Origin: Candidatus Saccharimonadia bacterium
GTDB lineage: Bacteria; Patescibacteriota; Saccharimonadia; UBA4664
Assembly (NCBI GenBank): GCA_038245115.1
Contig: JBBRSS010000007.1
Span: forward strand, 1-55,845
Reading direction: 5' to 3'
DNA: 55,845 nucleotides
The notes below the pieces were generated by a model. The model was not told the DNA's origin. It did not search any database and saw only the letters and a list, made by a program, of their open reading frames with translations. Each line of letters opens with the position of its first letter. Positions within the stretch are counted from its first letter, which is position 1. The position numbers and the translations under genes were made by a program. This document shows, in pieces, positions 1-55,845 of this stretch.

Positions 1-8
1 CTCCGCCA
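1..8 (+). tRNA. Probable 3' end (CTCCGCCA) of a tRNA lying upstream of the window (Asp or Ser type); attL core
   Basis: Window starts CTCCGCCA (G discriminator + CCA), followed by a terminator-like hairpin; the TCCGCCA core recurs at 5715-5721 and 8423-8429 inside tRNA-Asp-like 25-mers. Only 8 nt visible. Confidence 0.55.
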
Positions 9-151
9 AGAATATGGTTCAGATCCGACCCGTTCCCTTAAAGTGCATACTATAAGGAGCGGGTCGTTTCTATTTGCTTGAAATGTCATGAAATGAGCCT
101 AAATCCGGCATTCCCATTCACTATGGCAATGGAATTCGAACTGGCTTAGTT
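2..151 (+). repeat. Left arm (B), copy 1; homologous to 5715-5852
   Basis: TCCGCCAAGAATAT...GATCCGACCCGTTC...GGGTCGTTT...GCTTGAAATGT.ATGAAATGAGC shared; exact 32-mer ACTATGGCAATGGAATTCGAACTGGCTTAGTT at 120-151 and 5821-5852. Confidence 0.95.
26..75 (+). terminator. Intrinsic-terminator-like hairpin just after the tRNA end
   Basis: CGACCCGTTCCCTTA (26-40) pairs with TAAGGAGCGGGTCG (53-66), followed by TTTCTATTT; a variant copy lies at about 5739-5771. Confidence 0.55.
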
Positions 152-1489
152 AAACTTTTTAGACCGTGGTTTTCGCTCTAAATAAACCTTTTGATCTTTG
201 AGGAATAGTTCGCCATTTACATATTTCAGAATCTCTCGCTTTTCTTCTCGGGTTCCGTTTTGTAGGACATACTTTGCATAGGCTTTCAGATCAATCGCTG
301 GTTTCTGTATTAACTCATCGCCGGTATAGCCGAGGACACCATTGAATCGTTGATAGCGTTCGAGTTCGTCCTTGAATTGCTCCTGTGCACCGATTTCGTC
401 CAGTTCTAGGTCATCAATCAGCCTTAAGAGCTCATCCATGAGGTCACCTTCACGGATGTATGGCTGTATACAGTCTAGGTCATTAGCTCTACCGCAGTGG
501 TAGTAGACATATCGTCTAATTTCTCCTGTGGTTATGAGTCTTTTCATGTGTTCTTCAGCAGTTATGCCTGTCTTACAGGCTCCACACTTGAGTATTTTAG
601 TGAAGCTAAATTCTTTGCTACCTGTGCGTAGTTTTGGGGCTACAGTAAGCTGAGCTTGCACCAGATCGAACAACTCCTTAGTAATAAGCGGTTTATGTTT
701 ACCCTGATGCATCTTTTCATTGGTTTTTGGGTATTGAAACTCGCCGTAGTAGAAAGGATTTTGCAGTGTTCGATAGATATGGCTTAAGACCATTCGTTTG
801 CCCTGCCTACTCGTAAAGTCTATTTCATCCAGCCATCTTTTTACATCACGGCCTGTGTAGGCCTGTTTGGCGACTCGCTCAAACATTTCTGCCATGATTG
901 GTGCTCGTTCTTCGTCAATAATAATCTTTTCTTCGCCTAAGCCATTGTTAAAATATCCGATCGGAGCCTGACCCGGTCGCCAGCCATTGGCGGCTTTGTT
1001 GTGAAGGCCTCGGATAACGTTCAACCCTCTGTTGTCATTCTCCAGTTTAGCTTGAGAGCCGAGGATCATCAGCAGGAACTTCTCGTTGGGCGAGTTGGTG
1101 AAGGTTTGCCCATGGGTACGAATCTCCGTTAACTTCCCCTGATCCATTAAATCTACCAGAATACCTAAATCTCCAGCGTTCCTGCTCAGGCGATCAGGAG
1201 CCCATGTCACAATGCCGTTGAAGTAGCCAAGCTGGATGTCCTTTATGAGTCGGTTATATACAGGACGTGTACCTGATTCTTTGGAAGAATGGCTTTCTTT
1301 GCGTACTTCAGCTATTTCAATGCCCCAATGATCGGCCAAGAGCTCCATTTCTTTGATTTGTTGCTCAATTGAGAGGGCTTGACGCTCATCCTGTTCGCTG
1401 GATTTACGAGCATACAGACACCAGCGGACCGGTGCTGTTTTTGGTGTATTTTGTACCTGTTGGGATAAGGTTGATTCCATCAGGTACAA
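146..1489 (-). CDS. Large serine recombinase (resolvase + recombinase + Zn-ribbon); start possibly 1480
   Basis: LYARKSS catalytic Ser motif, SIEQQ, WAPDRLSRN, APIGY, NPFYYG, H.PLI..ELF, CGAC...YYHC...C zinc ribbon. Confidence 0.95.
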   Translation of the reverse strand: MYLMESTLSQQVQNTPKTAPVRWCLYARKSSEQDERQALSIEQQIKEMELLADHWGIEIAEVRKESHSSKESGTRPVYNRLIKDIQLGYFNGIVTWAPDRLSRNAGDLGILVDLMDQGKLTEIRTHGQTFTNSPNEKFLLMILGSQAKLENDNRGLNVIRGLHNKAANGWRPGQAPIGYFNNGLGEEKIIIDEERAPIMAEMFERVAKQAYTGRDVKRWLDEIDFTSRQGKRMVLSHIYRTLQNPFYYGEFQYPKTNEKMHQGKHKPLITKELFDLVQAQLTVAPKLRTGSKEFSFTKILKCGACKTGITAEEHMKRLITTGEIRRYVYYHCGRANDLDCIQPYIREGDLMDELLRLIDDLELDEIGAQEQFKDELERYQRFNGVLGYTGDELIQKPAIDLKAYAKYVLQNGTREEKREILKYVNGELFLKDQKVYLERKPRSKKFN

Positions 1490-1541
1490 GGTACCGCAAA
1501 TACGGTGTAAGTCTAGAGTTAAAAATGTTATTATTTAACTT

Positions 1542-2807
1542 ATGAATGAAGAAACAAAATATATAGATATCACACCCCATAGGAGCATCCTCACAAAAAT
1601 TAGCCAAACAGGTTATTCAATACAAGAAGCCTTATCCGAACTAATTGATAACGCAATTGACGCCAGAATAAGCGAAACAGTTCTAAATGTTACTGTAGAC
1701 ATATCAGCAGATTCTATTGTAGTTACTGATGATGGAACGGGTATGACAGAAGAACAAGCTGCTAAATCCATCCGTCTTGGGTTTTCTGAGAAAAAGCAGC
1801 AACTTGGTGAGTTTGGGCTTGGACTAAAAACATCAACATCGTTTTTGGGACATGGCTTCACCCTTACTACCTCGCCTGTTGGGTCAGACGAAGAGTATTC
1901 AATAGTTTATGATGCAGATGATTGGCTTGAAAACGGAGATTGGTACAAATATCCGTTTGTTGTCAGAAAAGGCGTTGATGTCGAAAAGAGCGGAACTAGA
2001 GTTGAAGTTCATAAATTGCGTGTTCATATTACGGATAAACTACTAGCTAGTATCAGAGAAGAATTTGGCCTACGATTTGGTCCGTTCATTCAAAACAAAG
2101 AGCTCAATCTTGTCTTTAATGGCGAACCTTGCCCGCCATTTGTTCCATCGATACTTGATGGTAATAAAACAGAATTTTCGTTTGAATTTCCTGGCGGTAA
2201 AGCTTGGGGCTGGTGGGGCTATCAATTGAGTGGTTTAAACAAGAGTTACTACGGTTTTCATACCTATAGGAGAGGACGACTCGTTACAACATACGATAAG
2301 GTGGGGCTAACTCCTAACCAAGACATCAAACAGATAATTGGCGACTTGCACGTAGAAGGAATCCCTATAAATCACGACAAGAAAAACTTTGCTAAAACAT
2401 CGGAAGGTTATAGAAATCTTGAAGATCAAATGAGGGTTTACTTCAAGCCATTTGAAAAGAAACCGAAACGAATCTTAAGCGGCTACGCTGCGTCTGCGGG
2501 ACGTGTACGTGGTACAGTCAAACTGATTCGTACTACGGCACATGGTCCTGATATTCAAAAAATACTAGAAAATGTTAAGCACGGTGACATTATTGTTACT
2601 GAGATGACTCGACCACAGTATCTCTTGGCAATCCGACGCTCGGCTGGAATTATCACTGATCTTGGAGGGAACCTCTGTCATGCGGCAATTGTCTCACGAG
2701 AATTCAATATTCCTTGTGTCGTTGGCACCCAGAACGCCACGGCACTACTAGCCGAGGGTAAAAAAGTTATTCTTGATGGAAATGAAGGGTATATTTATGA
2801 AGATTGA
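1542..2807 (+). CDS. GHKL (MORC/MutL-like) ATPase fused to C-terminal PEP-utilising phosphohistidine swivel domain
   Basis: GHKL motifs ELIDNAIDA, DDGTGM, GEFGLGLK, GT; C-terminus G.AASAG.V.G...GDIIVTEMT.P...TDLGGNLCHAAIVSREFNIPCVVG matches the PEP-utiliser mobile domain with its catalytic His. Confidence 0.9.
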   Translation: MNEETKYIDITPHRSILTKISQTGYSIQEALSELIDNAIDARISETVLNVTVDISADSIVVTDDGTGMTEEQAAKSIRLGFSEKKQQLGEFGLGLKTSTSFLGHGFTLTTSPVGSDEEYSIVYDADDWLENGDWYKYPFVVRKGVDVEKSGTRVEVHKLRVHITDKLLASIREEFGLRFGPFIQNKELNLVFNGEPCPPFVPSILDGNKTEFSFEFPGGKAWGWWGYQLSGLNKSYYGFHTYRRGRLVTTYDKVGLTPNQDIKQIIGDLHVEGIPINHDKKNFAKTSEGYRNLEDQMRVYFKPFEKKPKRILSGYAASAGRVRGTVKLIRTTAHGPDIQKILENVKHGDIIVTEMTRPQYLLAIRRSAGIITDLGGNLCHAAIVSREFNIPCVVGTQNATALLAEGKKVILDGNEGYIYED

Positions 2808-3960
2808 TCCACATATTCTAAAGTTCCCACACTCATTACCGAATGATGAAGCCGACTTCATGATCTACTATCCATACAAGTTCCCGAAGGTAATAGAATT
2901 TTACGAACAGAAGGCTCAGGAGCTTTATGACAAACCTGAAGCTTATGCCCAGTTTGTTCAAGATGAGTTTAAGGAACTAGAAGCAGCCGTAAATGAAGTA
3001 AACGACGAGTACGGTAAAGGTAACAAGGACGATCTCAATTTCTTAGTTAGCATAGACCAAAAGTTTAATAAGGTATTTTGTTTCAAGTTCTGGGTGATAA
3101 ACTATGTTTTTGCCGATGGACTGATCCATGAGTTTTACGTTGACCAACTAAAAGCATTTTCTCGAAAAATGGTTGATGTAATTGACGACATCGAAGAATA
3201 CGAACAAAGAGTCATCCAGATCCAACGCGATTTACTGCAAACCGATTACGCAGACATCTACCTAGTACAAGCTCTTCATGGCGTTGTAGTCATGAGCTTC
3301 TTGGAGAATGACGAGTTCTCAAAAGAGATAATTTCAAAAATTATTCCACTAATTGATGAACATACTGATAAGAATAACGAAAAGATCATTGAACTATGGA
3401 AGCCAATCGTTGATAAAATTCTCGATCCAGACGATCATACCTATGACCCACTTACTGTGTTTCCGCCAGATTTCGACGAGAAGTACGAAACCTTACTTGA
3501 CCTACCTCCACTCCAGCTACCAAGAAATCAGGTTAGAATGCGTGGGATACCGTTCCCTATGTATAGCTTTTTGAGTCACACGATTGAATTCCGTGAACAA
3601 AACAAGGCTCTTAAGGAGCGTCACGACAGCATGATAGGGATAATTGAAGACATCTTTACTGAAGCCAGGGGCAAACTCAATGAGGAAGAATATGCCGACT
3701 TCCGTTTGTCATATGAGATGGCCAGAAACTTCTCTATGTCCAAGGATATTATGGGTAATGTTGACCCGATACTTGTACCGGTTTGGGAGGGCGATGTGCA
3801 CAGGAGAATCAACGAAATACTATCCAAAGATCAAGAGGTTCGATATCCGCACGTCAGCCACGCATCAATGTTTGGCAGCTTTGCCTGGTATTTGCCACCT
3901 GATTTAAAAGCTAAAGTAATGTCGCCCGACACATCACCGTTTAATTTTGAGGAGCTTTAG
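2797..3960 (+). CDS. Unknown acidic, predicted alpha-helical protein (388 codons)
   Basis: Long ORF overlapping the upstream stop; no recognisable motif. Confidence 0.8.
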   Translation: MKIDPHILKFPHSLPNDEADFMIYYPYKFPKVIEFYEQKAQELYDKPEAYAQFVQDEFKELEAAVNEVNDEYGKGNKDDLNFLVSIDQKFNKVFCFKFWVINYVFADGLIHEFYVDQLKAFSRKMVDVIDDIEEYEQRVIQIQRDLLQTDYADIYLVQALHGVVVMSFLENDEFSKEIISKIIPLIDEHTDKNNEKIIELWKPIVDKILDPDDHTYDPLTVFPPDFDEKYETLLDLPPLQLPRNQVRMRGIPFPMYSFLSHTIEFREQNKALKERHDSMIGIIEDIFTEARGKLNEEEYADFRLSYEMARNFSMSKDIMGNVDPILVPVWEGDVHRRINEILSKDQEVRYPHVSHASMFGSFAWYLPPDLKAKVMSPDTSPFNFEEL

Positions 3961-3961
3961 A

Positions 3962-4735
3962 ATGAGTGAACGAATTGCACCAATGTCGGATGGACGTATA
4001 GAGATGCATGTTCAACGACATGACGAGCACGACAAAGGACATCTCACTCCTGAAGGTCATGAACACGCAAAACAAACCGCAACAGAGAAGGTGAATAAAT
4101 ACCTTGATGTGAATCCAGAAACACATTTTATGATTATTTGTTCTGACCAAGTGCTTGATGAAGCGGAACCAGAATTTGGAGGAATTCGTGCCAGAGAAAC
4201 CGCCCAAGACATTATTGGTACTGTGCGTGATGCCCTTGATGAAAGAGGATTGCCCGCAGATCATTTATTTGGAAGTGACGGTGATCCAGCTACTGTAAGC
4301 CCCGTATTGCGCGAAGCTGGTATTTTCTCACAGGGATTTATGAAACATTTAAGAGAAAATTACCCCGATGATAACGCCTGGTCACTATACTATCAAGATG
4401 CTGACTCTGATACACGAGTTGCGATGGGTGGAGAAAGCCCAATAGACTTAGCAAACCGCATGGACTACATGATAAAAACTGCCGAAATGGTCGGAGCTTC
4501 ATTACACAAGGTTCCGGGTAAGGAAGATTCGCCCTTACTCGTTTGGATAGTTGGTCACGGAGGTGGGCTGGATTCGTACCTACACCATTATGCCGATGTG
4601 CCGATTGATCAATTGGGTTTTGATTTTAGCGGTGGTTTTACTCTGCGCTCTTCGCCTGAACATGGCGTAGTCGCTGACGTAAAAGGTACAGAATATCCTG
4701 TTAGAACAGACGAGGTTATGAGTCTCCCCAGATGA
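3962..4735 (+). CDS. Histidine phosphatase (phosphoglycerate mutase-like) superfamily protein
   Basis: N-terminal RHD(E) motif, LT.EG.E.A, R(A)RETA, L.E, late VGHGG His motif. Confidence 0.8.
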   Translation: MSERIAPMSDGRIEMHVQRHDEHDKGHLTPEGHEHAKQTATEKVNKYLDVNPETHFMIICSDQVLDEAEPEFGGIRARETAQDIIGTVRDALDERGLPADHLFGSDGDPATVSPVLREAGIFSQGFMKHLRENYPDDNAWSLYYQDADSDTRVAMGGESPIDLANRMDYMIKTAEMVGASLHKVPGKEDSPLLVWIVGHGGGLDSYLHHYADVPIDQLGFDFSGGFTLRSSPEHGVVADVKGTEYPVRTDEVMSLPR

Positions 4736-5556
4736 GTTTTATAAAATTCTTTAACGAAATTAAGGTGGATGATCTTAACTTGGTTGGGGGCAAAGGACTA
4801 TCTCTGGGCAGAATGGCGAATGAAGGTTTCCCGGTGCCTCCAGGATTTGTAATCACAACTGAGCTGCATAAAGATTTTAAAAGTAAAAACACTATTGAAG
4901 AGCGAGAAAAAAGCGACCTTTATGCAGCATTTGATGACTTAGGGGCAACTAGGGTTGCCGTACGATCATCAGCAATTTCTGAGGATTCAGAGAAGGCATC
5001 TTGGGCTGGACAATTTGAGAGCTACCTAAATGTCACCAGAGATGATCTAACAGGAAGAGTAATGGATTGCTGGAATTCCGTTAAGGGGGCCAGTGAGTAC
5101 GCTAAGACGCAAGGCCTCGAAGAAGAAGAGCTTGCTCTGGGGGTGGTCGTCCAAAAGATGGTAGATAGTGAGGTGTCCGGAGTCGCATTTAGTGTTAATC
5201 CTCTGAACCACAATAGCGACGAAATCATGATTGAAGCTACCTTTGGTCTTGGTGAGCTGCTCGTCCAGGGCATGGTAACACCCGATAACTATGTAGTGTC
5301 TAAGCGCGACAAAAGAGTAGTAAGCAGCAAGATTGTGGCGAAGACAAATATGCTGGTGTACCAAGACGGTGAAACCAAGGAAATGCCCGTGAGTGACGAT
5401 ATACAGGAAAAACCCTGCTTATCCGAAGAACAACTATACGAATTAAGTGCAACAATCTGCCAAATTGAGGATTACTATAAAAGCCCACAGGATATTGAAT
5501 GGGCACTCCAAGAAGATAAATTCTATATTGTTCAATCAAGACCAATCACAGTATAA
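4732..5556 (+). CDS. Stand-alone PEP synthase/pyruvate phosphate dikinase N-terminal ATP-grasp domain
   Basis: VGGKG..LG, PVPPGF, AVRSSA..ED...SWAGQFESYLNV, VVVQKMV, SGVAFS, GLGE..V.G..TPD, PQDIEWA, QSRPIT; ends with no His or pyruvate domain. Confidence 0.92.
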   Translation: MSFIKFFNEIKVDDLNLVGGKGLSLGRMANEGFPVPPGFVITTELHKDFKSKNTIEEREKSDLYAAFDDLGATRVAVRSSAISEDSEKASWAGQFESYLNVTRDDLTGRVMDCWNSVKGASEYAKTQGLEEEELALGVVVQKMVDSEVSGVAFSVNPLNHNSDEIMIEATFGLGELLVQGMVTPDNYVVSKRDKRVVSSKIVAKTNMLVYQDGETKEMPVSDDIQEKPCLSEEQLYELSATICQIEDYYKSPQDIEWALQEDKFYIVQSRPITV

Positions 5557-5577
5557 CTACCTTTTTTAAAGTGTCCG

Positions 5578-5721
5578 ATTTTGTCCCATTTACACTAGTA
5601 GCCACTTAAAATAATGGGACACGGCGTATATAGGCTTTCTGTGTCTCATTTGTCTCGTTTTTATCTGTTAAGTGTCAAAGAATGAGACAACTACACAGTT
5701 CCAGACCCGTGTGTTCCGCCA
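5578..5721 (+). repeat. Right arm (A), copy 1; homologous to 8287-8429
   Basis: ATTTTGTC(C/T)CATTTAC...AAAATAATG(G/A)GACACGGC...CATTTGTCTC...TTTATCTGT...GTGTCAAA...TGAGACA...CCCGTG.GTTCCGCCA shared between both copies. Confidence 0.95.
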
Positions 5722-5852
5722 AGAATATAGCTCGGATCCGACCCGTTCTCCTAAAGGAGGGGGGTCGTTTTCATTTAGCTTGAAATGTTATGAAATGAGC
5801 TGTATTTTGCCACCCCGTTTACTATGGCAATGGAATTCGAACTGGCTTAGTT
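5715..5852 (+). repeat. Left arm (B), copy 2
   Basis: Alignable to 2-151, with an exact terminal 32-mer. Confidence 0.95.
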
Positions 5853-5880
5853 GACACAGCTATATGCAAACAAGTACGAT
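5851..5880 (+). promoter_or_regulatory. Sigma70-type promoter for the AbrB-ABC operon
   Basis: TTGACA (5851-5856), 18 nt spacer, TACGAT (5875-5880). Confidence 0.55.
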
Positions 5881-5900
5881 ATATATGAATAGTATGATTT

Positions 5901-6143
5901 ATGAAAGAGAATAAAATGAAATTACCAAGATTAATAGGAACAACGACTGTTGGTGAACGGGGACAGATAGTTGTACCTGCCGATGCCCGCGCTGAATTAG
6001 GTATAAATGCAGGCGACAAGCTGCTTGTTTTTAAAGCCCCTATCGATGGAGCGTTAATTATTGCCAAGCCTGAAACTTTCGAAAAACTGATCGCTCACAT
6101 GGGGGAACAGTTTAAAAATATGACTGAGCATGATGCAAAATAA
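5901..6143 (+). CDS. AbrB/MazE/SpoVT-family transcriptional regulator
   Basis: TTVGERGQIVVPADARAELGINAGDKL signature. Confidence 0.9.
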   Translation: MKENKMKLPRLIGTTTVGERGQIVVPADARAELGINAGDKLLVFKAPIDGALIIAKPETFEKLIAHMGEQFKNMTEHDAK

Positions 6144-7395
6144 ACTAAACAATGCCGTATTAACTACCCGCACAGCATTTTTTATTGCGGCTAAAAGCAT
6201 CCGCCGTGGTTCTTTGGCAGTAAAGATAGTCACTGTTTTCATCCTACTGCTAACTTTTCTTAATTTGCTAGTTGTTGGAGGCTTATTAAATGGTATTACT
6301 AATGATGTGGGAGCTAAGGTGAAAACCTCTCTGTCCGGTGATGTGTATATTAAGCCAAACAAAGGGCATACGTACATCCAAAATACCGGTGACATCCTTT
6401 CTATTCTTGATAGAACTACTGGCGTACACTTTTCTCCCAGACTGACCAGCGGAGCAACAATAGAATATGGTGATGCAACCGCCGAACAGAAGCCGGCAAG
6501 AATAAACACAGTGGTAGCCGGGGTTGATCCTGCTCTAGAGTCGCAGGTTACCACAATTACCAAACGAGTGGTCTCTGGGGCGTTCCTTGGTGCCGATGAA
6601 ATAAACTCGATCGTGCTGGGGTCATCACTAGTAGATGGCTATACGACCAGTGAAACGAGTAATGGCGAAACACTAGGTAGTGTAGTAGTCGGCGACAAGG
6701 TGCGTATCCGTTTTCCTACAAATAGTTCTCCGCAAGAATTTACAGTTGTCGGTATTCTAAACTCTAAATCGGCGGTAGTTGACCAACGGGCATTTATTAA
6801 TCAAGCGACGTTGAGCAAATTATTGAGGACGGGCAGTGGTGACTATTCGGAAATTGCAATTGTAGCGGGTGACGATAAAGCTGCATCGGCTCTTATCCAA
6901 GAGTTACGTGCTGCTCCAGACGCCGGCAAGAACAATGTCAAATCGGCTGATGAAGCAATACCCTCAGCAATCGCTGATGTCCAAAAGGCTTTTGGGATGA
7001 TTGGGAATATAGTAGGCGTCACTGCTTTATTAGTAGGTATCGTGACGATTTTTGTCATTGTATTTGTTAGCGCGTCTAGTCGCCGAAGGTACTTAGGCAT
7101 ATTGAAAGCTCAGGGTATTTCAGCGCCAACTCTTGTTTTGTCGTATATTCTTCAGATCGTGTTTTATGTATTGGTTGGAGTGGCTCTTGGGCTAGTGGTA
7201 CTCTTTGCAATCTTGCAGCCATTTTTTGTGTCACATCCTATTTCGTTGCCGATGGCGGATGGTCAACTATTTTTACCAGTCCAATATGTTACTACGCGCA
7301 TCGTTATATTGTTTGTGGTATCGATCATTTCCGCATTTATACCCGCTTGGTTAATTATTCGGCAAAATACGCTTGATGCGATATTGGGGAGATAG
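6130..7395 (+). CDS. FtsX/MacB/LolE-type ABC transporter permease
   Basis: One N-terminal TM helix, large extracytoplasmic loop, three C-terminal TMs, RRRYLGILKAQG motif. Confidence 0.9.
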   Translation: MMQNKLNNAVLTTRTAFFIAAKSIRRGSLAVKIVTVFILLLTFLNLLVVGGLLNGITNDVGAKVKTSLSGDVYIKPNKGHTYIQNTGDILSILDRTTGVHFSPRLTSGATIEYGDATAEQKPARINTVVAGVDPALESQVTTITKRVVSGAFLGADEINSIVLGSSLVDGYTTSETSNGETLGSVVVGDKVRIRFPTNSSPQEFTVVGILNSKSAVVDQRAFINQATLSKLLRTGSGDYSEIAIVAGDDKAASALIQELRAAPDAGKNNVKSADEAIPSAIADVQKAFGMIGNIVGVTALLVGIVTIFVIVFVSASSRRRYLGILKAQGISAPTLVLSYILQIVFYVLVGVALGLVVLFAILQPFFVSHPISLPMADGQLFLPVQYVTTRIVILFVVSIISAFIPAWLIIRQNTLDAILGR

Positions 7396-7404
7396 GCTAA
7401 AATC

Positions 7405-8085
7405 ATGATTAATATACAATCTGTTACGAAAAATTTCACAACCGGGGAGGTTGTTACCAAAGTCCTAAAGGGTATTAATTTTGAGGTGCCAAAGGGGCAG
7501 TTCATGTCTATAATGGGCCCGTCTGGTGCCGGTAAGTCTACCTTGCTTTACCAAATGAGTCTTTTAGACAAGCCAACGAGTGGATCGGTTATTATTGACG
7601 GAGTTGATGTTTCACGGCTTAGCCAATCCGAAGCGACACGCTACCGCTTAAAAAATTTTGGTTTCGTGTTCCAAGACTCTGCACTAATCCCTGAATTCAC
7701 AGCTCTTGAGAATGCCTTGCTACCGAGCCTAATGCAAGGAGACGACTACGCAAAGGCTAGGCGGAAGGCTATTAAAATATTTACATCTTTTGGTATGAAT
7801 GAGCAGATCAACCACTTGCCGAGTCAACTTTCTGGTGGCGAACAACAACGCGTAAGTGTAATCAGAGCAATTGTAAGAAAGCCAAAGATCTTATTCGCCG
7901 ATGAGCCGACTGCAAGTCTGGACACCGCAAGATCACATGATTTAATGATGGCACTGTTAGAGCTGCATCGGGAAGGCCAAACAATTATAATGGTTACGCA
8001 CGAGGAAGAATTCGCCAAAATGGCTGATAGAATGCTGTCTATCCGCGACGGGCGGATCGAGAATGATACTATTCTAAAAAAATAA
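7405..8085 (+). CDS. LolD/MacB-type ABC ATPase
   Basis: GPSGAGKST, LSGGEQQR, ILFADEPT, VTH. Confidence 0.95.
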   Translation: MINIQSVTKNFTTGEVVTKVLKGINFEVPKGQFMSIMGPSGAGKSTLLYQMSLLDKPTSGSVIIDGVDVSRLSQSEATRYRLKNFGFVFQDSALIPEFTALENALLPSLMQGDDYAKARRKAIKIFTSFGMNEQINHLPSQLSGGEQQRVSVIRAIVRKPKILFADEPTASLDTARSHDLMMALLELHREGQTIIMVTHEEEFAKMADRMLSIRDGRIENDTILKK

Positions 8086-8286
8086 CGTTTTTAGTGTTGC
8101 TGAACCACAGTTTTGTCAGCCTCTAACTTTCTGCAACACTCTGTCTAAACTTTGCAGCCGTTTGTTTTTGTGGTTTGGTTGTTCTTTGAGCCGGGCCGCG
8201 TAAGCGGCTGGGCTCATCTTTAGAGCTAAATGGATTCGCTTGAAGCAAAACTTTAAAACCAGCGGCAGCTCTTTTTATGGGGGCCT

Positions 8287-8429
8287 ATTTTGTCTCATTT
8301 ACTCGAGTAGTCGCCAAAATAATGAGACACGGCACATATAGGTGTTCTATGTTTCATTTGTCTCTTTTTTATCTGTATAGTGTCAAAAAGTGAGACAGCA
8401 ACCCAGTCCCAGGCCCGTGCGTTCCGCCA
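8287..8429 (+). repeat. Right arm (A), copy 2; attR-like end of the composite island
   Basis: Alignable to 5578-5721; ends GTTCCGCCA. Confidence 0.95.
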
Positions 8430-8469
8430 GTGTTTGTCTTGAATTATTCAGGCCGGGCGCTGGTTTTTT
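8427..8469 (+). terminator. Probable displaced native tRNA terminator
   Basis: CCAGTGTTTGTCTTGAA / TTCAGGCCGGGCGCTGG stem (with G-U pairs) followed by TTTTTT immediately after the last att core. Confidence 0.45.
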
Positions 8470-8484
8470 GGTTATAATGTAGGC

Positions 8485-9030
8485 ATGAATGTTCTGGCAG
8501 CAATCGGTTTAATTGTGGTGCTGGCGGCGCTGGCATTATTTGTGATGGTAATGGTGGTTTACGGCTATTTTATGTTGCGCAATCGGGTGCCGTATGTGGT
8601 GTTGCCGGATGGAGCGATGAAGGCGGTGGTGGATAGGCTTGGGGTGCGAGACGGGGATTTTGTGTATGATCTCGGTTGCGGCGACGGCAGGGTGATTGCC
8701 GCATTGCAAAGCGATAATTCAAATGCTCAATACATTGGGGTCGAGAATAATTGGGTGGTTTGGGGCTTGGCAATGCGGCGTTTGCGGGGGAGAGCTAAGT
8801 TGGTTCGTGGAGAGATATCGAAGGCGAATCTTCAGGAAGCCACGCGGGTATTTGCCTATCTGGGACCGAAAATGATGGCTGAGCTGGAGCTGAGGTTTGA
8901 GATGGAGCTGCCGAGCGGGGCGCGGCTGGCCAGTGTGCAGTTCCCCCTACCGAACAGGAAGCCGGACGAAGAAGTGGAGCTTACGGGTAGCGCCAGCCAT
9001 GCTGCAAGGCTCTACATATATAATTATTAG
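8485..9030 (+). CDS. Class I SAM-dependent methyltransferase with N-terminal TM helix
   Basis: YDLGCGDGR motif I, GVE, FAYL. Confidence 0.85.
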   Translation: MNVLAAIGLIVVLAALALFVMVMVVYGYFMLRNRVPYVVLPDGAMKAVVDRLGVRDGDFVYDLGCGDGRVIAALQSDNSNAQYIGVENNWVVWGLAMRRLRGRAKLVRGEISKANLQEATRVFAYLGPKMMAELELRFEMELPSGARLASVQFPLPNRKPDEEVELTGSASHAARLYIYNY

Positions 9031-9657
9031 ATGGCAGCTAAACGAAAAGTAATTATCACTCACGGATGGAACGATAGCCCGGCTAACCTCTGGATAAGTT
9101 GGCTGGCCGGCGAGCTGGAGGCGAGGGGTTTTGAAGTGATCGTGCCAGCGATGCCGAGACCACGGGTGCCGAAGCTCGATGTGTGGCTCAAAACGTTGTC
9201 TGATGCGGCAGGTGAACTTGATGGGAATACGACGTTGGTAGGATATTCCCTTGGTACGCCAACGACATTGCGGTTCATAAATGATTATGTAAAGGACGTC
9301 AAAATAGCCGGTCTGGTCCTGGTGGCGGGGTTTGGTGATGGGATTATGGACAAACCCGGGCCGCTGTTTGACCCGCCGCTGGAATTTGATCGTATTACCC
9401 GGCGGGCGAAAACACGCGTCGTAATTTATTCGAATAATGATCCGTTGATTGCTCCTAAGTACAGCCAGCAACTGGCGGTTAATTTGGGGGCTCGGGAGCT
9501 GATTGTGATGGGCGGCGGGCATTTTATGGGTAAAAATCACTTCCCTAGTTCAATAGACCGGTTGCCGGCAGCGCTGGAGGCGGTGTTGAGTGCTTATCCG
9601 AGGGGGTGGAGGTATAGACTAGGAGGTGTCTGGCGGAGTTTGGTTCATCGTTTTTGA
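9031..9657 (+). CDS. RBBP9/YdeN-family alpha/beta hydrolase
   Basis: THGW, W..WL..EL, GYSLG nucleophile elbow, S.ND, GGHF. Confidence 0.85.
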   Translation: MAAKRKVIITHGWNDSPANLWISWLAGELEARGFEVIVPAMPRPRVPKLDVWLKTLSDAAGELDGNTTLVGYSLGTPTTLRFINDYVKDVKIAGLVLVAGFGDGIMDKPGPLFDPPLEFDRITRRAKTRVVIYSNNDPLIAPKYSQQLAVNLGARELIVMGGGHFMGKNHFPSSIDRLPAALEAVLSAYPRGWRYRLGGVWRSLVHRF

Positions 9658-9713
9658 AGGGGGTAAAATGATATTCTCAACTAGGTGGATGGGTATAACG
9701 AGGGGGTATTAAT

Positions 9714-10118
9714 ATGGCAGAAGATTTGAAAAATAAGCCTGAGGGATATTGGAAGTCCAAGCTGACGCCGGAGCAGTATCGGATTATGCGCCAGAAGGGG
9801 ACGGATGCGCCGTTTACCGGGCAGTATGAGCACAACGCTGAGCCTGGGATGTACGCTTGCGCGGCTTGTGGGCAGGTGCTGTTTTCGAGCGATACTAAGT
9901 TTGATAGCGGCTCGGGCTGGCCGAGTTTTTATGATGTGGCGCAAATGGGCACGGCGGAGCTTCATGATGATAAAAGCTTCGGAATGGTGCGCACAGAAGC
10001 GACTTGTGCGAACTGCGGGGCGCACTTGGGGCACGTATTTCCTGACGGGCCGAAGGATAAAACTGGCCAGCGGTATTGTATCAACTCGACGTCGCTGAAG
10101 TTTACGCCGAAGTCTTAA
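9714..10118 (+). CDS. msrB: Peptide-methionine (R)-S-oxide reductase
   Basis: [27 protein letters not shown]. Confidence 0.97.
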
Positions 10119-10136
10119 AATGCCTCGTAAAAGGGT

Positions 10137-10168
10137 AAAACCCCGCATACCTGGAAGGCATGCGGGGG
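10137..10168 (-). terminator. Intrinsic terminator of the minus-strand cluster
   Basis: Minus strand CCCCGCATGCCT-TCC-AGGTATGCGGGG followed by TTTT. Confidence 0.6.
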
Positions 10169-10201
10169 CCGGAATGATTGTCGCTCATCCGGCGGAAGGC
10201 G

Positions 10202-10822
10202 TTAGCGGGCGATGAAGAAGTCGACTGATTGGTCGTTGGCGGCGCAATGGGCCTGATAGGCAGGCTCAGCGACGTCAACCAGGTAGCGTCGAATTTGCTC
10301 GGGCGTGTAGCCCTTGCGCTGGACATCACGGCTCATGCGGCGGGCGAGCCGATCTTCGAACGAGCGCCAGGCAGTGCTTGTGAGCGTAGCGTGTTGGCGG
10401 ATGATCGGGTGGTTGGCGAAGATGCCCTCAACCACGATGATGGGTTGCGGCGCTACGGGCACGGTTTTGCCGGTGGGTTCGCTGGTGAGCATGTCGTACA
10501 CCGGTCGCTCGACGGATTGGCCGTTCTTGAGCGACAGTATGTGGCCGGCCAGCTGAGCCAGATTGACGGCCTCGGGGAGGTCGAAGTTTTTGGCATCGTC
10601 GGGTGACATTGATGTGCGCATGCGAGAGCGGCCGATGTAGTAGTCGTCGGTACTCAGGCTGGCGAGCTGGCCAAAATGCTCGGCCAAAAGATCCATGAGG
10701 GTGCTTTTACCGCTCGCACTTGGGCCGCCGAGGGTCATGACGATGGGCTGGGCGGTGTCGGCGTTGAGGCTAGCGAGGCGTTCAACGAGCTCATTGATGT
10801 CAGTGAGAGTTGGTGTGGTCAT
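10202..10822 (-). CDS. Uridine kinase-like P-loop kinase
   Basis: GGPSASGKST, STDDYY, NFDLPEA, PVYD, VEGIFA, RR..RD. Confidence 0.85.
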   Translation of the reverse strand: MTTPTLTDINELVERLASLNADTAQPIVMTLGGPSASGKSTLMDLLAEHFGQLASLSTDDYYIGRSRMRTSMSPDDAKNFDLPEAVNLAQLAGHILSLKNGQSVERPVYDMLTSEPTGKTVPVAPQPIIVVEGIFANHPIIRQHATLTSTAWRSFEDRLARRMSRDVQRKGYTPEQIRRYLVDVAEPAYQAHCAANDQSVDFFIAR

Positions 10823-10857
10823 GATGTCTCCATTTCAAGGGGCGGTCGTCGGGTGGA

Positions 10858-11205
10858 TCAGCAGCTCATGCCGTCAAAATGGCTTCGTTCGAGGCTATCC
10901 TTGCATTCTGCACAGAGGGGGTATGAGGAAACAAACCCAGGCTCTTCGTAGTAGTGCACCACTTTCCCGTCCTCGATGCGGGTGTAGGTAGCGGCGGGCC
11001 GCAGCTCGCAGAAGTGGCAACGAATCGGGATCGGTACGACGATCGTTTCGGTAGGGACTGGTGTCGTGAAGATGAGGTGCTTTGCTGCTTGTTCGGCCTC
11101 GGCCAGGTTGCGCTTGGCTTCCTTGACGCGGGCTTCTGCGGGCGTGTCTGCGGGTGTGCTAGGTACGGATACGCTACCCCAGCGGAAATGCAGGCTATCA
11201 GACAT
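10858..11205 (-). CDS. Small hypothetical protein with two CxxC motifs
   Basis: CHFC and CAEC; AAAGGAAA RBS-like sequence upstream; co-oriented with neighbours. Confidence 0.6.
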   Translation of the reverse strand: MSDSLHFRWGSVSVPSTPADTPAEARVKEAKRNLAEAEQAAKHLIFTTPVPTETIVVPIPIRCHFCELRPAATYTRIEDGKVVHYYEEPGFVSSYPLCAECKDSLERSHFDGMSC

Positions 11206-11303
11206 ATCGTTTCCTTTGTGAAGGTGCGGGTGGGTCCTGCTGAGCCGGCGACGGTGTCGTAGGCTCAGGTTGGACCCCGAGCGGTAATGCTCGGGGTGAT
11301 GGG

Positions 11304-11666
11304 CTAGGGGACGGTGCCGTCATCGAGATTGTCGATGATACGGGCATGTGGCTTCGGGCGGCGAGTGCCCCCTGGAGAATCCTCAATCACGTGGAGGCCT
11401 TTTTTGGCGGCCAGTATGGCCTCAGAACCAGGTCGAGGATCGGCAAGTGAGCCGGGAGTTTCCATCCCGAGGTACCGAAGCATGTCGTCTGGGTCGTCGT
11501 ACGCTTCGTCAATACTGGCGGTCGTTGCGACTGTGCAGGCGGCGTCATTCTCGTGCGAGAACTGTTGCCGGCCATTGTGGCCGACTTTGCTGAGCTCGAG
11601 TTCCCCGGGGAGAATTCGGCAGCTGCAGCGCACGCAGTAGTGCTTCTTGGTGCAGACCTTAAGCAT
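11304..11666 (-). CDS. Small hypothetical Cys/His-rich protein
   Basis: H.CVRC...H....C; AGGAG RBS and a consensus promoter upstream. Confidence 0.6.
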   Translation of the reverse strand: MLKVCTKKHYCVRCSCRILPGELELSKVGHNGRQQFSHENDAACTVATTASIDEAYDDPDDMLRYLGMETPGSLADPRPGSEAILAAKKGLHVIEDSPGGTRRPKPHARIIDNLDDGTVP

Positions 11667-11721
11667 CGCTTTCTCCTACCTGGAAGTTGCTATCGTCGGG
11701 CTGGTCCGATCGACTTGCAAC

Positions 11722-11750
11722 ATAATACTGCTTTTGTTCCGATATGTCAA
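11722..11750 (-). promoter_or_regulatory. Sigma70 promoter for the 11666-10202 cluster
   Basis: Minus strand TTGACA (11750-11745), 17 nt, TATTAT (11727-11722). Confidence 0.7.
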
Positions 11751-11839
11751 TATGTATACGGCCGAATATTGCGCCAACAGATAGTATTGGTGTCACAAAT
11801 GAACTGTACAAAACTGGAAATCAGGATTAATATAGGCCT

Positions 11840-12637
11840 ATGAACCCTGATTTACTTATCCAAATGGGATTAACGCCTGCTCAAGCCAAAACATATCTCG
11901 AGCTGGTGAAGGCCGGCAGTCTGACGCCGCCGCAGCTAGCTAAGAAGATTGATGAGAGTCGGACCACGGCCTATATGGCGCTGGCGCGGTTGGAGGAGGT
12001 GGGGCTGGCTATTAAGCAGGCTGGCACCAAGAAGCAGACATACGAACCGGCCAGTCCGAGCGCGTTGGAGAAGTTTTTGGCTGACCGACAGGCAGATCTG
12101 GCGCGGACTGAGCGGGCTTATAGGGATGCGCTGCCGAATCTGTTGAGTTATTACTACACTTATCGCGGCAAACCGGGGGTGCGGTTCTTTGAGGGTGATG
12201 ACGGGCTGGAGAAGCTATACGAAGATATTTTGAGGACGCGCGCTACTGTCGATATTGTGCGTACGACGGCCGATGAGGAGAACTTTGGGGAGGGTCGAGA
12301 TGTTGGGTCGATTTTGGGGAAGTATCTCAACACGCGGGCGAAGCTCGATATTACTTCGCAACTGCTGGCTCCGGCGCTGCCAGGAGCAATAAAGTGGGCC
12401 GATGAGAACGATGAGCGGCTCAAGCGCAAAGTGACCTGGTTCCCGCCGGCTGCCTATACGGCGCCGGTGGAGATTAATGTGTACGGGAATAAGATATCGT
12501 TTATTTCGTTCGGCGATGAGGCTATTGGGACGATTATTGAGAGCCCGCAGATAGCCCTGGCGATGCGTGAGCTATATGCCATGGCGCAAATTGGAGCCGA
12601 AACTTTGATGGGGCGCGGGTATAAGATTGATTCATGA
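11840..12637 (+). CDS. TrmB-family transcriptional regulator
   Basis: N-terminal wHTH (LGL...QAKTY..L...RTTAY..L..L...GL), P.VRFFEG..G, IYGNKI..ISF...IES..IA. Confidence 0.9.
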   Translation: MNPDLLIQMGLTPAQAKTYLELVKAGSLTPPQLAKKIDESRTTAYMALARLEEVGLAIKQAGTKKQTYEPASPSALEKFLADRQADLARTERAYRDALPNLLSYYYTYRGKPGVRFFEGDDGLEKLYEDILRTRATVDIVRTTADEENFGEGRDVGSILGKYLNTRAKLDITSQLLAPALPGAIKWADENDERLKRKVTWFPPAAYTAPVEINVYGNKISFISFGDEAIGTIIESPQIALAMRELYAMAQIGAETLMGRGYKIDS

Positions 12638-13341
12638 GTATTGTAGACGTTAAAACCCAATTGAGGGGGCTGGGGACGCCAGAGAAGGCCAGGGCGTCGG
12701 CTTGGTTTTTTAAGACCGGGCCAGGCCAATACGGTGAGGGCGATGTGTTTGTGGGCGTAACGGTGCCGGAGCAGCGCAAAGTGGCCAAGCGCTACCGGGA
12801 GCTTTCCGTGCAGGAGGTGGAGCAGTTGCTGCACTCGCCGGAGCATGAATTTAGGCTGACGGCGCTACTGATTTGGGTTGATCAATTCAAGTGGGGTGAT
12901 GAGGCGACGCGGAGGGGAATTTATCAGTTTTATCTGGCGAATACGCGCTGGATTAACAATTGGGACTTGGTGGACACTTCGGCGGCTGCGATAGTGGGAG
13001 CTTGGACCGAGACGCGTGATCGTACGGTGCTGGATAGGCTGGCGGTGTCGGAGAGTCTGTGGGAGCGGCGGATCGCGATAATAGCTACCCTGTGGTTTAT
13101 AAATCTGGGGCAGGCCGAGGATACGCTGCGAATTGCCGATATTTTGCTGACAGATACGCACGATTTGATTCATAAGGCGACGGGGTGGATGCTGCGGGAG
13201 GTTGGGAAGCGGTGCAGCCAGGAGGTGCTCGAGGCATGGTTGGCGACGCGTTACCGGACCATGCCGCGGACTATGTTGCGCTACGCCATTGAGCGGTTTG
13301 AGCCCGAGCGGCGGCAGGCGTATTTGAAGGGGACAATATGA
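12634..13341 (+). CDS. DNA alkylation repair protein (AlkD-like)
   Basis: FFKTGPGQYGEGD, HEFRL, NNWDLVD, WERR, KATGWMLRE, RTMLRYAIE. Confidence 0.92.
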   Translation: MSIVDVKTQLRGLGTPEKARASAWFFKTGPGQYGEGDVFVGVTVPEQRKVAKRYRELSVQEVEQLLHSPEHEFRLTALLIWVDQFKWGDEATRRGIYQFYLANTRWINNWDLVDTSAAAIVGAWTETRDRTVLDRLAVSESLWERRIAIIATLWFINLGQAEDTLRIADILLTDTHDLIHKATGWMLREVGKRCSQEVLEAWLATRYRTMPRTMLRYAIERFEPERRQAYLKGTI

Positions 13342-13646
13342 ACGTAGCGGAATATTGCCTGAGCTTGGTGGGTGCAGAGGAAACGTATCCGTTTGGGGCG
13401 GACGTGACTGTAATGAAGGTGGGCGGGAAGATTTTTGCGATAATGGCGGCGGTGGACGAGCCTGCAAATATTAGCCTCAAGTGCGATCCGATGCGGGCGA
13501 TAATGCTGCGGCAGGAGCATCCGGAAATTACTGCGGGGTACCATTTAAACAAAGTTCACTGGAATACACTTGCCCTGAATGGCGACTTGCCCGATGATTT
13601 GGTACGAGAGTTAATTGATCATTCTTATAGTTTGGTGCATAAATAG
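13338..13646 (+). CDS. MmcQ/YjbR-family protein
   Basis: PFG...KVGGKIFA, LKCDP, GYHLNKVHWN. Confidence 0.92.
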   Translation: MNVAEYCLSLVGAEETYPFGADVTVMKVGGKIFAIMAAVDEPANISLKCDPMRAIMLRQEHPEITAGYHLNKVHWNTLALNGDLPDDLVRELIDHSYSLVHK

Positions 13647-13655
13647 GAGGTTTTT

Positions 13656-14048
13656 ATGGGAAGAGTAGTGCATTTTGAGATTCATGCGGCTGATCCGGAG
13701 CGAGCCGTGAAGTTTTACGAGAGCGTGTTTGACTGGGAAATTAAGAAGTGGGACGGCCCCATGGATTACTGGCTGGTGATGACCGGTGAGGACGATGACG
13801 GCATCGATGGGGCGATTATGAAGCGGATGGGGGAGAACCCAAAATCGTCCGATATGCCGCCGGTGGTGGGCTACGTGAATACGGTGCAGGTGGATGATCT
13901 GGACGAGTCGATCGAAAAGGCGCTGAAGGCGGGCGGCACCGAGGCGTTGGCGAAAATGCCGGTGCCGGGGGTGGGCTGGTTGGCTTATTTTCATGACACT
14001 GAGGGCAATATATTTGGGATGATGAAGAATGATACCAGTGCAGAATAA
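13656..14048 (+). CDS. VOC/glyoxalase-family protein
   Basis: VVHFEI...DPERA..FY..VF.W; DTEGN.FG. Confidence 0.92.
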   Translation: MGRVVHFEIHAADPERAVKFYESVFDWEIKKWDGPMDYWLVMTGEDDDGIDGAIMKRMGENPKSSDMPPVVGYVNTVQVDDLDESIEKALKAGGTEALAKMPVPGVGWLAYFHDTEGNIFGMMKNDTSAE

Positions 14049-14063
14049 CCAAGGAGCAAACTA

Positions 14064-14381
14064 GTGTCGGCAAAAAAACAGTATCAGGAGCTGGTGAATC
14101 GCCTGGTGACCACGCACCGCGCGGAGGTGAAGGTGAGCAAAATGTATGGCATGTCGGTACTGACGACGCAGGGTCGGGCATTTGCCGGGTTTTCGAAGGA
14201 TGATCTGGTGGTGAGGCTCGATAGCCTCGAATTTAATAAGGCGAGCGGGCTCAAAGGGTCGGAGCCGTACGCTATGAGCAACGGCCAGATTTTGCCGGAG
14301 TGGCTGCGGGTGCCGGCGGTGCATGTAAGTCACTGGCGCGGATTGAGCGAAGACGCTCGGGTATATGCCAACGAGGGCTAG
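14064..14381 (+). CDS. Hypothetical protein, TfoX-N-like
   Basis: KMYG...G.AFAG..LVVRL...EWL pattern; GGAG RBS. Confidence 0.6.
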   Translation: MSAKKQYQELVNRLVTTHRAEVKVSKMYGMSVLTTQGRAFAGFSKDDLVVRLDSLEFNKASGLKGSEPYAMSNGQILPEWLRVPAVHVSHWRGLSEDARVYANEG

Positions 14382-14425
14382 GTGGAGATGACGATTGCTC
14401 TGGCAAGATGATAAGATATGGAGCG

Positions 14426-14830
14426 ATGGCAGGTAACCCGAACAAAAAAGTGATCGATAAGTTGGGCGTCAAAGCTGGCGCCCGATTAATTGTGATGCAC
14501 GCGCCCGAGGGGTATATGGAGCTGATGCCGGAGCTTGGCGAGCGTGCCAATGTCGCGAGTCGGCTGAGCGGGCGGTTTGATGTTATACAGTATTTTGCCA
14601 CTAGTTTTGAGCAACTCGGGGCGGTATTTCCGAATTTGGGCTCGCATTTGGAGCCGGGCGGGATGTTGTGGATTTGCTGGGCCAAGCGGACTTCACGGTT
14701 AAATACGGGGCTGAATGAGGGGATTGTGCGCGAGTTGGGCTTGAAGGCCGGGCTGGTGGACGTGAAGGTGGCTTCGCTGACCAACGATTGGTCGGGATTG
14801 AAATTTGTTTACAGACTAAAAGATCGGTAA
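14426..14830 (+). CDS. DUF3052-like protein
   Basis: KLG.K, GMLWICWAK, GLVDVKVAS, WSGLKFV.R. Confidence 0.75.
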   Translation: MAGNPNKKVIDKLGVKAGARLIVMHAPEGYMELMPELGERANVASRLSGRFDVIQYFATSFEQLGAVFPNLGSHLEPGGMLWICWAKRTSRLNTGLNEGIVRELGLKAGLVDVKVASLTNDWSGLKFVYRLKDR

Positions 14831-14840
14831 GAATTACGAC

Positions 14841-15836
14841 ATGTACGAATCATTGCACAATCACACTGTTGCCTCGGACGGCACGCAGACATATTTGGAG
14901 GTGTTAGAGGCGGCGCGACGAAATAAGGTGAGCGTGGTGGCGTTTACCGACCATGATACGCTACCGAGCGCGGCTGACTTGGAGATACTAAAAGCTTATG
15001 AGGGCCCGGTGAAGTGGCTGTTGGGCTGCGAAGTGTCGAGTGGCCTGCCGGTGGAATTAGGTGGCGGGGTGACGAGTAGCCTGCATATATTGGGGCTGTT
15101 TACGGATCCGACTAATGCGGCGTTGCTGGCGCACTGTACCAAAGCGGTGGCGGCGCGCATTGAGCGGATGGAGCGGATTGTGGGCAATCTGAAGGGGCTC
15201 GGGTTCACGATAAGTATTGATGATTGTTTGGCGGCGTCGGGTGGGGAGACGGTGGGGCGGCCGCATATCGTGCGGGCGCTGAACTCACACGCTGAGAATG
15301 CGGCGGTTATTGAGGTAATGAAGGCCGATATGGAGAAGGCGGCAGTGGACAGCGCGGCGGTGGCGATGGATTATGCGCACATGATGGAGCGGCCGCCGAG
15401 CGATTATCCGTATCGGTTGTTTTTGAGCGACGACGCGTTTATTCCGGGGGTTTATGTGGATTATTTGTACTCGATTGATATGGATAGCGCCGTGAAATTG
15501 ATCCGAGGGGCCGGAGGAGTGGCGATTGTGGCGCACTGGTACACCGCGCAGCGCAAGGTTGACGCCGAGATGCTTGAGGGTATGGTGCGGGATGGCCGAC
15601 TTGATGGCGTAGAGATATTGGGCAACCCAATGAACGGCATGGCGCGTCGAGCCGAATCGACTTTGAGCGCGATAGTGAAGCGTACGGGCTGCATTGCGAC
15701 CTACGGGACTGATGGCCACCGCGAGCAGGATATGGAGAATTTTGTGAACGATCAGAGCGTGGCGAGTAAGAGTATCGGCGAAACGGCGAAGTTGATTGAG
15801 CGGGTGAAGCCGGATTTGAGCTGGTCGAATCTCTAA
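14841..15836 (+). CDS. PHP-domain metal-dependent phosphoesterase
   Basis: LHNHT..SDG, TDHDT, G.E.S, HILG, GRPH, AH, G.DGH. Confidence 0.92.
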   Translation: MYESLHNHTVASDGTQTYLEVLEAARRNKVSVVAFTDHDTLPSAADLEILKAYEGPVKWLLGCEVSSGLPVELGGGVTSSLHILGLFTDPTNAALLAHCTKAVAARIERMERIVGNLKGLGFTISIDDCLAASGGETVGRPHIVRALNSHAENAAVIEVMKADMEKAAVDSAAVAMDYAHMMERPPSDYPYRLFLSDDAFIPGVYVDYLYSIDMDSAVKLIRGAGGVAIVAHWYTAQRKVDAEMLEGMVRDGRLDGVEILGNPMNGMARRAESTLSAIVKRTGCIATYGTDGHREQDMENFVNDQSVASKSIGETAKLIERVKPDLSWSNL

Positions 15837-16957
15837 GATGGGCCGGCCCATTCGCGGGTGAAGCGGCGGATGACGTTATAGTAATTCTCGAGGTCGGTGA
15901 GGTCGATCCATTCGCCGGAACCGTGTTGGTTGCCGCCAGTTGGTCGGACTGACACAATCGGGATATTGTGACGCGCAAAGAAGCGGGCATCGGAGGCGCC
16001 ATTGGATATAACATTTGGCAGGGTGTGGTTTGTAAGTTCGCTGGCGATTGTGCGAAACAGCTTTACTGGTCCGTTGTGGGGCAGGTGGTACGCAGGGTCG
16101 GAGAGGGGCAGAGTGTAGGTGACACCAGGTACAGCGGCCGCGGCATCGTCGAGCCACTGTTGGATGGTAGCAACTTGTAGCCCGGGTGGGAGGCGGAAGT
16201 CGATGGCGGCGGTGGCGTGGTCGGGAACTTGGTTGGCAACATTGCCGCCAAGGAGGTGCCCAAGGTTGATGGTGTGGTGCGCGTGGGTTGGGTCGCCGCA
16301 GGGCTCCGTGACAGCGTGCGATTGAACGTTGCCAATGTATGCTATGAGCCGATCAAGGGCGTTGGCGCCCCGCCAAGCGGTGGAGGCATGGGTGGACTCC
16401 CCGGTAGAGGTGAGGTCGGCCCAAACGATGCCTTTGGCTCCCACTTCCATTTCCCAGTTGAATCCGCCGTCGGGGATAAGGGCGGCTTGCCCGCGGTAAC
16501 CTTCATTGATGAGCCAGTTGACGCCGCTTTGGCCGCCGACTTCTTCGTCGGAGGTAAGCATGAGACCAAGATCATAGTTTGCCAGGTCGGGGCCGAGTTC
16601 CTGGAGGAGGCGGATGAAGCAAGCAATGGCGAATTTCATATCGTAGGCGCCACGGCCAATGAGCTTACCGGCATGAATTTTTGGAGTAAAATCTTTGGTG
16701 GCTCCGGGAACTACATCCATGTGGCCGGCGAGCCAGAGGCGAGGATTTTTAACGTTTTCTGTGCCTGGCGTAGTGGCGATTAAGATCGGGAAGCCATTGT
16801 TTTGGAGGTGCTTAAACGTGAGCGGGAGATGATGAAGTTGTTCCTGGACCCAATCCAACGCGGCGCGGTTGGTGGCGTGGTCACTTGAGACCGTGGGCAT
16901 CCGGATGAGATGAGAAAGCAGATCAGTGAGAGTGGTAGGTTTGGGGGAGGTTGTCAT
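15833..16957 (-). CDS. M20 peptidase (ArgE/DapE family)
   Basis: GHMDVV, GRGAYDMK, DEEVGG, H.S, G.SDAR, H...E. Confidence 0.92.
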   Translation of the reverse strand: MTTSPKPTTLTDLLSHLIRMPTVSSDHATNRAALDWVQEQLHHLPLTFKHLQNNGFPILIATTPGTENVKNPRLWLAGHMDVVPGATKDFTPKIHAGKLIGRGAYDMKFAIACFIRLLQELGPDLANYDLGLMLTSDEEVGGQSGVNWLINEGYRGQAALIPDGGFNWEMEVGAKGIVWADLTSTGESTHASTAWRGANALDRLIAYIGNVQSHAVTEPCGDPTHAHHTINLGHLLGGNVANQVPDHATAAIDFRLPPGLQVATIQQWLDDAAAAVPGVTYTLPLSDPAYHLPHNGPVKLFRTIASELTNHTLPNVISNGASDARFFARHNIPIVSVRPTGGNQHGSGEWIDLTDLENYYNVIRRFTREWAGPS

Positions 16958-17045
16958 GAGATTATCCATTATATTAATGCACCAGAGGTGTTTTGTGGAG
17001 TCGCTATTCGCTTTTTGTTCGTAGCGGCTGGTATATAATGGGGCT

Positions 17046-18821
17046 ATGGATGAGGTTGCCGAGGTCAAGAGCCGGCTCGAGATCACGGAAGTGGTCGGGG
17101 GCTATGTGCCGTTGAAGCAGGCGGGGCGCAATTTGAAGGCGCCGTGCCCGTTTCATCAGGAGAAGTCGGCGAGCTTTATGGTAAGCCCCGAGAAGGGGAT
17201 TTACCATTGTTTTGGTTGTGGCGAAGGGGGCGACATTTTTAGCTTTGTAATGAAGATGGAGGGGGTGGATTTTCGCACTTGTCTAGAGATGTTGGCGCGC
17301 AAGGCCGGGGTGGAATTGGTGGCCAAGAAGGGCGACAACAAGGAGGCGAGCCGGCTGCGGGACCGGTTGTATGCGGCGCACGAATTGGCGGTGAAGTATT
17401 TTCAGGCGTCGCTGATGCAGAATCCGAAGGCGCTGGAGTATGTGGTGAAGAAGCGCAAATTGACGCGGGAGACGATACGGGATTTTCAGATAGGCTACGG
17501 GCCGGATTCGTGGAATGCGTTGACGGATTTTTTGACGAAGCACGGGTTTACGCAGCAGGAATTATTGCAGGGCGGATTGGCGGGCCAGAAAGAGGGTCGC
17601 AATACTATTTATGATCTGTTTCGGGGGCGGGTGATGTTTACGATTACCGATCGCGAGGGGCGGCCGGTGGGGTTTACTGGTCGGGTGCTGGACGACAGCC
17701 TGCCGAAGTATCTCAATACCCCGCAGACGGCGCTGTACGATAAGTCACAGGCGATTTTTGGCTTTGCACTGGCTCGAGAAGCGATTCGGGCGGGGAATGA
17801 AGTAGTGCTGGTGGAGGGTAATATGGACGTGGTGGCGAGCCATCAGGCGGGGGTGAAGCAGGTGGTAGCGGCCAGTGGTACGGCGCTGACGCTGGAGCAG
17901 CTGCGGACACTTTCGAAGCTGACGAAGAACATTAAGCTGGCGTTTGACGCAGATCGGGCGGGGTTGGCGGCCACGGAGCGGGCGATTGAGCTGGGGCAAA
18001 AGCTGGGGCTGACGCTGCGGATGGTGGAGATGCCAGAGGGGATTAAGGATGCGGACGAGTTGATCCAACAAGACGTGGACGCCTGGAAGAAGGCCATCGA
18101 CGGGGCCAAGTACATTGTGGACTACTTGTTTGATAGGTTTGCGCACGACTTTGATCTGAATTCGGCCGTGGGCAAACGCGGATATACCGATCGGTTGGCG
18201 TCGACGTTGCGGCGGCTGGGAGATCCGGTAGAGCAGGACCATTACGTGAAATTGTTGGCGGCTAAGACAGGGACGAGCGAGGAGGCGGTGAAGGCTAAGC
18301 TCGAGAAGGGTGAGGATCTGGCGGTTTTGAGTAGCGGTACCGAGCGGGACCGAAGCGGGGATGTGACACGGCGGGCGGTGGTGCAGTCGAGCGGGAAACC
18401 GACCGCGCGGCGGATAATTGAGGAATCATTGTTGGCGATGGCCTTGCTGGATCCGCTGACTCGAGTGGCGCTGGACGACCTTGAAGCGCGTGATTTTACG
18501 GCGCCGGAGCGCCAGGCGGTGTTTGAGGCTATTCGGCAGAATCGGAACGAGGTGGCATCCGGAATTGCGCAAACTTTGACACAACAGGCCGACTATATTA
18601 GTATCTTACTGTTACGGGGCGAGCAGGAGTTCGCTGAACTCGCTCCAGCAGACCGCAGTTTCGAGGCATTCGGACTGGCAAGACGGCTGCAAATCCAGTC
18701 GAACAAAGACATCAAACAGATATTGAGCGAGAAATTGCGCGAAGCCGAAAAGAACGGCGACGCGTCGCTTGTTGGTAATCTATTGAAACAATATCAAGCG
18801 GTAATTGAAGAAGAAGGTTAG
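17046..18821 (+). CDS. dnaG: DNA primase
   Basis: CPFH..K..SF Zn finger, KYLNTP, VEG.MDV, FDAD.AG TOPRIM. Confidence 0.98.
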   Translation: MDEVAEVKSRLEITEVVGGYVPLKQAGRNLKAPCPFHQEKSASFMVSPEKGIYHCFGCGEGGDIFSFVMKMEGVDFRTCLEMLARKAGVELVAKKGDNKEASRLRDRLYAAHELAVKYFQASLMQNPKALEYVVKKRKLTRETIRDFQIGYGPDSWNALTDFLTKHGFTQQELLQGGLAGQKEGRNTIYDLFRGRVMFTITDREGRPVGFTGRVLDDSLPKYLNTPQTALYDKSQAIFGFALAREAIRAGNEVVLVEGNMDVVASHQAGVKQVVAASGTALTLEQLRTLSKLTKNIKLAFDADRAGLAATERAIELGQKLGLTLRMVEMPEGIKDADELIQQDVDAWKKAIDGAKYIVDYLFDRFAHDFDLNSAVGKRGYTDRLASTLRRLGDPVEQDHYVKLLAAKTGTSEEAVKAKLEKGEDLAVLSSGTERDRSGDVTRRAVVQSSGKPTARRIIEESLLAMALLDPLTRVALDDLEARDFTAPERQAVFEAIRQNRNEVASGIAQTLTQQADYISILLLRGEQEFAELAPADRSFEAFGLARRLQIQSNKDIKQILSEKLREAEKNGDASLVGNLLKQYQAVIEEEG

Positions 18822-18833
18822 GAGAACATAGTT

Positions 18834-19940
18834 TTGGCGAAGAAGGCGGCTGACGAAGAAACATTGGAGCGAACTGGCGGGTACTCGCCCGAAGTTGAGC
18901 GACTAATAGCAAAAGGCAAAGAGCAGGGTTATGTGACGCAGCAGGAAATTGCCGGCGTTTTGCCCGAAGCGGAAGAGAATCTCGAAGAGCTCGATGAGCT
19001 GTACGCGGCACTGCTGGAGCAGGGCGTGGAGATTACCGACCAAAAGGACTCATTGATCTGGGACAAGGACGACGACGACACCCCGGATACGAGCGAAGAT
19101 TACATCAAGGATATTGCTGATGACTCGGTGCGGTTGTACCTGCGCGAAATTGGTAAGATTCCGCTGCTGACCGGCGAGCAGGAAGTTTCGCTGGCTAAAC
19201 GCATAGAATCCGGCGACAAGGCGGCCAAGGACGCGATGGCTGAGGCCAACATGCGGCTAGTGGTGTCGATTGCCAAGAAGTACATCGGCCGCGGGTTGGA
19301 CTTGCTCGACCTCATTCAGGAGGGCAACACCGGGCTGCTGCGGGCCGTGGAGAAGTTTGACTACACCAAGGGTTACAAGTTTTCGACCTACGCTACATGG
19401 TGGATCCGTCAGGCGATTACGCGCGCGATTGCCGACCAGGCACGTACCATTCGTATTCCGGTGCACATGGTGGAGACGATTAACAAACTTATTCGTACTC
19501 AGCGCCGTTTGGTGCAGGAACTCGGCCGTGAGCCACTGCCCGAGGAAATTGCCGCCGAGATGGAGATGGACGTGGAGAAGGTCAACCACATCCTCAAGAT
19601 TAAGCAGGATATTGTGAGCCTTGAGGCGCCGGTGGGCGAAGAAGAGGATTCTCAGCTGGGTGACTTTATTGCCGATGAGGACTCGTTGACGCCGGAAGAA
19701 GCTGCTACGCACCAGCTCCTCAAGGAGCACGTGAATCAGGTGTTGGCATTGCTGACGCCGCGCGAGCAGAAGATTTTGCGGATGCGGTTTGGTCTGGAAG
19801 ACGGCCGAAGTCACACGCTCGAGGAGGTGGGCCAGGAATTTGGCGTCACACGTGAGCGTATTCGCCAGATTGAGGCCAAAGCCCTCGCGAAGTTGCGCAA
19901 GCACCGTGAGAGCAAGAAGCTCAAGGACTACTTGCGGTAG
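18834..19940 (+). CDS. rpoD: RNA polymerase primary sigma factor
   Basis: [52 protein letters not shown]. Confidence 0.98.
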
Positions 19941-19959
19941 TATTGGGGCCGGAATAGAA

Positions 19960-19989
19960 CCAAAAAGGAGCCAATTGGCTCCTTTTTGG
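19960..19989. terminator. Perfect 30-bp palindrome, likely terminator after rpoD
   Basis: CCAAAAAGGAGCCAATTGGCTCCTTTTTGG. Confidence 0.7.
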
Positions 19990-20028
19990 GTTGAATCAGA
20001 CATAGGCGTTTCTGTTATGCTTGAGTCT

Positions 20029-21141
20029 ATGGATAGACAAGAAGCTCAGATAGATCGCGAAGAGGGCGCAGATGTTGACCCATTCGAACTGGCGAAGCAG
20101 CAGGCGGCCGCACTTGAGCCACCGAGCTGGCTTGGAAATAATGCATCTGACTCAGAAGCGCGTGAGGCAGAACTTGTGAAACGGGCGGAAGAGGCGGAGT
20201 TGACTCCTGATATTTTGAGATGGAGAGAGGAGGCCGATCACGACGCCTTATTGGTTGGCAAGGCCCTCGGGCAGGGTGATCTCCCTAGGGCCGTAGGGGT
20301 TGCGTTGCAACTGCGGATTCATGAGCTGGCGGATCTCGGCATGGCCGTGGGTTCAGGTGAGAGGTCTGATGTCGAGCTGAATGACGTTACGCGGGCACGA
20401 CGAGACTTGGGATTTCTGCTATCGGGGTTAACTGTGGCCTTGGGCGCGCGCGACTGGCAGGCTGGTGTCGAGAACCAGACATATGTTTACTTCAGGGGTG
20501 CAAAGAAGGCCGGTAAGGAACGATTTGAGTCCGAGTACGACACCTGTGTTGACCGGTTCTATCCTGAGGGTGATGGCGATTTTGAGTGGGTGGATGATGA
20601 CGGTGGTGGCGGAGCGTATAAGGATGTGAATGGTAAGATGCCGGACAATAGCGAGGAAGTCCATTATCCTGGCAAGATACTCATCGCGGTTGATCCCGAT
20701 AAACGGATTAATTTTTCGTATTTTCACGAATTGGATAGTTCGGCGGTGCACTATAGGCAGACGATTTCTCGGATAAGCCTTAGCGGCAAGCCAGTTGATG
20801 ATGAGGCCGCGGATTTGAGTGTCAGACTTGATCTAGACCCCACGGCGCCCGCCGGGATTGCACTGGATATTGGTCGAAGCAGTTTCCGCTCCGAGACGTA
20901 CTCCCGACTGGGGGATTTGATGGGTAAACTACTCTCTGTGTCATCACCGGAGACGGGTAGCCATACATACGCGCCGTTCACCGAGAGTATGGTCGAGGAA
21001 TTTAAGAATGTGGCTGAATATCTAGCCGTGCATCAAGACTTGGTTCGCCGCCGTGTTGCCGAGACTAACGATAGTATGATGCCGATTAAACCCGAAGAGT
21101 CCGAAGCTAATCTTCGGCGAGTTGTCGAGAACGATAGTTAG
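20029..21141 (+). CDS. Hypothetical acidic protein
   Basis: Long ORF; start placed after rpoD, preceded by a TATGCT -10-like box. Confidence 0.7.
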   Translation: MDRQEAQIDREEGADVDPFELAKQQAAALEPPSWLGNNASDSEAREAELVKRAEEAELTPDILRWREEADHDALLVGKALGQGDLPRAVGVALQLRIHELADLGMAVGSGERSDVELNDVTRARRDLGFLLSGLTVALGARDWQAGVENQTYVYFRGAKKAGKERFESEYDTCVDRFYPEGDGDFEWVDDDGGGGAYKDVNGKMPDNSEEVHYPGKILIAVDPDKRINFSYFHELDSSAVHYRQTISRISLSGKPVDDEAADLSVRLDLDPTAPAGIALDIGRSSFRSETYSRLGDLMGKLLSVSSPETGSHTYAPFTESMVEEFKNVAEYLAVHQDLVRRRVAETNDSMMPIKPEESEANLRRVVENDS

Positions 21142-21890
21142 TCGGTTTTTAGCCCACGCCGCATTAGCTCGAACATTTGCTTCATGGCGCCTGCTATCTG
21201 GGGGCTCTCGATAATTGTACCCAACGCTTCCTCGCCAAACGATAGGATGGCGACTTTATTGCCGTAGATATTCCATTCTACGGGTGCATCGTAGAGCTTG
21301 GGGTTGAACCAGATGCGGTGGGTCAGATTGGCCTCATCTATGGATGGATCATGGTTTACGTTCGGCACATCAGGAGTGAGGGCAATGGTTTTAATGCCTA
21401 ATTTGGCTCGTTGGAGCTTAAATTTATCGTAGAAGGCAGCGCCCATGAATTTATCGTCGGCGGTGCTTCGCAGGAAATAAGTGGGTTGGCGGGTGCGCAA
21501 AATGTCCTCATAAACCTTGGTTATGCCTTCTTTGCCCTGATAGAACCGCACGCCGGGCTGCTCGGAGTAGGTGTAGAAATAGGTCATGAGCTGAGGCATG
21601 AGGCTACGGAGGCGATTTTCGTCGGTCATGATCTGCGTTCGCTTCTGTTCCATAAGCTTTTCGAGAACGGTAGGGTTGGCAGGTCGATAGGCCAGTTTGG
21701 CACCGGTTCCAGCATTTACGGCCAATTCGAGCTCAACTAATTGTTTGAGCACCTCATATGCATTGGTGCGAGTGATCTGGATTTTTAAGGCTAATTGAGG
21801 CGGAGTTAGGCTGCCGCCGGCAATGAGCGCGAGATAGGCCCGGCTTTGGGTTTGGTTGAGGCCGGCTTGTTCGAGTAATTCTGCATCCAT
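21138..21890 (-). CDS. TrmB-family transcriptional regulator (paralogue of 11840-12637)
   Basis: Shared GSLTPPQLA, RT.AY, Y.Y.Y...PGVRF..G..G, YEDILRTR, Y.APVE.N.YGNK, GTIIESPQIA. Confidence 0.9.
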   Translation of the reverse strand: MDAELLEQAGLNQTQSRAYLALIAGGSLTPPQLALKIQITRTNAYEVLKQLVELELAVNAGTGAKLAYRPANPTVLEKLMEQKRTQIMTDENRLRSLMPQLMTYFYTYSEQPGVRFYQGKEGITKVYEDILRTRQPTYFLRSTADDKFMGAAFYDKFKLQRAKLGIKTIALTPDVPNVNHDPSIDEANLTHRIWFNPKLYDAPVEWNIYGNKVAILSFGEEALGTIIESPQIAGAMKQMFELMRRGLKTD

Positions 21891-21989
21891 GCCTGGAATA
21901 TAGCACGGATGCGTTGTCTCGTCAATCAACAATTGACAGTATTTAAATAGAGTTTCTATCTGTTGAGCTGTTTAAGACGCTTGCGCTAA

Positions 21990-22018
21990 TTGACATAAAC
22001 TAATTTCGGTGGTATGCT
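21990..22018 (+). promoter_or_regulatory. Sigma70 promoter divergent from TrmB
   Basis: TTGACA (21990-21995), 17 nt ending TGG, TATGCT (22013-22018). Confidence 0.7.
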
Positions 22019-22024
22019 TGTTCT

Positions 22025-22400
22025 CGTTCAGTCAGCTGCGACACAATCGTTCCGGCTGAAAGTCAAGCTTACAAGTATCAAGAGGTAGGACGCGCCGCAC
22101 GAGTCAGAAGCTTATGCGCAGGTAGTTTGGTTGAGCCCGTATGGGTTCCCGAGCCCTGCCGAGCGCGTCTTTTTCATTGCTCCTAACTTTAGGGTTGGGA
22201 CAGCTCGGGGAGAGAATGCATCCTTGTCGGGCACGCGCGAAGGTATACCTAGTAACGCGTAAGGAGACAGCCTGGCCTTTCCTTGGCCCGCTGCACCGTA
22301 GTTTGTAGTGAGATTCACGCGCGATGATCAGAAGGCACAGCGCCCGTCACGCGTAATCTCTCTAGAAATAGAGAGCGAACTTTACATTAAACGCTGTTTT
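22025..22400 (+). ncRNA. Candidate structured non-coding RNA or long leader
   Basis: No plausible ORF directly behind the promoter; nested stems incl. TTCAGTC/GGCTGAA, GGACGCGC/GCGCGTCT, GAGCCC-GTAT-GGGTTC, CTCTCTA-GAAA-TAGAGAG. Confidence 0.5.
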
Positions 22401-22409
22401 TTAGCTGAG

Positions 22410-22766
22410 CTAAGAAGGATTGCGGTGCTCCAGTCGCTCGACGCGGGTGCGGACATCGAGAAACTCGCTTCGGCGCACAGTGTCGGACAGACCCCATTTG
22501 ACCTCACGCATGTCGACCTTTAGCTCGGAGACATCATTTTCCAGATTATCGAGTCGACTGTTGACCTTCGCAAAATTGTCGGTGACTTCGTTGAACCCCT
22601 GGCCGATCTGGAGTGAGAGGGTATCATTGGCGCGATCGATCATTGCTGGCACCTTGGTCTCAATCGCTGCCTCGATCATGGGTGGAACTTTAGTGTCGAT
22701 GGCCGAGTTGATACTGGTATCCATGATACCTTTGATGGCCGAGAGATCTTGAGTGGTTAGTGACAT
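22410..22766 (-). CDS. Small coiled-coil hypothetical protein
   Basis: MSLTTQDLSAIK..., heptad pattern, internal repeat IDTKVPPMIE/IETKVPAMID. Confidence 0.75.
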   Translation of the reverse strand: MSLTTQDLSAIKGIMDTSINSAIDTKVPPMIEAAIETKVPAMIDRANDTLSLQIGQGFNEVTDNFAKVNSRLDNLENDVSELKVDMREVKWGLSDTVRRSEFLDVRTRVERLEHRNPS

Positions 22767-22842
22767 GGAGTTGTCTTTCATGGGTTAAGTATATCTGATT
22801 TATGAAATGAGAATACCGAACAATAACCAAACATGCAAGCAT

Positions 22843-23058
22843 AAATAGTTCGCACGAAGCTGCCTCTGGTATCGTCCAAAAGTATACCGGAGACAGGTTC
22901 GAGAGAACCAAAAAGTACCTTTCAATGTTGACCGCGATAATGATTGCGATATCGAGTTTTCTCGAATCGTGTTTGAAGTAATTTGAACGCGAGGGAGAGA
23001 GCTCGATAGAAGGTCGCGGCTCCAAAACGGGGTGTAAATCCCGGGGAAGGAGCCTACC
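22843..23058 (+). ncRNA. Candidate structured RNA tract upstream of the NTase
   Basis: CTGCCTCTGGTAT/ATACCGGAGACAG, GGTTC-GAGA-GAACC, TCGTGTTTGAA-GTAA-TTTGAACGCGA, GGCTCC/GGAGCC covering the RBS. Confidence 0.45.
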
Positions 23059-23766
23059 ATGGCTCTCGCAATGCTCGTAATCGCCTGGGCGGAAATTGCC
23101 GTAGGATGGTTCATCGCCAGGTTGGTGATGAACCGGGTACGCTACGGGACGTTTCTACGTCCCTGGTGGGTCTGGTCCGCACGAGGCACGGAGCACATCC
23201 TTGCCTCGTATAGGAAGGTTGAGGAGCGCAACGCAGCGCTCCTCAACCAGCTGGCTTCACGGCTGGCCGGCCACCGAACCGTCGTGTTCGGATCGTCGGT
23301 TCAGAAGGGGCGGTTCGCCCACTGGCGGTTGTGGGAGCAACTGTACGGGCAATCCGATATTGACCTCATGGTAGAGGTCGACATGCCCACTTGGCTGAGT
23401 TGGGTGAAGTTGGCATACGGCGACAGCGCCCTCGTCGACGCGGCCACCACTCAGCAAGCCTGCTGCGCAGGCTGCTGCGTATACGTCGACGGCCAGATGA
23501 TCTCTGGCCTACGCGGCTACCAGAAGTTTTCTCAGACCAGGATTCCCCGCCTTGAGGCGGCGGAGCAGGTCCTCGGCATCAGCCTTTCGGGGCTGAATGC
23601 CGAGGTGGATGTTTTTCTTTTCCCGCACGAGTTTGTGCGGGGGGAGATCGATATCTCAGTTTGGAACGACCCTGAGAGGTCGTTCCGGAGTGAGGTGCTC
23701 GCGGGCACCTCACTCCGGGAAATCCGTCCACGGCGGGTGCCCCTAAAGGAGTTTTTCCCGCGCTAG
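23059..23766 (+). CDS. Pol-beta-superfamily nucleotidyltransferase-like protein with N-terminal TM helix
   Basis: VVFGSS, SDIDLMV (DxD), later VDVFLF; AAGGAG RBS; hydrophobic N-terminus. Confidence 0.65.
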   Translation: MALAMLVIAWAEIAVGWFIARLVMNRVRYGTFLRPWWVWSARGTEHILASYRKVEERNAALLNQLASRLAGHRTVVFGSSVQKGRFAHWRLWEQLYGQSDIDLMVEVDMPTWLSWVKLAYGDSALVDAATTQQACCAGCCVYVDGQMISGLRGYQKFSQTRIPRLEAAEQVLGISLSGLNAEVDVFLFPHEFVRGEIDISVWNDPERSFRSEVLAGTSLREIRPRRVPLKEFFPR

Positions 23767-24107
23767 GTGTAGATCTGACGCGGAAAGACCCCACCGTGCC
23801 GGAGGGCTTTAAATCTCCGGGATAGCGCCAAGGAAACCCCGTTCTGCGGGGTGGCGCACTGTCCATAATGCCTCTGGGGAGCGGCTTTGTAGCTCCCCAC
23901 CCATCCCGAGGGTTTAATCGAACGATTGAGTTTTCAGGTTGGGGCGCATGTTCCAATAAAGTACCTTTTGACAGATATAGTTCGTGAATTTCCTGACCTG
24001 GTTTCAGGTTGGATAGCTGGCAAGCTAATTAAATTCAAGCCGGCTACCCGACCTGCATCGACGCCACCAAAAGTGTGGCTGCATGGTTTGGGAGATTCGA
24101 GTCTGAG
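23767..24107 (+). ncRNA. Candidate structured intergenic RNA tract
   Basis: CCGGAG/CTCCGG, GCGCCA..ACCCCG/CGGGGTGGCGC, TGGGGAGC/GCTCCCCA, CAGGTTGG.TAGCTGGC/GCCGGCTACCCGACCTG stems. Confidence 0.45.
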
Positions 24108-25109
24108 ATGACCATTATCGAGACCTTGGCCTCTGCCGATCTTGTCATCGCCGTCGGGTCGGTCGACGGCGTCTTGACCGCCGCGGCGGTCAAGCGGCTG
24201 AGTGGTCGGCCCGACCTGGAGGTTGTGTTTACGCAACCTTTTCAGGTTAACCAGCTTCCGGTTGGGAGCTGGAGCGGCCGACGGGTCGTGCTCGTCGACC
24301 TCGCGGTGAATAACCGCGAGCCGGCGATGACGAAGGCGTTCATCTCCCGGGTGTTTGCGCCCGGGATGAACGTTCTGCTCGCCGTCATTGACGAGCACGA
24401 CGCCGAGGCGTGGGCGGAGGTTTTCTCCAACCACGCCTCGGCCACGGGAGATTGGTTGCCACAGTGGATGGCAGTCGCGCCCCAGAGCCAGGGGGCCGAG
24501 GGCGGCCCCGATTCGTCCGGAGAGGTTCTCCGGCGGGCGCTGGTGGCGGAGGATGTGGTCATTGACGACCACACCGCCGCACTGTTGGCAGCCGCCGACT
24601 CGGCGGACCACGGCGACTTTTCGTTGCCGCTGGCCGGGGTCGTGAACTCGGCGGTGAAGTCGGCCATCGGCGACAACCGCCGTCGGGTCCACCTCGTCGA
24701 CCTACTGGCCGCCGGGCCAGAGGTCGACGATCAGGTTCGCGCCTGGGTCGACGAGTACGAGGAGATGACGGCCAACCAGGCCGAGCTCCTCACCAACGCG
24801 GTAGTCGACCTGGGCGATGGAATCGTTCGGGTCGACACCGACGGCCGCCGGGTCGACTCTACCTCACTTCTGTTCGCGCTGTACAAGCGCGGTAGAGTAG
24901 CAGTGCTCGCTGGCACGTCGTCCTTCAACAAGGCTGCCGGCCGGGCCGTGCCGGTGGTGTCGATCGCCACAGGCGACCGGGCGCTCGACGTCCTGGCCGC
25001 CATCAAGGCGGCCGGCGTGTCGGCAGGTGGGTTCGCCCAGAAGGCGAACGTCGATCCGGCCGATGAGGAGAGGGCGATCGCCGCGTTTCGCGCCGCGCTG
25101 ACTGCCTGA
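24108..25109 (+). CDS. DHH/DHHA1-like phosphoesterase (divergent)
   Basis: SVDGVLTAA, LVDLA, IDEHD (DHH variant), AD.AD, C-terminal SAGGFAQKAN like the DHHA1 GGH.AAG motif; very GC-rich. Confidence 0.65.
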   Translation: MTIIETLASADLVIAVGSVDGVLTAAAVKRLSGRPDLEVVFTQPFQVNQLPVGSWSGRRVVLVDLAVNNREPAMTKAFISRVFAPGMNVLLAVIDEHDAEAWAEVFSNHASATGDWLPQWMAVAPQSQGAEGGPDSSGEVLRRALVAEDVVIDDHTAALLAAADSADHGDFSLPLAGVVNSAVKSAIGDNRRRVHLVDLLAAGPEVDDQVRAWVDEYEEMTANQAELLTNAVVDLGDGIVRVDTDGRRVDSTSLLFALYKRGRVAVLAGTSSFNKAAGRAVPVVSIATGDRALDVLAAIKAAGVSAGGFAQKANVDPADEERAIAAFRAALTA

Positions 25110-25440
25110 ATTTCACTTCTCCTAAGCACGAGAGGCCAAAAAACTACTTAAACCTGAACCAGCAGGCGAACCTGAGACAAGGCGAAAGGAATCCACGATC
25201 TGTGGAGCGCCCCGTCGCACGTGACGGCTTAAGCGGTACCAACCGCATCACGTAACTTGCCTGAGCCTTATCAGGTACCGGTCGGGGGCACTGCGCCCCC
25301 GACCACCCAACCCGAGGGTTCCACACCTTCTGCGCCCCGACTGCTCATGCGAGCGATTCGGAGGGTGGTCGGAGCGGTGGAATCCTCAGGCTGGGGTATT
25401 GGTGAACTTGTGGTATGTATGAGGGCCAGTTCGTACAGGC
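25110..25440 (+). ncRNA. Candidate structured RNA tract
   Basis: Consecutive hairpins TCCAC/GTGGA, CCGTCGC/GTGACGG, GCGGT/ACCGC, CCTGA/TCAGG, GGTCGGGGGC/GCCCCCGACC, GAGGGTTCCAC/GTGGAATCCTC. Confidence 0.45.
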
Positions 25441-25510
25441 GCAGTTGAAAAAATGCGCTTATTATGTTTATATAGGTTGGTCTATCCAACTGTGATTGTT
25501 TGGAGTTTTT

Positions 25511-25666
25511 ATGCCCGAACGAAGTGGCTCAGGATTGCCTCGAAAGTTGACACCGGCCGAACGAAGGGCGGCGAACAAAGCATACACCGTGATTACTGAA
25601 GCACAGATAGCGCAAGCGGTGAGGAAGCATTTCGCTGCCAAAAGAAAGCGGCAGGAACCGGAGTAA
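25511..25666 (+). CDS. Basic mini-protein, 51 aa (MPERSGSGLPRKLTPAERRAANKAY...KRKRQEPE)
   Basis: GGAG RBS at 25502; translated by hand (below the ORF-track cutoff). Confidence 0.55.
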   Translation: MPERSGSGLPRKLTPAERRAANKAYTVITEAQIAQAVRKHFAAKRKRQEPE

Positions 25667-25692
25667 TACCGCAACTGGGTGGATATTTGCTT

Positions 25693-25752
25693 GGCCGGAG
25701 GGATTGTCCCCTCCGGTCGGGCCCAACCTGTACGTCGAAGTGCCACTTGAAA
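25693..25752 (+). repeat. Conserved hairpin element, copy A
   Basis: GGCCGGAGGG..CCCCTCCGGTCGGGCCCAACCTGTAC...CACTTGAAA, similar to 26020-26082. Confidence 0.85.
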
Positions 25753-25818
25753 AAGCGGGCTTTTTTGTTTTATATATAGTGTTATCCGTCCAATACGGAC
25801 CCGTTTGGGGGGGTTGTG

Positions 25819-25992
25819 ATGGCAGAAAATGAAGATGAGTGCAGGTCCGAGGTATTACGGCTGGAGCGGGAAGCGGCCAGAAAGTGGTTTAACAGCCTGA
25901 CTCCAAAACAACAGGAAGAGGCTAAGGATAGGTATTCCAGGGCGGACTTTCCGAAACGCCGCAAACCTGGCAAACGAAACGGCCTCAAGTGA
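25819..25992 (+). CDS. Basic mini-protein, 57 aa (MAENEDECRSEVLRLEREAARKWF...KRRKPGKRNGLK)
   Basis: G-rich RBS at about 25807-25813; translated by hand. Confidence 0.55.
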   Translation: MAENEDECRSEVLRLEREAARKWFNSLTPKQQEEAKDRYSRADFPKRRKPGKRNGLK

Positions 25993-26019
25993 TAAGCTTG
26001 TGGCCGGAAAATAGAGTGC

Positions 26020-26082
26020 GGCCGGAGGGCTAATACCCCTCCGGCCGGGCCAAACTTGTACTCTGAAGCCAAGCACTTTAAG
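26020..26082 (+). repeat. Conserved hairpin element, copy B
   Basis: GGCCGGAGGG..CCCCTCCGGCCGGGCCAAACTTGTAC...GCACTTTAAG. Confidence 0.85.
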
Positions 26083-26106
26083 ATTAGATCTTAAGAGGCC
26101 GTTTTT

Positions 26107-27495
26107 TTGCCAGAATTAAGTGAGAAATGCGGTGTATTTGGGGTCGTTACGACTAGGCCTGACGCTGCACGCCTAACTTACTACGGGTTATGGGCATTAC
26201 AGCACAGGGGGCAGGAGAGTTCCGGAATTGCCAGTATTGATGCTCAGGGAATTCATCTGCGAGCTGGCGCGGGTTTGGTAGCGCACGTGTACGACGAAGC
26301 GGATCTGGTTCGGTTGAAGGGCAAGATGTCGGTGGGGCATAATCGTTACGCGACGTCCGGCGACAGTGATGGAGCCCATCTGCAGCCGATAGTTCACCCG
26401 GAAGTTGGCTTGGCGTTTGCGCACAACGGCAACTTGCCGACGACAGACTTGTTGAAAGCTTTTTTGGCAGATCACGGCGTCTCAACGGTTGGGCTAAATG
26501 ATTCGGATATGATGGCCGCCAGCATTGTTTGTTATATGCAGATGGGCAAGCCGATGATAGACGCAATAGAAGCAGCTTGGCCCCTTTTTACAGGGGCTTT
26601 TTCGTGCGTGGCGATGGACGGAGTGAATTTGGTGGGATTTCGGGATGAGTGCGGAATCCGGCCGTTGTCGTTGGGCAGCCTAGCCGACGGATTTGTTGTG
26701 GCCTCGGAGACATGTGCGTTTGATACCATTGGCGCGGCGTTCTTGCGCGACATTAAGCCGGGCGAGATTGTGTCGGTGGGCCCATTGGGAGTGAAGAACC
26801 GTCAGGTTAGAAAATCGCGCACCGCGTTGGACGTTTTCGAATACGTATATTTTGCCCGGCCGGATAGCTTGGTGATGGGTCGCAAAGTGAATGAAGTGCG
26901 CAAGCAATTGGGGCGCAATTTGGCGGCAGAATTTCCACTGAAGGCTGACATCGTAATTCCCGTACCGGATTCGGCGATTCCGGCGGCGCTGGGTTATGCC
27001 GAGGCTAGCGGCATGCGCTTTGATCACGGGTTTATTAAAAATCGCTATATTCACCGGACCTTTATTCGACCGACACAAGATCTGCGGGAGCGCGACGTAC
27101 GTACTAAGCTTAATCCAGTGCCGGAGGTATTGATGGGGCGTGACGTGGTGGTAATTGATGATTCGATTGTGCGCGGGACCACGACGGGACAGATTGTGGC
27201 GTTGCTGTACGGCGCCGGAGCGCGCAAGGTCCACGTGCTGGTGAGCTCGCCACCGGTGAAGTATCCGGATTTCTACGGCATCAATACGCCCAGCCAGGAT
27301 GATTTGATTGGCGCCAATAAGAGCGTGGAGGAGATTCGCCAGCATATTGGCGCGGAATCTCTGGGATATTTGTCTATTGAGGGGACTATCCAGGCTACTG
27401 GTCACCCTCGTAGTAAGCTCAACATGTCGTGTTTTGACGGGGTCTACCCCATAGATATTGGTGCCCGGGCTCAGACAGTAACTGCACGGGCTTAA
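26107..27495 (+). CDS. purF: Amidophosphoribosyltransferase
   Basis: EKCGVFG Ntn Cys, LQHRGQE, HNRYAT, AHNGN, FARPDS, VIDDSIVRGTT. Confidence 0.97.
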   Translation: MPELSEKCGVFGVVTTRPDAARLTYYGLWALQHRGQESSGIASIDAQGIHLRAGAGLVAHVYDEADLVRLKGKMSVGHNRYATSGDSDGAHLQPIVHPEVGLAFAHNGNLPTTDLLKAFLADHGVSTVGLNDSDMMAASIVCYMQMGKPMIDAIEAAWPLFTGAFSCVAMDGVNLVGFRDECGIRPLSLGSLADGFVVASETCAFDTIGAAFLRDIKPGEIVSVGPLGVKNRQVRKSRTALDVFEYVYFARPDSLVMGRKVNEVRKQLGRNLAAEFPLKADIVIPVPDSAIPAALGYAEASGMRFDHGFIKNRYIHRTFIRPTQDLRERDVRTKLNPVPEVLMGRDVVVIDDSIVRGTTTGQIVALLYGAGARKVHVLVSSPPVKYPDFYGINTPSQDDLIGANKSVEEIRQHIGAESLGYLSIEGTIQATGHPRSKLNMSCFDGVYPIDIGARAQTVTARA

Positions 27496-27534
27496 CGGCG
27501 CCGGGTTGTAGGGCAGCTGTGTATACTAGATAGC

Positions 27535-30312
27535 ATGAAGAAGCCACTATTAGTTCTGGTGGATGGGTCGGCGGTGTTTCACCGCGGCTATCACGCGATT
27601 CCGCATCTTTCGACCCGTGACGGCACGCCCACGAACGCCGTGCTGGGCTTTGCTAACATTATTTTTAAGGTAATGGAGAGCCTGAAGCCTGAGTACGTAG
27701 TTATTACTTGGGATAAGTCGAGCAAGACGTTTCGCAAGGAGTGGTATCCCGAGTATAAGGCGACGCGCGTGAAGGCGCCGGATGATTTGTATGCCCAGAT
27801 GCCGATAGCGCGTGAGCTGGTGGGAGCATTGAATTTGCCCTGGATTGAGCTCGAAAATTATGAGGCTGATGACATTATCGGTACCTTGGCGAGGCAGGCG
27901 GAGAACCGCGGGGATTTGGATATCGTGATTGCTACGGGCGATAAGGATCAGCTGCAGCTGATAGATAAATCGACGGTGGTGGATATGTTTAACCCGCGAG
28001 GGCTCGAGCCGACGCGGTATGATTTGGCCAAGATGCAGGAGAAGTATCAGCTGACGCCGCTGCAGTTTATCGATTATAAGGCGTTGGTGGGGGATAGCAG
28101 CGACAATATTCCGGGCGTGGCGGGAATTGGCGATGTGGGGGCGCGTAAATTGCTGGCGGCGTACCATTCGCTGGACGGTATTTATGAGCATATCGATGAG
28201 ATTGCCGGGAAAGTGCACGATCAATTAGTCGACCAAAAGGAAATGGCTTATCTAAGCTATAAACTGTCGGTAATTGTGCTGGATGCGCCGGTAACATTGG
28301 ACCTTGAAGGGGCGCTGGTGCGGCCGCACAATTATGATCATTTGAAAGAGTTGTTCCGGCGGTTGGAGTTTCGGAGCTTAATGAATAAGCTGCCGGTATT
28401 GGAGCAGATTGTATCTGGGGTTTCGGAGGCGGATTCGGGAGCGCTGACGCTGTTTGGCGACGAAAGCGGCGCAGGGTCGGCGAAGGTGCGGCCGCACCTG
28501 GCGGGCGCAAAATATGCGACGATTACGGGTGAACGCGAGCTGGATGAGCTGGTGGCGAGGCTGGAGAAGCAGCCGATATTTGCGTTTGATACCGAGACGA
28601 CTTCGGTGGACACGACTGTGGCGGGCTTGGTGGGGTTGTCATTTTGCTTTGAGGAGGGGGCGGCTTATTACATTCCGGTGGGGCATGTCGAGGGGGAGCA
28701 GCTTGATCGTGAGTTGGTGCTGGAACGGCTGAGGCCGGTGATGCAGAACTCACAGGTCGGTAAAACTGGGCATAATCTAAAGTTTGATTATGAGGTGCTG
28801 CGTAAGCATGGCGTTAAGGTGCAGGGAATTGTCTTCGATACGATGATTGCGGCCTTTTTGCTCAATTCGCTGGGGCGGGCGCAGTCGCTGGATGATCTGG
28901 CCTATAGCGAGCTGGGGATTGAGATGATCCCGATTTCCGAAATGATAGGTACGGGCAAAACCCAGACGACGTTTGACCATACGACGATTGAGGATGCGAC
29001 AATTTATGCCGCCGAGGACGCGGACATGAGTTGGCGGCTATATCTGAAGCTCAAGGCCGAGCTGGAGGCGCAAAATGAGCTCAATGAGCACGGCTGGAGC
29101 ATGCTGCGGCTGGCCAACGAGATTGAATGGCCGATTGTGCCGGTGCTGGCCGAAATGGAGATTGAGGGTATTGAGCTCGATATCAAGGTTCTGGGAGAGA
29201 TCGGCGCGCGGCTAGAGGCGCGGATTAATCAGCTCAAGGGTGAGATATTCGACTTGGCCGGCGAAGAATTTAATATGGGCAGCCCGGCTCAGTTGGGCCA
29301 GATATTGTACGGGCGACTGGGGCTGCCGACGGCGGGGCTGAAAAAGGGCAAAACGGGCGTATCGACGGCGGCGGATGTGTTGGAGAAATTGCGGGAGGCG
29401 CACCCAATTATCCCGCTGATTATGGAGTACCGTGAGCTGGATAAGCTCAAGAATACCTACGTAGATGCATTGCCGGGATTGTTGAAGGCGGACGGGCGGA
29501 TTCATACCAGCTTTAATCAGACGATTGCACAGACGGGGAGATTGAGCTCGACCAACCCGAATTTGCAGAATATTCCGGTTAGAACCGAGCTGGGACGCGA
29601 GATTCGGGGTGCGTTTGTGGCGCCGGCGGGCCGGGTGCTGGTGAGTGCGGATTATTCGCAGATTGAACTGCGAGTGGCTGCGGCATTGGCGGGCGACGAG
29701 GGGATGATTGAGACTTTTAAGGCGGGTATAGATCTGCATCAACAGACGGCCGCCGAGCTGTTTGGGGTGGCGCTGGAGAATGTAGCCAAGCAGCAGCGGT
29801 ACGCCGCCAAAACGATTAATTTTGGCGTGCTATACGGCATGAGTGCGCATGGGTTGAGTGTGGCAACGGGGATGGACGGCAAGGAGGCGGCTGGGTTTAT
29901 TGAGCGGTATTTCGAAGTGCGGCCGAAGCTGCGCCAATACATTGAGGATACCAAGAAGTTTGCGTACGATAATCAGTATACGGCGACGTTATTTGGTCGG
30001 CGTCGGGCGTGCCCGGAGATTCGCTCGAGCAACTTTATGCTGCGGTCGGGGGCGGAGCGCATGGCGGTCAACGTGCCAATTCAGGGCACGGCGGCCGATA
30101 TTTATAAGCTGGCAATGATTGAGGTGGCAAAGAGATTGGAAGACGATTGTGGCTTGCTGCTGCAGATTCACGACGAGCTGATCGTGGAGGCGCCGGCGGC
30201 AAAGGGGGATACAGTAGCCGAGCTGATGCGGAAAGTGATGGGCGAGGTGATTGATCTGGGCGTGCCTTTGGCGGTAGATACGGCGATTGGTGTCAATTGG
30301 GGAGAATTGTAA
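27535..30312 (+). CDS. polA: DNA polymerase I
   Basis: 5'-3' exonuclease EADD/GD.D, 3'-5' exonuclease FDTET, TGRLSS.NPNLQNIP, DYSQIELR, QIHDEL. Confidence 0.98.
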   Translation: MKKPLLVLVDGSAVFHRGYHAIPHLSTRDGTPTNAVLGFANIIFKVMESLKPEYVVITWDKSSKTFRKEWYPEYKATRVKAPDDLYAQMPIARELVGALNLPWIELENYEADDIIGTLARQAENRGDLDIVIATGDKDQLQLIDKSTVVDMFNPRGLEPTRYDLAKMQEKYQLTPLQFIDYKALVGDSSDNIPGVAGIGDVGARKLLAAYHSLDGIYEHIDEIAGKVHDQLVDQKEMAYLSYKLSVIVLDAPVTLDLEGALVRPHNYDHLKELFRRLEFRSLMNKLPVLEQIVSGVSEADSGALTLFGDESGAGSAKVRPHLAGAKYATITGERELDELVARLEKQPIFAFDTETTSVDTTVAGLVGLSFCFEEGAAYYIPVGHVEGEQLDRELVLERLRPVMQNSQVGKTGHNLKFDYEVLRKHGVKVQGIVFDTMIAAFLLNSLGRAQSLDDLAYSELGIEMIPISEMIGTGKTQTTFDHTTIEDATIYAAEDADMSWRLYLKLKAELEAQNELNEHGWSMLRLANEIEWPIVPVLAEMEIEGIELDIKVLGEIGARLEARINQLKGEIFDLAGEEFNMGSPAQLGQILYGRLGLPTAGLKKGKTGVSTAADVLEKLREAHPIIPLIMEYRELDKLKNTYVDALPGLLKADGRIHTSFNQTIAQTGRLSSTNPNLQNIPVRTELGREIRGAFVAPAGRVLVSADYSQIELRVAAALAGDEGMIETFKAGIDLHQQTAAELFGVALENVAKQQRYAAKTINFGVLYGMSAHGLSVATGMDGKEAAGFIERYFEVRPKLRQYIEDTKKFAYDNQYTATLFGRRRACPEIRSSNFMLRSGAERMAVNVPIQGTAADIYKLAMIEVAKRLEDDCGLLLQIHDELIVEAPAAKGDTVAELMRKVMGEVIDLGVPLAVDTAIGVNWGEL

Positions 30313-30335
30313 TGAAAGAGATAAGGGACTAGGCG

Positions 30336-30839
30336 ATGAGTGATTTAATTCAGACAGACGGGCTGCATCAGGCGACATGTGAGCAGATTGTGGCCGAGAT
30401 TGCTCGGGCAGTAGACGCAGAGCCGGAAGCTTCGCGAAGGGTACTACGGACGCCGGGCGGGCCGGGGGTGGGTTGGCAAATAACAATTGATGCTACCGAG
30501 AAGGGCGGGCCGAAGAGTCTGTGTCGGTTGTCGATTATGGACGTCAATACTGCTCCGGATGGTGAGGCGGCGCGTATTGAATACGAACACATAAAGCAAG
30601 GTAAATCCGGAGCCTACCCGGTGTATTCGGTTCAGAGTATTCGTCGGCGGGGGGATGGGTTGGTGCTGTTGGAGAACTTTTTGGCCGAGAATCCCAAATC
30701 TGTTCGCGAACAAGACTTTCGACCAATTGGCTCGGAGGCATATGCGAGCCAGGCGGTACTGAAGGGCGTGCAGGACTGGGCTAAGTATCGTGCTTGGCAA
30801 TTGCAGGAAGAGCACAACAAACAGATCAAGTTGTCCTAG
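30336..30839 (+). CDS. Hypothetical protein
   Basis: Co-oriented ORF filling the polA-mutM gap. Confidence 0.65.
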   Translation: MSDLIQTDGLHQATCEQIVAEIARAVDAEPEASRRVLRTPGGPGVGWQITIDATEKGGPKSLCRLSIMDVNTAPDGEAARIEYEHIKQGKSGAYPVYSVQSIRRRGDGLVLLENFLAENPKSVREQDFRPIGSEAYASQAVLKGVQDWAKYRAWQLQEEHNKQIKLS

Positions 30840-30872
30840 TTATCACAGTAATAAATCAGTGGGAGTTGCGTG

Positions 30873-31757
30873 ATGCCGGAAGGACCGGAAGTTGAGACAA
30901 TTCGGCGTGGGCTCGAGGCAAGCATAGTGGGGCAGACCATTGCTGGCGTGGAGGTGATGTGGGAAAGAAGCTTCTTGGCGCCCGGTGACCTGATTGCTCA
31001 GATTGTAGTGGGGTCAAAGATAGTGCATCTCGGACGGCGAGCCAAAGTTCTGATAATTGAGCTTGATAATGGGTACTCGATGCTCTTTCACCTCAAGATG
31101 ACGGGGCAGTTGGTGCTGGTGAAGATTGATGGTGAGCGGTTTGCGGGAGGCCACCCGACTCAGAGTATGCAGGACGGGCTGCCTGATCGTAGCACTAGGG
31201 TGGTTTTTGGTTTCGAGAGCGGCGACCGGCTGTTTTTTAATGATTTTCGCAAATTTGGTTGGATTAAGCTCGTGCAGACGAACGAGATTGAGTTAGATCC
31301 GTTGGTGGCGAGGTTGGGGCCCGAGGTGCTGTCGGCTGCGTTTAGTGTGGAATTTTTGCAGTCACAGTTGGATCGGCACAAGCGCGCCCCGGTGAAGCCG
31401 GTGATTCTGGATCAATCTACGGCATCGGGCATCGGGAACATTTACGCCGATGAATCTTTACATTTGGCGAGGCTGCATCCGCAGAGATTATGCGGCAATT
31501 TAACGGCCGCCGAAGTGAAGCGCTTGCACGCATCAATTCGGGACATCATAGCCTTGGGGATCGAGCACGGCGGAACGAGCTTTTCGAGCTATGTGAACGC
31601 CCTCGGAGGCAGGGGGGACTACTTGGATCACGCGCGGGTGTTTCGGCGGGAGGGGCAGGGCTGCCCGGTACATCCTGGTACCATGATTGAGAAATTCAAA
31701 GTTGCTGGCCGTGGGACGCACATCTGCCCTAAGTGTCAAATATTGACAGTGGTATAG
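30873..31757 (+). CDS. mutM: Formamidopyrimidine-DNA glycosylase
   Basis: MPEGPEV, HLKMTG, GIGNIYADE, C-terminal Zn finger. Confidence 0.97.
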   Translation: MPEGPEVETIRRGLEASIVGQTIAGVEVMWERSFLAPGDLIAQIVVGSKIVHLGRRAKVLIIELDNGYSMLFHLKMTGQLVLVKIDGERFAGGHPTQSMQDGLPDRSTRVVFGFESGDRLFFNDFRKFGWIKLVQTNEIELDPLVARLGPEVLSAAFSVEFLQSQLDRHKRAPVKPVILDQSTASGIGNIYADESLHLARLHPQRLCGNLTAAEVKRLHASIRDIIALGIEHGGTSFSSYVNALGGRGDYLDHARVFRREGQGCPVHPGTMIEKFKVAGRGTHICPKCQILTVV

Positions 31758-31925
31758 TTATTTTTTTGTTGATTTCGAGGTCGAGAATACCAGAAAGGCA
31801 CAACCGGAGGCTATAAACGCCCAGCCGTAAGTGCGATGGCTATCTTGGGCAATGGTTATGACGCCGGCGATAAGAAGGACGGCTCCGACTGATAGATACG
31901 TGAGTTGTTGTTGGCTTATTTTCAT
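31758..31925 (-). CDS. Small two-TM membrane protein
   Basis: Two hydrophobic stretches, basic tail. Confidence 0.55.
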   Translation of the reverse strand: MKISQQQLTYLSVGAVLLIAGVITIAQDSHRTYGWAFIASGCAFLVFSTSKSTKK

Positions 31926-32007
31926 AAGCCCAACCTTAGCACCGACTGGGTCCAATAGATACGGAGATGAAAAATTAGGAAAACTCTCGATAGGGTAAGA
32001 TGTAACA

Positions 32008-32949
32008 ATGACGATCTTTTTTTACGGGCCGAACACGTATGAGTTGAAGCGGCAGGTCCAGCAAATGGTGGAGGCTTATGTTAAAAAAGCTGGGTCGGAC
32101 TTTGGTTTGGAACGGGTCGACGGCACGAGCGTGAAGCCGCATGAGCTGGCGGGTATTTTGCAGGCGAGCCCGTTTTTGGCTAATTCAAGGTTGGTGATTG
32201 TGGATGGTTTGGCGCTTAATAAGGCTATTTCTGACAAGTTGGCAAAATTGATGGAGAACGTGCCGTCTTCGACTGTGGCGGTATTTGTGGATCGGGAGGT
32301 GGATCAGCGCACCATCGTATTTAAGCAGTTGGCTAAGGCTGACAAGGTAGTGAAGTTTGATCCGCTGTCTGGTTCTAAATTGCAGTCGTGGGTGCGGTCG
32401 CAGATTGAGAAGCTTGGTGGATCGGCTGAACCGGCGGCAGTGCGCGAACTGGTCGATGTGGCAGGCGAGGATCAGTGGCGGCTAGAGGGTGAGATTAATA
32501 AGTTGGTGAATTACGATGGTGCAGTAACAGTTAAAAATGTGCGTGGTCTGGTAGCGTCGAGCGTGGAGCAGTCAATATTTGATCTGGTTGAGGCGATGAC
32601 GGCTGGCCGAACTGCGGCAGCGATGGCGGGGTTTCGGACGCTAACCCAGCAGCGGCAGAGTGAAATTTATATTCTGACAATGGTGCAGTGGCAGCTGCGA
32701 AATTTATTGCTGGCAAAAACTGCTCCGCCTCAGATGAGCCCCCAGGAGTTGGCAAAAGTGGCTGGAATGAGCCCATATGTGGCGGGTAAGATGGCGGCGG
32801 CTCAGGGGCGAATGAGCGAGAAATCGTTGCGGCAGGCTTATATCGGCGCGGCGGATTGCGAATTTGATATTAAGTCCGGTCGGCTTAAGACCGAGGTGGC
32901 GGTGGAACAGTTGATCTACGCGGTAGCAACTGGGGCCGGCACGCGCTAG
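32008..32949 (+). CDS. holA: DNA polymerase III delta subunit
   Basis: FFYG, PFLA..RLV, EINKL, IFDL, D..IKSG. Confidence 0.92.
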   Translation: MTIFFYGPNTYELKRQVQQMVEAYVKKAGSDFGLERVDGTSVKPHELAGILQASPFLANSRLVIVDGLALNKAISDKLAKLMENVPSSTVAVFVDREVDQRTIVFKQLAKADKVVKFDPLSGSKLQSWVRSQIEKLGGSAEPAAVRELVDVAGEDQWRLEGEINKLVNYDGAVTVKNVRGLVASSVEQSIFDLVEAMTAGRTAAAMAGFRTLTQQRQSEIYILTMVQWQLRNLLLAKTAPPQMSPQELAKVAGMSPYVAGKMAAAQGRMSEKSLRQAYIGAADCEFDIKSGRLKTEVAVEQLIYAVATGAGTR

Positions 32950-33158
32950 TAGCCGGCTTCGATGTCGGCCTGCTTGATGTCTTCGAGCAGGCTCTCCATG
33001 TCGCTTAGGAGCGTCATGAGTTGTTGGAGCTCACCTTTGGCCAGCCAAGCATTGCCCGGAGTGGTGGCGAAATCGCGCAGACCCGAGGTGTGGTCGGAGA
33101 TATCTTCGGTGAGCTCGAGGAGGCGCGCACGTAATGGATCAGTGGGGTTTTTTGACAT
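32946..33158 (-). CDS. Small helical hypothetical protein
   Basis: TATAAT 9 nt upstream of the ATG; amphipathic. Confidence 0.55.
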   Translation of the reverse strand: MSKNPTDPLRARLLELTEDISDHTSGLRDFATTPGNAWLAKGELQQLMTLLSDMESLLEDIKQADIEAGY

Positions 33159-33204
33159 AGTGGGTGAATTATAGCAGGAAGCGGGGGTTAGTAGTCGGTT
33201 TTGA

Positions 33205-33795
33205 TTAGGATTGTTTTTGGGCTACGGCAGCGGTGTAGGTTTTTGATTGTTTGAGCTTGTCGTAGTTGCCGAAAACGAGCGTGAGGTGGCGCTTCATATA
33301 TTCTTTGAGGCCGGAGACGGTGACGATGTAGAGTTTGCCGCCGGGGTTGAGGTGGGCGTGGGCGTCGTTGAGGAAAATGGTGAGCAGTTCGGTGCCGATT
33401 TTGGCCGGCACGTTGGAGACAATGAGGTCGAATTTTTGATTGTTGGGGACGTGGCTGAAGCCGTTTGAGAGGTAACTTTTGACGTTGCTGAGGTGGTTGG
33501 CAACGGCATTTTTGGCCGAGAATTCGACTGCAATGAAGTCTTTGTCTATGAGGTGAACCTCGCCGGCTGGAGCGAGCTTGGCGAGCGTGATGCCGAGAGG
33601 ACCATAGCCACTGCCAAGGTCGAGTACGGTAGCATTGGGGGCAATTTCGATGTACTCGAGCAGCAAATGAGTGCCTTCATCGATAGCTTTGGGACTAAAA
33701 AGACCCCAGGTTGAGTGAAACACCAGGCTTTGGCCTTTGAGGACCGTTTGGAAAATGATGTCTTGTTTGAGTTCTGGGATTGTCATATTTTTCAT
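33205..33795 (-). CDS. RsmC/MTS-family methyltransferase
   Basis: GLFS...IDEGT, LDLGSGYG, SN.P. Confidence 0.9.
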   Translation of the reverse strand: MKNMTIPELKQDIIFQTVLKGQSLVFHSTWGLFSPKAIDEGTHLLLEYIEIAPNATVLDLGSGYGPLGITLAKLAPAGEVHLIDKDFIAVEFSAKNAVANHLSNVKSYLSNGFSHVPNNQKFDLIVSNVPAKIGTELLTIFLNDAHAHLNPGGKLYIVTVSGLKEYMKRHLTLVFGNYDKLKQSKTYTAAVAQKQS

Positions 33796-33846
33796 GATAA
33801 CAAAATAGGGACCTCACGGCCCCCAGGGTTTGAGAGATTTAGGTAA

Positions 33847-34299
33847 CTATTTCTTGGGGGTCTTGGCGGCTGCAGGTTTGGCAACGGTCTTGGAGGCGAC
33901 TGGTTTGGCAGCGGGCTTCTTGGCCACGGCGGCTTTGACTGCGGGGGCCTTTTTGGCGGTTGTCTTGGCAGTAGTAGCCTTCTTGCCTTTGCCGGCACCC
34001 TTGGTAGTTTTGGCTTCCACGGGGGTAGCCTCGGCTCCAAGAGATTTGGCTACGGCGTGGGCGAGAGCGCTCTTGCGTCGGGCAGCGGTGTTTTTGTGCA
34101 GGGTGTGCTTGCGCACGGCACGGTCAATTTCGGAATAGGTGGCACTCAGTGAAGTGTCGATTACTTTAGCGTCACCAGCCGCCAGAGCGGTGTGGAGAGC
34201 AGTGACATCTTGTTTGATGGCACGCTTAACTTGCAGATTGCGACTGCGGCGAACGACGGCCTGCTTGGCGCGCTTGATGGCTGACTTGATGATGGGCAT
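33847..34299 (-). CDS. rpsT: 30S ribosomal protein S20 with long Lys/Ala-rich C-terminal tail
   Basis: MPIIKSAIKR, IDRA..K..LHKNTAARRKS. Confidence 0.93.
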   Translation of the reverse strand: MPIIKSAIKRAKQAVVRRSRNLQVKRAIKQDVTALHTALAAGDAKVIDTSLSATYSEIDRAVRKHTLHKNTAARRKSALAHAVAKSLGAEATPVEAKTTKGAGKGKKATTAKTTAKKAPAVKAAVAKKPAAKPVASKTVAKPAAAKTPKK

Positions 34300-34453
34300 A
34301 AAAGAGTTCCTAAAGTACCAAGGGAATATAGCGGATTTCAGGTGGTTTGTAAAGCGAGCGATGGGCTGGCGTTTAAGCATAAGCGTCTGATTTGATGGTA
34401 ACCATAAGCGTAACCCTTGACAAATGGAACAAAATACGGTACATTATGTCACT

Positions 34454-35788
34454 ATGGATTTAACCCCCAAACAACAGACGTCTGAGGCGATTCGCCAAGC
34501 AGAAACTATCGTAATCTTGACCGGCCAACATCCTTCGGTCGACCAAGTAACGGCCGTGATGGCGTTGGCCGCTTTGCTGCGCAAATTTGAGAAGAAGGTA
34601 ACGGCGATTATTAGCGATAACCCGCCGGCCTCGGTGCAGGCGCTTGATATGGGCTCGATTGACCGGGGGTTAGCCGGTTCACGAGACTTTGTGCTGAAGC
34701 TTGATGTTTCAAAAGTTGAAGTTGATAAACTTCGTTATGAAGTCGCGGAGGGTAAGCTCAATATTTATTTAACGCCGTTCAAGGGATCATTCGCTCCCAG
34801 CGATGTGACTTTTGGTTACGGCGATTTTCACTATGACCTGGCGATTGTGCTGGGCGTGCCGACGCGGGCCCGCATTGATCGTATTTACGAGCAGAACGCG
34901 GCGTCATTTGAGACTATTCCGGTAGTAAACCTGGATTTTCACCGATCCAACGAGAATTATGGTGCCGTTAACCTGATTGAGCCGAACGCTTCGAGTTTAT
35001 GCGAGATGCTGGTGGCATTATCCGAGAGTCTGCAAAGTGGGAGCATAGATGGCGAGATAGCTACCGCTCTGTTGATGGGCATCGTGGCTTCGACCGACCG
35101 TTTTACGGCTGCCCATACGAGCCCCAAGAGCTTGACGGTGGCTGCCCAGATGATGGCGGCTGGTGCTCGTCAGCAAGCGGTCGTGAAGGCACTGTACCGC
35201 GATAATAAGCCGGAGTCGCGCAGTTCGGATCGTGGCGGAAGTGATCGCGACCGTTCGGATCGCGGTTCGGATCGTCCTAGCGGCGTTGACCGCAATATGG
35301 ATCGCCAGTCTAATTCTAATAGTGATCGTGGGGGTGAGCGAGCTAACCAAGGCCAGTCAACTCAGTCTCGCCAGAGTACTCCGGCGCCGACTCGCGAGCG
35401 CCCTGGACAATCCCAGCCTCAATCTCAACCCCAACCTGAGCGTAATAAGATGCAATCAGAAATACCGGCCGAGCAGCAACGTCCGCGTGTCGATCCGCAA
35501 ACAGCCATTGTTTCGGTGGCTAGTGAGCAAAACATTTCGCCAGCCGAGAGCCATTTGGATACTTCAGCCGAAGTGGACCTACCGATTATTCAGCCTAGTC
35601 ATATCGAGCTGAGTGAGCCCGAACCGCAAGCGCCTGCCCCATTGGCAAAAGTAACCGAGACGGAACCTGAGCGCGTAGTTCCAGCCCGACCGCAATCGAT
35701 GCCAATTGCCGATTTTGCCGCTGCCGCCGAGATGTTTAAACGCGATCAGCCATTGCCGACGCCTCGACCCGCCGGGGACGAATCATAG
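34454..35788 (+). CDS. Degenerate DHH (NrnA-like) protein with long low-complexity C-terminal tail
   Basis: HPSVD, NLDFH..N..YG..NL, SSLCE, T..F; located upstream of truB. Confidence 0.8.
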   Translation: MDLTPKQQTSEAIRQAETIVILTGQHPSVDQVTAVMALAALLRKFEKKVTAIISDNPPASVQALDMGSIDRGLAGSRDFVLKLDVSKVEVDKLRYEVAEGKLNIYLTPFKGSFAPSDVTFGYGDFHYDLAIVLGVPTRARIDRIYEQNAASFETIPVVNLDFHRSNENYGAVNLIEPNASSLCEMLVALSESLQSGSIDGEIATALLMGIVASTDRFTAAHTSPKSLTVAAQMMAAGARQQAVVKALYRDNKPESRSSDRGGSDRDRSDRGSDRPSGVDRNMDRQSNSNSDRGGERANQGQSTQSRQSTPAPTRERPGQSQPQSQPQPERNKMQSEIPAEQQRPRVDPQTAIVSVASEQNISPAESHLDTSAEVDLPIIQPSHIELSEPEPQAPAPLAKVTETEPERVVPARPQSMPIADFAAAAEMFKRDQPLPTPRPAGDES

Positions 35789-35811
35789 ATTCGCGATCGA
35801 GAGAGGGTCTG

Positions 35812-36480
35812 TTGCTGAACGGCCTGTTATTGGTCGACAAACCTCTCGGCATTTCATCGTTTGACGTTATTCGAATATTGCGTCGCCAAACTGGTGTGCG
35901 CAAGATCGGTCATGCCGGAACGCTTGATCCTTTGGCAAGTGGCCTAATGTTGATGTTGTTTGGGACGGCATGTAAGCAGGCCGAAAAGCTGACGAAGTTT
36001 GATAAACGGTATAAAGCTCAAATTACGCTGGGTTCGAATAGCACTACCGGCGACGGCGAGGGCGAAAAGTTGGCTGTAAGCGAACGAGTTCCGACCCGCA
36101 CCGAGGTAGAGGCTGCGATCGCCCTGTTAACGGGCGAGATTACTCAGACTCCTTCAATGTACTCGGCAATTAAGATAAATGGCAAAGAAGCCTATAAACG
36201 TGCCAGGGCAGGGGAGACAGTGGTGATGCCGAGCCGGCAGGTGACGATTTACGAGAATGTTCTTATTAATTATGAATATCCGATTATTGAGCTTGAATCG
36301 AAAGTTTCGAGCGGCACTTACATTCGAACTCTCGCGGAAGATATTGGTAAGATTTTGGGAACCGGTGCGTATTTGATTGGCTTGGTACGAACAAATGTTA
36401 ATCAATACGAGTTGATTAAAGCCAGCCAGCTAGATGATCTGACGGCCGAAACTGCGGGTAAGGCAATGCTGGCGATCTAG
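35812..36480 (+). CDS. truB: tRNA pseudouridine(55) synthase
   Basis: DKP.G.SS, GHAGTLDPLA, YSAIK, GTYIR. Confidence 0.97.
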   Translation: MLNGLLLVDKPLGISSFDVIRILRRQTGVRKIGHAGTLDPLASGLMLMLFGTACKQAEKLTKFDKRYKAQITLGSNSTTGDGEGEKLAVSERVPTRTEVEAAIALLTGEITQTPSMYSAIKINGKEAYKRARAGETVVMPSRQVTIYENVLINYEYPIIELESKVSSGTYIRTLAEDIGKILGTGAYLIGLVRTNVNQYELIKASQLDDLTAETAGKAMLAI

Positions 36481-36633
36481 TGTATTGAACCGGCATAATT
36501 AAGTCATTGAAGGTAGGCAGTTTTATTAGCGTGGCTATTCTAAAGCTTCAATAGCTTGATTGAATATTTGGGCTAACCCTGGTCCCTCAGGTGCAAAGTG
36601 CGCCCGAGGGACCAGTTGGGTAGATGGAGCGGC

Positions 36634-37059
36634 TCATTGGTATACGAGCCTCAGTGCTGCTCCGCTTAGGAGCTCCGCGTCGGGGAACTGGATGGTCGCG
36701 ACTGCGGCATTTCGGGTGGACGAGAAGTCGTTTTGCGACCCGAAGATCTGACTGTCGGCTGTTACTAGCTCGGCCCTGAAATCGGCCGTTTTGAGCAGAG
36801 AGCCTGTTTTGGTGTCTTGCTCGATTACGCAGAGTGTGAGCTCAGCTGTCTTGCCGATGGTGAGTACGGCCAAGATTTGAAAATTCCCTGGCTTGGGGAA
36901 GACTCCAACCGGAGCGGCGCCTGGATTGGATGCTTCATCGATGGCGTAGCGGACGTCTTCCGGGGAGAAGTATCCTGCCCTCAATGCAGCATCGAGGAGC
37001 TGCTGGTCGTTGTCTCGATGGGCTGCGGGGGAATGCTGATGTAAGGGGTTGAGGTCCAT
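36634..37059 (-). CDS. Hypothetical protein
   Basis: AGGGAG RBS, AT-rich promoter region upstream, hairpin downstream. Confidence 0.55.
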   Translation of the reverse strand: MDLNPLHQHSPAAHRDNDQQLLDAALRAGYFSPEDVRYAIDEASNPGAAPVGVFPKPGNFQILAVLTIGKTAELTLCVIEQDTKTGSLLKTADFRAELVTADSQIFGSQNDFSSTRNAAVATIQFPDAELLSGAALRLVYQ

Positions 37060-37255
37060 CTTTGCACGTCTCCCTAGAAATGTTTGATGCCAACAGATAT
37101 GACAACATAGTAGTCATACTAATTATTAACGCATTAGTCAATAGCCGAAAATCCGAGCGTGGCTAATCAGCCAACCGTAAATATAGCGCTTACGGTGCGG
37201 TGAACAGGCCTAGGCTCTTGATTAGTGCGCTAGAAAGTGCTAGGATGCTTGAGTT

Positions 37256-37522
37256 ATGTTAAAGCCTGAATCCAAAACTAAGGTAATCACTGGGCTGCAA
37301 ACCCACAAGACTGACACCGGCTCGCCGGAGGTTCAGGTTGGGATCTTTACTGAGCAGATCAAGGAGCTTACTAAGCACCTTCAGACCCACAAGAAAGACG
37401 AGCACTCTCGTCGTGGTCTACTCAAAATGGTCAGCAAACGTCGTTCGATGCTCGACTATTTGAACAAGCGGGATCCTTCCCGCTACCAAGACGTAATCAA
37501 GAAACTTGAGCTACGCCGGTAG
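37256..37522 (+). CDS. rpsO: 30S ribosomal protein S15
   Basis: [20 protein letters not shown]. Confidence 0.98.
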
Positions 37523-37685
37523 GTTTGTTCCGGCCAGACTAAGGTTTGGCTGTGGTATAATTGCACTTGCACTTCCAGGTTGTACAACAACGGCCAGCAG
37601 ATACGTGATAAGTGTCGGAGCTTTGGGATGAATTTTTTTAATCCCTTGTCCCTGGCACGTATGAGCTGTCTTCATGAGGAAAAAT

Positions 37686-39809
37686 ATGCAAGATATCATC
37701 CACCCTTTCGGGGGTAAGACTCAGCAATTTAAGACTGAGTTTGCTGGACGTGAGTTAACTATTGAAACCGGTAACATGGGCTTCTTAGCCGATGGCGCCG
37801 TAACGGTTCGTTATGGCGACACGGTTGTACTCGGTACCGCGGTAGTGAGCAATACGCCCCGACCGGGAATTGATTTTTTTCCGCTCTTGATTGATTACGA
37901 AGAGCGTTTTTATGCCACCGGCAAGATTTCCGGCAGCCGCTTTATTAAGCGCGAAGGCCGCGCTAGCGAACACGCAACTTTGGCTTGCAGATTGATCGAC
38001 CGTCCGATTCGTCCGCTATTCCCTAAGGGCTACCGCAACGATGTGCAGTCGGTGGCGATGGTGCTATCAGCCGATCTGGAATTTGCTCCGAACATTATCG
38101 CCATGACGGCGGTATCGACGGCGTTGATGCTTAGCGGCGCGCCATTTGAGGGCCCCGTGGCAGGTGTGCGCATCGGTTTGATTGACGACGAGCTGGTGGT
38201 ATTCCCGTCTGAGCAGGACATGGCCAATTCGAAGCTGGATCTGACCGTGGCCGGTACCAAAGACGCCATTATGATGGTAGAGGCCGGCGCCAACGAGGTC
38301 GACGAAGAGACCATGATTAAGGCGATTGAGCTGGCTCATAAGTCGATTCAGCCGTTGATTAAGCTGCAAGAAGAAGTGGTTAAGGCGCTGGGCTCCAAAG
38401 CGAAGACTTACGAATTGGTAACGGCCGACGAGGATCTGATTGTTGCCATTCAGCACTTCTTGGAAGGCAAGCTGGGGGCGGCGATTCGCCACCAGGATCA
38501 CTACGCTCGCCACGATGCCATTCGCAACCTAGAGGGCGAGGCGCTGGAGCACTTTGAAGAGAATTACGAGCGCTCGATTATTGAACTGGCTTTTCGCAAA
38601 GTGATTGACTACGAAATTCGCCGAGGCATTTTGGAAGAAGGGGCCCGACCGGACGGTCGTAAGACCGATGAAGTACGAGATATTTCCTCGACGGTTGGCT
38701 TGCTGCCTCGCACACACGGTTCGGCTTTGTTTACTCGCGGCAGTACTCAAGTACTGAACGTGACGACGCTGGCTTCTACGAGCTACGCGCAACTTATCGA
38801 TACGATGGAAGAGAACACCACTAAGCGCTACATGCACTACTACAACGCACCGGGATACTCGGGTGGCGAAGTGAGGCCGATGCGCAGCGCTGGTCGGCGC
38901 GAGATTGGCCACGGCGCTTTGGCGGAAAGGGCACTTCTGCCCGTGATTCCGACCGTGGAAGACTTTCCCTACACTATTCGCAGCGTGTCCGAAGTGCTCA
39001 GTCAGAACGGTTCGAGTTCGATGGCATCGGTGTGTGGTTCAACCTTGAGCCTGATGGACGCTGGTGTGCCGATTTTGAAGCCGGTTGCGGGAATCGCGAT
39101 GGGGCTGATTATTGATCACTCCAAGGGCGACGAGAATTATGTAATTTTGACTGATATTCAGGGTGCCGAGGACTTTGCCGGCGATATGGACTTTAAGGTG
39201 GCCGGAACCAAGGACGGTATTACCGCTTTGCAGATGGATATTAAGGTGAAGGGTATTACGCCCGACATTATGCGCAATGCATTGGCGCAGGCGCATGTTG
39301 GCCGCGACTTCATCATGGGCAGAATGATGGAAGTATTGGACGCTCCTCGCGCCGAGATGAGCCAGTACGCACCGCGAATTTCCAAGATTATGATTAGCCC
39401 CGATAAGATCAAGGACGTGATCGGCAAGGGCGGCGAGACGATTAACCGCATTATAGCCGAGACCGGCGTGGAGATTGATATTGAAGACTCCGGCTTGGTG
39501 ATGATTGCTTCGGTGGACGCCGATGGCGCCGAGCGGGCGATTGCGATCATTAAGGGTCTTACCGAGGACCCTGAAGTGGGGACGATTTACGAAGGTACAG
39601 TCGTGAAGCTGATGGAATTTGGCGCCTTTGTGAACGTAATGCCGGGCAAAGACGGTTTGGTGCATGTGTCGCAAATGAGCGACCAACGTGTTGAACGTGT
39701 CTCGGATGTGGTAAAGTTGGGTGACAAAGTGCGCGTTAAGCTCCTGGAGATTGACGGGCAAGGACGACTGAATTTGAGTATGAAAGCCGCTGTCAGCAAG
39801 AAAGACTAA
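37686..39809 (+). CDS. pnp: Polyribonucleotide nucleotidyltransferase
   Basis: RLIDRPIRPLFP, RREIGHG, SNG/SQNGSSSMASVC, DMDFKVAGT, KH and S1 domains. Confidence 0.98.
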   Translation: MQDIIHPFGGKTQQFKTEFAGRELTIETGNMGFLADGAVTVRYGDTVVLGTAVVSNTPRPGIDFFPLLIDYEERFYATGKISGSRFIKREGRASEHATLACRLIDRPIRPLFPKGYRNDVQSVAMVLSADLEFAPNIIAMTAVSTALMLSGAPFEGPVAGVRIGLIDDELVVFPSEQDMANSKLDLTVAGTKDAIMMVEAGANEVDEETMIKAIELAHKSIQPLIKLQEEVVKALGSKAKTYELVTADEDLIVAIQHFLEGKLGAAIRHQDHYARHDAIRNLEGEALEHFEENYERSIIELAFRKVIDYEIRRGILEEGARPDGRKTDEVRDISSTVGLLPRTHGSALFTRGSTQVLNVTTLASTSYAQLIDTMEENTTKRYMHYYNAPGYSGGEVRPMRSAGRREIGHGALAERALLPVIPTVEDFPYTIRSVSEVLSQNGSSSMASVCGSTLSLMDAGVPILKPVAGIAMGLIIDHSKGDENYVILTDIQGAEDFAGDMDFKVAGTKDGITALQMDIKVKGITPDIMRNALAQAHVGRDFIMGRMMEVLDAPRAEMSQYAPRISKIMISPDKIKDVIGKGGETINRIIAETGVEIDIEDSGLVMIASVDADGAERAIAIIKGLTEDPEVGTIYEGTVVKLMEFGAFVNVMPGKDGLVHVSQMSDQRVERVSDVVKLGDKVRVKLLEIDGQGRLNLSMKAAVSKKD

Positions 39810-39887
39810 AGGCTTTGGTGCGAGGCCTCTTGAACGAAAAAGGTTTGAGAGGCCGAAGGGCCACAGCAATTGGTATCAAAGACGAAT

Positions 39888-40466
39888 ATGCAGGATATCC
39901 AAATAGAGAAGCAGGCGCAACTCGACGAGATTGCTCGAGCTATTGAACAAGACGGTGTAACGCCGCAGCTGAGGGCAAAGGCGACACAATTGGTGTTCGG
40001 GGTGGGAAATCCGGAGGCGCAGCTGGTGTTTGTAGGCGAAGCACCAGGAAAGAATGAAGACCTGAAAGGGGAACCGTTTGTGGGTGCGGCGGGGAAGTTC
40101 CTGAATAAGATGCTGGCTTCAATTGACCTCGAGCGTTCGGACATTTACATTACCAATATCGTGAAGTATCGCCCGGGGGACAACCGCGACCCTACAGCCG
40201 AAGAAATAGCTGACTTTGTGCCGTATTTAAAACGTCAAATCGACGTGATACGACCCAAACTGGTAGTTTTCTTGGGACGGCACTCAGCAGGAGTGTTTTT
40301 CCCGGAGCTTAAGATCAGCCAAGCACATGGGCAGCCGGTAGAGCTAAGTGGACAGATGTACCTGCCGTTGTACCACCCCGCCGCCGCACTATATAACCCA
40401 CGGTTACGCGAGACGTTGCTTGAGGATTTTAGCCTGATACCGGCAATATTACAGACAATTTCTTAA
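39888..40466 (+). CDS. Uracil-DNA glycosylase, family 4
   Basis: GEAPG.NED..G.PFVG.AG, TN.VK.RP, YHPAA. Confidence 0.93.
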   Translation: MQDIQIEKQAQLDEIARAIEQDGVTPQLRAKATQLVFGVGNPEAQLVFVGEAPGKNEDLKGEPFVGAAGKFLNKMLASIDLERSDIYITNIVKYRPGDNRDPTAEEIADFVPYLKRQIDVIRPKLVVFLGRHSAGVFFPELKISQAHGQPVELSGQMYLPLYHPAAALYNPRLRETLLEDFSLIPAILQTIS

Positions 40467-40545
40467 TTATCGGAACGAATGTTCCGCCCTAACTTTAAAT
40501 AGTAAAAAAAGCTGCCAAACGGCAGCAGATATGAAAGGACCTTAA

Positions 40546-42828
40546 TTGGAACCAAATAATAATCAAAACAACCCTTCGAGCGAGAACCCTCCCGCGCGAG
40601 CAGAAAATAACCCTGTGGCGGGCAATGCGCCCGATCGGCTGAAGCCGCAAGTGCCGCGCGAACCGCGTTTGGAAGGTACCGGCCAACAGCCTGTGCGCCG
40701 AGATCAGCGGGCGCCTCAGGCGAGTCGCCAATCAATCGGGTATCAGCCTGGTGGACGTCCTGGTGGTCAGCCGCCACAGCAGCAAAACCGAGGCGGGCAA
40801 CCGCAGCGGCCAAATGCGAACGCAGCCAATGCGGGCTCGGGTCATACGGCCGCGCGTCCGAATGACGCCAGCACGCCTCAGGGTGGCGGCGCTAAGCCCC
40901 AGGGCGGCCAGCGCTCAGGCGGCGGTGGTGGCGGCGGTGGTGGTGGGCGAGGCAATCGCCGTCGAGGTGGCACGCAGGTGCCAAACCACGCCGATCTCGT
41001 GCCAGCACTGGACGCTATGCCGGTTAACAAGAGCTTGTTTAACGGCGCGGAGGGTAAGCAACAGACTAAGGCTAAGGGAGCGGGCCATTCCGCAGTAGCT
41101 CAGCCGCAGGGCAACCGCGGCGCGGCAAACCAAGCAACGCGGCAACCAACCTTGCGGATTATTCCGCTAGGCGGCCTGGGTGAAATTGGCAAGAATATGA
41201 CGGCCATTGAGTTTGAAAACGAAATTATTATTCTCGATATGGGCTTTGCGTTTCCGGACGCCAATCAGCCTGGCGTGGACTATATTCTGCCTGATGTGTC
41301 GTACTTGGAAAATAACCGTTACAAGGTGAAGGCGATCGTGATTACTCACGGCCACATGGACCACATTGGCGCGGCTGGCTATATGATTCCCAAGTTCCCC
41401 GTACCCATTTATGGTTCACGGCTGAGTCTGGGCATGGTGGCGAAGCAGATAGAAGAATTTAAGATTCAGACCCCGCGGTTTGTAGTAATGGATCCCGAAA
41501 AGCACGAACGCGTCCAGATTGGACAGTTCAACATTGAACTGGTGCGGGTAACCCATACCATTGCCGATTCGACGGCGGTGGTGGTGCGGACTCCGGCGGG
41601 TATCATCATTGACACTGGCGATTGGCGGCTAGATCCGAGTCCGCTTGACGGCAAAATGATGGACCTCGCGCGATTCAAGGAGCTCGGTGATGAAGGGGTG
41701 CTGCTGCTTATGAGCGACTCTACGAGTTGCGACAAAGTTGGTCGGGGTGGTAGTGAGCGCTTGGTGGAGCCGACGATTCACGACCTGTTTAGCCGGGCCG
41801 ATGGGCGGATTATTATCTCGACGTTTTCGAGTTCGATTACGCGGGTCCAGCTAATAATTGAGGCGACAGCCAAGGCTGGGCGCAAATTGGCGCTGGTGGG
41901 CCGCTCGATGCTATCAACCATTGAGTTGTGCGTGAAGATGGGCTATTTGCAGGTGCCACAGGGCTTGCTGATTCGGGTTCAGGATGCGGCGAATTATGGC
42001 GATGGCCAGGTAGTAATCCTGTGTACCGGCTCGCAGGGCGAGGACAACGCAGCATTGGCACGGATGAGCACCGGTGACCACCAGAGTGTAAAGATTAAGC
42101 CATCCGACACGGTAATATTTAGCTCGAGCGTGATTCCGGGTAACGAAGTGGCCATTGTGACCTTGATAGATAACTTGATGCGTGAAGGCGCCAATGTGTT
42201 TTCGCGGGCAACCGAGGCCTTGCGGGGTCACGGGCCGGTCCACGTGGGCGGGCACGCTTCACGCGACGATGTAGCTGAATTGGTTAACTTGGTCCGGCCG
42301 AAGTATTTTATGCCGATACATGGCGAGTTTCACCACTTAGTCTACAATGCCGAGGTGGCGACGGAGAATGGGGTTCCGCGCGAGAATTGCTTTGTGATGG
42401 ACAACGGCGACGTGCTGGAGCTCACTGCGACTTCGGCCAATAAGGGCGCGCGGGTTCCGGCCGGTATGGTAATGGTGGATGGATCCGGCGTGGGCGACGT
42501 GGAGGGTGTGGTGTTGCGGGACCGCATCGCCATGGGCGCCGACGGCGTATTCATGATCATTGCCACGGTGAGCCGCAAGACCGGTAAGTTAGTCTCGAGT
42601 CCCGATATTATCTCCCGCGGGTTCATCTATATGAAGGAGCACGAAGAGCTAATTAATAAGGCTCGGGCCGAAGTGCGCAAGTCGTTTGAGAAGCGCGCGG
42701 TCAGCGGAAATCCGAGCCGCGAGGATTGGGCCAAGTTCAAATTGCGCCTGCGAGACGATATTGGCGACATGTTGTATTCCAAGACTAAGCGTTCGCCAAT
42801 GGTGCTGCCGGTAATAAACGAAGTCTAA
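40546..42828 (+). CDS. rnj: Ribonuclease J with about 200-aa disordered N-terminus
   Basis: LGGLGEIGKNM, THGHMDHIG, DST, TGSQGE, PGNE, HV.GH, PIHGE. Confidence 0.97.
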   Translation: MEPNNNQNNPSSENPPARAENNPVAGNAPDRLKPQVPREPRLEGTGQQPVRRDQRAPQASRQSIGYQPGGRPGGQPPQQQNRGGQPQRPNANAANAGSGHTAARPNDASTPQGGGAKPQGGQRSGGGGGGGGGGRGNRRRGGTQVPNHADLVPALDAMPVNKSLFNGAEGKQQTKAKGAGHSAVAQPQGNRGAANQATRQPTLRIIPLGGLGEIGKNMTAIEFENEIIILDMGFAFPDANQPGVDYILPDVSYLENNRYKVKAIVITHGHMDHIGAAGYMIPKFPVPIYGSRLSLGMVAKQIEEFKIQTPRFVVMDPEKHERVQIGQFNIELVRVTHTIADSTAVVVRTPAGIIIDTGDWRLDPSPLDGKMMDLARFKELGDEGVLLLMSDSTSCDKVGRGGSERLVEPTIHDLFSRADGRIIISTFSSSITRVQLIIEATAKAGRKLALVGRSMLSTIELCVKMGYLQVPQGLLIRVQDAANYGDGQVVILCTGSQGEDNAALARMSTGDHQSVKIKPSDTVIFSSSVIPGNEVAIVTLIDNLMREGANVFSRATEALRGHGPVHVGGHASRDDVAELVNLVRPKYFMPIHGEFHHLVYNAEVATENGVPRENCFVMDNGDVLELTATSANKGARVPAGMVMVDGSGVGDVEGVVLRDRIAMGADGVFMIIATVSRKTGKLVSSPDIISRGFIYMKEHEELINKARAEVRKSFEKRAVSGNPSREDWAKFKLRLRDDIGDMLYSKTKRSPMVLPVINEV

Positions 42829-42853
42829 TAAGCGTCAGCCGAAGAGCTGAACT

Positions 42854-42902
42854 AAGCATAAACGGATTCGAACAAAAAATGTGTTCGAATCCGTTTATGC
42901 TT
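42854..42902. terminator. 21-bp perfect inverted repeat between rnj and ftsK
   Basis: AAGCATAAACGGATTCGAACA (42854-42874) / TGTTCGAATCCGTTTATGCTT (42882-42902). Confidence 0.55.
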
Positions 42903-42927
42903 GTGATCTGATATAATGCTTAACAAT

Positions 42928-45147
42928 ATGGCAGCAAAGAGATCTACGAAAAAGACTAGGCGAACTTCCGCTTCGACGCGCCGAACCAAAGCCAAGGCAC
43001 CGTCGCTGTCGACGGAAGCCAGGCGGGAGATTACGGCCGTGTTTTTGGGCGCCATGGCGCTGCTGCTGGGCTTTGCGGCGTTTAACTTTGGCGGTAGTTT
43101 GGTGACCTCAATGTTCCATTCTTTGCGGGTGGGAATGGGGTACTCAGCTTATTTGTTGCCGTTTATTTTTGGTTCTTTGGCTTGGATGCTGTTTCAGCCG
43201 ACGAAATACGCGGTGAACGGACTGAATTACGTTGGCTTTATTGGACTAATTAGTAGTGTGGCGGCGTTATTCCATATCAGCATTAGTTCGGCAGACGGCC
43301 AGTTGGCAGCCCAGAACGGCTACGGCGGCGGTTATTTGGGCTTATCTATTACAACTTGGATGTTAGGGGTGCTGAATGTGGTGGCCGCATCGATTGTGCT
43401 GATCGCGCTGATGGCGATATTCTTGATTTTGGCAACCAACACCAACCTCAAAGAGTTGTTCGGAGTAATTTTGGCTGGGTTTACGCGTGAAGGGAAGCCG
43501 GCGAACGAGATTGTTTCTGAGGTACGGCCCGAGATAGACCAGTTGAAGGTGAATAATAATTCGGGCGCGCCCGTAACGGTGTTGCCGATGCGGGGAGATC
43601 TAAACGTTGGCAGTATTAAGCCGCCGGTGGCGACGATGCCGGCGAAGGCAGACGAGCCAAAAGAGGCTTTGACCGCAAATTCCGAAGAGGCCTGGACGCC
43701 ACCGGGGCTAGAACTGCTGGAGTCCACTAGCAGCAGTGCCGATCCGGGCGACGTAAAGGCTAACGCGAGTACTATCCAGAAAACCATGGAGAGCTTCGGC
43801 ATCAACGTGAAGATGGGGGAGGTCAACGTGGGCCCAACGGTGACGCAATATACTTTCCTGCCACCGCCAGGGGTGAAACTCAATAAGATTACCGGGCTGG
43901 ATACTAACTTGGCGTTGAGCTTGGCGGCTCATCCGATTCGGATTGAAGCCCCGATTCCCGGTAAAAGCGCAGTGGGCGTGGAAATTCCGAATAAGGCAAT
44001 TGCTACCGTACGTCTGCGTGATGTGTTGAGTGCGCCCGAGATTACGTCTAAGAAAGCGCCGCTGACGTTTGTACTGGGTCGTGATGTGAGTGGTACGCCG
44101 ATGAGCGCCGATTTGGCAGCCATGCCGCACCTATTGATAGCTGGTGCGACAGGTTCGGGTAAGTCGGTGATGATTAACGCGCTACTAACGAGCCTACTGT
44201 ATCGCAATGCACCCGCCGATATGAAGTTGATCTTGGTAGATCCTAAGCGGGTGGAACTGGGATTGTACAATGACATTCCGCACCTGCTGACGCCGGTGAT
44301 CGTGGAGCCGGAGAAGTGTATTTCGGCGCTGAAGTGGGCGGTGGCTGAGATGGAGCGTCGGTATAAGTTGCTGGCCGATATGGGCAACCGTAATATCGTG
44401 GAGTATAACGGGGCACATAAGGGCGAGGCGATGCCGTATATCGTGATTGTGATCGATGAGTTGGCCGACTTGATGGTGTTGGCGGCGGCCGACGTGGAAA
44501 CCTTGATTGTGCGGTTGGCTCAGATGGCGCGGGCGGTGGGCATTCACCTGGTTCTGGCCACGCAGCGCCCGAGTGTGGATGTGATAACGGGTATTATTAA
44601 GGCCAATATTCCCGCGCGGCTCGCGTTTAGTGTGGCGAGCCAGATTGATTCCAGGACAATCTTGGACCAGATGGGGGCTGAAAAGTTGTTGGGCAAGGGC
44701 GATATGCTGTTTTCGAGCCCCGAGTACATTAAGCCAAGGCGTATCCAGGGTGTATTTATTGACGACAAAGAGACTAAGGCGCTGACAGACTACTTGCGTA
44801 GCGCTCGGAGTCCGCAGTACAACGATGCGGTTCTGCAGCAGAAGGTGTCGTATGGCGGGCGCAGTAGCGGCGGCGGTGATATTGGTGAGCCGGATGACGA
44901 TATGTTTGATGATGCCGCGGCGGCGGTGTTTGCAGCCGGTAAGGCATCGGCGAGTATGTTGCAGCGGCGATTGCGCGTGGGTTACGCTCGCGCGGCTCGA
45001 TTGCTTGATTTGCTCGAGGAGCGGGGGATTATCGGGCCGGCCGATGGCGCCCGGCCGCGCGATGTGTTGATTTCGAGCTTGGATCAGGTGAGGGCGGGGA
45101 GCGCATCGGCCGAGGTCATGCGGCCGGCGGAGCCTTTCGACGAGTAA
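42928..45147 (+). CDS. ftsK: DNA translocase FtsK/SpoIIIE
   Basis: N-terminal TMs, PHLLIAGATGSGKS, DELADLM, ATQRPS, gamma domain LQRRLRVGYARAARL. Confidence 0.98.
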   Translation: MAAKRSTKKTRRTSASTRRTKAKAPSLSTEARREITAVFLGAMALLLGFAAFNFGGSLVTSMFHSLRVGMGYSAYLLPFIFGSLAWMLFQPTKYAVNGLNYVGFIGLISSVAALFHISISSADGQLAAQNGYGGGYLGLSITTWMLGVLNVVAASIVLIALMAIFLILATNTNLKELFGVILAGFTREGKPANEIVSEVRPEIDQLKVNNNSGAPVTVLPMRGDLNVGSIKPPVATMPAKADEPKEALTANSEEAWTPPGLELLESTSSSADPGDVKANASTIQKTMESFGINVKMGEVNVGPTVTQYTFLPPPGVKLNKITGLDTNLALSLAAHPIRIEAPIPGKSAVGVEIPNKAIATVRLRDVLSAPEITSKKAPLTFVLGRDVSGTPMSADLAAMPHLLIAGATGSGKSVMINALLTSLLYRNAPADMKLILVDPKRVELGLYNDIPHLLTPVIVEPEKCISALKWAVAEMERRYKLLADMGNRNIVEYNGAHKGEAMPYIVIVIDELADLMVLAAADVETLIVRLAQMARAVGIHLVLATQRPSVDVITGIIKANIPARLAFSVASQIDSRTILDQMGAEKLLGKGDMLFSSPEYIKPRRIQGVFIDDKETKALTDYLRSARSPQYNDAVLQQKVSYGGRSSGGGDIGEPDDDMFDDAAAAVFAAGKASASMLQRRLRVGYARAARLLDLLEERGIIGPADGARPRDVLISSLDQVRAGSASAEVMRPAEPFDE

Positions 45148-45365
45148 GGGGAGTTCTTGGAGTAAGCCACTACGGGCGCGCCACATTCTTGCTCTCGAAC
45201 TCAGCCTCTTTGCTAGTTCATACGTTGTATTGTCGGGCGCTCGCTGCGAAGTGGCGCATCCCTGTCGCGGAGTCGGCCGATCGGGCGCCCACTTCGCCAT
45301 CGCACGGGTCAACTGCGGCGTTGGCCAAGCTCCAACTTAATTTAATTACACGTTAAGATGTATAT

Positions 45366-46325
45366 ATGCCAGATGATCCCAAACAAGTAAATGTCGGTCA
45401 GCAGCTCAAAGCTCGGCGCCAAGCACTGCGGCTGAGCTTGGCTCAGGTAGAGCTTGATACGAAGATTCGTGGGAAGTTTTTGACGGCGCTGGAAACGGGT
45501 GAGTACAAGAGTTTGCCCAATGATATTTATTCGCGGGGTTTTGTGCAGCACTATGCGAATCATTTGGGGCTGGATGGGGCCTTTGTGGCGGCACAGTATG
45601 TGGGTGAACGCGGCGGCATCGACCAGGCGAAGACTAAACGGCCGCAGATGGAGCGGGGTACACGGATTGTCTTAACCAGGCGCTGGATAGGAGTGCTGGG
45701 GGTGCTGGCAGTGGTTGCGGCTGTATTGTGGTATTTACTGTGGCAGTTTTCGGCTTTGGCGGCGGCACCTAAGCTGGTGATTACTTCGCCGGGTGCAGAC
45801 AGAGTACTGGCGGGCGCGGAGATAACCGTGGCTGGGCACACAACGCCCGGTGCGGATGTTAACGTGAATGATTCGCCGGTACTAACGGATACTGACGGCA
45901 ATTTTAGTGAAAAAGTGGCGCTACATGAGGGTATAAATACCATCAGGATTGTCTCAAAGAGCAAATTAGGTAAGTCGACCGGTGTGACCCGTAATGTGCT
46001 GGCTAAATTGCCGAAGCTGGATCCGGCGCAAGCCGTAGTACCGGCGGCGGTGTTTGATGGCGTGGCTGTAGCGGTGAGTGTAAAGGAGACGACTTCGGTG
46101 GTAGTAATTGTGGACGGCGGAGTGCCATGGAAGGCCACAGTATTGGCGGGGTGGAGTCAGGTGTTTACGGGCAAAACGGACGTGAATATTACGACCGGGA
46201 ATGCCGGGGCGACTAGTTTAGTGGTTACAAATGCGGTGGTAGCCGGCAAGAAATTGAGTCCCTTGGGCCAAGAAGGCGAAATTCGTCGTAACCAAGACTT
46301 TGCTAAGGGCACGGTTATTCCGTAA
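45366..46325 (+). CDS. RodZ-like HTH-TM protein with Ig-like and DUF4115-like domains
   Basis: G..LK..R...L.ALE.G.Y..LP..Y.RGF...YA..LGL, TM helix, C-terminal GNAGA. Confidence 0.85.
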   Translation: MPDDPKQVNVGQQLKARRQALRLSLAQVELDTKIRGKFLTALETGEYKSLPNDIYSRGFVQHYANHLGLDGAFVAAQYVGERGGIDQAKTKRPQMERGTRIVLTRRWIGVLGVLAVVAAVLWYLLWQFSALAAAPKLVITSPGADRVLAGAEITVAGHTTPGADVNVNDSPVLTDTDGNFSEKVALHEGINTIRIVSKSKLGKSTGVTRNVLAKLPKLDPAQAVVPAAVFDGVAVAVSVKETTSVVVIVDGGVPWKATVLAGWSQVFTGKTDVNITTGNAGATSLVVTNAVVAGKKLSPLGQEGEIRRNQDFAKGTVIP

Positions 46326-46354
46326 ACTAACACCCGTAAGGAAGGATAGTTATT

Positions 46355-46852
46355 ATGGCCAAGGATTTTTCATTTGATGTAGTGAGTGACTATGACGTCG
46401 CGGAAGTAACTAATGCGGTGGATCAGGCGCAGCGCGAGTTGGGGCAACGGTTTGACTTTAAGGGAACAGCAGCCAAGCTGGAGTTTGCGGATGGCAAAAC
46501 TGGGGTGCAGCTTGAGGGTGAGAGCCGAAATCAGTTAGATGCAATTTTGGATATGCTCCAAAGTAAGCTGGTGAAGCGCGGGGTATCGCTGAAGGTGCTG
46601 GATACGACCAAGGACCCGGTGCAGGGCGGTAAGGAGATGCGCTGGAATGTGTCGTTTAAGAAGGGGCTGGATCAGGAGAAGGCCAAGCAGATCACGAAAT
46701 TAATCCGGGAGCAATACCCCAAGGCAAAGGCGCAGATTCAGGGCGAAGAGGTGCGGGTGAGTTCGGCGAGCAAAGATGATTTGCAGGGGGTAATGACCTT
46801 GCTACGTCAAGCGACGTTTGATTTTCCACTCGATTTTCAGAATTATCGCTAG
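46355..46852 (+). CDS. yajQ: YajQ-family nucleotide-binding protein
   Basis: SFDVVS, RFDFKG, IQG.EVRV...KDDLQ, F.NYR. Confidence 0.95.
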   Translation: MAKDFSFDVVSDYDVAEVTNAVDQAQRELGQRFDFKGTAAKLEFADGKTGVQLEGESRNQLDAILDMLQSKLVKRGVSLKVLDTTKDPVQGGKEMRWNVSFKKGLDQEKAKQITKLIREQYPKAKAQIQGEEVRVSSASKDDLQGVMTLLRQATFDFPLDFQNYR

Positions 46853-46853
46853 C

Positions 46854-47306
46854 CTAAGTTGAGAGCAGATGGATGGTGGGGAAAGCTTCCTGTTGCTTGG
46901 CTAGCTGGGCAAATTGGTCGCGAAGGTAGCTAGGTTTAAGATCAAGGTCTGGGTTCGTGGGGTCGGCGAATAGGAGTTCGGCAAGCTCGTGGCCGTGGCT
47001 GGCGGTGGCGAGGTCGGCGGTGCGAAAATCGCTTGCATTGTTTATCCAGTAGAAGAATTCAATGCGGTGATCGCGTTCGGTCACCCACTCGTTTATGATG
47101 AGGAGCTTGCCAATTTCGGCAGAAATGCCGGTTTCTTCTTTTAGCTCTCGGGCCAGGCAGGCTTCAAGAGTTTCACCAACTTCGAGCTTGCCACCCGGTA
47201 GGCAATAGAAGGGGTGGGTTTGGCCTTGTTGGCAAATTAGGAGCTGATTTTGGTCGATGGCGAGGGCGCGACAGGTCACGGCGAAGCTGGTTGAGGGATT
47301 ATTCAT
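46854..47306 (-). CDS. NUDIX hydrolase
   Basis: PGGKLEVGET...C.ARELKEETG Nudix box. Confidence 0.92.
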   Translation of the reverse strand: MNNPSTSFAVTCRALAIDQNQLLICQQGQTHPFYCLPGGKLEVGETLEACLARELKEETGISAEIGKLLIINEWVTERDHRIEFFYWINNASDFRTADLATASHGHELAELLFADPTNPDLDLKPSYLRDQFAQLAKQQEAFPTIHLLST

Positions 47307-47338
47307 AGTGCATTAAAGATACGACATATATTATTATA

Positions 47339-47373
47339 TTGACAGTACGGCTTTTGTTCGGCTATACTCCGAA
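47339..47373 (+). promoter_or_regulatory. recA promoter with overlapping candidate repressor site
   Basis: TTGACA (47339-47344), 18 nt, TATACT (47363-47368); TTCGG-N7-CCGAA palindrome (47357-47373) spans the -10. Confidence 0.6.
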
Positions 47374-47404
47374 TGTATAGATAACCAGATCAAAGGAAGA
47401 TACA

Positions 47405-48490
47405 ATGAGCACTGAACTAGCGGAGAAAGTAGTGATGGAACCGAAGGCAGAGAAGACGGTGAAGCCGGACAAGACAGATAAGGCTGAAAAGCAAATTTCG
47501 ACCGAAAAGGCAGAACGAATGAAGGCCATTGATTTGGCGATGGCACAGATTGAAAAGCAATTTGGGGCTGGTTCGATCATGAAGCTGGGAGAGGCGCATA
47601 AGATTGATGTGGCTACGATTTCCACGGGGTCATTATCATTGGATTTGGCACTTGGTGGCGGACTACCGCAGGGGCGTATTGTTGAGATTTACGGACCGGA
47701 GTCGAGCGGCAAGACGACCTTGGCGCTGCACGCCGTAGCTGAGGTGCAGAAGAACGGCGGGACGGCGGCTTTCATTGATGCTGAACACGCGCTAGACCCA
47801 GATTATGCTGCTAGGATTGGCATTAATCTCGATACGCTGTTGATTTCGCAGCCGGATACCGGCGAGCAGGCGCTGGAAATTGTTGAGACGTTGGTGCGCT
47901 CTTCGGCCGTCGACATTGTTGTGGTCGATTCGGTGGCGGCACTGGTGCCTCGGGCAGAGATTGAAGGTGACATGGGTGATGCCCACGTCGGCCTGCAGGC
48001 CCGGCTGATGAGTCAGGCCTTGCGTAAGCTCACGGGTGTAATCTCGAAGAGCAAGACCACGGTGGTGTTTATTAACCAGCTGCGCATCAAGATTGGCGTA
48101 ATGTTTGGTAACCCTGAAACTACGGCAGGCGGGCAGGCTCTTAAGTACTACGCTTCCGTAAGAATGGATATTCGGGGATCGGAGCAGATCAAAGACGGCG
48201 ATGTGTCGATCGGCAAGCATGTGAAGGTGAAGGTTGTGAAGAACAAGGTGGCGGCCCCATTCAAGGTGGCCGAATTCGACATCATGTTTAATGAAGGTAT
48301 TTCCACGGCTGGTGACATTATAGATTTAGCCGTGAAATTCGAGCTGGTTATCAAGAGCGGTGCCTGGTACTCGTATAACGGCGAAAAGATTGGCCAGGGG
48401 CGCGAAGCGGCCAAGCAGTATCTCAAAGATCACCCCGAGGTTATTAAGACCCTCGACAAAGATATTCGCAAGATTGCCCAAGGGGCATAG
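47405..48490 (+). CDS. recA: Recombinase A
   Basis: [35 protein letters not shown]. Confidence 0.99.
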
Positions 48491-48492
48491 TC

Positions 48493-49113
48493 GTGCCATT
48501 TGTGACGTCGATAAAGCGTCAGGCGCGTGCTGGATCCAACAGATACAATATTTCGATTGATGGGGCATACAGCTTTACTCTGTCTGATCTGGATTTGAGC
48601 ATGAGCGGTTTGCGAATTGGGCAGGAACTAGAAGCTTCCGAGGTAGATCAGTTTGCTCAGAATGCGAAAGAAGCCAAGGCTTATGCCTTGGCTCTTCGTT
48701 ATCTGGGGATTCGTTTACGGAGTCGGCGGGAGTTATCGGAGTATTTGATTCGCAAGAATTGTGCGCCGGACGAGATAGATACAGCGCTTGAACGGCTGGA
48801 GGATCTAGGGCTGGTAGATGATCAGGCTTTTGCGACGGCCTGGATAGCGGATAGATTGGCGGTGCGACCGCGCAGTCGCATGCGTCTGGCGCAAGAGTTA
48901 GGCTCCAAAGGAGTTTCAAGGGATATTGTTGATGTGGCGCTTGAGGAAATTGAGCCTGAACGCGAGCTTCAAACGCTCAAAGATATTATTGAGCGCAAAC
49001 GCAGAACGAGTGGTTACGGGGATGACAAAAAGCTGGTAGCTTATTTACAGAGACAAGGGTACCGGTGGGCCCTGATAAAACAGGCGATGGAGCAGCTTGG
49101 GGAGACTAGCTAG
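48493..49113 (+). CDS. recX: Regulatory protein RecX
   Basis: AL..L..R.RS..EL, DD..FA, L.QEL..KG, YL.R.GY; follows recA. Confidence 0.93.
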   Translation: MPFVTSIKRQARAGSNRYNISIDGAYSFTLSDLDLSMSGLRIGQELEASEVDQFAQNAKEAKAYALALRYLGIRLRSRRELSEYLIRKNCAPDEIDTALERLEDLGLVDDQAFATAWIADRLAVRPRSRMRLAQELGSKGVSRDIVDVALEEIEPERELQTLKDIIERKRRTSGYGDDKKLVAYLQRQGYRWALIKQAMEQLGETS

Positions 49114-49224
49114 TTGGCGGTTACAAGACGGTAGGCGAGAACGAATGCTACAGCCCAGATAAGGATAATGATCACAATTGACTCTGGTTATATGATATTA
49201 GTTTAGCTTAAGGGCTTTTTATGA

Positions 49225-49755
49225 TCAAGAGCGGATTTCGGGAACAGTGTCCGGATTGAGTAGCTTATTTGTAACCGTAGAATCTCTAACGGTAATTATG
49301 TCGGGGGTTATGTCGATAATTTGGGTCCGGTCGATTATTAAGTTTGAGCTTAGCAAAGCCCGCCAAATTGATTGCCTCACATATAGCTTCTGTACCCGGT
49401 TGGTTTCGAGATTGATGCTGTAATCCTCGACTGCTCCAATTTTTCGACCAGTATCGGCGATCACTTGCTTGTCTATCGGAGAGTAATGATTATTTAGGTT
49501 GGTTTTAAATCGGACGATATCGTCGGGATTGGCAAGCTCGTTTTCGTCATCAATGATGAGGCAATCGGTGGCATATTGCCGAATGTCACCTATTAAAAGA
49601 AGCATAGGCATTTTTTGATGGGGGACCTTGCAGGTATATGCAATAACTTCAAGGTTCCCGACGTTGAGGACAGGTGCGCCTGTCCAAGCCACGACTTGTC
49701 CGGTCTGCAGGCTGATAATCGGTTGGCCTACCAGGTTGCTCTCCAGGGAATACAT
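49225..49755 (-). CDS. PRC-barrel domain protein
   Basis: Two PRC-like repeats (G.PIISL.TG; K.VI..TG.KIG.V.D). Confidence 0.8.
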   Translation of the reverse strand: MYSLESNLVGQPIISLQTGQVVAWTGAPVLNVGNLEVIAYTCKVPHQKMPMLLLIGDIRQYATDCLIIDDENELANPDDIVRFKTNLNNHYSPIDKQVIADTGRKIGAVEDYSINLETNRVQKLYVRQSIWRALLSSNLIIDRTQIIDITPDIITVRDSTVTNKLLNPDTVPEIRS

Positions 49756-49877
49756 GCCTTGATTGTACACCAATGTTACTCAGAACGAATGATGCAAATA
49801 TACTGTGGTTTTGGTGAGGTACCAGATTGACTAGTGAGCCAAAATTAGGTACAATTGCCTAGTTTTAAATCAATTAA

Positions 49878-49948
49878 CCTTTTTGCGTTTAACTTGCAGT
49901 TGAACGTATCCGGGATTAGAAAACCCTGGTTTCCAAAGAAAGGAAGCA
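49878..49948 (+). promoter_or_regulatory. Probable S6:S18 ribosomal-protein autoregulatory leader
   Basis: CCTTTTTG pairs with the RBS region AAAGAAAGG; inner hairpin GCGTTTAACT/AGTTGAACGT followed by CCG, directly before rpsF. Confidence 0.55.
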
Positions 49949-50314
49949 ATGCAAAAGACATATGAATTGATGGTGCTATTGCACCCAGACCTAGAAATCG
50001 ACGTCGAAACGCCGATAAACAAGGTTGAAGCTCTCGTCACAGCGGTGGACGGAAAAGTTTTGAAGCGTGACAACTGGGGCAAAAAGCGCCTCGCCTATAA
50101 GATTTCGCGACAAGACTTTGCGATATACGTATATTTTGAATTGAGCCTACCACCTGAGGGTGTTCAGGAGCTCGAGCGGACGATTCTGATTACCGAGGAA
50201 GTTCTCCGCCATATTTTGGTGGTACACGAAGAGAATCCCGTAAAAGTCGAATCCAAGAAGGATGAGAAGGGCGAGAAGAAATCGGAAGTAACGGTCGAAG
50301 AGGGAGCTAAGTAG
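49949..50314 (+). CDS. rpsF: 30S ribosomal protein S6
   Basis: YELM..L.P, WGKKRLAY.I, VLRH. Confidence 0.97.
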   Translation: MQKTYELMVLLHPDLEIDVETPINKVEALVTAVDGKVLKRDNWGKKRLAYKISRQDFAIYVYFELSLPPEGVQELERTILITEEVLRHILVVHEENPVKVESKKDEKGEKKSEVTVEEGAK

Positions 50315-50784
50315 TGGCAAAGAGCTTTAACCAGGCCATAATTATGGGCAATTTAACTCGGGATCCTGAGCTGCGGGCTACCCCAAGTGGTCAGCAAGTG
50401 GCTTCGTTTGCGGTGGCGACGAATCGTACCTGGACGGATGGAAGCGGTGAGCGCAAGGAAGCCGTGGAATATCATGAGATTGTGGCTTGGGGAAAGCTTG
50501 GTGAGCTTGCAGCCCAGTATTTGGCTAAAGGCCGCAAGGTGATGGTTGTAGGCCGCCTCCAAACCCAGAGTTGGGAAAAAGACGGCGTGAAGCGTCAGCG
50601 CACCGAGATTGTGGCGGCTGATGTGAACTTCCTGGATGCTCCCGGAGCAGCTGGGGCCGGTGGGTCGGATGACCGTCCGGCGGCTAGTTCTGGCAGCCAC
50701 TCGAATTCGGCTAAGTCCGATGATGTTGTGATCCAAGATCTCGACACGAACTCCAATATTAATTTAGATGACATCCCTTTCTAG
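50314..50784 (+). CDS. ssb: Single-stranded DNA-binding protein
   Basis: GNLTRDPELR, C-terminal DDIPF. Confidence 0.98.
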   Translation: MAKSFNQAIIMGNLTRDPELRATPSGQQVASFAVATNRTWTDGSGERKEAVEYHEIVAWGKLGELAAQYLAKGRKVMVVGRLQTQSWEKDGVKRQRTEIVAADVNFLDAPGAAGAGGSDDRPAASSGSHSNSAKSDDVVIQDLDTNSNINLDDIPF

Positions 50785-50816
50785 GGAAGTGATAAAGCAA
50801 GAGGAAACGAAAATTA

Positions 50817-51035
50817 ATGGCTAATTTTTACTCTAAAAAAGTCTGCCGCTTCTGCGCTGAGAAAACCGACTACGTCGATTATAAGGACGTGAAGCTGCTG
50901 CAGCGCTATTTGTCGAGCTACGGCAAGATTGAAGGCCGTAAGCGTACCGGCAACTGCCTGCGTCACCAGCGCCGTGTCGCGGTAGCGCTCAAGCGTGCCC
51001 GTCACATCGCACTATTGCCCTTTACGGTTCGGTAG
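50817..51035 (+). CDS. rpsR: 30S ribosomal protein S18 (Zn-binding CxxC type)
   Basis: CRFC, DYKD, GKI..RKRTG.C, KRAR..ALLP. Confidence 0.98.
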
Positions 51036-51041
51036 ATCCAA

Positions 51042-51608
51042 ATGGCAAACGTTTATGGACACACGGATCTAAAGATCGGGGTGGTGGTTGAAATTGAAGG
51101 TGCGCCTTATCGCGTGACCGATTATTCTCACCACGCCATGGGGCGCGGCGGTGCCGTGGTCCAGGTTAAGCTCAAGAATCTGCTAACCGGCGGTGTGGTA
51201 GAGAAGTCGTTTCGGGGCTCTGATAAGATTTTGCCCGCTGATGTGAGCCGGGTGAATATGCAGATGTTGTATCGCGAAGGCGAGAATCTCGTATTTATGA
51301 ATAACGAGACATACGACCAGGAGACGGTGAGTGCTGATGTGCTAGGGGATCAGTCCAAGTACGTGGCGGACGATACCACCGTGGGTCTGCAGATGTTTAA
51401 CGGACGCGTGATTGGTCTTGAGATACCCAACGCCGTGGTGCTGGCAGTGACAGCGACAGAGCCGGGCGTGAAGGGCGATACCGCTACAACAGCGCTTAAG
51501 CCGGCCACGCTTGAAACCGGCGTTTCGGTGATGGTCCCGTTGTTTGTGAACGAGGGCGATAAGATCAAGATAAATACGCTCTCTGGTTCATACTTAGCAA
51601 GAGCGTGA
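51042..51608 (+). CDS. efp: Elongation factor P
   Basis: GRGGA...KLKNL.TG, TEPGVKGDTA, KPATLETG, VPLFV..GD. Confidence 0.96.
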   Translation: MANVYGHTDLKIGVVVEIEGAPYRVTDYSHHAMGRGGAVVQVKLKNLLTGGVVEKSFRGSDKILPADVSRVNMQMLYREGENLVFMNNETYDQETVSADVLGDQSKYVADDTTVGLQMFNGRVIGLEIPNAVVLAVTATEPGVKGDTATTALKPATLETGVSVMVPLFVNEGDKIKINTLSGSYLARA

Positions 51609-52324
51609 AGAAGCGCCTCGATGTATTGATGGTGGAGCGCGATTTGGCGCCCACTCGGTCGCAGGCGCAAGCGCTGATTATGGCCGGGCAGGTGTCGGCG
51701 GCGGGAAAACGGCTGGACAAGCCGGGAGTGAACATCGATGAAGCGACGCAGCTGCATGTGAAAGATCAGCCACGCTATGCGAGCCGCGCGGGGGATAAGC
51801 TGGCTTCGGTAGCCCAGGGATTCAACCTGGACTTCGGAGGCAAGGTCGTCCTGGACGTGGGTTCGTCGACGGGTGGGTTTACGGACTACGCTCTGCAACA
51901 TGATGCGAAGCGAGTTTATTGTGTGGACGTAGGCACGGGTCAATTGGCATACAAATTGCGCCAAGATGACCGGGTGGTAGTGATGGAGCAGACTGATATT
52001 CGAGAAGCTGAGCTGCCGGAACTAGCTGATATGGCGGTGATGGATGTGTCGTTTATTTCGCTCGAAAAGGTTTTGGAGCCTACCTCTGCACTAGTTAAGC
52101 CAGGTGGTTTGATTGTGGCTATGGCAAAGCCTCAGTTCGAAGCCGGTAAGCTGTTGGCGGATAAATATCGGGGCGTAATTCCGATGGGACCGGAGCGCGA
52201 TGAAGTGTTAAGCGGCCTGCGGGAGTGGATGCTCGAACGGTTTGAGATTGTGGCGGAGGCCGATTCGGGTTTGCCGGGCGCCGAAGGCAATGTGGAGCGG
52301 TTCTTCTTGCTTCATTCACAATAG
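51605..52324 (+). CDS. tlyA: TlyA-family rRNA methyltransferase
   Basis: S4 domain, SRAG.KL, DVGSSTGGFTD, DVSFIS, KPQFE, GN.E. Confidence 0.95.
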   Translation: MKKRLDVLMVERDLAPTRSQAQALIMAGQVSAAGKRLDKPGVNIDEATQLHVKDQPRYASRAGDKLASVAQGFNLDFGGKVVLDVGSSTGGFTDYALQHDAKRVYCVDVGTGQLAYKLRQDDRVVVMEQTDIREAELPELADMAVMDVSFISLEKVLEPTSALVKPGGLIVAMAKPQFEAGKLLADKYRGVIPMGPERDEVLSGLREWMLERFEIVAEADSGLPGAEGNVERFFLLHSQ

Positions 52325-52403
52325 TGATCTTTCGGTTAATCCATGGTATATAAGGAACCCAGGCATCAAATCGGTGTCTGGGTTCCTTGAGAGAGGGTTC
52401 GCG

Positions 52404-54398
52404 ATGATTCGCAAGTGTAGCGGAGCTAGGGTAGCTGCCGCCTTTTCGCTGATTTTGGTCATGTCGATGGCCACAGTAGGGCTGGCGACCAATGCTTCCC
52501 CCGCAGTGCCGGTGGCAAACGTAACTATCGCTTCATCAGGGGGCGCTTACGATCCGCTCCAAACTTTGACATACCGAAGCACGGTGACGGCCCGCGGTAC
52601 TTTGGCGCAAATCACCATGGGGATCCCTCGGACAGCCAGAACCGGCAGCCTGCGCAGCTCCTCCGGGACCGTGCGACTGGCGGTAGCTCAGCCTCATTTC
52701 ATTGTTTGGAGACCCGCTCGTCCGATCGCGGTGACCGCCGGGATGCGTTTGGCGATTTCAGTTGCCGGAGTTTACTTCGGCGGGAGGGGTACTTATCGAT
52801 TGGGACTAAGAGCGGTGACTGCTGCTGGTGGGGTATTATCGGCGGGTTATGGCTCACTGGTACTGGCATCTAAGCCGACAGCTTGCCGGGCCTCTTGGCC
52901 AAGTAGTTACATCAAGACCGAAAATGCCAAAGCCGGCACAGCCGGTTGGCAAATTCCGGCTGCAGCCTATAAGCCGGCCGCATTGAGCGCCTACGCTTCG
53001 CGGCAGTCTGCCGGTTGCGGCAACATTGTTTACCTCAAAGTCGATGCGCGGTCTTCCAATGGTTTGCGCTTGGCAGTCTATCGGGTCGGTTACTACCACG
53101 GTGTGGGGGCGCGCAAGGTGTGGGTAACCTCATCTGGCAAGTTCCTGGGTGGCCGACAGAGCCCGGCTCGGATTCTGAACGGCACCAATCGGGTTAAGCC
53201 AGACAATATGGTTAGCGTCGCCCATTGGTGGTACAACATCGGTATCCGGGTGGACGGCAGTTACACGCCGGGTACATACCTGATTCGGATCGATGACCTC
53301 GCGGGCCACCAGACTTTTGTACCGTTGACGGTACTGGATAGCACCAAGAGTCGGCACGCGTACCGCCTGCAACAGGCCACGACTACTTGGCAGGCATATA
53401 ACCCGTATGGGGGACGGTCGTTCTATTCCAAGATCGGTTCGGCCAGGTTGTCCTTCGATCGACCCTACCTGGACGGCCAAGGCTCCGGCCAATTCCTGTC
53501 GCTTGAGTACGGAATGGTGTATTTCATGGAGAAGCAGGGCCTGGACGTCGATTATTGGACGGACATGGACCTGCATAATCATGCTGCCAGTTTGAGAGGC
53601 CGGATCAGGACCTTGGTGTTGCCGGCGCACGACGAGTATTACTCGCTGGCGATGCGCAACGGCTTGAAATCGGCGATCGCGAGTCGGATTAACCTGGTGA
53701 GCTTTGGCGCCAACCAGGCTTACCGTCAGATTCGGCCCGACAGGTCTCAGAGGGCTTTCGTGGTCTTTGAGAGATGGACGGCCTGGCCCAAGTCGACAAC
53801 CTGGCGCTACCGGGGGCCTAGCCTTCACGAGCAGGGCATCTTCGGGGCGGAGTATGGTTGTCGTTCGAATGGGACGGTGACTACCAATCGCAGCTGGATG
53901 TGGGCTCGGGTGGCATCGGGTACCAAACTGTCGGGATTCGCCAACGGCGAGACCGACTACGTGCATCCGGCTCGACAGGCACCGATTCCGACTGGTACCA
54001 AGGTGCTGACAACAGCACGGCTCGACAGTTGCGGCGCCTCCGGGGCGGCATTGAGGATGGATATCGTGGCCAGGACCGATCGTTCTGGCGCGCGGGTCTT
54101 CGGTGGCTCAACGTTCGCGTACGGCTGCTTCGCCGTTGGTAACTGCCCGACAAATTGGCGGGTGGGCGGTTTCAAAGGAAAGCCTTTGGTAGTAACTGCC
54201 AAACAAGCTCAGGTGGTGGGCCAGATGGTCCTAAACGTCCTGAGTTGGGCGAACACCGGGGTTAAGGCTGCGGGTCTAGCCCCGCAGCAGGGTCTGACAA
54301 AGAGTTCAGCCAATGAATTCCAGGCTCTGGTGACGGGTCCGACTTCGCCTAGCGGCGGTTTGCCTCGACTAGTCTTGGGAGGGGACGGTAAAGATTAA
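52404..54398 (+). CDS. Secreted protein with N,N-dimethylformamidase beta-subunit-like domain
   Basis: Signal-peptide-like N-terminus; EN...GT..W, YR.GYY.G.GAR, TWQAYN.YGG.S.Y, SFDRPY, E......EK.G.DV.Y..D.DLH, HDEYYS. Confidence 0.75.
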   Translation: MIRKCSGARVAAAFSLILVMSMATVGLATNASPAVPVANVTIASSGGAYDPLQTLTYRSTVTARGTLAQITMGIPRTARTGSLRSSSGTVRLAVAQPHFIVWRPARPIAVTAGMRLAISVAGVYFGGRGTYRLGLRAVTAAGGVLSAGYGSLVLASKPTACRASWPSSYIKTENAKAGTAGWQIPAAAYKPAALSAYASRQSAGCGNIVYLKVDARSSNGLRLAVYRVGYYHGVGARKVWVTSSGKFLGGRQSPARILNGTNRVKPDNMVSVAHWWYNIGIRVDGSYTPGTYLIRIDDLAGHQTFVPLTVLDSTKSRHAYRLQQATTTWQAYNPYGGRSFYSKIGSARLSFDRPYLDGQGSGQFLSLEYGMVYFMEKQGLDVDYWTDMDLHNHAASLRGRIRTLVLPAHDEYYSLAMRNGLKSAIASRINLVSFGANQAYRQIRPDRSQRAFVVFERWTAWPKSTTWRYRGPSLHEQGIFGAEYGCRSNGTVTTNRSWMWARVASGTKLSGFANGETDYVHPARQAPIPTGTKVLTTARLDSCGASGAALRMDIVARTDRSGARVFGGSTFAYGCFAVGNCPTNWRVGGFKGKPLVVTAKQAQVVGQMVLNVLSWANTGVKAAGLAPQQGLTKSSANEFQALVTGPTSPSGGLPRLVLGGDGKD

Positions 54399-54434
54399 TT
54401 AGAAATAACTCCCGCGTCAGCAATGGCACGTGAG

Positions 54435-54464
54435 TGAGGCCCGGGATGTTCGTCCCGGGCCTCA
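54435..54464. terminator. Hairpin between convergent genes
   Basis: TGAGGCCCGGGA-TGTTCG-TCCCGGGCCTCA. Confidence 0.65.
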
Positions 54465-54484
54465 TTACTGTTCGGCCGTTCTGG

Positions 54485-55558
54485 CTAAACGTTGAAGCGA
54501 AATTCTACTACGTCGCCATCGTGCATGACGTAATCTTTGCCTTCGAGGCGGGCTTTGCCGGCGGCGCGGGCTGCTACCAGGGAGCCGGTGGCGATGAGGT
54601 CGTGGTAGCTCACTACTTCGGCCTTAATGAAACCTTTTTGGAAATCGGTGTGGATGACTCCGGCAGCTTCTGGTGCAGTCGCTCCTTGGGGTATTGTCCA
54701 AGCTCGGACTTCTTTTGGGCCGGCCGTAAGGTAGGTTTGCAGGCCAAGGGTGGAGAATCCGATACGGGCGAGTTGGTGGATACCCGATTCGGGCTGCCCG
54801 ATGGATTCGAGTAATTCCGAGGCCTCGGATTCTGGTAATTCGATAAGTTCGGACTCAATTTTGGCGCAAAGGAAGACGGGAATTGCGGGGACGACTAATT
54901 GAGTAAGTTTTGTCTTCAAGCCCTCATCTGCTAGCTCATTTTCATCGAGATTGAACACATAGATAAATGGCTTGGCGGAGAGCAGATGCAGTTCTTGGAG
55001 GGGCGCCAGATCTATATTTGAACCATAGAGTGTTTTACCGTCATCGAGCAGTTTGCGGGCGGCGATAATGGCCTCGAGAAGCATGCCGGCGCCCTTGGGA
55101 TCGCGTCGGGCCTCGCTCTCGAGTTTTTTGATGCGAGCGTCGATGGTCTGGAGGTCGGCGAGTATGAGCTCGGTATTGATAGTTTCGATATCGCGCTTGG
55201 CGTCGGGTTCTCCGTCGACATGAATGACATTGGGGTTGTGAAAGGCCCGTACAACTTGAACGATCGCATTGGATTCGCGAATATTGGCTAGGAATTTGTT
55301 GCCGAGACCTTCGCCCACGGACGCGCCGCGTACGATGCCGGCAATATCGACGAAGGTCACGGGTGCCGGCAGTATCTTCTCGGAATTATAGAGTTTGGCA
55401 AGCTCGTTTAGACGCGGATCGGGCAGCGCCACAATGCCAACGTTGGGTTCGATGGTGGCAAAAGGGTAGTTGGCCGCCAAGACGTTGTTCTTGGTGAGGG
55501 CGTTGAAGAGGGTTGATTTGCCGACGTTTGGAAGGCCGACTATACCGAGACTAAGCAT
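54485..55558 (-). CDS. ychF: Redox-regulated ATPase YchF
   Basis: [42 protein letters not shown] domain. Confidence 0.98.
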
Positions 55559-55642
55559 AAAAGGTATGTTTCCATTTTGAATCTTGAATGGCTATTATAT
55601 CAGGACTTCTTGAAATGACCGTTATGTTGCTATGATGAGCTT

Positions 55643-55825
55643 ATGGAACAGACTACACACGAAGAACATCGAATGCATGAAAAGAGCGGCTCGGTGTTAG
55701 CCGACTGTCAAGTCCCCGATTCCTGCAGCACTTTGTCTGAGACAACTTCCGCCACAGATCGTTCAGCATTTATTTGTTCATACGCCAGCCGAAACTTTCT
55801 CGGGCTGGTTTTTAGTTTGGTGTGA
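55643..55825 (+). CDS. Possible small hypothetical protein
   Basis: TATGAT 6 nt before the ATG, matching the genome's leaderless pattern; no homology evident. Confidence 0.3.
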   Translation: MEQTTHEEHRMHEKSGSVLADCQVPDSCSTLSETTSATDRSAFICSYASRNFLGLVFSLV

Positions 55826-55845
55826 ATGCGGTCGAGGTTGTAGTA

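Follow-up and report, generated by a model that had tools for sequence, protein, structure and literature searches.

Organization of the Tandem Elements

The start of the window (the whole stretch of 55,845 nucleotides analyzed here, contig C7:1-55845 of a 1.31-Mb Saccharimonadia genome, from an ultra-small Saccharibacteria bacterium) raises the question of how two gene cassettes came to be stacked at what looks like the 3' end of a tRNA gene, when a recombinase is encoded in the first of them only. The array covers positions 1-8429 and very probably consists of tandem elements, element 1 with a large serine recombinase (LSR) and element 2 without one, that were inserted by an LSR at a tRNA-Ser gene's 3' end. 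The GC content of the island is ~0.43 compared with ~0.55, with values of 0.38-0.48 over 1-8500 and 0.51-0.61 further on.

An earlier sequence-only reading of this DNA had proposed the layout core-B-[recombinase, cargo 1]-A-core-B-[cargo 2]-A-core, with two units stacked head-to-tail and the second one bounded by both arms yet devoid of a recombinase. The analysis recovered this arrangement at the same coordinates (Table 1). The B arms (2-151 and 5715-5852) are 77% identical over 151 aligned positions (E 1e-26 in the 1.31-Mb genome), and the A arms (5578-5721 and 8287-8429) are 83% identical (E 1.6e-35), with a 114-nt block (5608-5721 and 8316-8429) at 84% identity. The core TCCGCCA is present at 2, 5715, and 8423. 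A fourth copy at 3462 lies within a cargo ORF and is apparently a chance occurrence.

Table 1. Coordinates of the features of the island and its flank
Feature	Position	Strand	Remarks
Final bases of the tRNA gene, CTCCGCCA (target)	1..8	+	contig start; core TCCGCCA at 2-8
B arm, element 1	9..151	+	repeat families, four-copy alignment
Large serine recombinase, 447-aa ORF	146..1489	-	TTG start; likely start ATG 1480
Cargo 1 gene 1, GHKL/MORC-type ATPase fused to PEP-utilizing mobile domain	1542..2807	+	Pfam
Cargo 1 gene 2, 395 aa	2773..3960	+	without family match
Cargo 1 gene 3, histidine-phosphatase-like	3947..4735	+	His_Phos_1 7.8e-05, slightly over curated cut-off
Cargo 1 gene 4, PPDK_N	4732..5556	+	Pfam 3.8e-78
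A arm, element 1	5578..5714	+	TGTCYCATT / AATGRGACA motif pair; tRNA-like end AGTTCCAGACCCGTGTGT at 5697-5714
Core between elements 1 and 2	5715..5721	+	A-core-B junction, attP-like
B arm, element 2	5722..5852	+	homology to first B arm ends one codon beyond the recombinase stop position of the latter
Cargo 2 gene 1, AbrB/MazE-type DNA-binding protein	5901..6143	+	MazE_antitoxin 5.2e-09
Cargo 2 gene 2, FtsX-type ABC permease	6130..7395	+	FtsX 6.2e-12
Cargo 2 gene 3, ABC transporter ATPase	7405..8085	+	ABC_tran 2e-34
A arm, element 2	8287..8422	+	three transitions relative to family consensus at end
Core, distal end of island	8423..8429	+	GC climbs directly past core
Host flank	8430..8475	+	terminator-like hairpin 8450-8466 and T run

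In the first B arm, a T run (67-75) comes directly after a long hairpin (26-66), and together they read as a terminator-like signal for the tRNA. The conserved distal block of this arm (113-151) ends one codon into the recombinase ORF. The second B arm has its counterpart of this signal at 5745-5765, also terminator-like, and a promoter-like site at 5851-5880 points at cargo 2. The A arm, ~140 nt long, is conserved between elements of different hosts. In element 1 it ends in the highly conserved AGTTCCAGACCCGTGTGT, and the 25-mer formed by this end and the core recurs without change in 5 of 10 right ends from relatives as well as in one copy on contig C5 of the same genome. In alignments inspected by eye, the dyad symmetry of the arms is weak, AGTTC and GACCCGT each occur to either side of the core in direct orientation, and clear inverted half-sites of the kind expected of LSR attachment sites were not seen.

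The Recombinase and the Cargo Genes

The ORF at 146-1489 had been read as a serine recombinase, an assignment that is supported by three Pfam domains: Resolvase (1.3e-19, residues 25-169), Recombinase (7.3e-14, residues 193-281), and Zn_ribbon_recom (4.7e-06, residues 296-356), of which the latter two exceed the curated cut-offs. Several relatives align from residue 4 onward only. The closest solved structures are SPbeta YokA (9dxh) and the TP901-1 integrase (3bvp). The motif YARKSS, which we take to be the site of the catalytic serine, aligns with YLRRSR of YokA. Four Resolvase-domain matches are present in the genome. A whole-genome search with PF00589 identified a single tyrosine recombinase, at a distant location (C6:19132-19659), and gave no Phage_integrase match on the contig of the window.

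With its own LSR and a cargo operon of four genes, element 1 (9-5721) is, judged by its build, autonomous. Cargo 1 gene 1 matches HATPase_c_3 (2.8e-17), Morc6_S5 (1.4e-07), and PEP-utilizers (2.1e-24); its only PADLOC matches are weak GHKL ones. Gene 2 had neither a Pfam nor a PADLOC match. The PPDK_N domain of gene 4 is the ATP-binding domain of the PEP synthase/pyruvate phosphate dikinase type. Element 2 (5722-8429) is a predicted derivative from which the recombinase gene was lost almost exactly at its stop codon.

The Target Is a tRNA-Ser Gene

The sequence-only reading had named tRNA-Asp as the target, and this did not hold. Each of the genome's three tRNA-Ser genes ends in CTCCGCCA, the bases found at the contig start, and among its 44 tRNAs only these do. 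The tRNA-Asp of this genome ends in GAGCCCGCCA, that is, in CCCGCCA and not in TCCGCCA. The genome's tmRNA lies on contig C17 and is not the target of the elements.

tRNA-Ser(GGA) was absent from the assembly, in which ARAGORN found 44 tRNAs. In G006, the genome of a sister species in the same genus, homology to the window begins at 8426-8430, and tRNA-Ser(GGA) is located 1.37 kb upstream of the homologue of position 8430. The synteny of G006 beyond this tRNA continues into contig C13 of the studied genome. The target is a tRNA-Ser, most likely the GGA isoacceptor, located just past the start of the contig; since the gene lies outside the assembly, relatives, synteny, and the eight bases are what places it upstream of base 1. 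The hairpin flank at 8430-8475 is kept in G006, 3' of tRNA-Ser(GGA), and is probably the native terminator of the tRNA, pushed 8.4 kb away by the island. A clean empty site was not found for this locus. At the corresponding site G006 holds a different segment of 1.37 kb with an AIR-synthase-like gene and without the arms.

The 25-mers at the ends of the A arms had been given as matching Escherichia coli tRNA-Asp at 20 of 25 positions. Compared with the genome's own tRNAs, the better of the two scores in each case is 18/25 for Cys, 17/25 for Lys(CTT), 16/25 for Asp, and 15/25 for each Ser. Because several tRNAs are matched in this way, the 25-mers do resemble a tRNA 3' end, but generically, and the Asp-specific part of the claim falls away. 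We also considered the 25-mers as remains of the target tRNA and rejected this; they are part of an arm of ~140 nt that travels with the elements between hosts.

Recurrence in the Genome and in Relatives

The elements recur within the genome. Contig C5 contains A-core-B-[LSR, cargo]-A-core, and contig C13 contains tRNA-Ser(TGA)-core-B-LSR. We compared 19 close relatives, loci of Saccharimonadia metagenome-assembled genomes with an LSR 77-94% identical to that of the window. In 16 of them a tRNA-Ser gene is found on the 3' side of the LSR (GGA in nine, CGA in six, and TGA in one), and in the remaining three the contig is cut at the LSR. At 15 of the 16 loci the tRNA-Ser and a B arm overlap in the final 8 bases of the gene, the same 8 as window positions 1-8; the sixteenth is a decayed copy with ~12 bases of the B arm left. 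The LSRs of G017 (89% identical) and G051 (75%) are likewise located at tRNA-Ser(GGA). Taking orientation from coordinates, a tRNA gene is convergent with the 3' end of the LSR at 22 of the 27 LSR loci in the order. A recombinase family located at a tRNA 3' end, as the earlier reading had it, is supported by 16 of the 19 close relatives.

Right ends could be located in the fetched flank for 10 of the 16 loci. They end in ...AGTTCCAGACCCGTGTGTTCCGCCA, followed by unrelated host sequence, which in several loci contains a hairpin and T run. The sequence common to the sites is just 6-7 bases, (T)CCGCCA, and variants at right ends are CCCGCCA (locus L052) and TCCACCA (L065).

Stacks and recombinase-less units are both present in the relatives. 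Units that have the arms of the element at a tRNA-Ser and no recombinase are found at L097, L100, L101, and L054. L054 has the layout of the window, with an LSR unit followed by a unit without LSR, and L101 retains a C-terminal LSR stump of 20 aa. Tandem units separated by target repeats, some of them recombinase-less, are present in the window, C5, L054, and L097, and an A-core-B junction like that at 5715-5721 also occurs in C5 and L054. Counting the window and nine relatives, 10 elements have an intact recombinase gene; the LSR is the sole protein found in every one of them, and no shared gene fits a recombination directionality factor. One and the same cargo of seven genes is present in three species.

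Proposed Mechanism and Alternatives

From this anatomy we propose that an excised circle would bear an attP composed of A arm, core, and B arm. The recombinase would pair attP with the 3' end of tRNA-Ser, and strand exchange would occur within the common (T)CCGCCA; the right-end variants suggest exchange in its final two or three bases. The tRNA would be left intact and gain a new terminator out of the B arm. Relatives show no conservation in the host-side half of attB, so recognition would be mainly through the tRNA half. At its end the A arm appears to mimic a tRNA 3' end, agreeing with it in register at several positions, and every junction would therefore stay a usable target at which further elements could stack. 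For element 2 to move, a recombinase would have to be provided in trans, or element 2 would have to travel within the composite, and such trans-mobilization, like the order of insertion and any present-day activity, is inferred. No excision was seen, neither as a circle nor as an empty-site junction.

The strongest alternative is that the island is now one fixed unit, in which element 2 lost its recombinase in place, the internal junction is a scar, and nothing is mobilized in trans. We regard this as a real possibility that falls somewhat short of an even chance. The att-proximal motifs of element 2 differ from consensus by four transitions, three at the A end and one at the B start, and the consensus is identical in many recombinase-bearing elements, so element 2 may be a fixed remnant. 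A search of 400 other genomes of the class did not find its cargo as one unit, so there is no sign that this cassette has moved. Plain decay does occur in the family: the LSR of L065 is cut to 90 aa and its B arm is lost, and the recombinase on C5 is interrupted by an in-frame TGA. However, the recombinase-less units retain precisely the att-proximal pieces, which would be odd under neutral decay. L100 retains just 36 nt of the B start and 28 nt of the A end, and the second unit of L054 is alike. Moreover, such units are present in four relatives with quite different cargos, and an intact recombinase of 447 aa is encoded 4.2 kb away from element 2, with at least one further copy elsewhere in the genome.

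Joint entry of the two elements is unlikely. Here, two circles would have been fused by homologous recombination between arms, and a single integration of the heterodimer, at either of its two attP sites, would have followed. Between the two units, the arms share blocks of 39-150 nt with 77-95% identity, which makes an occasional exchange feasible, and a single integration avoids the need for attL or attR as targets. To our knowledge, these sites are not targets of canonical LSRs (phiC31/Bxb1-type integrases). Against joint entry, stacking recurs with different partners (C5, L054, L097), and the four A ends in a row in L097 are more easily explained by repeated insertion. Because the host-side half-sites are not conserved, attL or attR may well act as targets here.

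A classical tyrosine-integrase island, with the 25-mers as displaced 3' fragments of a tRNA-Asp, would be the usual type of island at tRNA genes (PMC4383910) and would account for the 15-18 of 25 positions shared with several of the genome's tRNAs, but it is already contradicted and highly improbable: no tyrosine recombinase lies in or near the array, the match to tRNA-Ser comprises only the last 7 bases (the core) and 8 of the other 18, the 25-mers sit within arms conserved across hosts, and the tRNA-Asp end differs from the core.

Comparison with Known Systems

Insertion by an LSR at a tRNA gene is rare but not unprecedented. As stated in 2014, no targeting of tRNA genes was known for integrases of the serine family (PMC4383910). 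Islander-type tyrosine islands resemble the present elements in using a tRNA 3' end, regenerating the tRNA, and forming tandem arrays, and differ in their enzyme family and in a long tDNA fragment compared with the identity block of 6-7 bases here (PMC4383910). Ghinet et al. (2011, PMC3218068) term serine-recombinase integration into tRNA genes rare and name two cases, phage phiRSM1 at tRNA-Ser and, at tRNA-Leu, Mycobacterium AICEs. Both share with our elements a serine recombinase at a tRNA 3' end, and phiRSM1 shares the tRNA-Ser. phiRSM1 is a filamentous phage, however, with an enzyme that is resolvase-like according to the title of the paper cited there, and AICEs are conjugative, with replication and transfer genes, whereas the elements here are minimal, consisting of arms, recombinase, and free cargo. 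In the passages on these cases, neither is described as stacking with recombinase-less units (PMC3218068).

The sequence-only reading had likened the array to an integron-like platform. What fits this is that promoter-poor gene cassettes are gathered next to one another at a single site. However, there is no tyrosine integrase near the array and none of the IntI type on the contig of the window, attI/attC anatomy is not apparent in the arms, and each unit has two arms of ~140 nt of the serine-recombinase type. The comparison is loose.

In the SCC/SCCmec composite islands and pseudo-SCC elements of staphylococci, the 3' end of a single conserved gene is the site at which LSRs integrate cargo elements. 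That target is the protein gene rlmH (orfX), and the Ccr recombinases act either as CcrC or as a pair of CcrA and CcrB. The present elements differ in their tRNA-Ser target; they are likened to SCC by build, the nearest solved relatives of the LSR itself being SPbeta YokA and the TP901-1 integrase. Stacks, a target repeat kept at each junction, recombinase-less units, and the lack of transfer machinery are shared features (PMC3146451).

The same paper describes ssrA islands of Dehalococcoides (McMurdie et al. 2011, PMC3146451), which have a low GC content and a CcrB-like serine recombinase and whose site of insertion is a tRNA-like gene, at its 3' end. They form tandem stacks with short direct repeats in between, and many have no integration module and are proposed to be cis-mobilizable (accretion). 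Low GC, serine recombinase, tandem stacks, module-less units, and the lack of transfer genes are thus common to both. In that description the target is the T-loop of tmRNA, in contrast to the CCA end of tRNA-Ser here, and dsiB always overlaps attL, whereas the present LSR (stop codon at 146-148) stops 138 nt short of the core. The six-gene module there includes a second small recombinase, dsiA, and the elements here have no second conserved gene. Host phylum and element size (2.7-20 kb in the family studied here) also differ. On this comparison, SCC/pseudo-SCC elements and the ssrA islands of Dehalococcoides are closer analogues of the array than integrons.

Layout of the island and its copies in the genome

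Base 1 of the window is the first base of contig C7, one of 38 contigs that make up the 1.31-Mb genome. The arm and core layout claimed for positions 1-8429 on the sequence-only reading is real, and the arms and cores were found where that reading had placed them. The GC content is 0.38-0.48 over 1-8500 versus 0.51-0.61 over the following 11.5 kb.

Coordinates and properties of the elements and related features (positions without a contig name refer to the window)
Feature	Position	Properties
Element 1	9-5721	recombinase and cargo 1
Element 2	5722-8429	cargo 2
Core TCCGCCA	2, 5715, 8423	one extra copy at 3462, within a cargo ORF
B arms	2-151, 5715-5852	77% identity overall, blocks of 88-95%
A arms	5578-5721, 8287-8429	83% identity
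25-mers	5697-5721, 8405-8429	A-arm ends including the core
Inner A arm	5578-5690, 8287-8400	paired 9-mers TGTCYCATT / AATGRGACA
B-arm distal block	113-151, 5814-5852; C5 and C13 copies	contains GGAATTCGAAC / GGGATTCGAAC
Recombinase ORF	146-1489(-)	Resolvase, Recombinase and Zn_ribbon_recom domains (Pfam)
Cargo 1	1542-5556	odd four-gene operon
Probable native tRNA terminator	8450-8466	left behind
Second recombinase copy	C5:62344-63675 (loci L035, L112)	82-83% identical
Unit upstream of the C5 recombinase element	C5:63827-67334 (L112 8249-11334)	reverse transcriptase (RVT_1), 481-aa zinc-ribbon protein, 211-aa unknown
Distant recombinase genes	C22:15668-16705, C3:62433-63242	29-35% identical, open frames 522-544 aa

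Two further copies are present in the same genome. On the minus strand of contig C5 the order is A-core-B-[recombinase, one ORF]-A-core, running off the contig end, and on contig C13 it is tRNA-Ser(TGA)-core-B-recombinase, truncated by the contig start. The C5 recombinase gene may be a pseudogene; one in-frame TGA splits it into ORFs of 299 and 159 aa. The unit upstream of it extends past the contig end and, judging by the gene order of relatives, probably continues to the tRNA-Ser(TGA) on C13. The top PADLOC matches of its RVT_1 are a generic reverse transcriptase model, a Cas1-fused reverse transcriptase model and DRT-type models. The ends of C4, C8, C13, C15, C16, C21, C22, C33, C36 and other contigs have sequences in common. 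A 30-mer, together with its reverse complement, is present at about ten contig ends, which indicates that the assembly is broken by a repeat in multiple copies or by a mixture of strains.

A family of large serine recombinases

By its domain content and structural alignments, the product of ORF 146-1489(-) is a large serine recombinase (LSR). The best-aligning solved structures are the SPbeta YokA and TP901-1 integrases, with YARKSS lying opposite YLRRSR of YokA. The genome contains four Resolvase-domain matches (C3, C5, C7 and C22), a fifth recombinase gene on C13 of which the C-terminal part alone is visible, and only one tyrosine recombinase, on C6. The distant LSR genes on C22 and C3 are convergent with tRNA-Leu(CAA) and tRNA-Leu(TAG).

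In the order, 27 loci in 18 of 53 genomes match an LSR at E <= 1e-20. A tRNA gene is convergent with the LSR 3' end in 22 of these loci, as read from the coordinates, and the tRNA is Ser, Asn, Gln, His, Leu, Pro, Val or Arg. The remaining five are the window, where the contig starts, the C5 copy, which is inside an array, and the loci L027, L032 and L033. The A-core-B sequence, which resembles an attP junction, occurs in 34 of 401 genomes of the class, including the source genome. Close relatives of the LSR come from metagenome-assembled genomes titled Candidatus Saccharimonadia, Saccharimonadales or Saccharibacteria, which makes the source genome a member of the CPR/Patescibacteria. Two LSR-bearing contigs (L061 and L064) are filed under Burkholderiaceae and Betaproteobacteria genomes; this is likely mis-binning, because L061 has the tRNA-Arg/Ser/Ser/Ser cluster of Saccharimonadia loci.

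Evidence for tRNA-Ser as the target

ARAGORN finds no tRNA in the window, and an Rfam scan of 1-9000 at E <= 1 returned no RNA family. The window opens with the eight bases CTCCGCCA, in which each of the genome's three tRNA-Ser genes ends; the tRNA-Asp of the genome ends in GAGCCCGCCA. tRNA-Ser(GGA) is absent among the 44 tRNAs found. In the same-genus sister genome G006, the homologue of window position 8430 is preceded, at a distance of 1.37 kb, by a tRNA-Ser(GGA) gene, and homology to the window starts at 8426-8430. On the other side of this gene, synteny runs into the end of C13, which is a repeat common to many contig ends.

The position next to tRNA-Ser recurs in relatives. In a set of 19 fetched loci with LSRs 77-94% identical to that of the window, a tRNA-Ser gene is found on the 3' side of the LSR in 16 (GGA in nine, CGA in six and TGA in one). 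In 15 of the 16, the final eight bases of the tRNA are also part of a B arm; the sixteenth is a decayed copy with about 12 bases of the B arm left, and the other three loci are short contigs cut at the LSR. The LSRs of G017 (89% identical) and G051 (75%) are also located at tRNA-Ser(GGA), and the copies in G024 and on C13 at tRNA-Ser(TGA).

Several lines thus point to tRNA-Ser as the probable target. The earlier proposal of an LSR family at a tRNA was right in kind, but its assignment to tRNA-Asp is not supported. That assignment had treated the 25-mers as pieces of the target tRNA. They match the ends of the genome's own tRNAs about equally well (Cys 18, Lys 17, Asp 16 and Ser 15 of 25 positions), and they belong to an arm of roughly 140 nt that travels with the elements, and are not displaced target fragments.

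Junctions and proposed recombination

The left junctions read ...GGGTTCGAATCCCTCCCTCTCCGCCA / AGAATATAGTTC...GACCCGT..., and the right junctions ...ATGAGACA-N9-AGTTCCAGACCCGTGTGTTCCGCCA / host, where the slash marks the boundary. The att site does not fall within the final codons of the recombinase gene. Identity between the two recombination partners is limited to (T)CCGCCA. The right-end core also occurs as CCCGCCA (L052) and TCCACCA (L065), and if these variants predate insertion, exchange would take place in the last two or three core bases, which are the CCA of the tRNA. GTTC, A, CCC and the core are found at corresponding positions in the A end and in tRNA-Ser. The host sequences past the right junctions are mutually unrelated, several of them forming a hairpin followed by a T run. 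Since the host-side half of the target shows no conservation, recognition seems to rest on the tRNA half. Recognition of this kind would leave occupied sites usable as targets, so that elements could stack. The B arm opens with a long hairpin and a T run and would thereby supply a terminator to the tRNA. Inverted symmetry around the core is weak, and each side has copies of AGTTC and GACCCGT in direct orientation; both features appear to count against the orthodox LSR picture.

The paired 9-mers of the inner A arm could be a protein-binding site or a promoter/operator. Taken by itself, a stretch of 30-60 nt from the inner A arm (query positions 36-94) has 80-96% matches in many genomes of the class. 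The GGAATTCGAAC / GGGATTCGAAC motif of the distal B-arm block follows closely on the recombinase stop codon. Its reverse complement is the T-loop-like GTTCGAATCC, and it could be functional or a tRNA relic.

Cargo and recombinase-less units

In cargo 1, a GHKL/MORC-type ATPase and a PEP-utilising swivel domain are fused in one protein; the other products are a 395-aa protein without a family, one that resembles histidine phosphatases, and a PPDK_N ATP-binding domain standing alone. The set looks like a PEP-synthase/dikinase-type phosphotransfer system that has been split and linked to a MORC ATPase, and PADLOC identifies no known defence system in it. Cargo 2 consists of an AbrB/MazE-like gene, an FtsX permease and an ABC ATPase, with generic ABC-ATPase matches only in PADLOC.

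Stacking of a second unit without a recombinase, as read from the sequence earlier, is borne out. No recombinase is detected in 5722-8429 by tblastn, and the two largest antisense ORFs of element 2 (169 and 81 aa) have no Pfam match. Similarity of its B arm to that of element 1 ends one codon beyond the point where the LSR stop codon lies, which points to loss or replacement of a recombinase gene. Comparable units are found in relatives. Locus L054 contains an LSR unit followed by a 1.6-kb unit without an LSR, and L097 has tRNA-Ser(GGA), a B arm and four A ends in succession, without an LSR. In L100 the arms flanking an aminotransferase and a PEP carboxylase are reduced to 36 nt of B start and 28 nt of A end, and L101 carries ParB_N, bAvd, a reverse transcriptase and a 20-aa LSR stump. 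The elements range from about 2.7 to 20 kb, and the LSR is the sole protein common to the ten with an intact recombinase gene (the window and nine relatives). One seven-gene cargo is common to three species.

Search for signs of movement

None of the results below demonstrates present-day movement of the elements. The assembled contigs of four public sequencing runs (X1-X4) were compared with window positions 1-9500. In none of the four runs did a contig joint correspond to a circle junction, an empty site or the loss of a single unit, and this includes X1, probably the source, whose contigs cover all 30 bins. The joints that were listed (52>151, 202>723 and 5593>5697) seem to reflect related copies that were placed chimerically. 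Because these are contigs and not reads, rare forms would be dropped, and the null result is no evidence against excision. X2 and X3 contain relatives of the recombinase and the arms, and one contig in each passes 5721 into unrelated sequence, which fits an element boundary. X4 yields three short pieces within 271-3752, at low depth and with no differences from the window; the parts left uncovered carry no information.

Exact-pattern searches of metagenome_contigs with the host flank 8430-8463 and with the A-core-B junction gave 0 matches each, as did the A end in viral_contigs, where the recombinase also has no relative. Within the limits of exact matching, these collections thus yielded no free circle, empty site or phage link. 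Nor was a clean empty site found among genomes: G006 is the only one sharing the right flank, and it holds other DNA there. The DNA in question is a 1.37-kb segment (G006:C19; L005 3182-4556) flanked by tRNA-Ser(GGA) and the conserved terminator; it has no recognisable arms, and its AIR-synthase-related gene is encoded on the opposite strand.

Mobilisation of element 2 in trans, proposed on the sequence-only reading, has at best about an even chance, given that no circle or empty-site joints were seen and given two properties of the unit itself. A DNA search of 400 other genomes of the class found no second copy of the cargo-2 cassette, with short gene-level matches only (ABC motifs, and the AbrB gene at about 72%), of which one weak match lies in the unpublished genome G340, on which nothing here depends. 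In addition, the att-proximal motifs of element 2 carry four transitions relative to the consensus. The same two properties favour the alternative that the unit is a fixed remnant, a serious contender that we nevertheless rate as somewhat short of probable.

A broader reading would make LSRs, rather than tyrosine integrases, the main builders of tRNA-linked islands in Saccharimonadia, through open-ended accretion of cassettes; this genome has a single tyrosine recombinase. The tRNA-mimicking A-arm end would make each insertion a fresh target, recombinase-less cassettes such as 5722-8429 would be captured, shuffled and exported in trans, and they would pass between cells as small circles by natural competence. 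Taken as a whole, we consider this reading rather unlikely.

Meaning and comparison with known systems

The whole LSR subfamily described here uses tRNA-Ser genes of several isoacceptors. Its minimal elements, with two arms, one enzyme and free cargo, offer by stacking a simple picture of how tiny CPR genomes could gain and swap accessory genes, among them transporters, metabolic enzymes, what may be defence systems and, in a relative, a DGR-type module. Among 25 Saccharimonadia tRNA-Ser genes that were compared, the 3' end hardly varies, so the target site may exist in Saccharibacteria generally. The LSR could serve as a tool for DNA insertion at a defined, harmless site.

A literature search on Saccharibacteria or Patescibacteria and serine integrases at tRNA genes did not turn up a description of these elements. 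In textbook accounts, it is tyrosine integrases that target tRNA genes. Text from the Islander paper (2014; PMC4383910) states that serine-family integrases are not known to target tRNA genes, and among the attB sites listed in a 2023 survey of Mycobacterium prophages, tRNA sites occur only with tyrosine integrases (PMC10654092, in part). Excerpts of Ghinet et al. 2011 (PMC3218068) call serine-recombinase integration into tRNA genes rare and give as examples phage phiRSM1, which uses a tRNA-Ser 3' end, and eight AICEs of Mycobacterium located at tRNA-Leu. Stacking is described in excerpts of McMurdie et al. 2011 (PMC3146451), in which islands with CcrB-like recombinases are stacked at the Dehalococcoides tmRNA gene; some of these are without an integration module, and they are likened to SCC and to the accretion of cis-mobilisable elements.

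Follow-up and report, generated by a model that had tools for sequence, protein, structure and literature searches.

The sequence analysed here, referred to as the window, is a 55,845-nt stretch of the + strand of contig JBBRSS010000007.1 from a Candidatus Saccharimonadia bacterium (GCA_038245115.1). An accessory island of ∼5.5 kb (∼19941-25440) lies in it between rpoD and purF, extending from the rpoD stop codon to the ancestral rpoD terminator. In the island-free genome G006 of the same genus, rpoD and purF are spaced by only ∼560 nt, and alignment of the two genomes places the right junction of the island at this terminator, a hairpin followed by a T-run (25441..25467, + strand) which aligns with the rpoD terminator of G006. 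The site directly behind rpoD serves as a hotspot in several genera belonging to one Saccharimonadia family, and its turnover is quick, with the TrmB-like gene (see below) split in G025 and the T1 RNA truncated in G009. Profile searches of the island ORFs (Pfam, NCBIfam, PADLOC, PHROGs) gave no match to transposase or integrase families, in agreement with the initial annotation, and no PADLOC system was matched in the island; the sole PF00589 match of the genome is on a different contig. Two small basic ORFs on the + strand (25511-25666 and 25819-25992) had been taken as part of the locus, but lie outside the island. Each is followed by a GGCCGGAGGG...CCCTCCGG hairpin (direct repeat D1), and G006 carries small ORFs with the same hairpin at the equivalent position, without protein similarity to those of the window by BLASTP.

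The left part of the island contains a gene for a 374-aa hypothetical protein (20017..21141, + strand), a variable cargo gene that matches nothing in Pfam, NCBIfam, PADLOC, PHROGs or Atlas, nor, by tblastx, in G025 and G022. It is followed by a gene for a TrmB-like winged-helix regulator on the - strand (21141..21932; PF01978, scoring 36.1 bits with the cut-off at 25.6), the true start of which is likely the ATG at 21890. Orthologs (59-63% identity) are restricted to G009, G022 and G025, and a paralog (44%) is present in the window at 11837-12604. Divergent from this gene is a sigma-70-type promoter (21990..22018, + strand; TTGACA-17-TATGCT), which the initial annotation had correctly recognized. 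It has 10 of 12 consensus matches plus a TG extension, and is the top-scoring + strand site within 19900-26200. The promoter is kept in three relatives, and the TTGACA box and the spacing are conserved across the four sequences. Among 26 family genomes, four carry the TrmB ortholog, and the same four have T1 and the long form of the R1 hairpin (both described below). The divergent promoters and this co-occurrence, which involves only four genomes, suggest that the regulator may control the locus.

The promoter precedes T1 (22025..22385, + strand), a candidate multi-stem structured RNA of ∼350 nt. On the + strand, T1 is more stably folded than its dinucleotide-shuffled controls (z -3.0 to -3.5), which does not hold for the - strand (z +0.3). 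Its 91 predicted pairs are 91.2% paired, and 26 of them are compensatory across three sequences, a count reached by none of 500 shuffles and compared with 1-10 in slid controls; these counts come from three full sequences only, and from the very alignment that also yielded the structure, so that the controls are biased towards it. A search of 53 genomes of the order with the T1 model (R2) gave matches in three. A conserved hairpin terminates T1, and G009 retains a shortened form. An Rfam search, which the initial annotation had proposed as a check, returned nothing at the gathering score and only junk hits when relaxed to E≤5. T1 is a candidate novel RNA, apparently undescribed. A pairing between T1 and R1 was also considered, in which the 7-nt T1 motif CAGAAGG complements the conserved bulge of R1; the motif is absent in G022, and such a pairing is not supported.

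Convergent with T1 is ORF123 (22410..22781, - strand), encoding a coiled-coil protein, relatives of which adjoin T1 or rpoD in G009, G022 (partial) and G016. The divergent intergenic region T2 (22782..23058, + strand) then provides a structured leader for ORF235, and the final hairpin of T2 is predicted to sequester the GGAAGGAG ribosome-binding site. Over a 28-nt stretch, T2 shares 96% identity with the end of a G009 contig. The initial annotation proposed a single long TrmB-controlled transcript, running from 21990 through the locus and processed into ncRNA modules and mRNAs. The strength and conservation of the promoter and the + orientation of every cargo ORF and R1 copy would fit such a transcript, as would the hammerhead-like sequences of relatives (see below), which would cut long transcripts. 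It is nevertheless very unlikely, given that T1 and the cargo are separated by the oppositely oriented ORF123, that T1 closes with a conserved hairpin and is shortened in G009, that the hyper-structured segment starts only at ∼22800, and that the mini-ORFs are outside the island. The opposite strand of ORF123 and the terminal hairpin of T1 imply that ORF235 and ORF344 need a transcript start in T2.

The two proteins encoded between the tracts have the folds that had been assigned to them from sequence. ORF235 (23059..23766, + strand) is probably a pol-beta-type nucleotidyltransferase (NTase) with an N-terminal helix. In structure comparison, its top 10 VIA matches all have the NTase fold (best Z 5.7), with Foldseek giving only E ∼0.4, and its GSS and DxD residues show no variation across five sequences. 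A single genome among 401 from the class carries ORF235. ORF344 (24108..25109, + strand) is modelled with a pLDDT of 95.7 and is a divergent DHH/DHHA1-fold phosphoesterase, with Foldseek matches to NrnA, PggH, GdpP and RecJ (E 6e-9 to 1e-6). It has no Pfam DHH/DHHA1 match and no sequence match to solved structures, and none of its 64 homologs in Patescibacteria has a Pfam domain. ORF344 shares the two-domain fold of DHH/DHHA1 proteins (NrnA, PggH, GdpP, pAp phosphatase, RecJ core), and an acidic residue and a His are invariant at the DHH position (D95-E96-H97). It differs from them in motif I, which is GSVDG, and in having GGFAQK in place of the DHHA1 GGGH (G308 and K312 invariant, F309 nearly so). 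The GC content of the gene is 66-70%, compared to ∼53% for the genome, confirming an earlier observation.

A composite RNA element is located between ORF235 and ORF344 (23799..23947, + strand; R1 model 26 bits, E 2e-4), and consists of the S0 hairpin, the motif U (GCGCCA-AAGGAA-hairpin-UGGCGC), the H hairpin, and a short form of R1 (∼55 nt, 23893-23947). Two 151-nt pieces from a run belonging to another study (23801-23951 and 23950-24100) also match positions 23801-24100 letter for letter. A second H hairpin is followed by the long form of R1 (∼100 nt) at 25280..25399 on the + strand, ∼40 nt inside the right island end, with an R1 model match at 25299-25399 scoring 105.7 bits on the + strand versus 35.1 on the - strand. 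In an alignment of seven R1 copies, paired cells make up 95.7% and compensatory changes affect 8 of 34 pairs, which none of 500 shuffles equals; several G.U pairs and an 8-nt bulge, ACCUUCUG, are conserved. The R1 hairpin is found in 8 of 26 family genomes, and the short form is conserved in four further genera, adjoining rpoD in three of these. A co-oriented ORF starts 31-232 nt downstream in all 12 R1 copies examined, a figure which overstates the support because copies from related genomes are not independent. In G007, a consensus promoter lies upstream of R1, and a ribosome-binding site with ATG follows it. The U and H motifs are common to the window, G025 a/b/c, G009 and L051. The S0-U-H-R1 element, with its compensatory changes and without an Rfam family, is a second candidate novel structured RNA on the + strand, and with T1 it supports the earlier proposal of novel ncRNAs. 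ORF344 itself is preceded by a conserved 5' leader (24005..24107, + strand) containing two hairpins and a ribosome-binding site, which is 83% identical to L051 106-199. In L051 the ORF that follows this leader is unrelated and has 385 aa (373 aa if counted from its ATG), and the same leader and R1 flank unrelated, exchangeable ORFs in the two islands.

About 41% of 22025-26100 is non-coding (2412 coding of 4076 nt by ORF coordinates), close to the ∼40% first estimated. Such tracts are long for a 1.3 Mb genome, and the quick turnover of the hotspot, with its split TrmB gene and truncated T1, might suggest that they are decayed genes. This is highly improbable, since T1, R1, U-H and the leader are better conserved than neighbouring proteins and show compensatory changes together with frame-breaking indels, and tblastx against related loci found no coding match in the tracts.

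The arrangement of R1 recalls integron cassettes, attC sites and CALINs, in which co-oriented, repeated imperfect hairpins separate exchangeable genes of mostly unknown function. R1 might accordingly be the DNA recombination site of an integron-like cassette array, folding as single-stranded DNA in the manner of attC and used in trans by the single tyrosine recombinase of the genome or by an integrase elsewhere, with each cargo unit bringing its own R1. The copies are co-oriented and repeated (two in the window, three in G025), their base is conserved and their middle variable (55 versus 100 nt) as in attC, and differing, mostly unknown cargo lies between the same flanks in islands at one hotspot. 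The attC consensus motifs are RYYYAAC and GTTRRRY; by eye, the 5' base ACCCAAC fits the former in five of seven long R1 copies, and GTTGGAT at 24008-24014 fits the latter. However, the core motifs are only partial, as the 3' base of R1 is GCTGGGN rather than GTTRRRY in five of seven copies. It is the bottom strand that recombines in integrons, whereas the sense (top) strand of R1 folds well and has conserved G.U pairs. No integrase is present in or near any island, the one PF00589 gene per genome being distant; R1 in G007 sits within a promoter-to-ATG leader; and there are at most three copies per locus, with much larger units of 1.4-2.8 kb that include long, structured non-coding parts. We consider the recombination-site explanation unlikely.

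A possible role for R1 in RNA processing finds a parallel in the early region of phage T7, where RNase III sites are intercistronic hairpins that process and stabilize RNA. Like these, R1 is a long imperfect hairpin with an asymmetric internal loop, co-oriented and placed between the genes of a foreign block. Unlike these, it is a predicted element with the conserved bulge and the upstream stems S0, U and H, is found at a hotspot of a bacterial chromosome, and is part of a promoter-proximal leader in G007. Processing is also plausible because homologous islands carry sequences resembling type III hammerheads (RF00008), a class known from bacterial and phage intergenic regions. Matches were obtained in G025 (two) and L051, with scores of 33.7-43.3 bits that all fall short of the gathering score (48.5); their alignments include the core motifs CUGAnGAG and CGAAA and stems I-III, and they lie just upstream of the cargo leaders. 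No hammerhead core was found in the island of the window, which at the equivalent place has the short R1 followed by 60 nt of unrelated sequence. The island of G022 carries an AAA_5 ATPase and a partner as cargo.

The four tracts were described at first as nearly continuous hairpins, several of them favouring the + strand. On that strand all four are indeed more stably folded than dinucleotide-shuffled sequences (z -3.0 for T1, -7.1 for T2, -3.1 for T3 and -5.4 for T4). The strand preference is clear for T1, moderate for T2 (z -5.9 versus -3.9 in a direct comparison) and T3, and absent for T4. The folding is not specific to the tracts, as ORF235 and ORF344 are structured to at least the same degree within their coding sequences (z -6.3 and -11.8 relative to dinucleotide shuffles, -11.8 and -10.2 relative to synonymous-codon permutations). 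The energy excess over the synonymous permutations is ∼25% for ORF235 and ∼19% for ORF344. As controls, TrmB and purF give synonymous-permutation z values of -1.3 and +0.9; ORF123 (z +1.5) and the 374-aa gene are not hyper-structured, and the hyper-structured segment begins only at about 22800. The 23-24 kb and 24-25 kb bins rank first and second of 1304 genome bins for foldability. Among 300-nt tiles, eight of nine reach z -4 to -10.8, versus -2 to +2 for 18 high-GC control tiles from other phyla. The equivalent segments of G025 and G022 are also hyper-structured, as are unrelated cargo genes (synonymous-permutation z -11.7 for G025 ORF308, -5.0 for L051 ORF385) and the DHH homolog of G128 (-6.2).

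These dense hairpins could instead be a DNA-level trait of recently acquired foreign DNA, caused by palindrome-generating mutation or by selection on single-stranded DNA during natural transformation, in which case only T1, and perhaps R1, would be RNAs. The two strands share the greater part of the hyper-structure, with T4 and a portion of ORF344 folding equally well on both, and ORF235 contains a loopless 34-nt palindrome within its coding sequence, features that leave room for a DNA-level cause. The low G.U fraction (0.118 versus 0.17-0.19 in flanking genes) and the GC content of the cargo, which exceeds that of the host in every carrier genome, point the same way. So does the poor conservation of helix positions: ORF344 and its 51% homolog have 27 of about 350 pairs in common. 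On the other hand, in all three genes the sense strand exceeds its complement in excess stability and has 2-3 times as many G.U pairs, T2 and T3 favour the + strand, and the high-GC controls from other phyla lack hyper-structure. The persistence of hyper-structure in 31-51% identical homologs of distant genomes argues that selection has been sustained, and against a short-lived mutational footprint, and a purely DNA-level origin is quite unlikely. The best explanation for the segment from ∼22800 to 25440, coding sequence included, is selection on synonymous sites for dense local pairing, mainly in the sense strand, and it seems that selection acts on foldedness in general. A comparable excess over sequence-order controls, running throughout the coding sequence, is known as genome-scale ordered RNA structure (GORS) in some RNA viruses. 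The island resembles these in that the helices themselves are not conserved, and differs in being bacterial chromosomal DNA, assembled from DNA reads, that encodes no replicase.

Taken together, we favour, with a probability of roughly 45%, a recombinase-less cargo hotspot, the mRNAs of which are structured, and processed or stabilized, at the RNA level. It resembles recombinase-less, defence-island-like hotspots in its variable, sporadic cargo at one core-gene junction, and is set apart by a conserved RNA framework and hyper-structured cargo, a combination that to our knowledge is not described for such hotspots. The framework comprises the TrmB-like regulator, the divergently promoted T1 and the S0/U/H/R1 leader before downstream genes. 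Exchangeable cargo genes sit between its parts, here those of a putative membrane-anchored NTase-like protein and a DHH/DHHA1 protein, and may be expressed as unusually stable, highly structured mRNAs. Leader hairpins of the R1 type would delimit and control these mRNA units at the RNA level, and in relatives self-cleaving type III hammerheads would do so as well. In the exchange of cargo, the shared framework sequences may double as homology arms.

The proteins encoded by rpoD and purF in the window are 93-99% identical to those of G006, a genome of the same genus in which the two genes are separated by only ~560 nt. In the source genome (1.31 Mb, 38 contigs, ~53% GC), rpoD (18834-19940, + strand) is followed by a hypothetical gene (20017-21141, +) whose 374-aa product has no Atlas match, a TrmB-like gene (21141-21932, -), and hairpin-rich + strand tracts, T1 (22025-22385), T2 (22782-23058), T3 (23767-24107) and T4 (25110-25440), which alternate with ORF123 (22410-22781, -), ORF235 (23059-23766, +) and ORF344 (24108-25109, +); purF (26107-27495, +) and then polA lie to the right. 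A hairpin with a T-run at 25441-25467 aligns with the G006 rpoD terminator. Because of this alignment and the short rpoD-purF gap in G006, ~19941-25440 is a ~5.5-kb accessory island inserted straight after the rpoD stop codon. The terminator hairpin now following rpoD (19960-19989) is a different one, brought in with the island, and the one homologous to that of G006 now stands at the far island end, after the hairpin element R1.

The initial annotation had counted two mini-ORFs (25511-25666 and 25819-25992) as part of the locus. These lie outside the island, as do their GGCCGGAGGG hairpins, and small ORFs with the same hairpin occupy that place in G006, with no BLASTP alignment between the mini-ORFs and the position-equivalent G006 ORFs. 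Both mini-ORFs are followed by a GC hairpin and then by GGGCC(C/A)AAC(C/T)TGTAC (25690-25740 and 26019-26068; direct repeat D1, 82%), and G007 has a similar GGGCCCAAAC downstream of its short R1, directly in front of a ribosome-binding site and ATG. The earlier observation that the locus encodes no transposase or integrase agrees with profile searches of the island ORFs, which gave no match; the source genome and three relatives each have a single tyrosine recombinase gene (PF00589), far from the island. No tRNA or tmRNA was found, the tracts have no second copy elsewhere in the source genome (blastn), and island DNA has no match in phage and plasmid collections.

The TrmB-like protein matches the winged-helix family PF01978 over residues 20-87 (36.1 bits, cut-off 25.6). 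A second TrmB-like gene in the window (11837-12604, +) encodes a protein 44% identical to that of the island, and its orthologs (42-43%) are more widespread in the family (G008, G010, G012 and G015); by appearance it is the core copy, and that of the island a diverged paralog. In G025 (L011 5152-5972), the island TrmB ortholog is apparently split into two ORFs (373178-373609 and 373591-373959), suggesting that the regulator is decaying there.

The consensus promoter proposed at 21990-22018 is the top + strand site of the region (TTGACA-17-TATGCT, TG-extended, 10/12) and is also kept in relatives. From this promoter to a terminal hairpin that is itself conserved, T1 can be aligned to the regions next to TrmB in G025 and G022 (genus g4), and invariant sequence blocks alternate with variable stems; T1 of G009 is reduced to the first ~95 nt and last ~25 nt. 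The structure predicted with RNAalifold has 91 pairs in 12 helices, with 91.2% of cells paired. It shows 26 compensatory pairs, compared with 11.3 +/- 2.4 in shuffles (0/500 as high) and 1-10 with slid partners, in counts that come from three sequences and from a structure derived from that same alignment. Folding of T1 is strand-specific (z -3.5 on the + strand, +0.3 on the - strand), and a coding region in T1 is excluded since the indels are not multiples of three. That the tracts are decayed genes is very improbable. A covariance model of the T1 3' domain (R2) finds T1 in 3/53 genomes of the order and in none of the other loci searched, and a T1 motif scan of metagenome contigs gave 0 matches. 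RNase P RNA, some motifs of which look alike by eye, was ruled out: rnpB is on contig C17 of the source genome (264 bits), and the RNase P models do not match T1. A pairing of T1 CAGAAGG with the R1 bulge CCUUCUG was also dropped, the motif not being conserved in G022.

ORF123 lies downstream of T1 and convergent with it, not only in the window but also in G009 and, reduced to a fragment, in G022. The initial annotation had taken the locus as a single long transcript under TrmB control. The orientation of ORF123 and the starting point of the structured segment both contradict this model, which is now quite improbable. Its figure of ~40% non-coding sequence stands, at 41% of 22025-26100 by ORF coordinates, and on the + strand all four tracts fold better than their dinucleotide shuffles (z -3.0, -7.1, -3.1 and -5.4 for T1 to T4).

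The second RNA candidate is R1, present in the window as a long form in T4 (25299-25399) and a short form in T3 (23893-23947). A 93-nt piece of T4 has 80-86% identity to sequences in G025 (three copies), G022, G009 and the metagenome contig L051. R1 is a single long imperfect hairpin, with base CCCAACC paired with GGCUGGG (including a conserved A.C mismatch), an invariant 8-nt 5' bulge ACCUUCUG and a variable tip. Across seven copies, 95.7% of cells are paired and 8/34 pairs are compensatory (0/500 shuffles as high). Conservation extends to several U.G and G.U pairs, and the R1 model scores 106 bits on the + strand of the window vs 35 on the - strand. The short form (~55 nt) has the base but not the middle; it is conserved in four further genera, adjoining rpoD in three. 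Three extra stems precede most copies, namely the S0 hairpin, U (a two-stem motif, GYGCCA-AAGGAA-hairpin-UGGYGC) and the GC hairpin H, all of which are present in T3.

In G007 a TTGACA-17-TAATAT promoter lies 45 nt upstream of the short R1, and a ribosome-binding site with ATG ~50 nt downstream. A co-oriented ORF starts 31-232 nt downstream of R1 in 12/12 copies examined, which are related and so not independent. The genes after R1 are diverse, including a DHH protein, a small ORF, purF (twice), a CSD-like protein, DUF378 and unknowns; an assignment of the G009 ORF after R1 as purF was rejected. On the basis of this placement, the co-oriented ORFs and the diversity of genes, we take S0-U-H-R1 to be a leader-type RNA element belonging to this hotspot, rather than a metabolite-specific riboswitch. 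Scans with the R1 motif returned 22 loci in metagenome contigs, only three with R1 (L051, L064 and a partial copy in L071; L064 appears to match G022, with the same 109.8-bit score), 17 loci in genome contigs, of which the 12 outside Saccharimonadia lack R1, and two loci in viral contigs, neither with R1. A strong local hairpin in a low-GC stretch at window 42847-42908 (GC-corrected z about -5 on both strands) gives weak R1-model matches (12.7-15 bits). In a run from another study, two 151-nt pieces are identical to window 23801-24100, and 25 differences occur in the piece that covers 24800-24982, within ORF344. At the low depth of this run, the comparison gives no more than a hint that T3 is more constrained than the ORF344 gene.

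Repeated hairpins between genes invite comparison with integrons; on that view R1 would act as single-stranded DNA. There are two R1 copies in the window, 1.4 kb apart, and three in G025. The core sites of attC are R'' (RYYYAAC) and R' (GTTRRRY). Read by eye against this consensus, the R1 5' motif fits RYYYAAC in 5/7 long copies, but the 3' motif is not GTTRRRY (GCTGGGN in 5/7, the other two also deviating). R1 therefore differs from integron attC sites and CALIN elements in its R''/R' pair, and the island has no integrase. We regard an integron-like role as unlikely.

In agreement with the earlier proposal that the tracts are novel, an Rfam scan gave no match at the gathering score to T1-T4 or elsewhere in the window, and Rfam 15 at E<=5 returned just four implausible matches (13-23 bits). 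T1 and S0-U-H-R1 are thus two candidate new RNA families, and a limited literature search (hammerhead ribozymes, integron attC, Patescibacteria/Saccharibacteria) found no description of them. To our knowledge, almost no regulatory RNA is known in Saccharimonadia.

Leader sequences are shared between loci with different cargo. The segment directly upstream of ORF344 (24005-24095) has 83% identity to positions 106-199 of L051, where the leader precedes an unrelated 385-aa ORF (373 aa from ATG) and then U-H-R1. The cargo of G022 comprises an AAA_5 ATPase and a 453-aa unknown, and that of G025 unknowns and a CSD-like protein. Directly upstream of the L051 leader is a type III hammerhead-like sequence (RF00008, 33.7 bits), and two more occur in G025 (43.3 and 40.5 bits) in a repeated ~165-nt module between cargo units; all score lower than the RF00008 gathering score of 48.5 bits, with the CUGAnGAG and CGAAA core motifs and stems I-III visible in the alignments. 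In the window, a regular-expression scan of both strands of 19941-26106 for the hammerhead core (CUGAnGA, GAAA) found none, and there is no Rfam match. The only candidate type III hammerhead of the source genome (C1:20795-20852, +; 30.9 bits, below cut-off), with a visible CUGAUGAG...CGAAAC core, is unrelated to the island, and G022 has a candidate on its contig C6 (41.2 bits).

The enzyme labels given earlier to the cargo proteins were reasonable, the DHH assignment being well supported at the fold level and the NTase assignment moderately so. ORF344 has 64 homologs, all hypothetical, from Patescibacteria where named, and none with a Pfam domain. The protein itself has no Pfam (PF01368, PF02272) or NCBIfam match at E<=0.1, and its profile gave no meaningful match to PDB sequences. 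Its AF2 model (pLDDT 95.7) has 88 Foldseek matches in the PDB at E<=0.001; among the matches listed, all are DHH-family proteins (NrnA, PggH, GdpP, RecJ and pAp phosphatase, at E 6e-9 to 1e-6, and an inorganic pyrophosphatase). ORF344 is accordingly predicted from its model to have the two-domain DHH/DHHA1 fold. The DHH position reads DEH (D95-E96-H97, invariant), and the GGGH position is GGFAQK in the window protein, with G308 and K312 invariant and F309 nearly so. The family is sporadic (3/401 genomes of the phylum), and none was found in viral contigs. In G128, a distant Patescibacteria genome, a homolog with 51% identity (L076, G128:C1:312149-316078; GC 61% vs 34-47% in the flanks) adjoins a DEAD/DEAH helicase, with a divergent TrmB-like gene ~800 nt off.

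ORF235 has five relatives and an N-terminal helix, and its family occurs in 1/401 genomes of the class. It has no Pfam match. Residues G78-S79-S80 and D100-x-D102, invariant in five sequences, fit the G[SG] and DxD signature that pol-beta-superfamily nucleotidyltransferases have within a beta-strand core. The top 10 VIA matches of its model (pLDDT 74.8) are all pol-beta NTases, with Z only 4.2-5.7, and Foldseek is weak (E about 0.4). Within the gene, window 23685-23718 is a 34-nt near-perfect palindrome without a loop (17-nt arms, 94% complementary), overlapping the codons for RSFRSEVLAG, residues that are mostly invariant in five homologs.

Excess folding extends through the coding sequence of the island. 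By dinucleotide shuffling of 300-nt tiles over 22800-25500, z is -4.0 to -10.8 in 8/9 tiles, compared with values within +/-2.2 for TrmB, purF, polA and the hypothetical gene, and -2.0 to +2.0 in 18 control tiles from three unrelated loci with 58-66% GC. Among GC-corrected 1-kb bins of the whole genome, 23001-24000 and 24001-25000 occupy ranks 1 and 2 of 1304 (-2.03 and -2.08; next bin -1.14, sd 0.48). When synonymous codons were permuted, keeping protein and codon usage, folding energy was -533.5 for ORF344 vs -446.7 +/- 8.5 in permutations (z -10.2) and -378.2 vs -301.9 +/- 6.5 for ORF235 (z -11.8), with controls at z -1.3 (TrmB) and +0.9 (purF). Lying below protein- and codon-preserving controls in folding energy, both genes resemble GORS. 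The helices are short and local, with a median span of 24 nt vs 40-48 nt in flanking genes. Cargo elsewhere has the same property: z is -11.7 for ORF308 of G025, -6.2 for the G128 DHH homolog and -5.7 for its helicase neighbour, and -5.0 for ORF385 of L051, and GC is raised across the T1-to-R1 segments of G025 and G022, where z is -3 to -10, with values near 0 in the flanks. ORF344 and its 51% homolog have only 27 of about 350 pairs in common (null 2.8 +/- 4.1). Helix positions are mostly not conserved, so that the target of selection appears to be general foldedness.

Hairpins arising purely at the DNA level, in foreign DNA, offer another explanation. In 3/3 genes, excess stability is greater on the sense strand, where G.U pairs are also 2-3 times more numerous; the folding signal is nonetheless mostly symmetric between strands, and ORF235 holds the loopless palindrome. 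We favour an RNA-level cause, and consider a purely DNA-level one improbable. Selection of this strength for base-pairing at synonymous sites would be expected in RNA viruses; for bacterial genes on a chromosome it would not, and we know of no report of it there. Since unrelated cargo of other genomes is hyper-structured as well, this points to a shared, unexplained constraint on the expression, stabilisation or transfer of accessory genes.

We tentatively interpret the island as a recombinase-less cargo hotspot behind rpoD, with a probability of about 0.45. It would consist of a conserved framework (the TrmB-like regulator, T1, ORF123 and the S0-U-H-R1 leaders) and of cargo genes that may be expressed as very highly structured mRNAs. 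These would be delimited and controlled at the RNA level, here by R1-type leaders, which may be processed, and in relatives by hammerhead cleavage in addition; the shared framework sequences could provide the homology for cargo exchange. Transcription, processing, control by TrmB and a benefit of hyper-structure are all steps that we infer.

A more radical possibility, which we hold to be very improbable, is that the framework-bounded segment is a DNA template for ribozyme-released, nuclease-resistant, perhaps circular coding RNAs. Each unit would be a cargo mRNA excised by ribozymes, type III hammerheads in relatives and here possibly S0-U-H-R1 as an unrecognised ribozyme. T1 would be a dedicated cofactor RNA, and the RNA ends would be acted on by the NTase-like and DHH enzymes. 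If true, protein-coding genes of ultra-small epibiotic bacteria would live in the manner of retrozymes or viroids.

Under the cargo-hotspot interpretation, both candidate RNA families are tied to a site of gene exchange. For work on nucleotide and RNA metabolism, new targets are offered by the divergent DHH family, with its 64 homologs and no Pfam domain, and by the NTase-like family. If the pattern is general, foldedness and raised GC could mark mobile cargo in candidate-phyla-radiation genomes without recognisable mobility genes.
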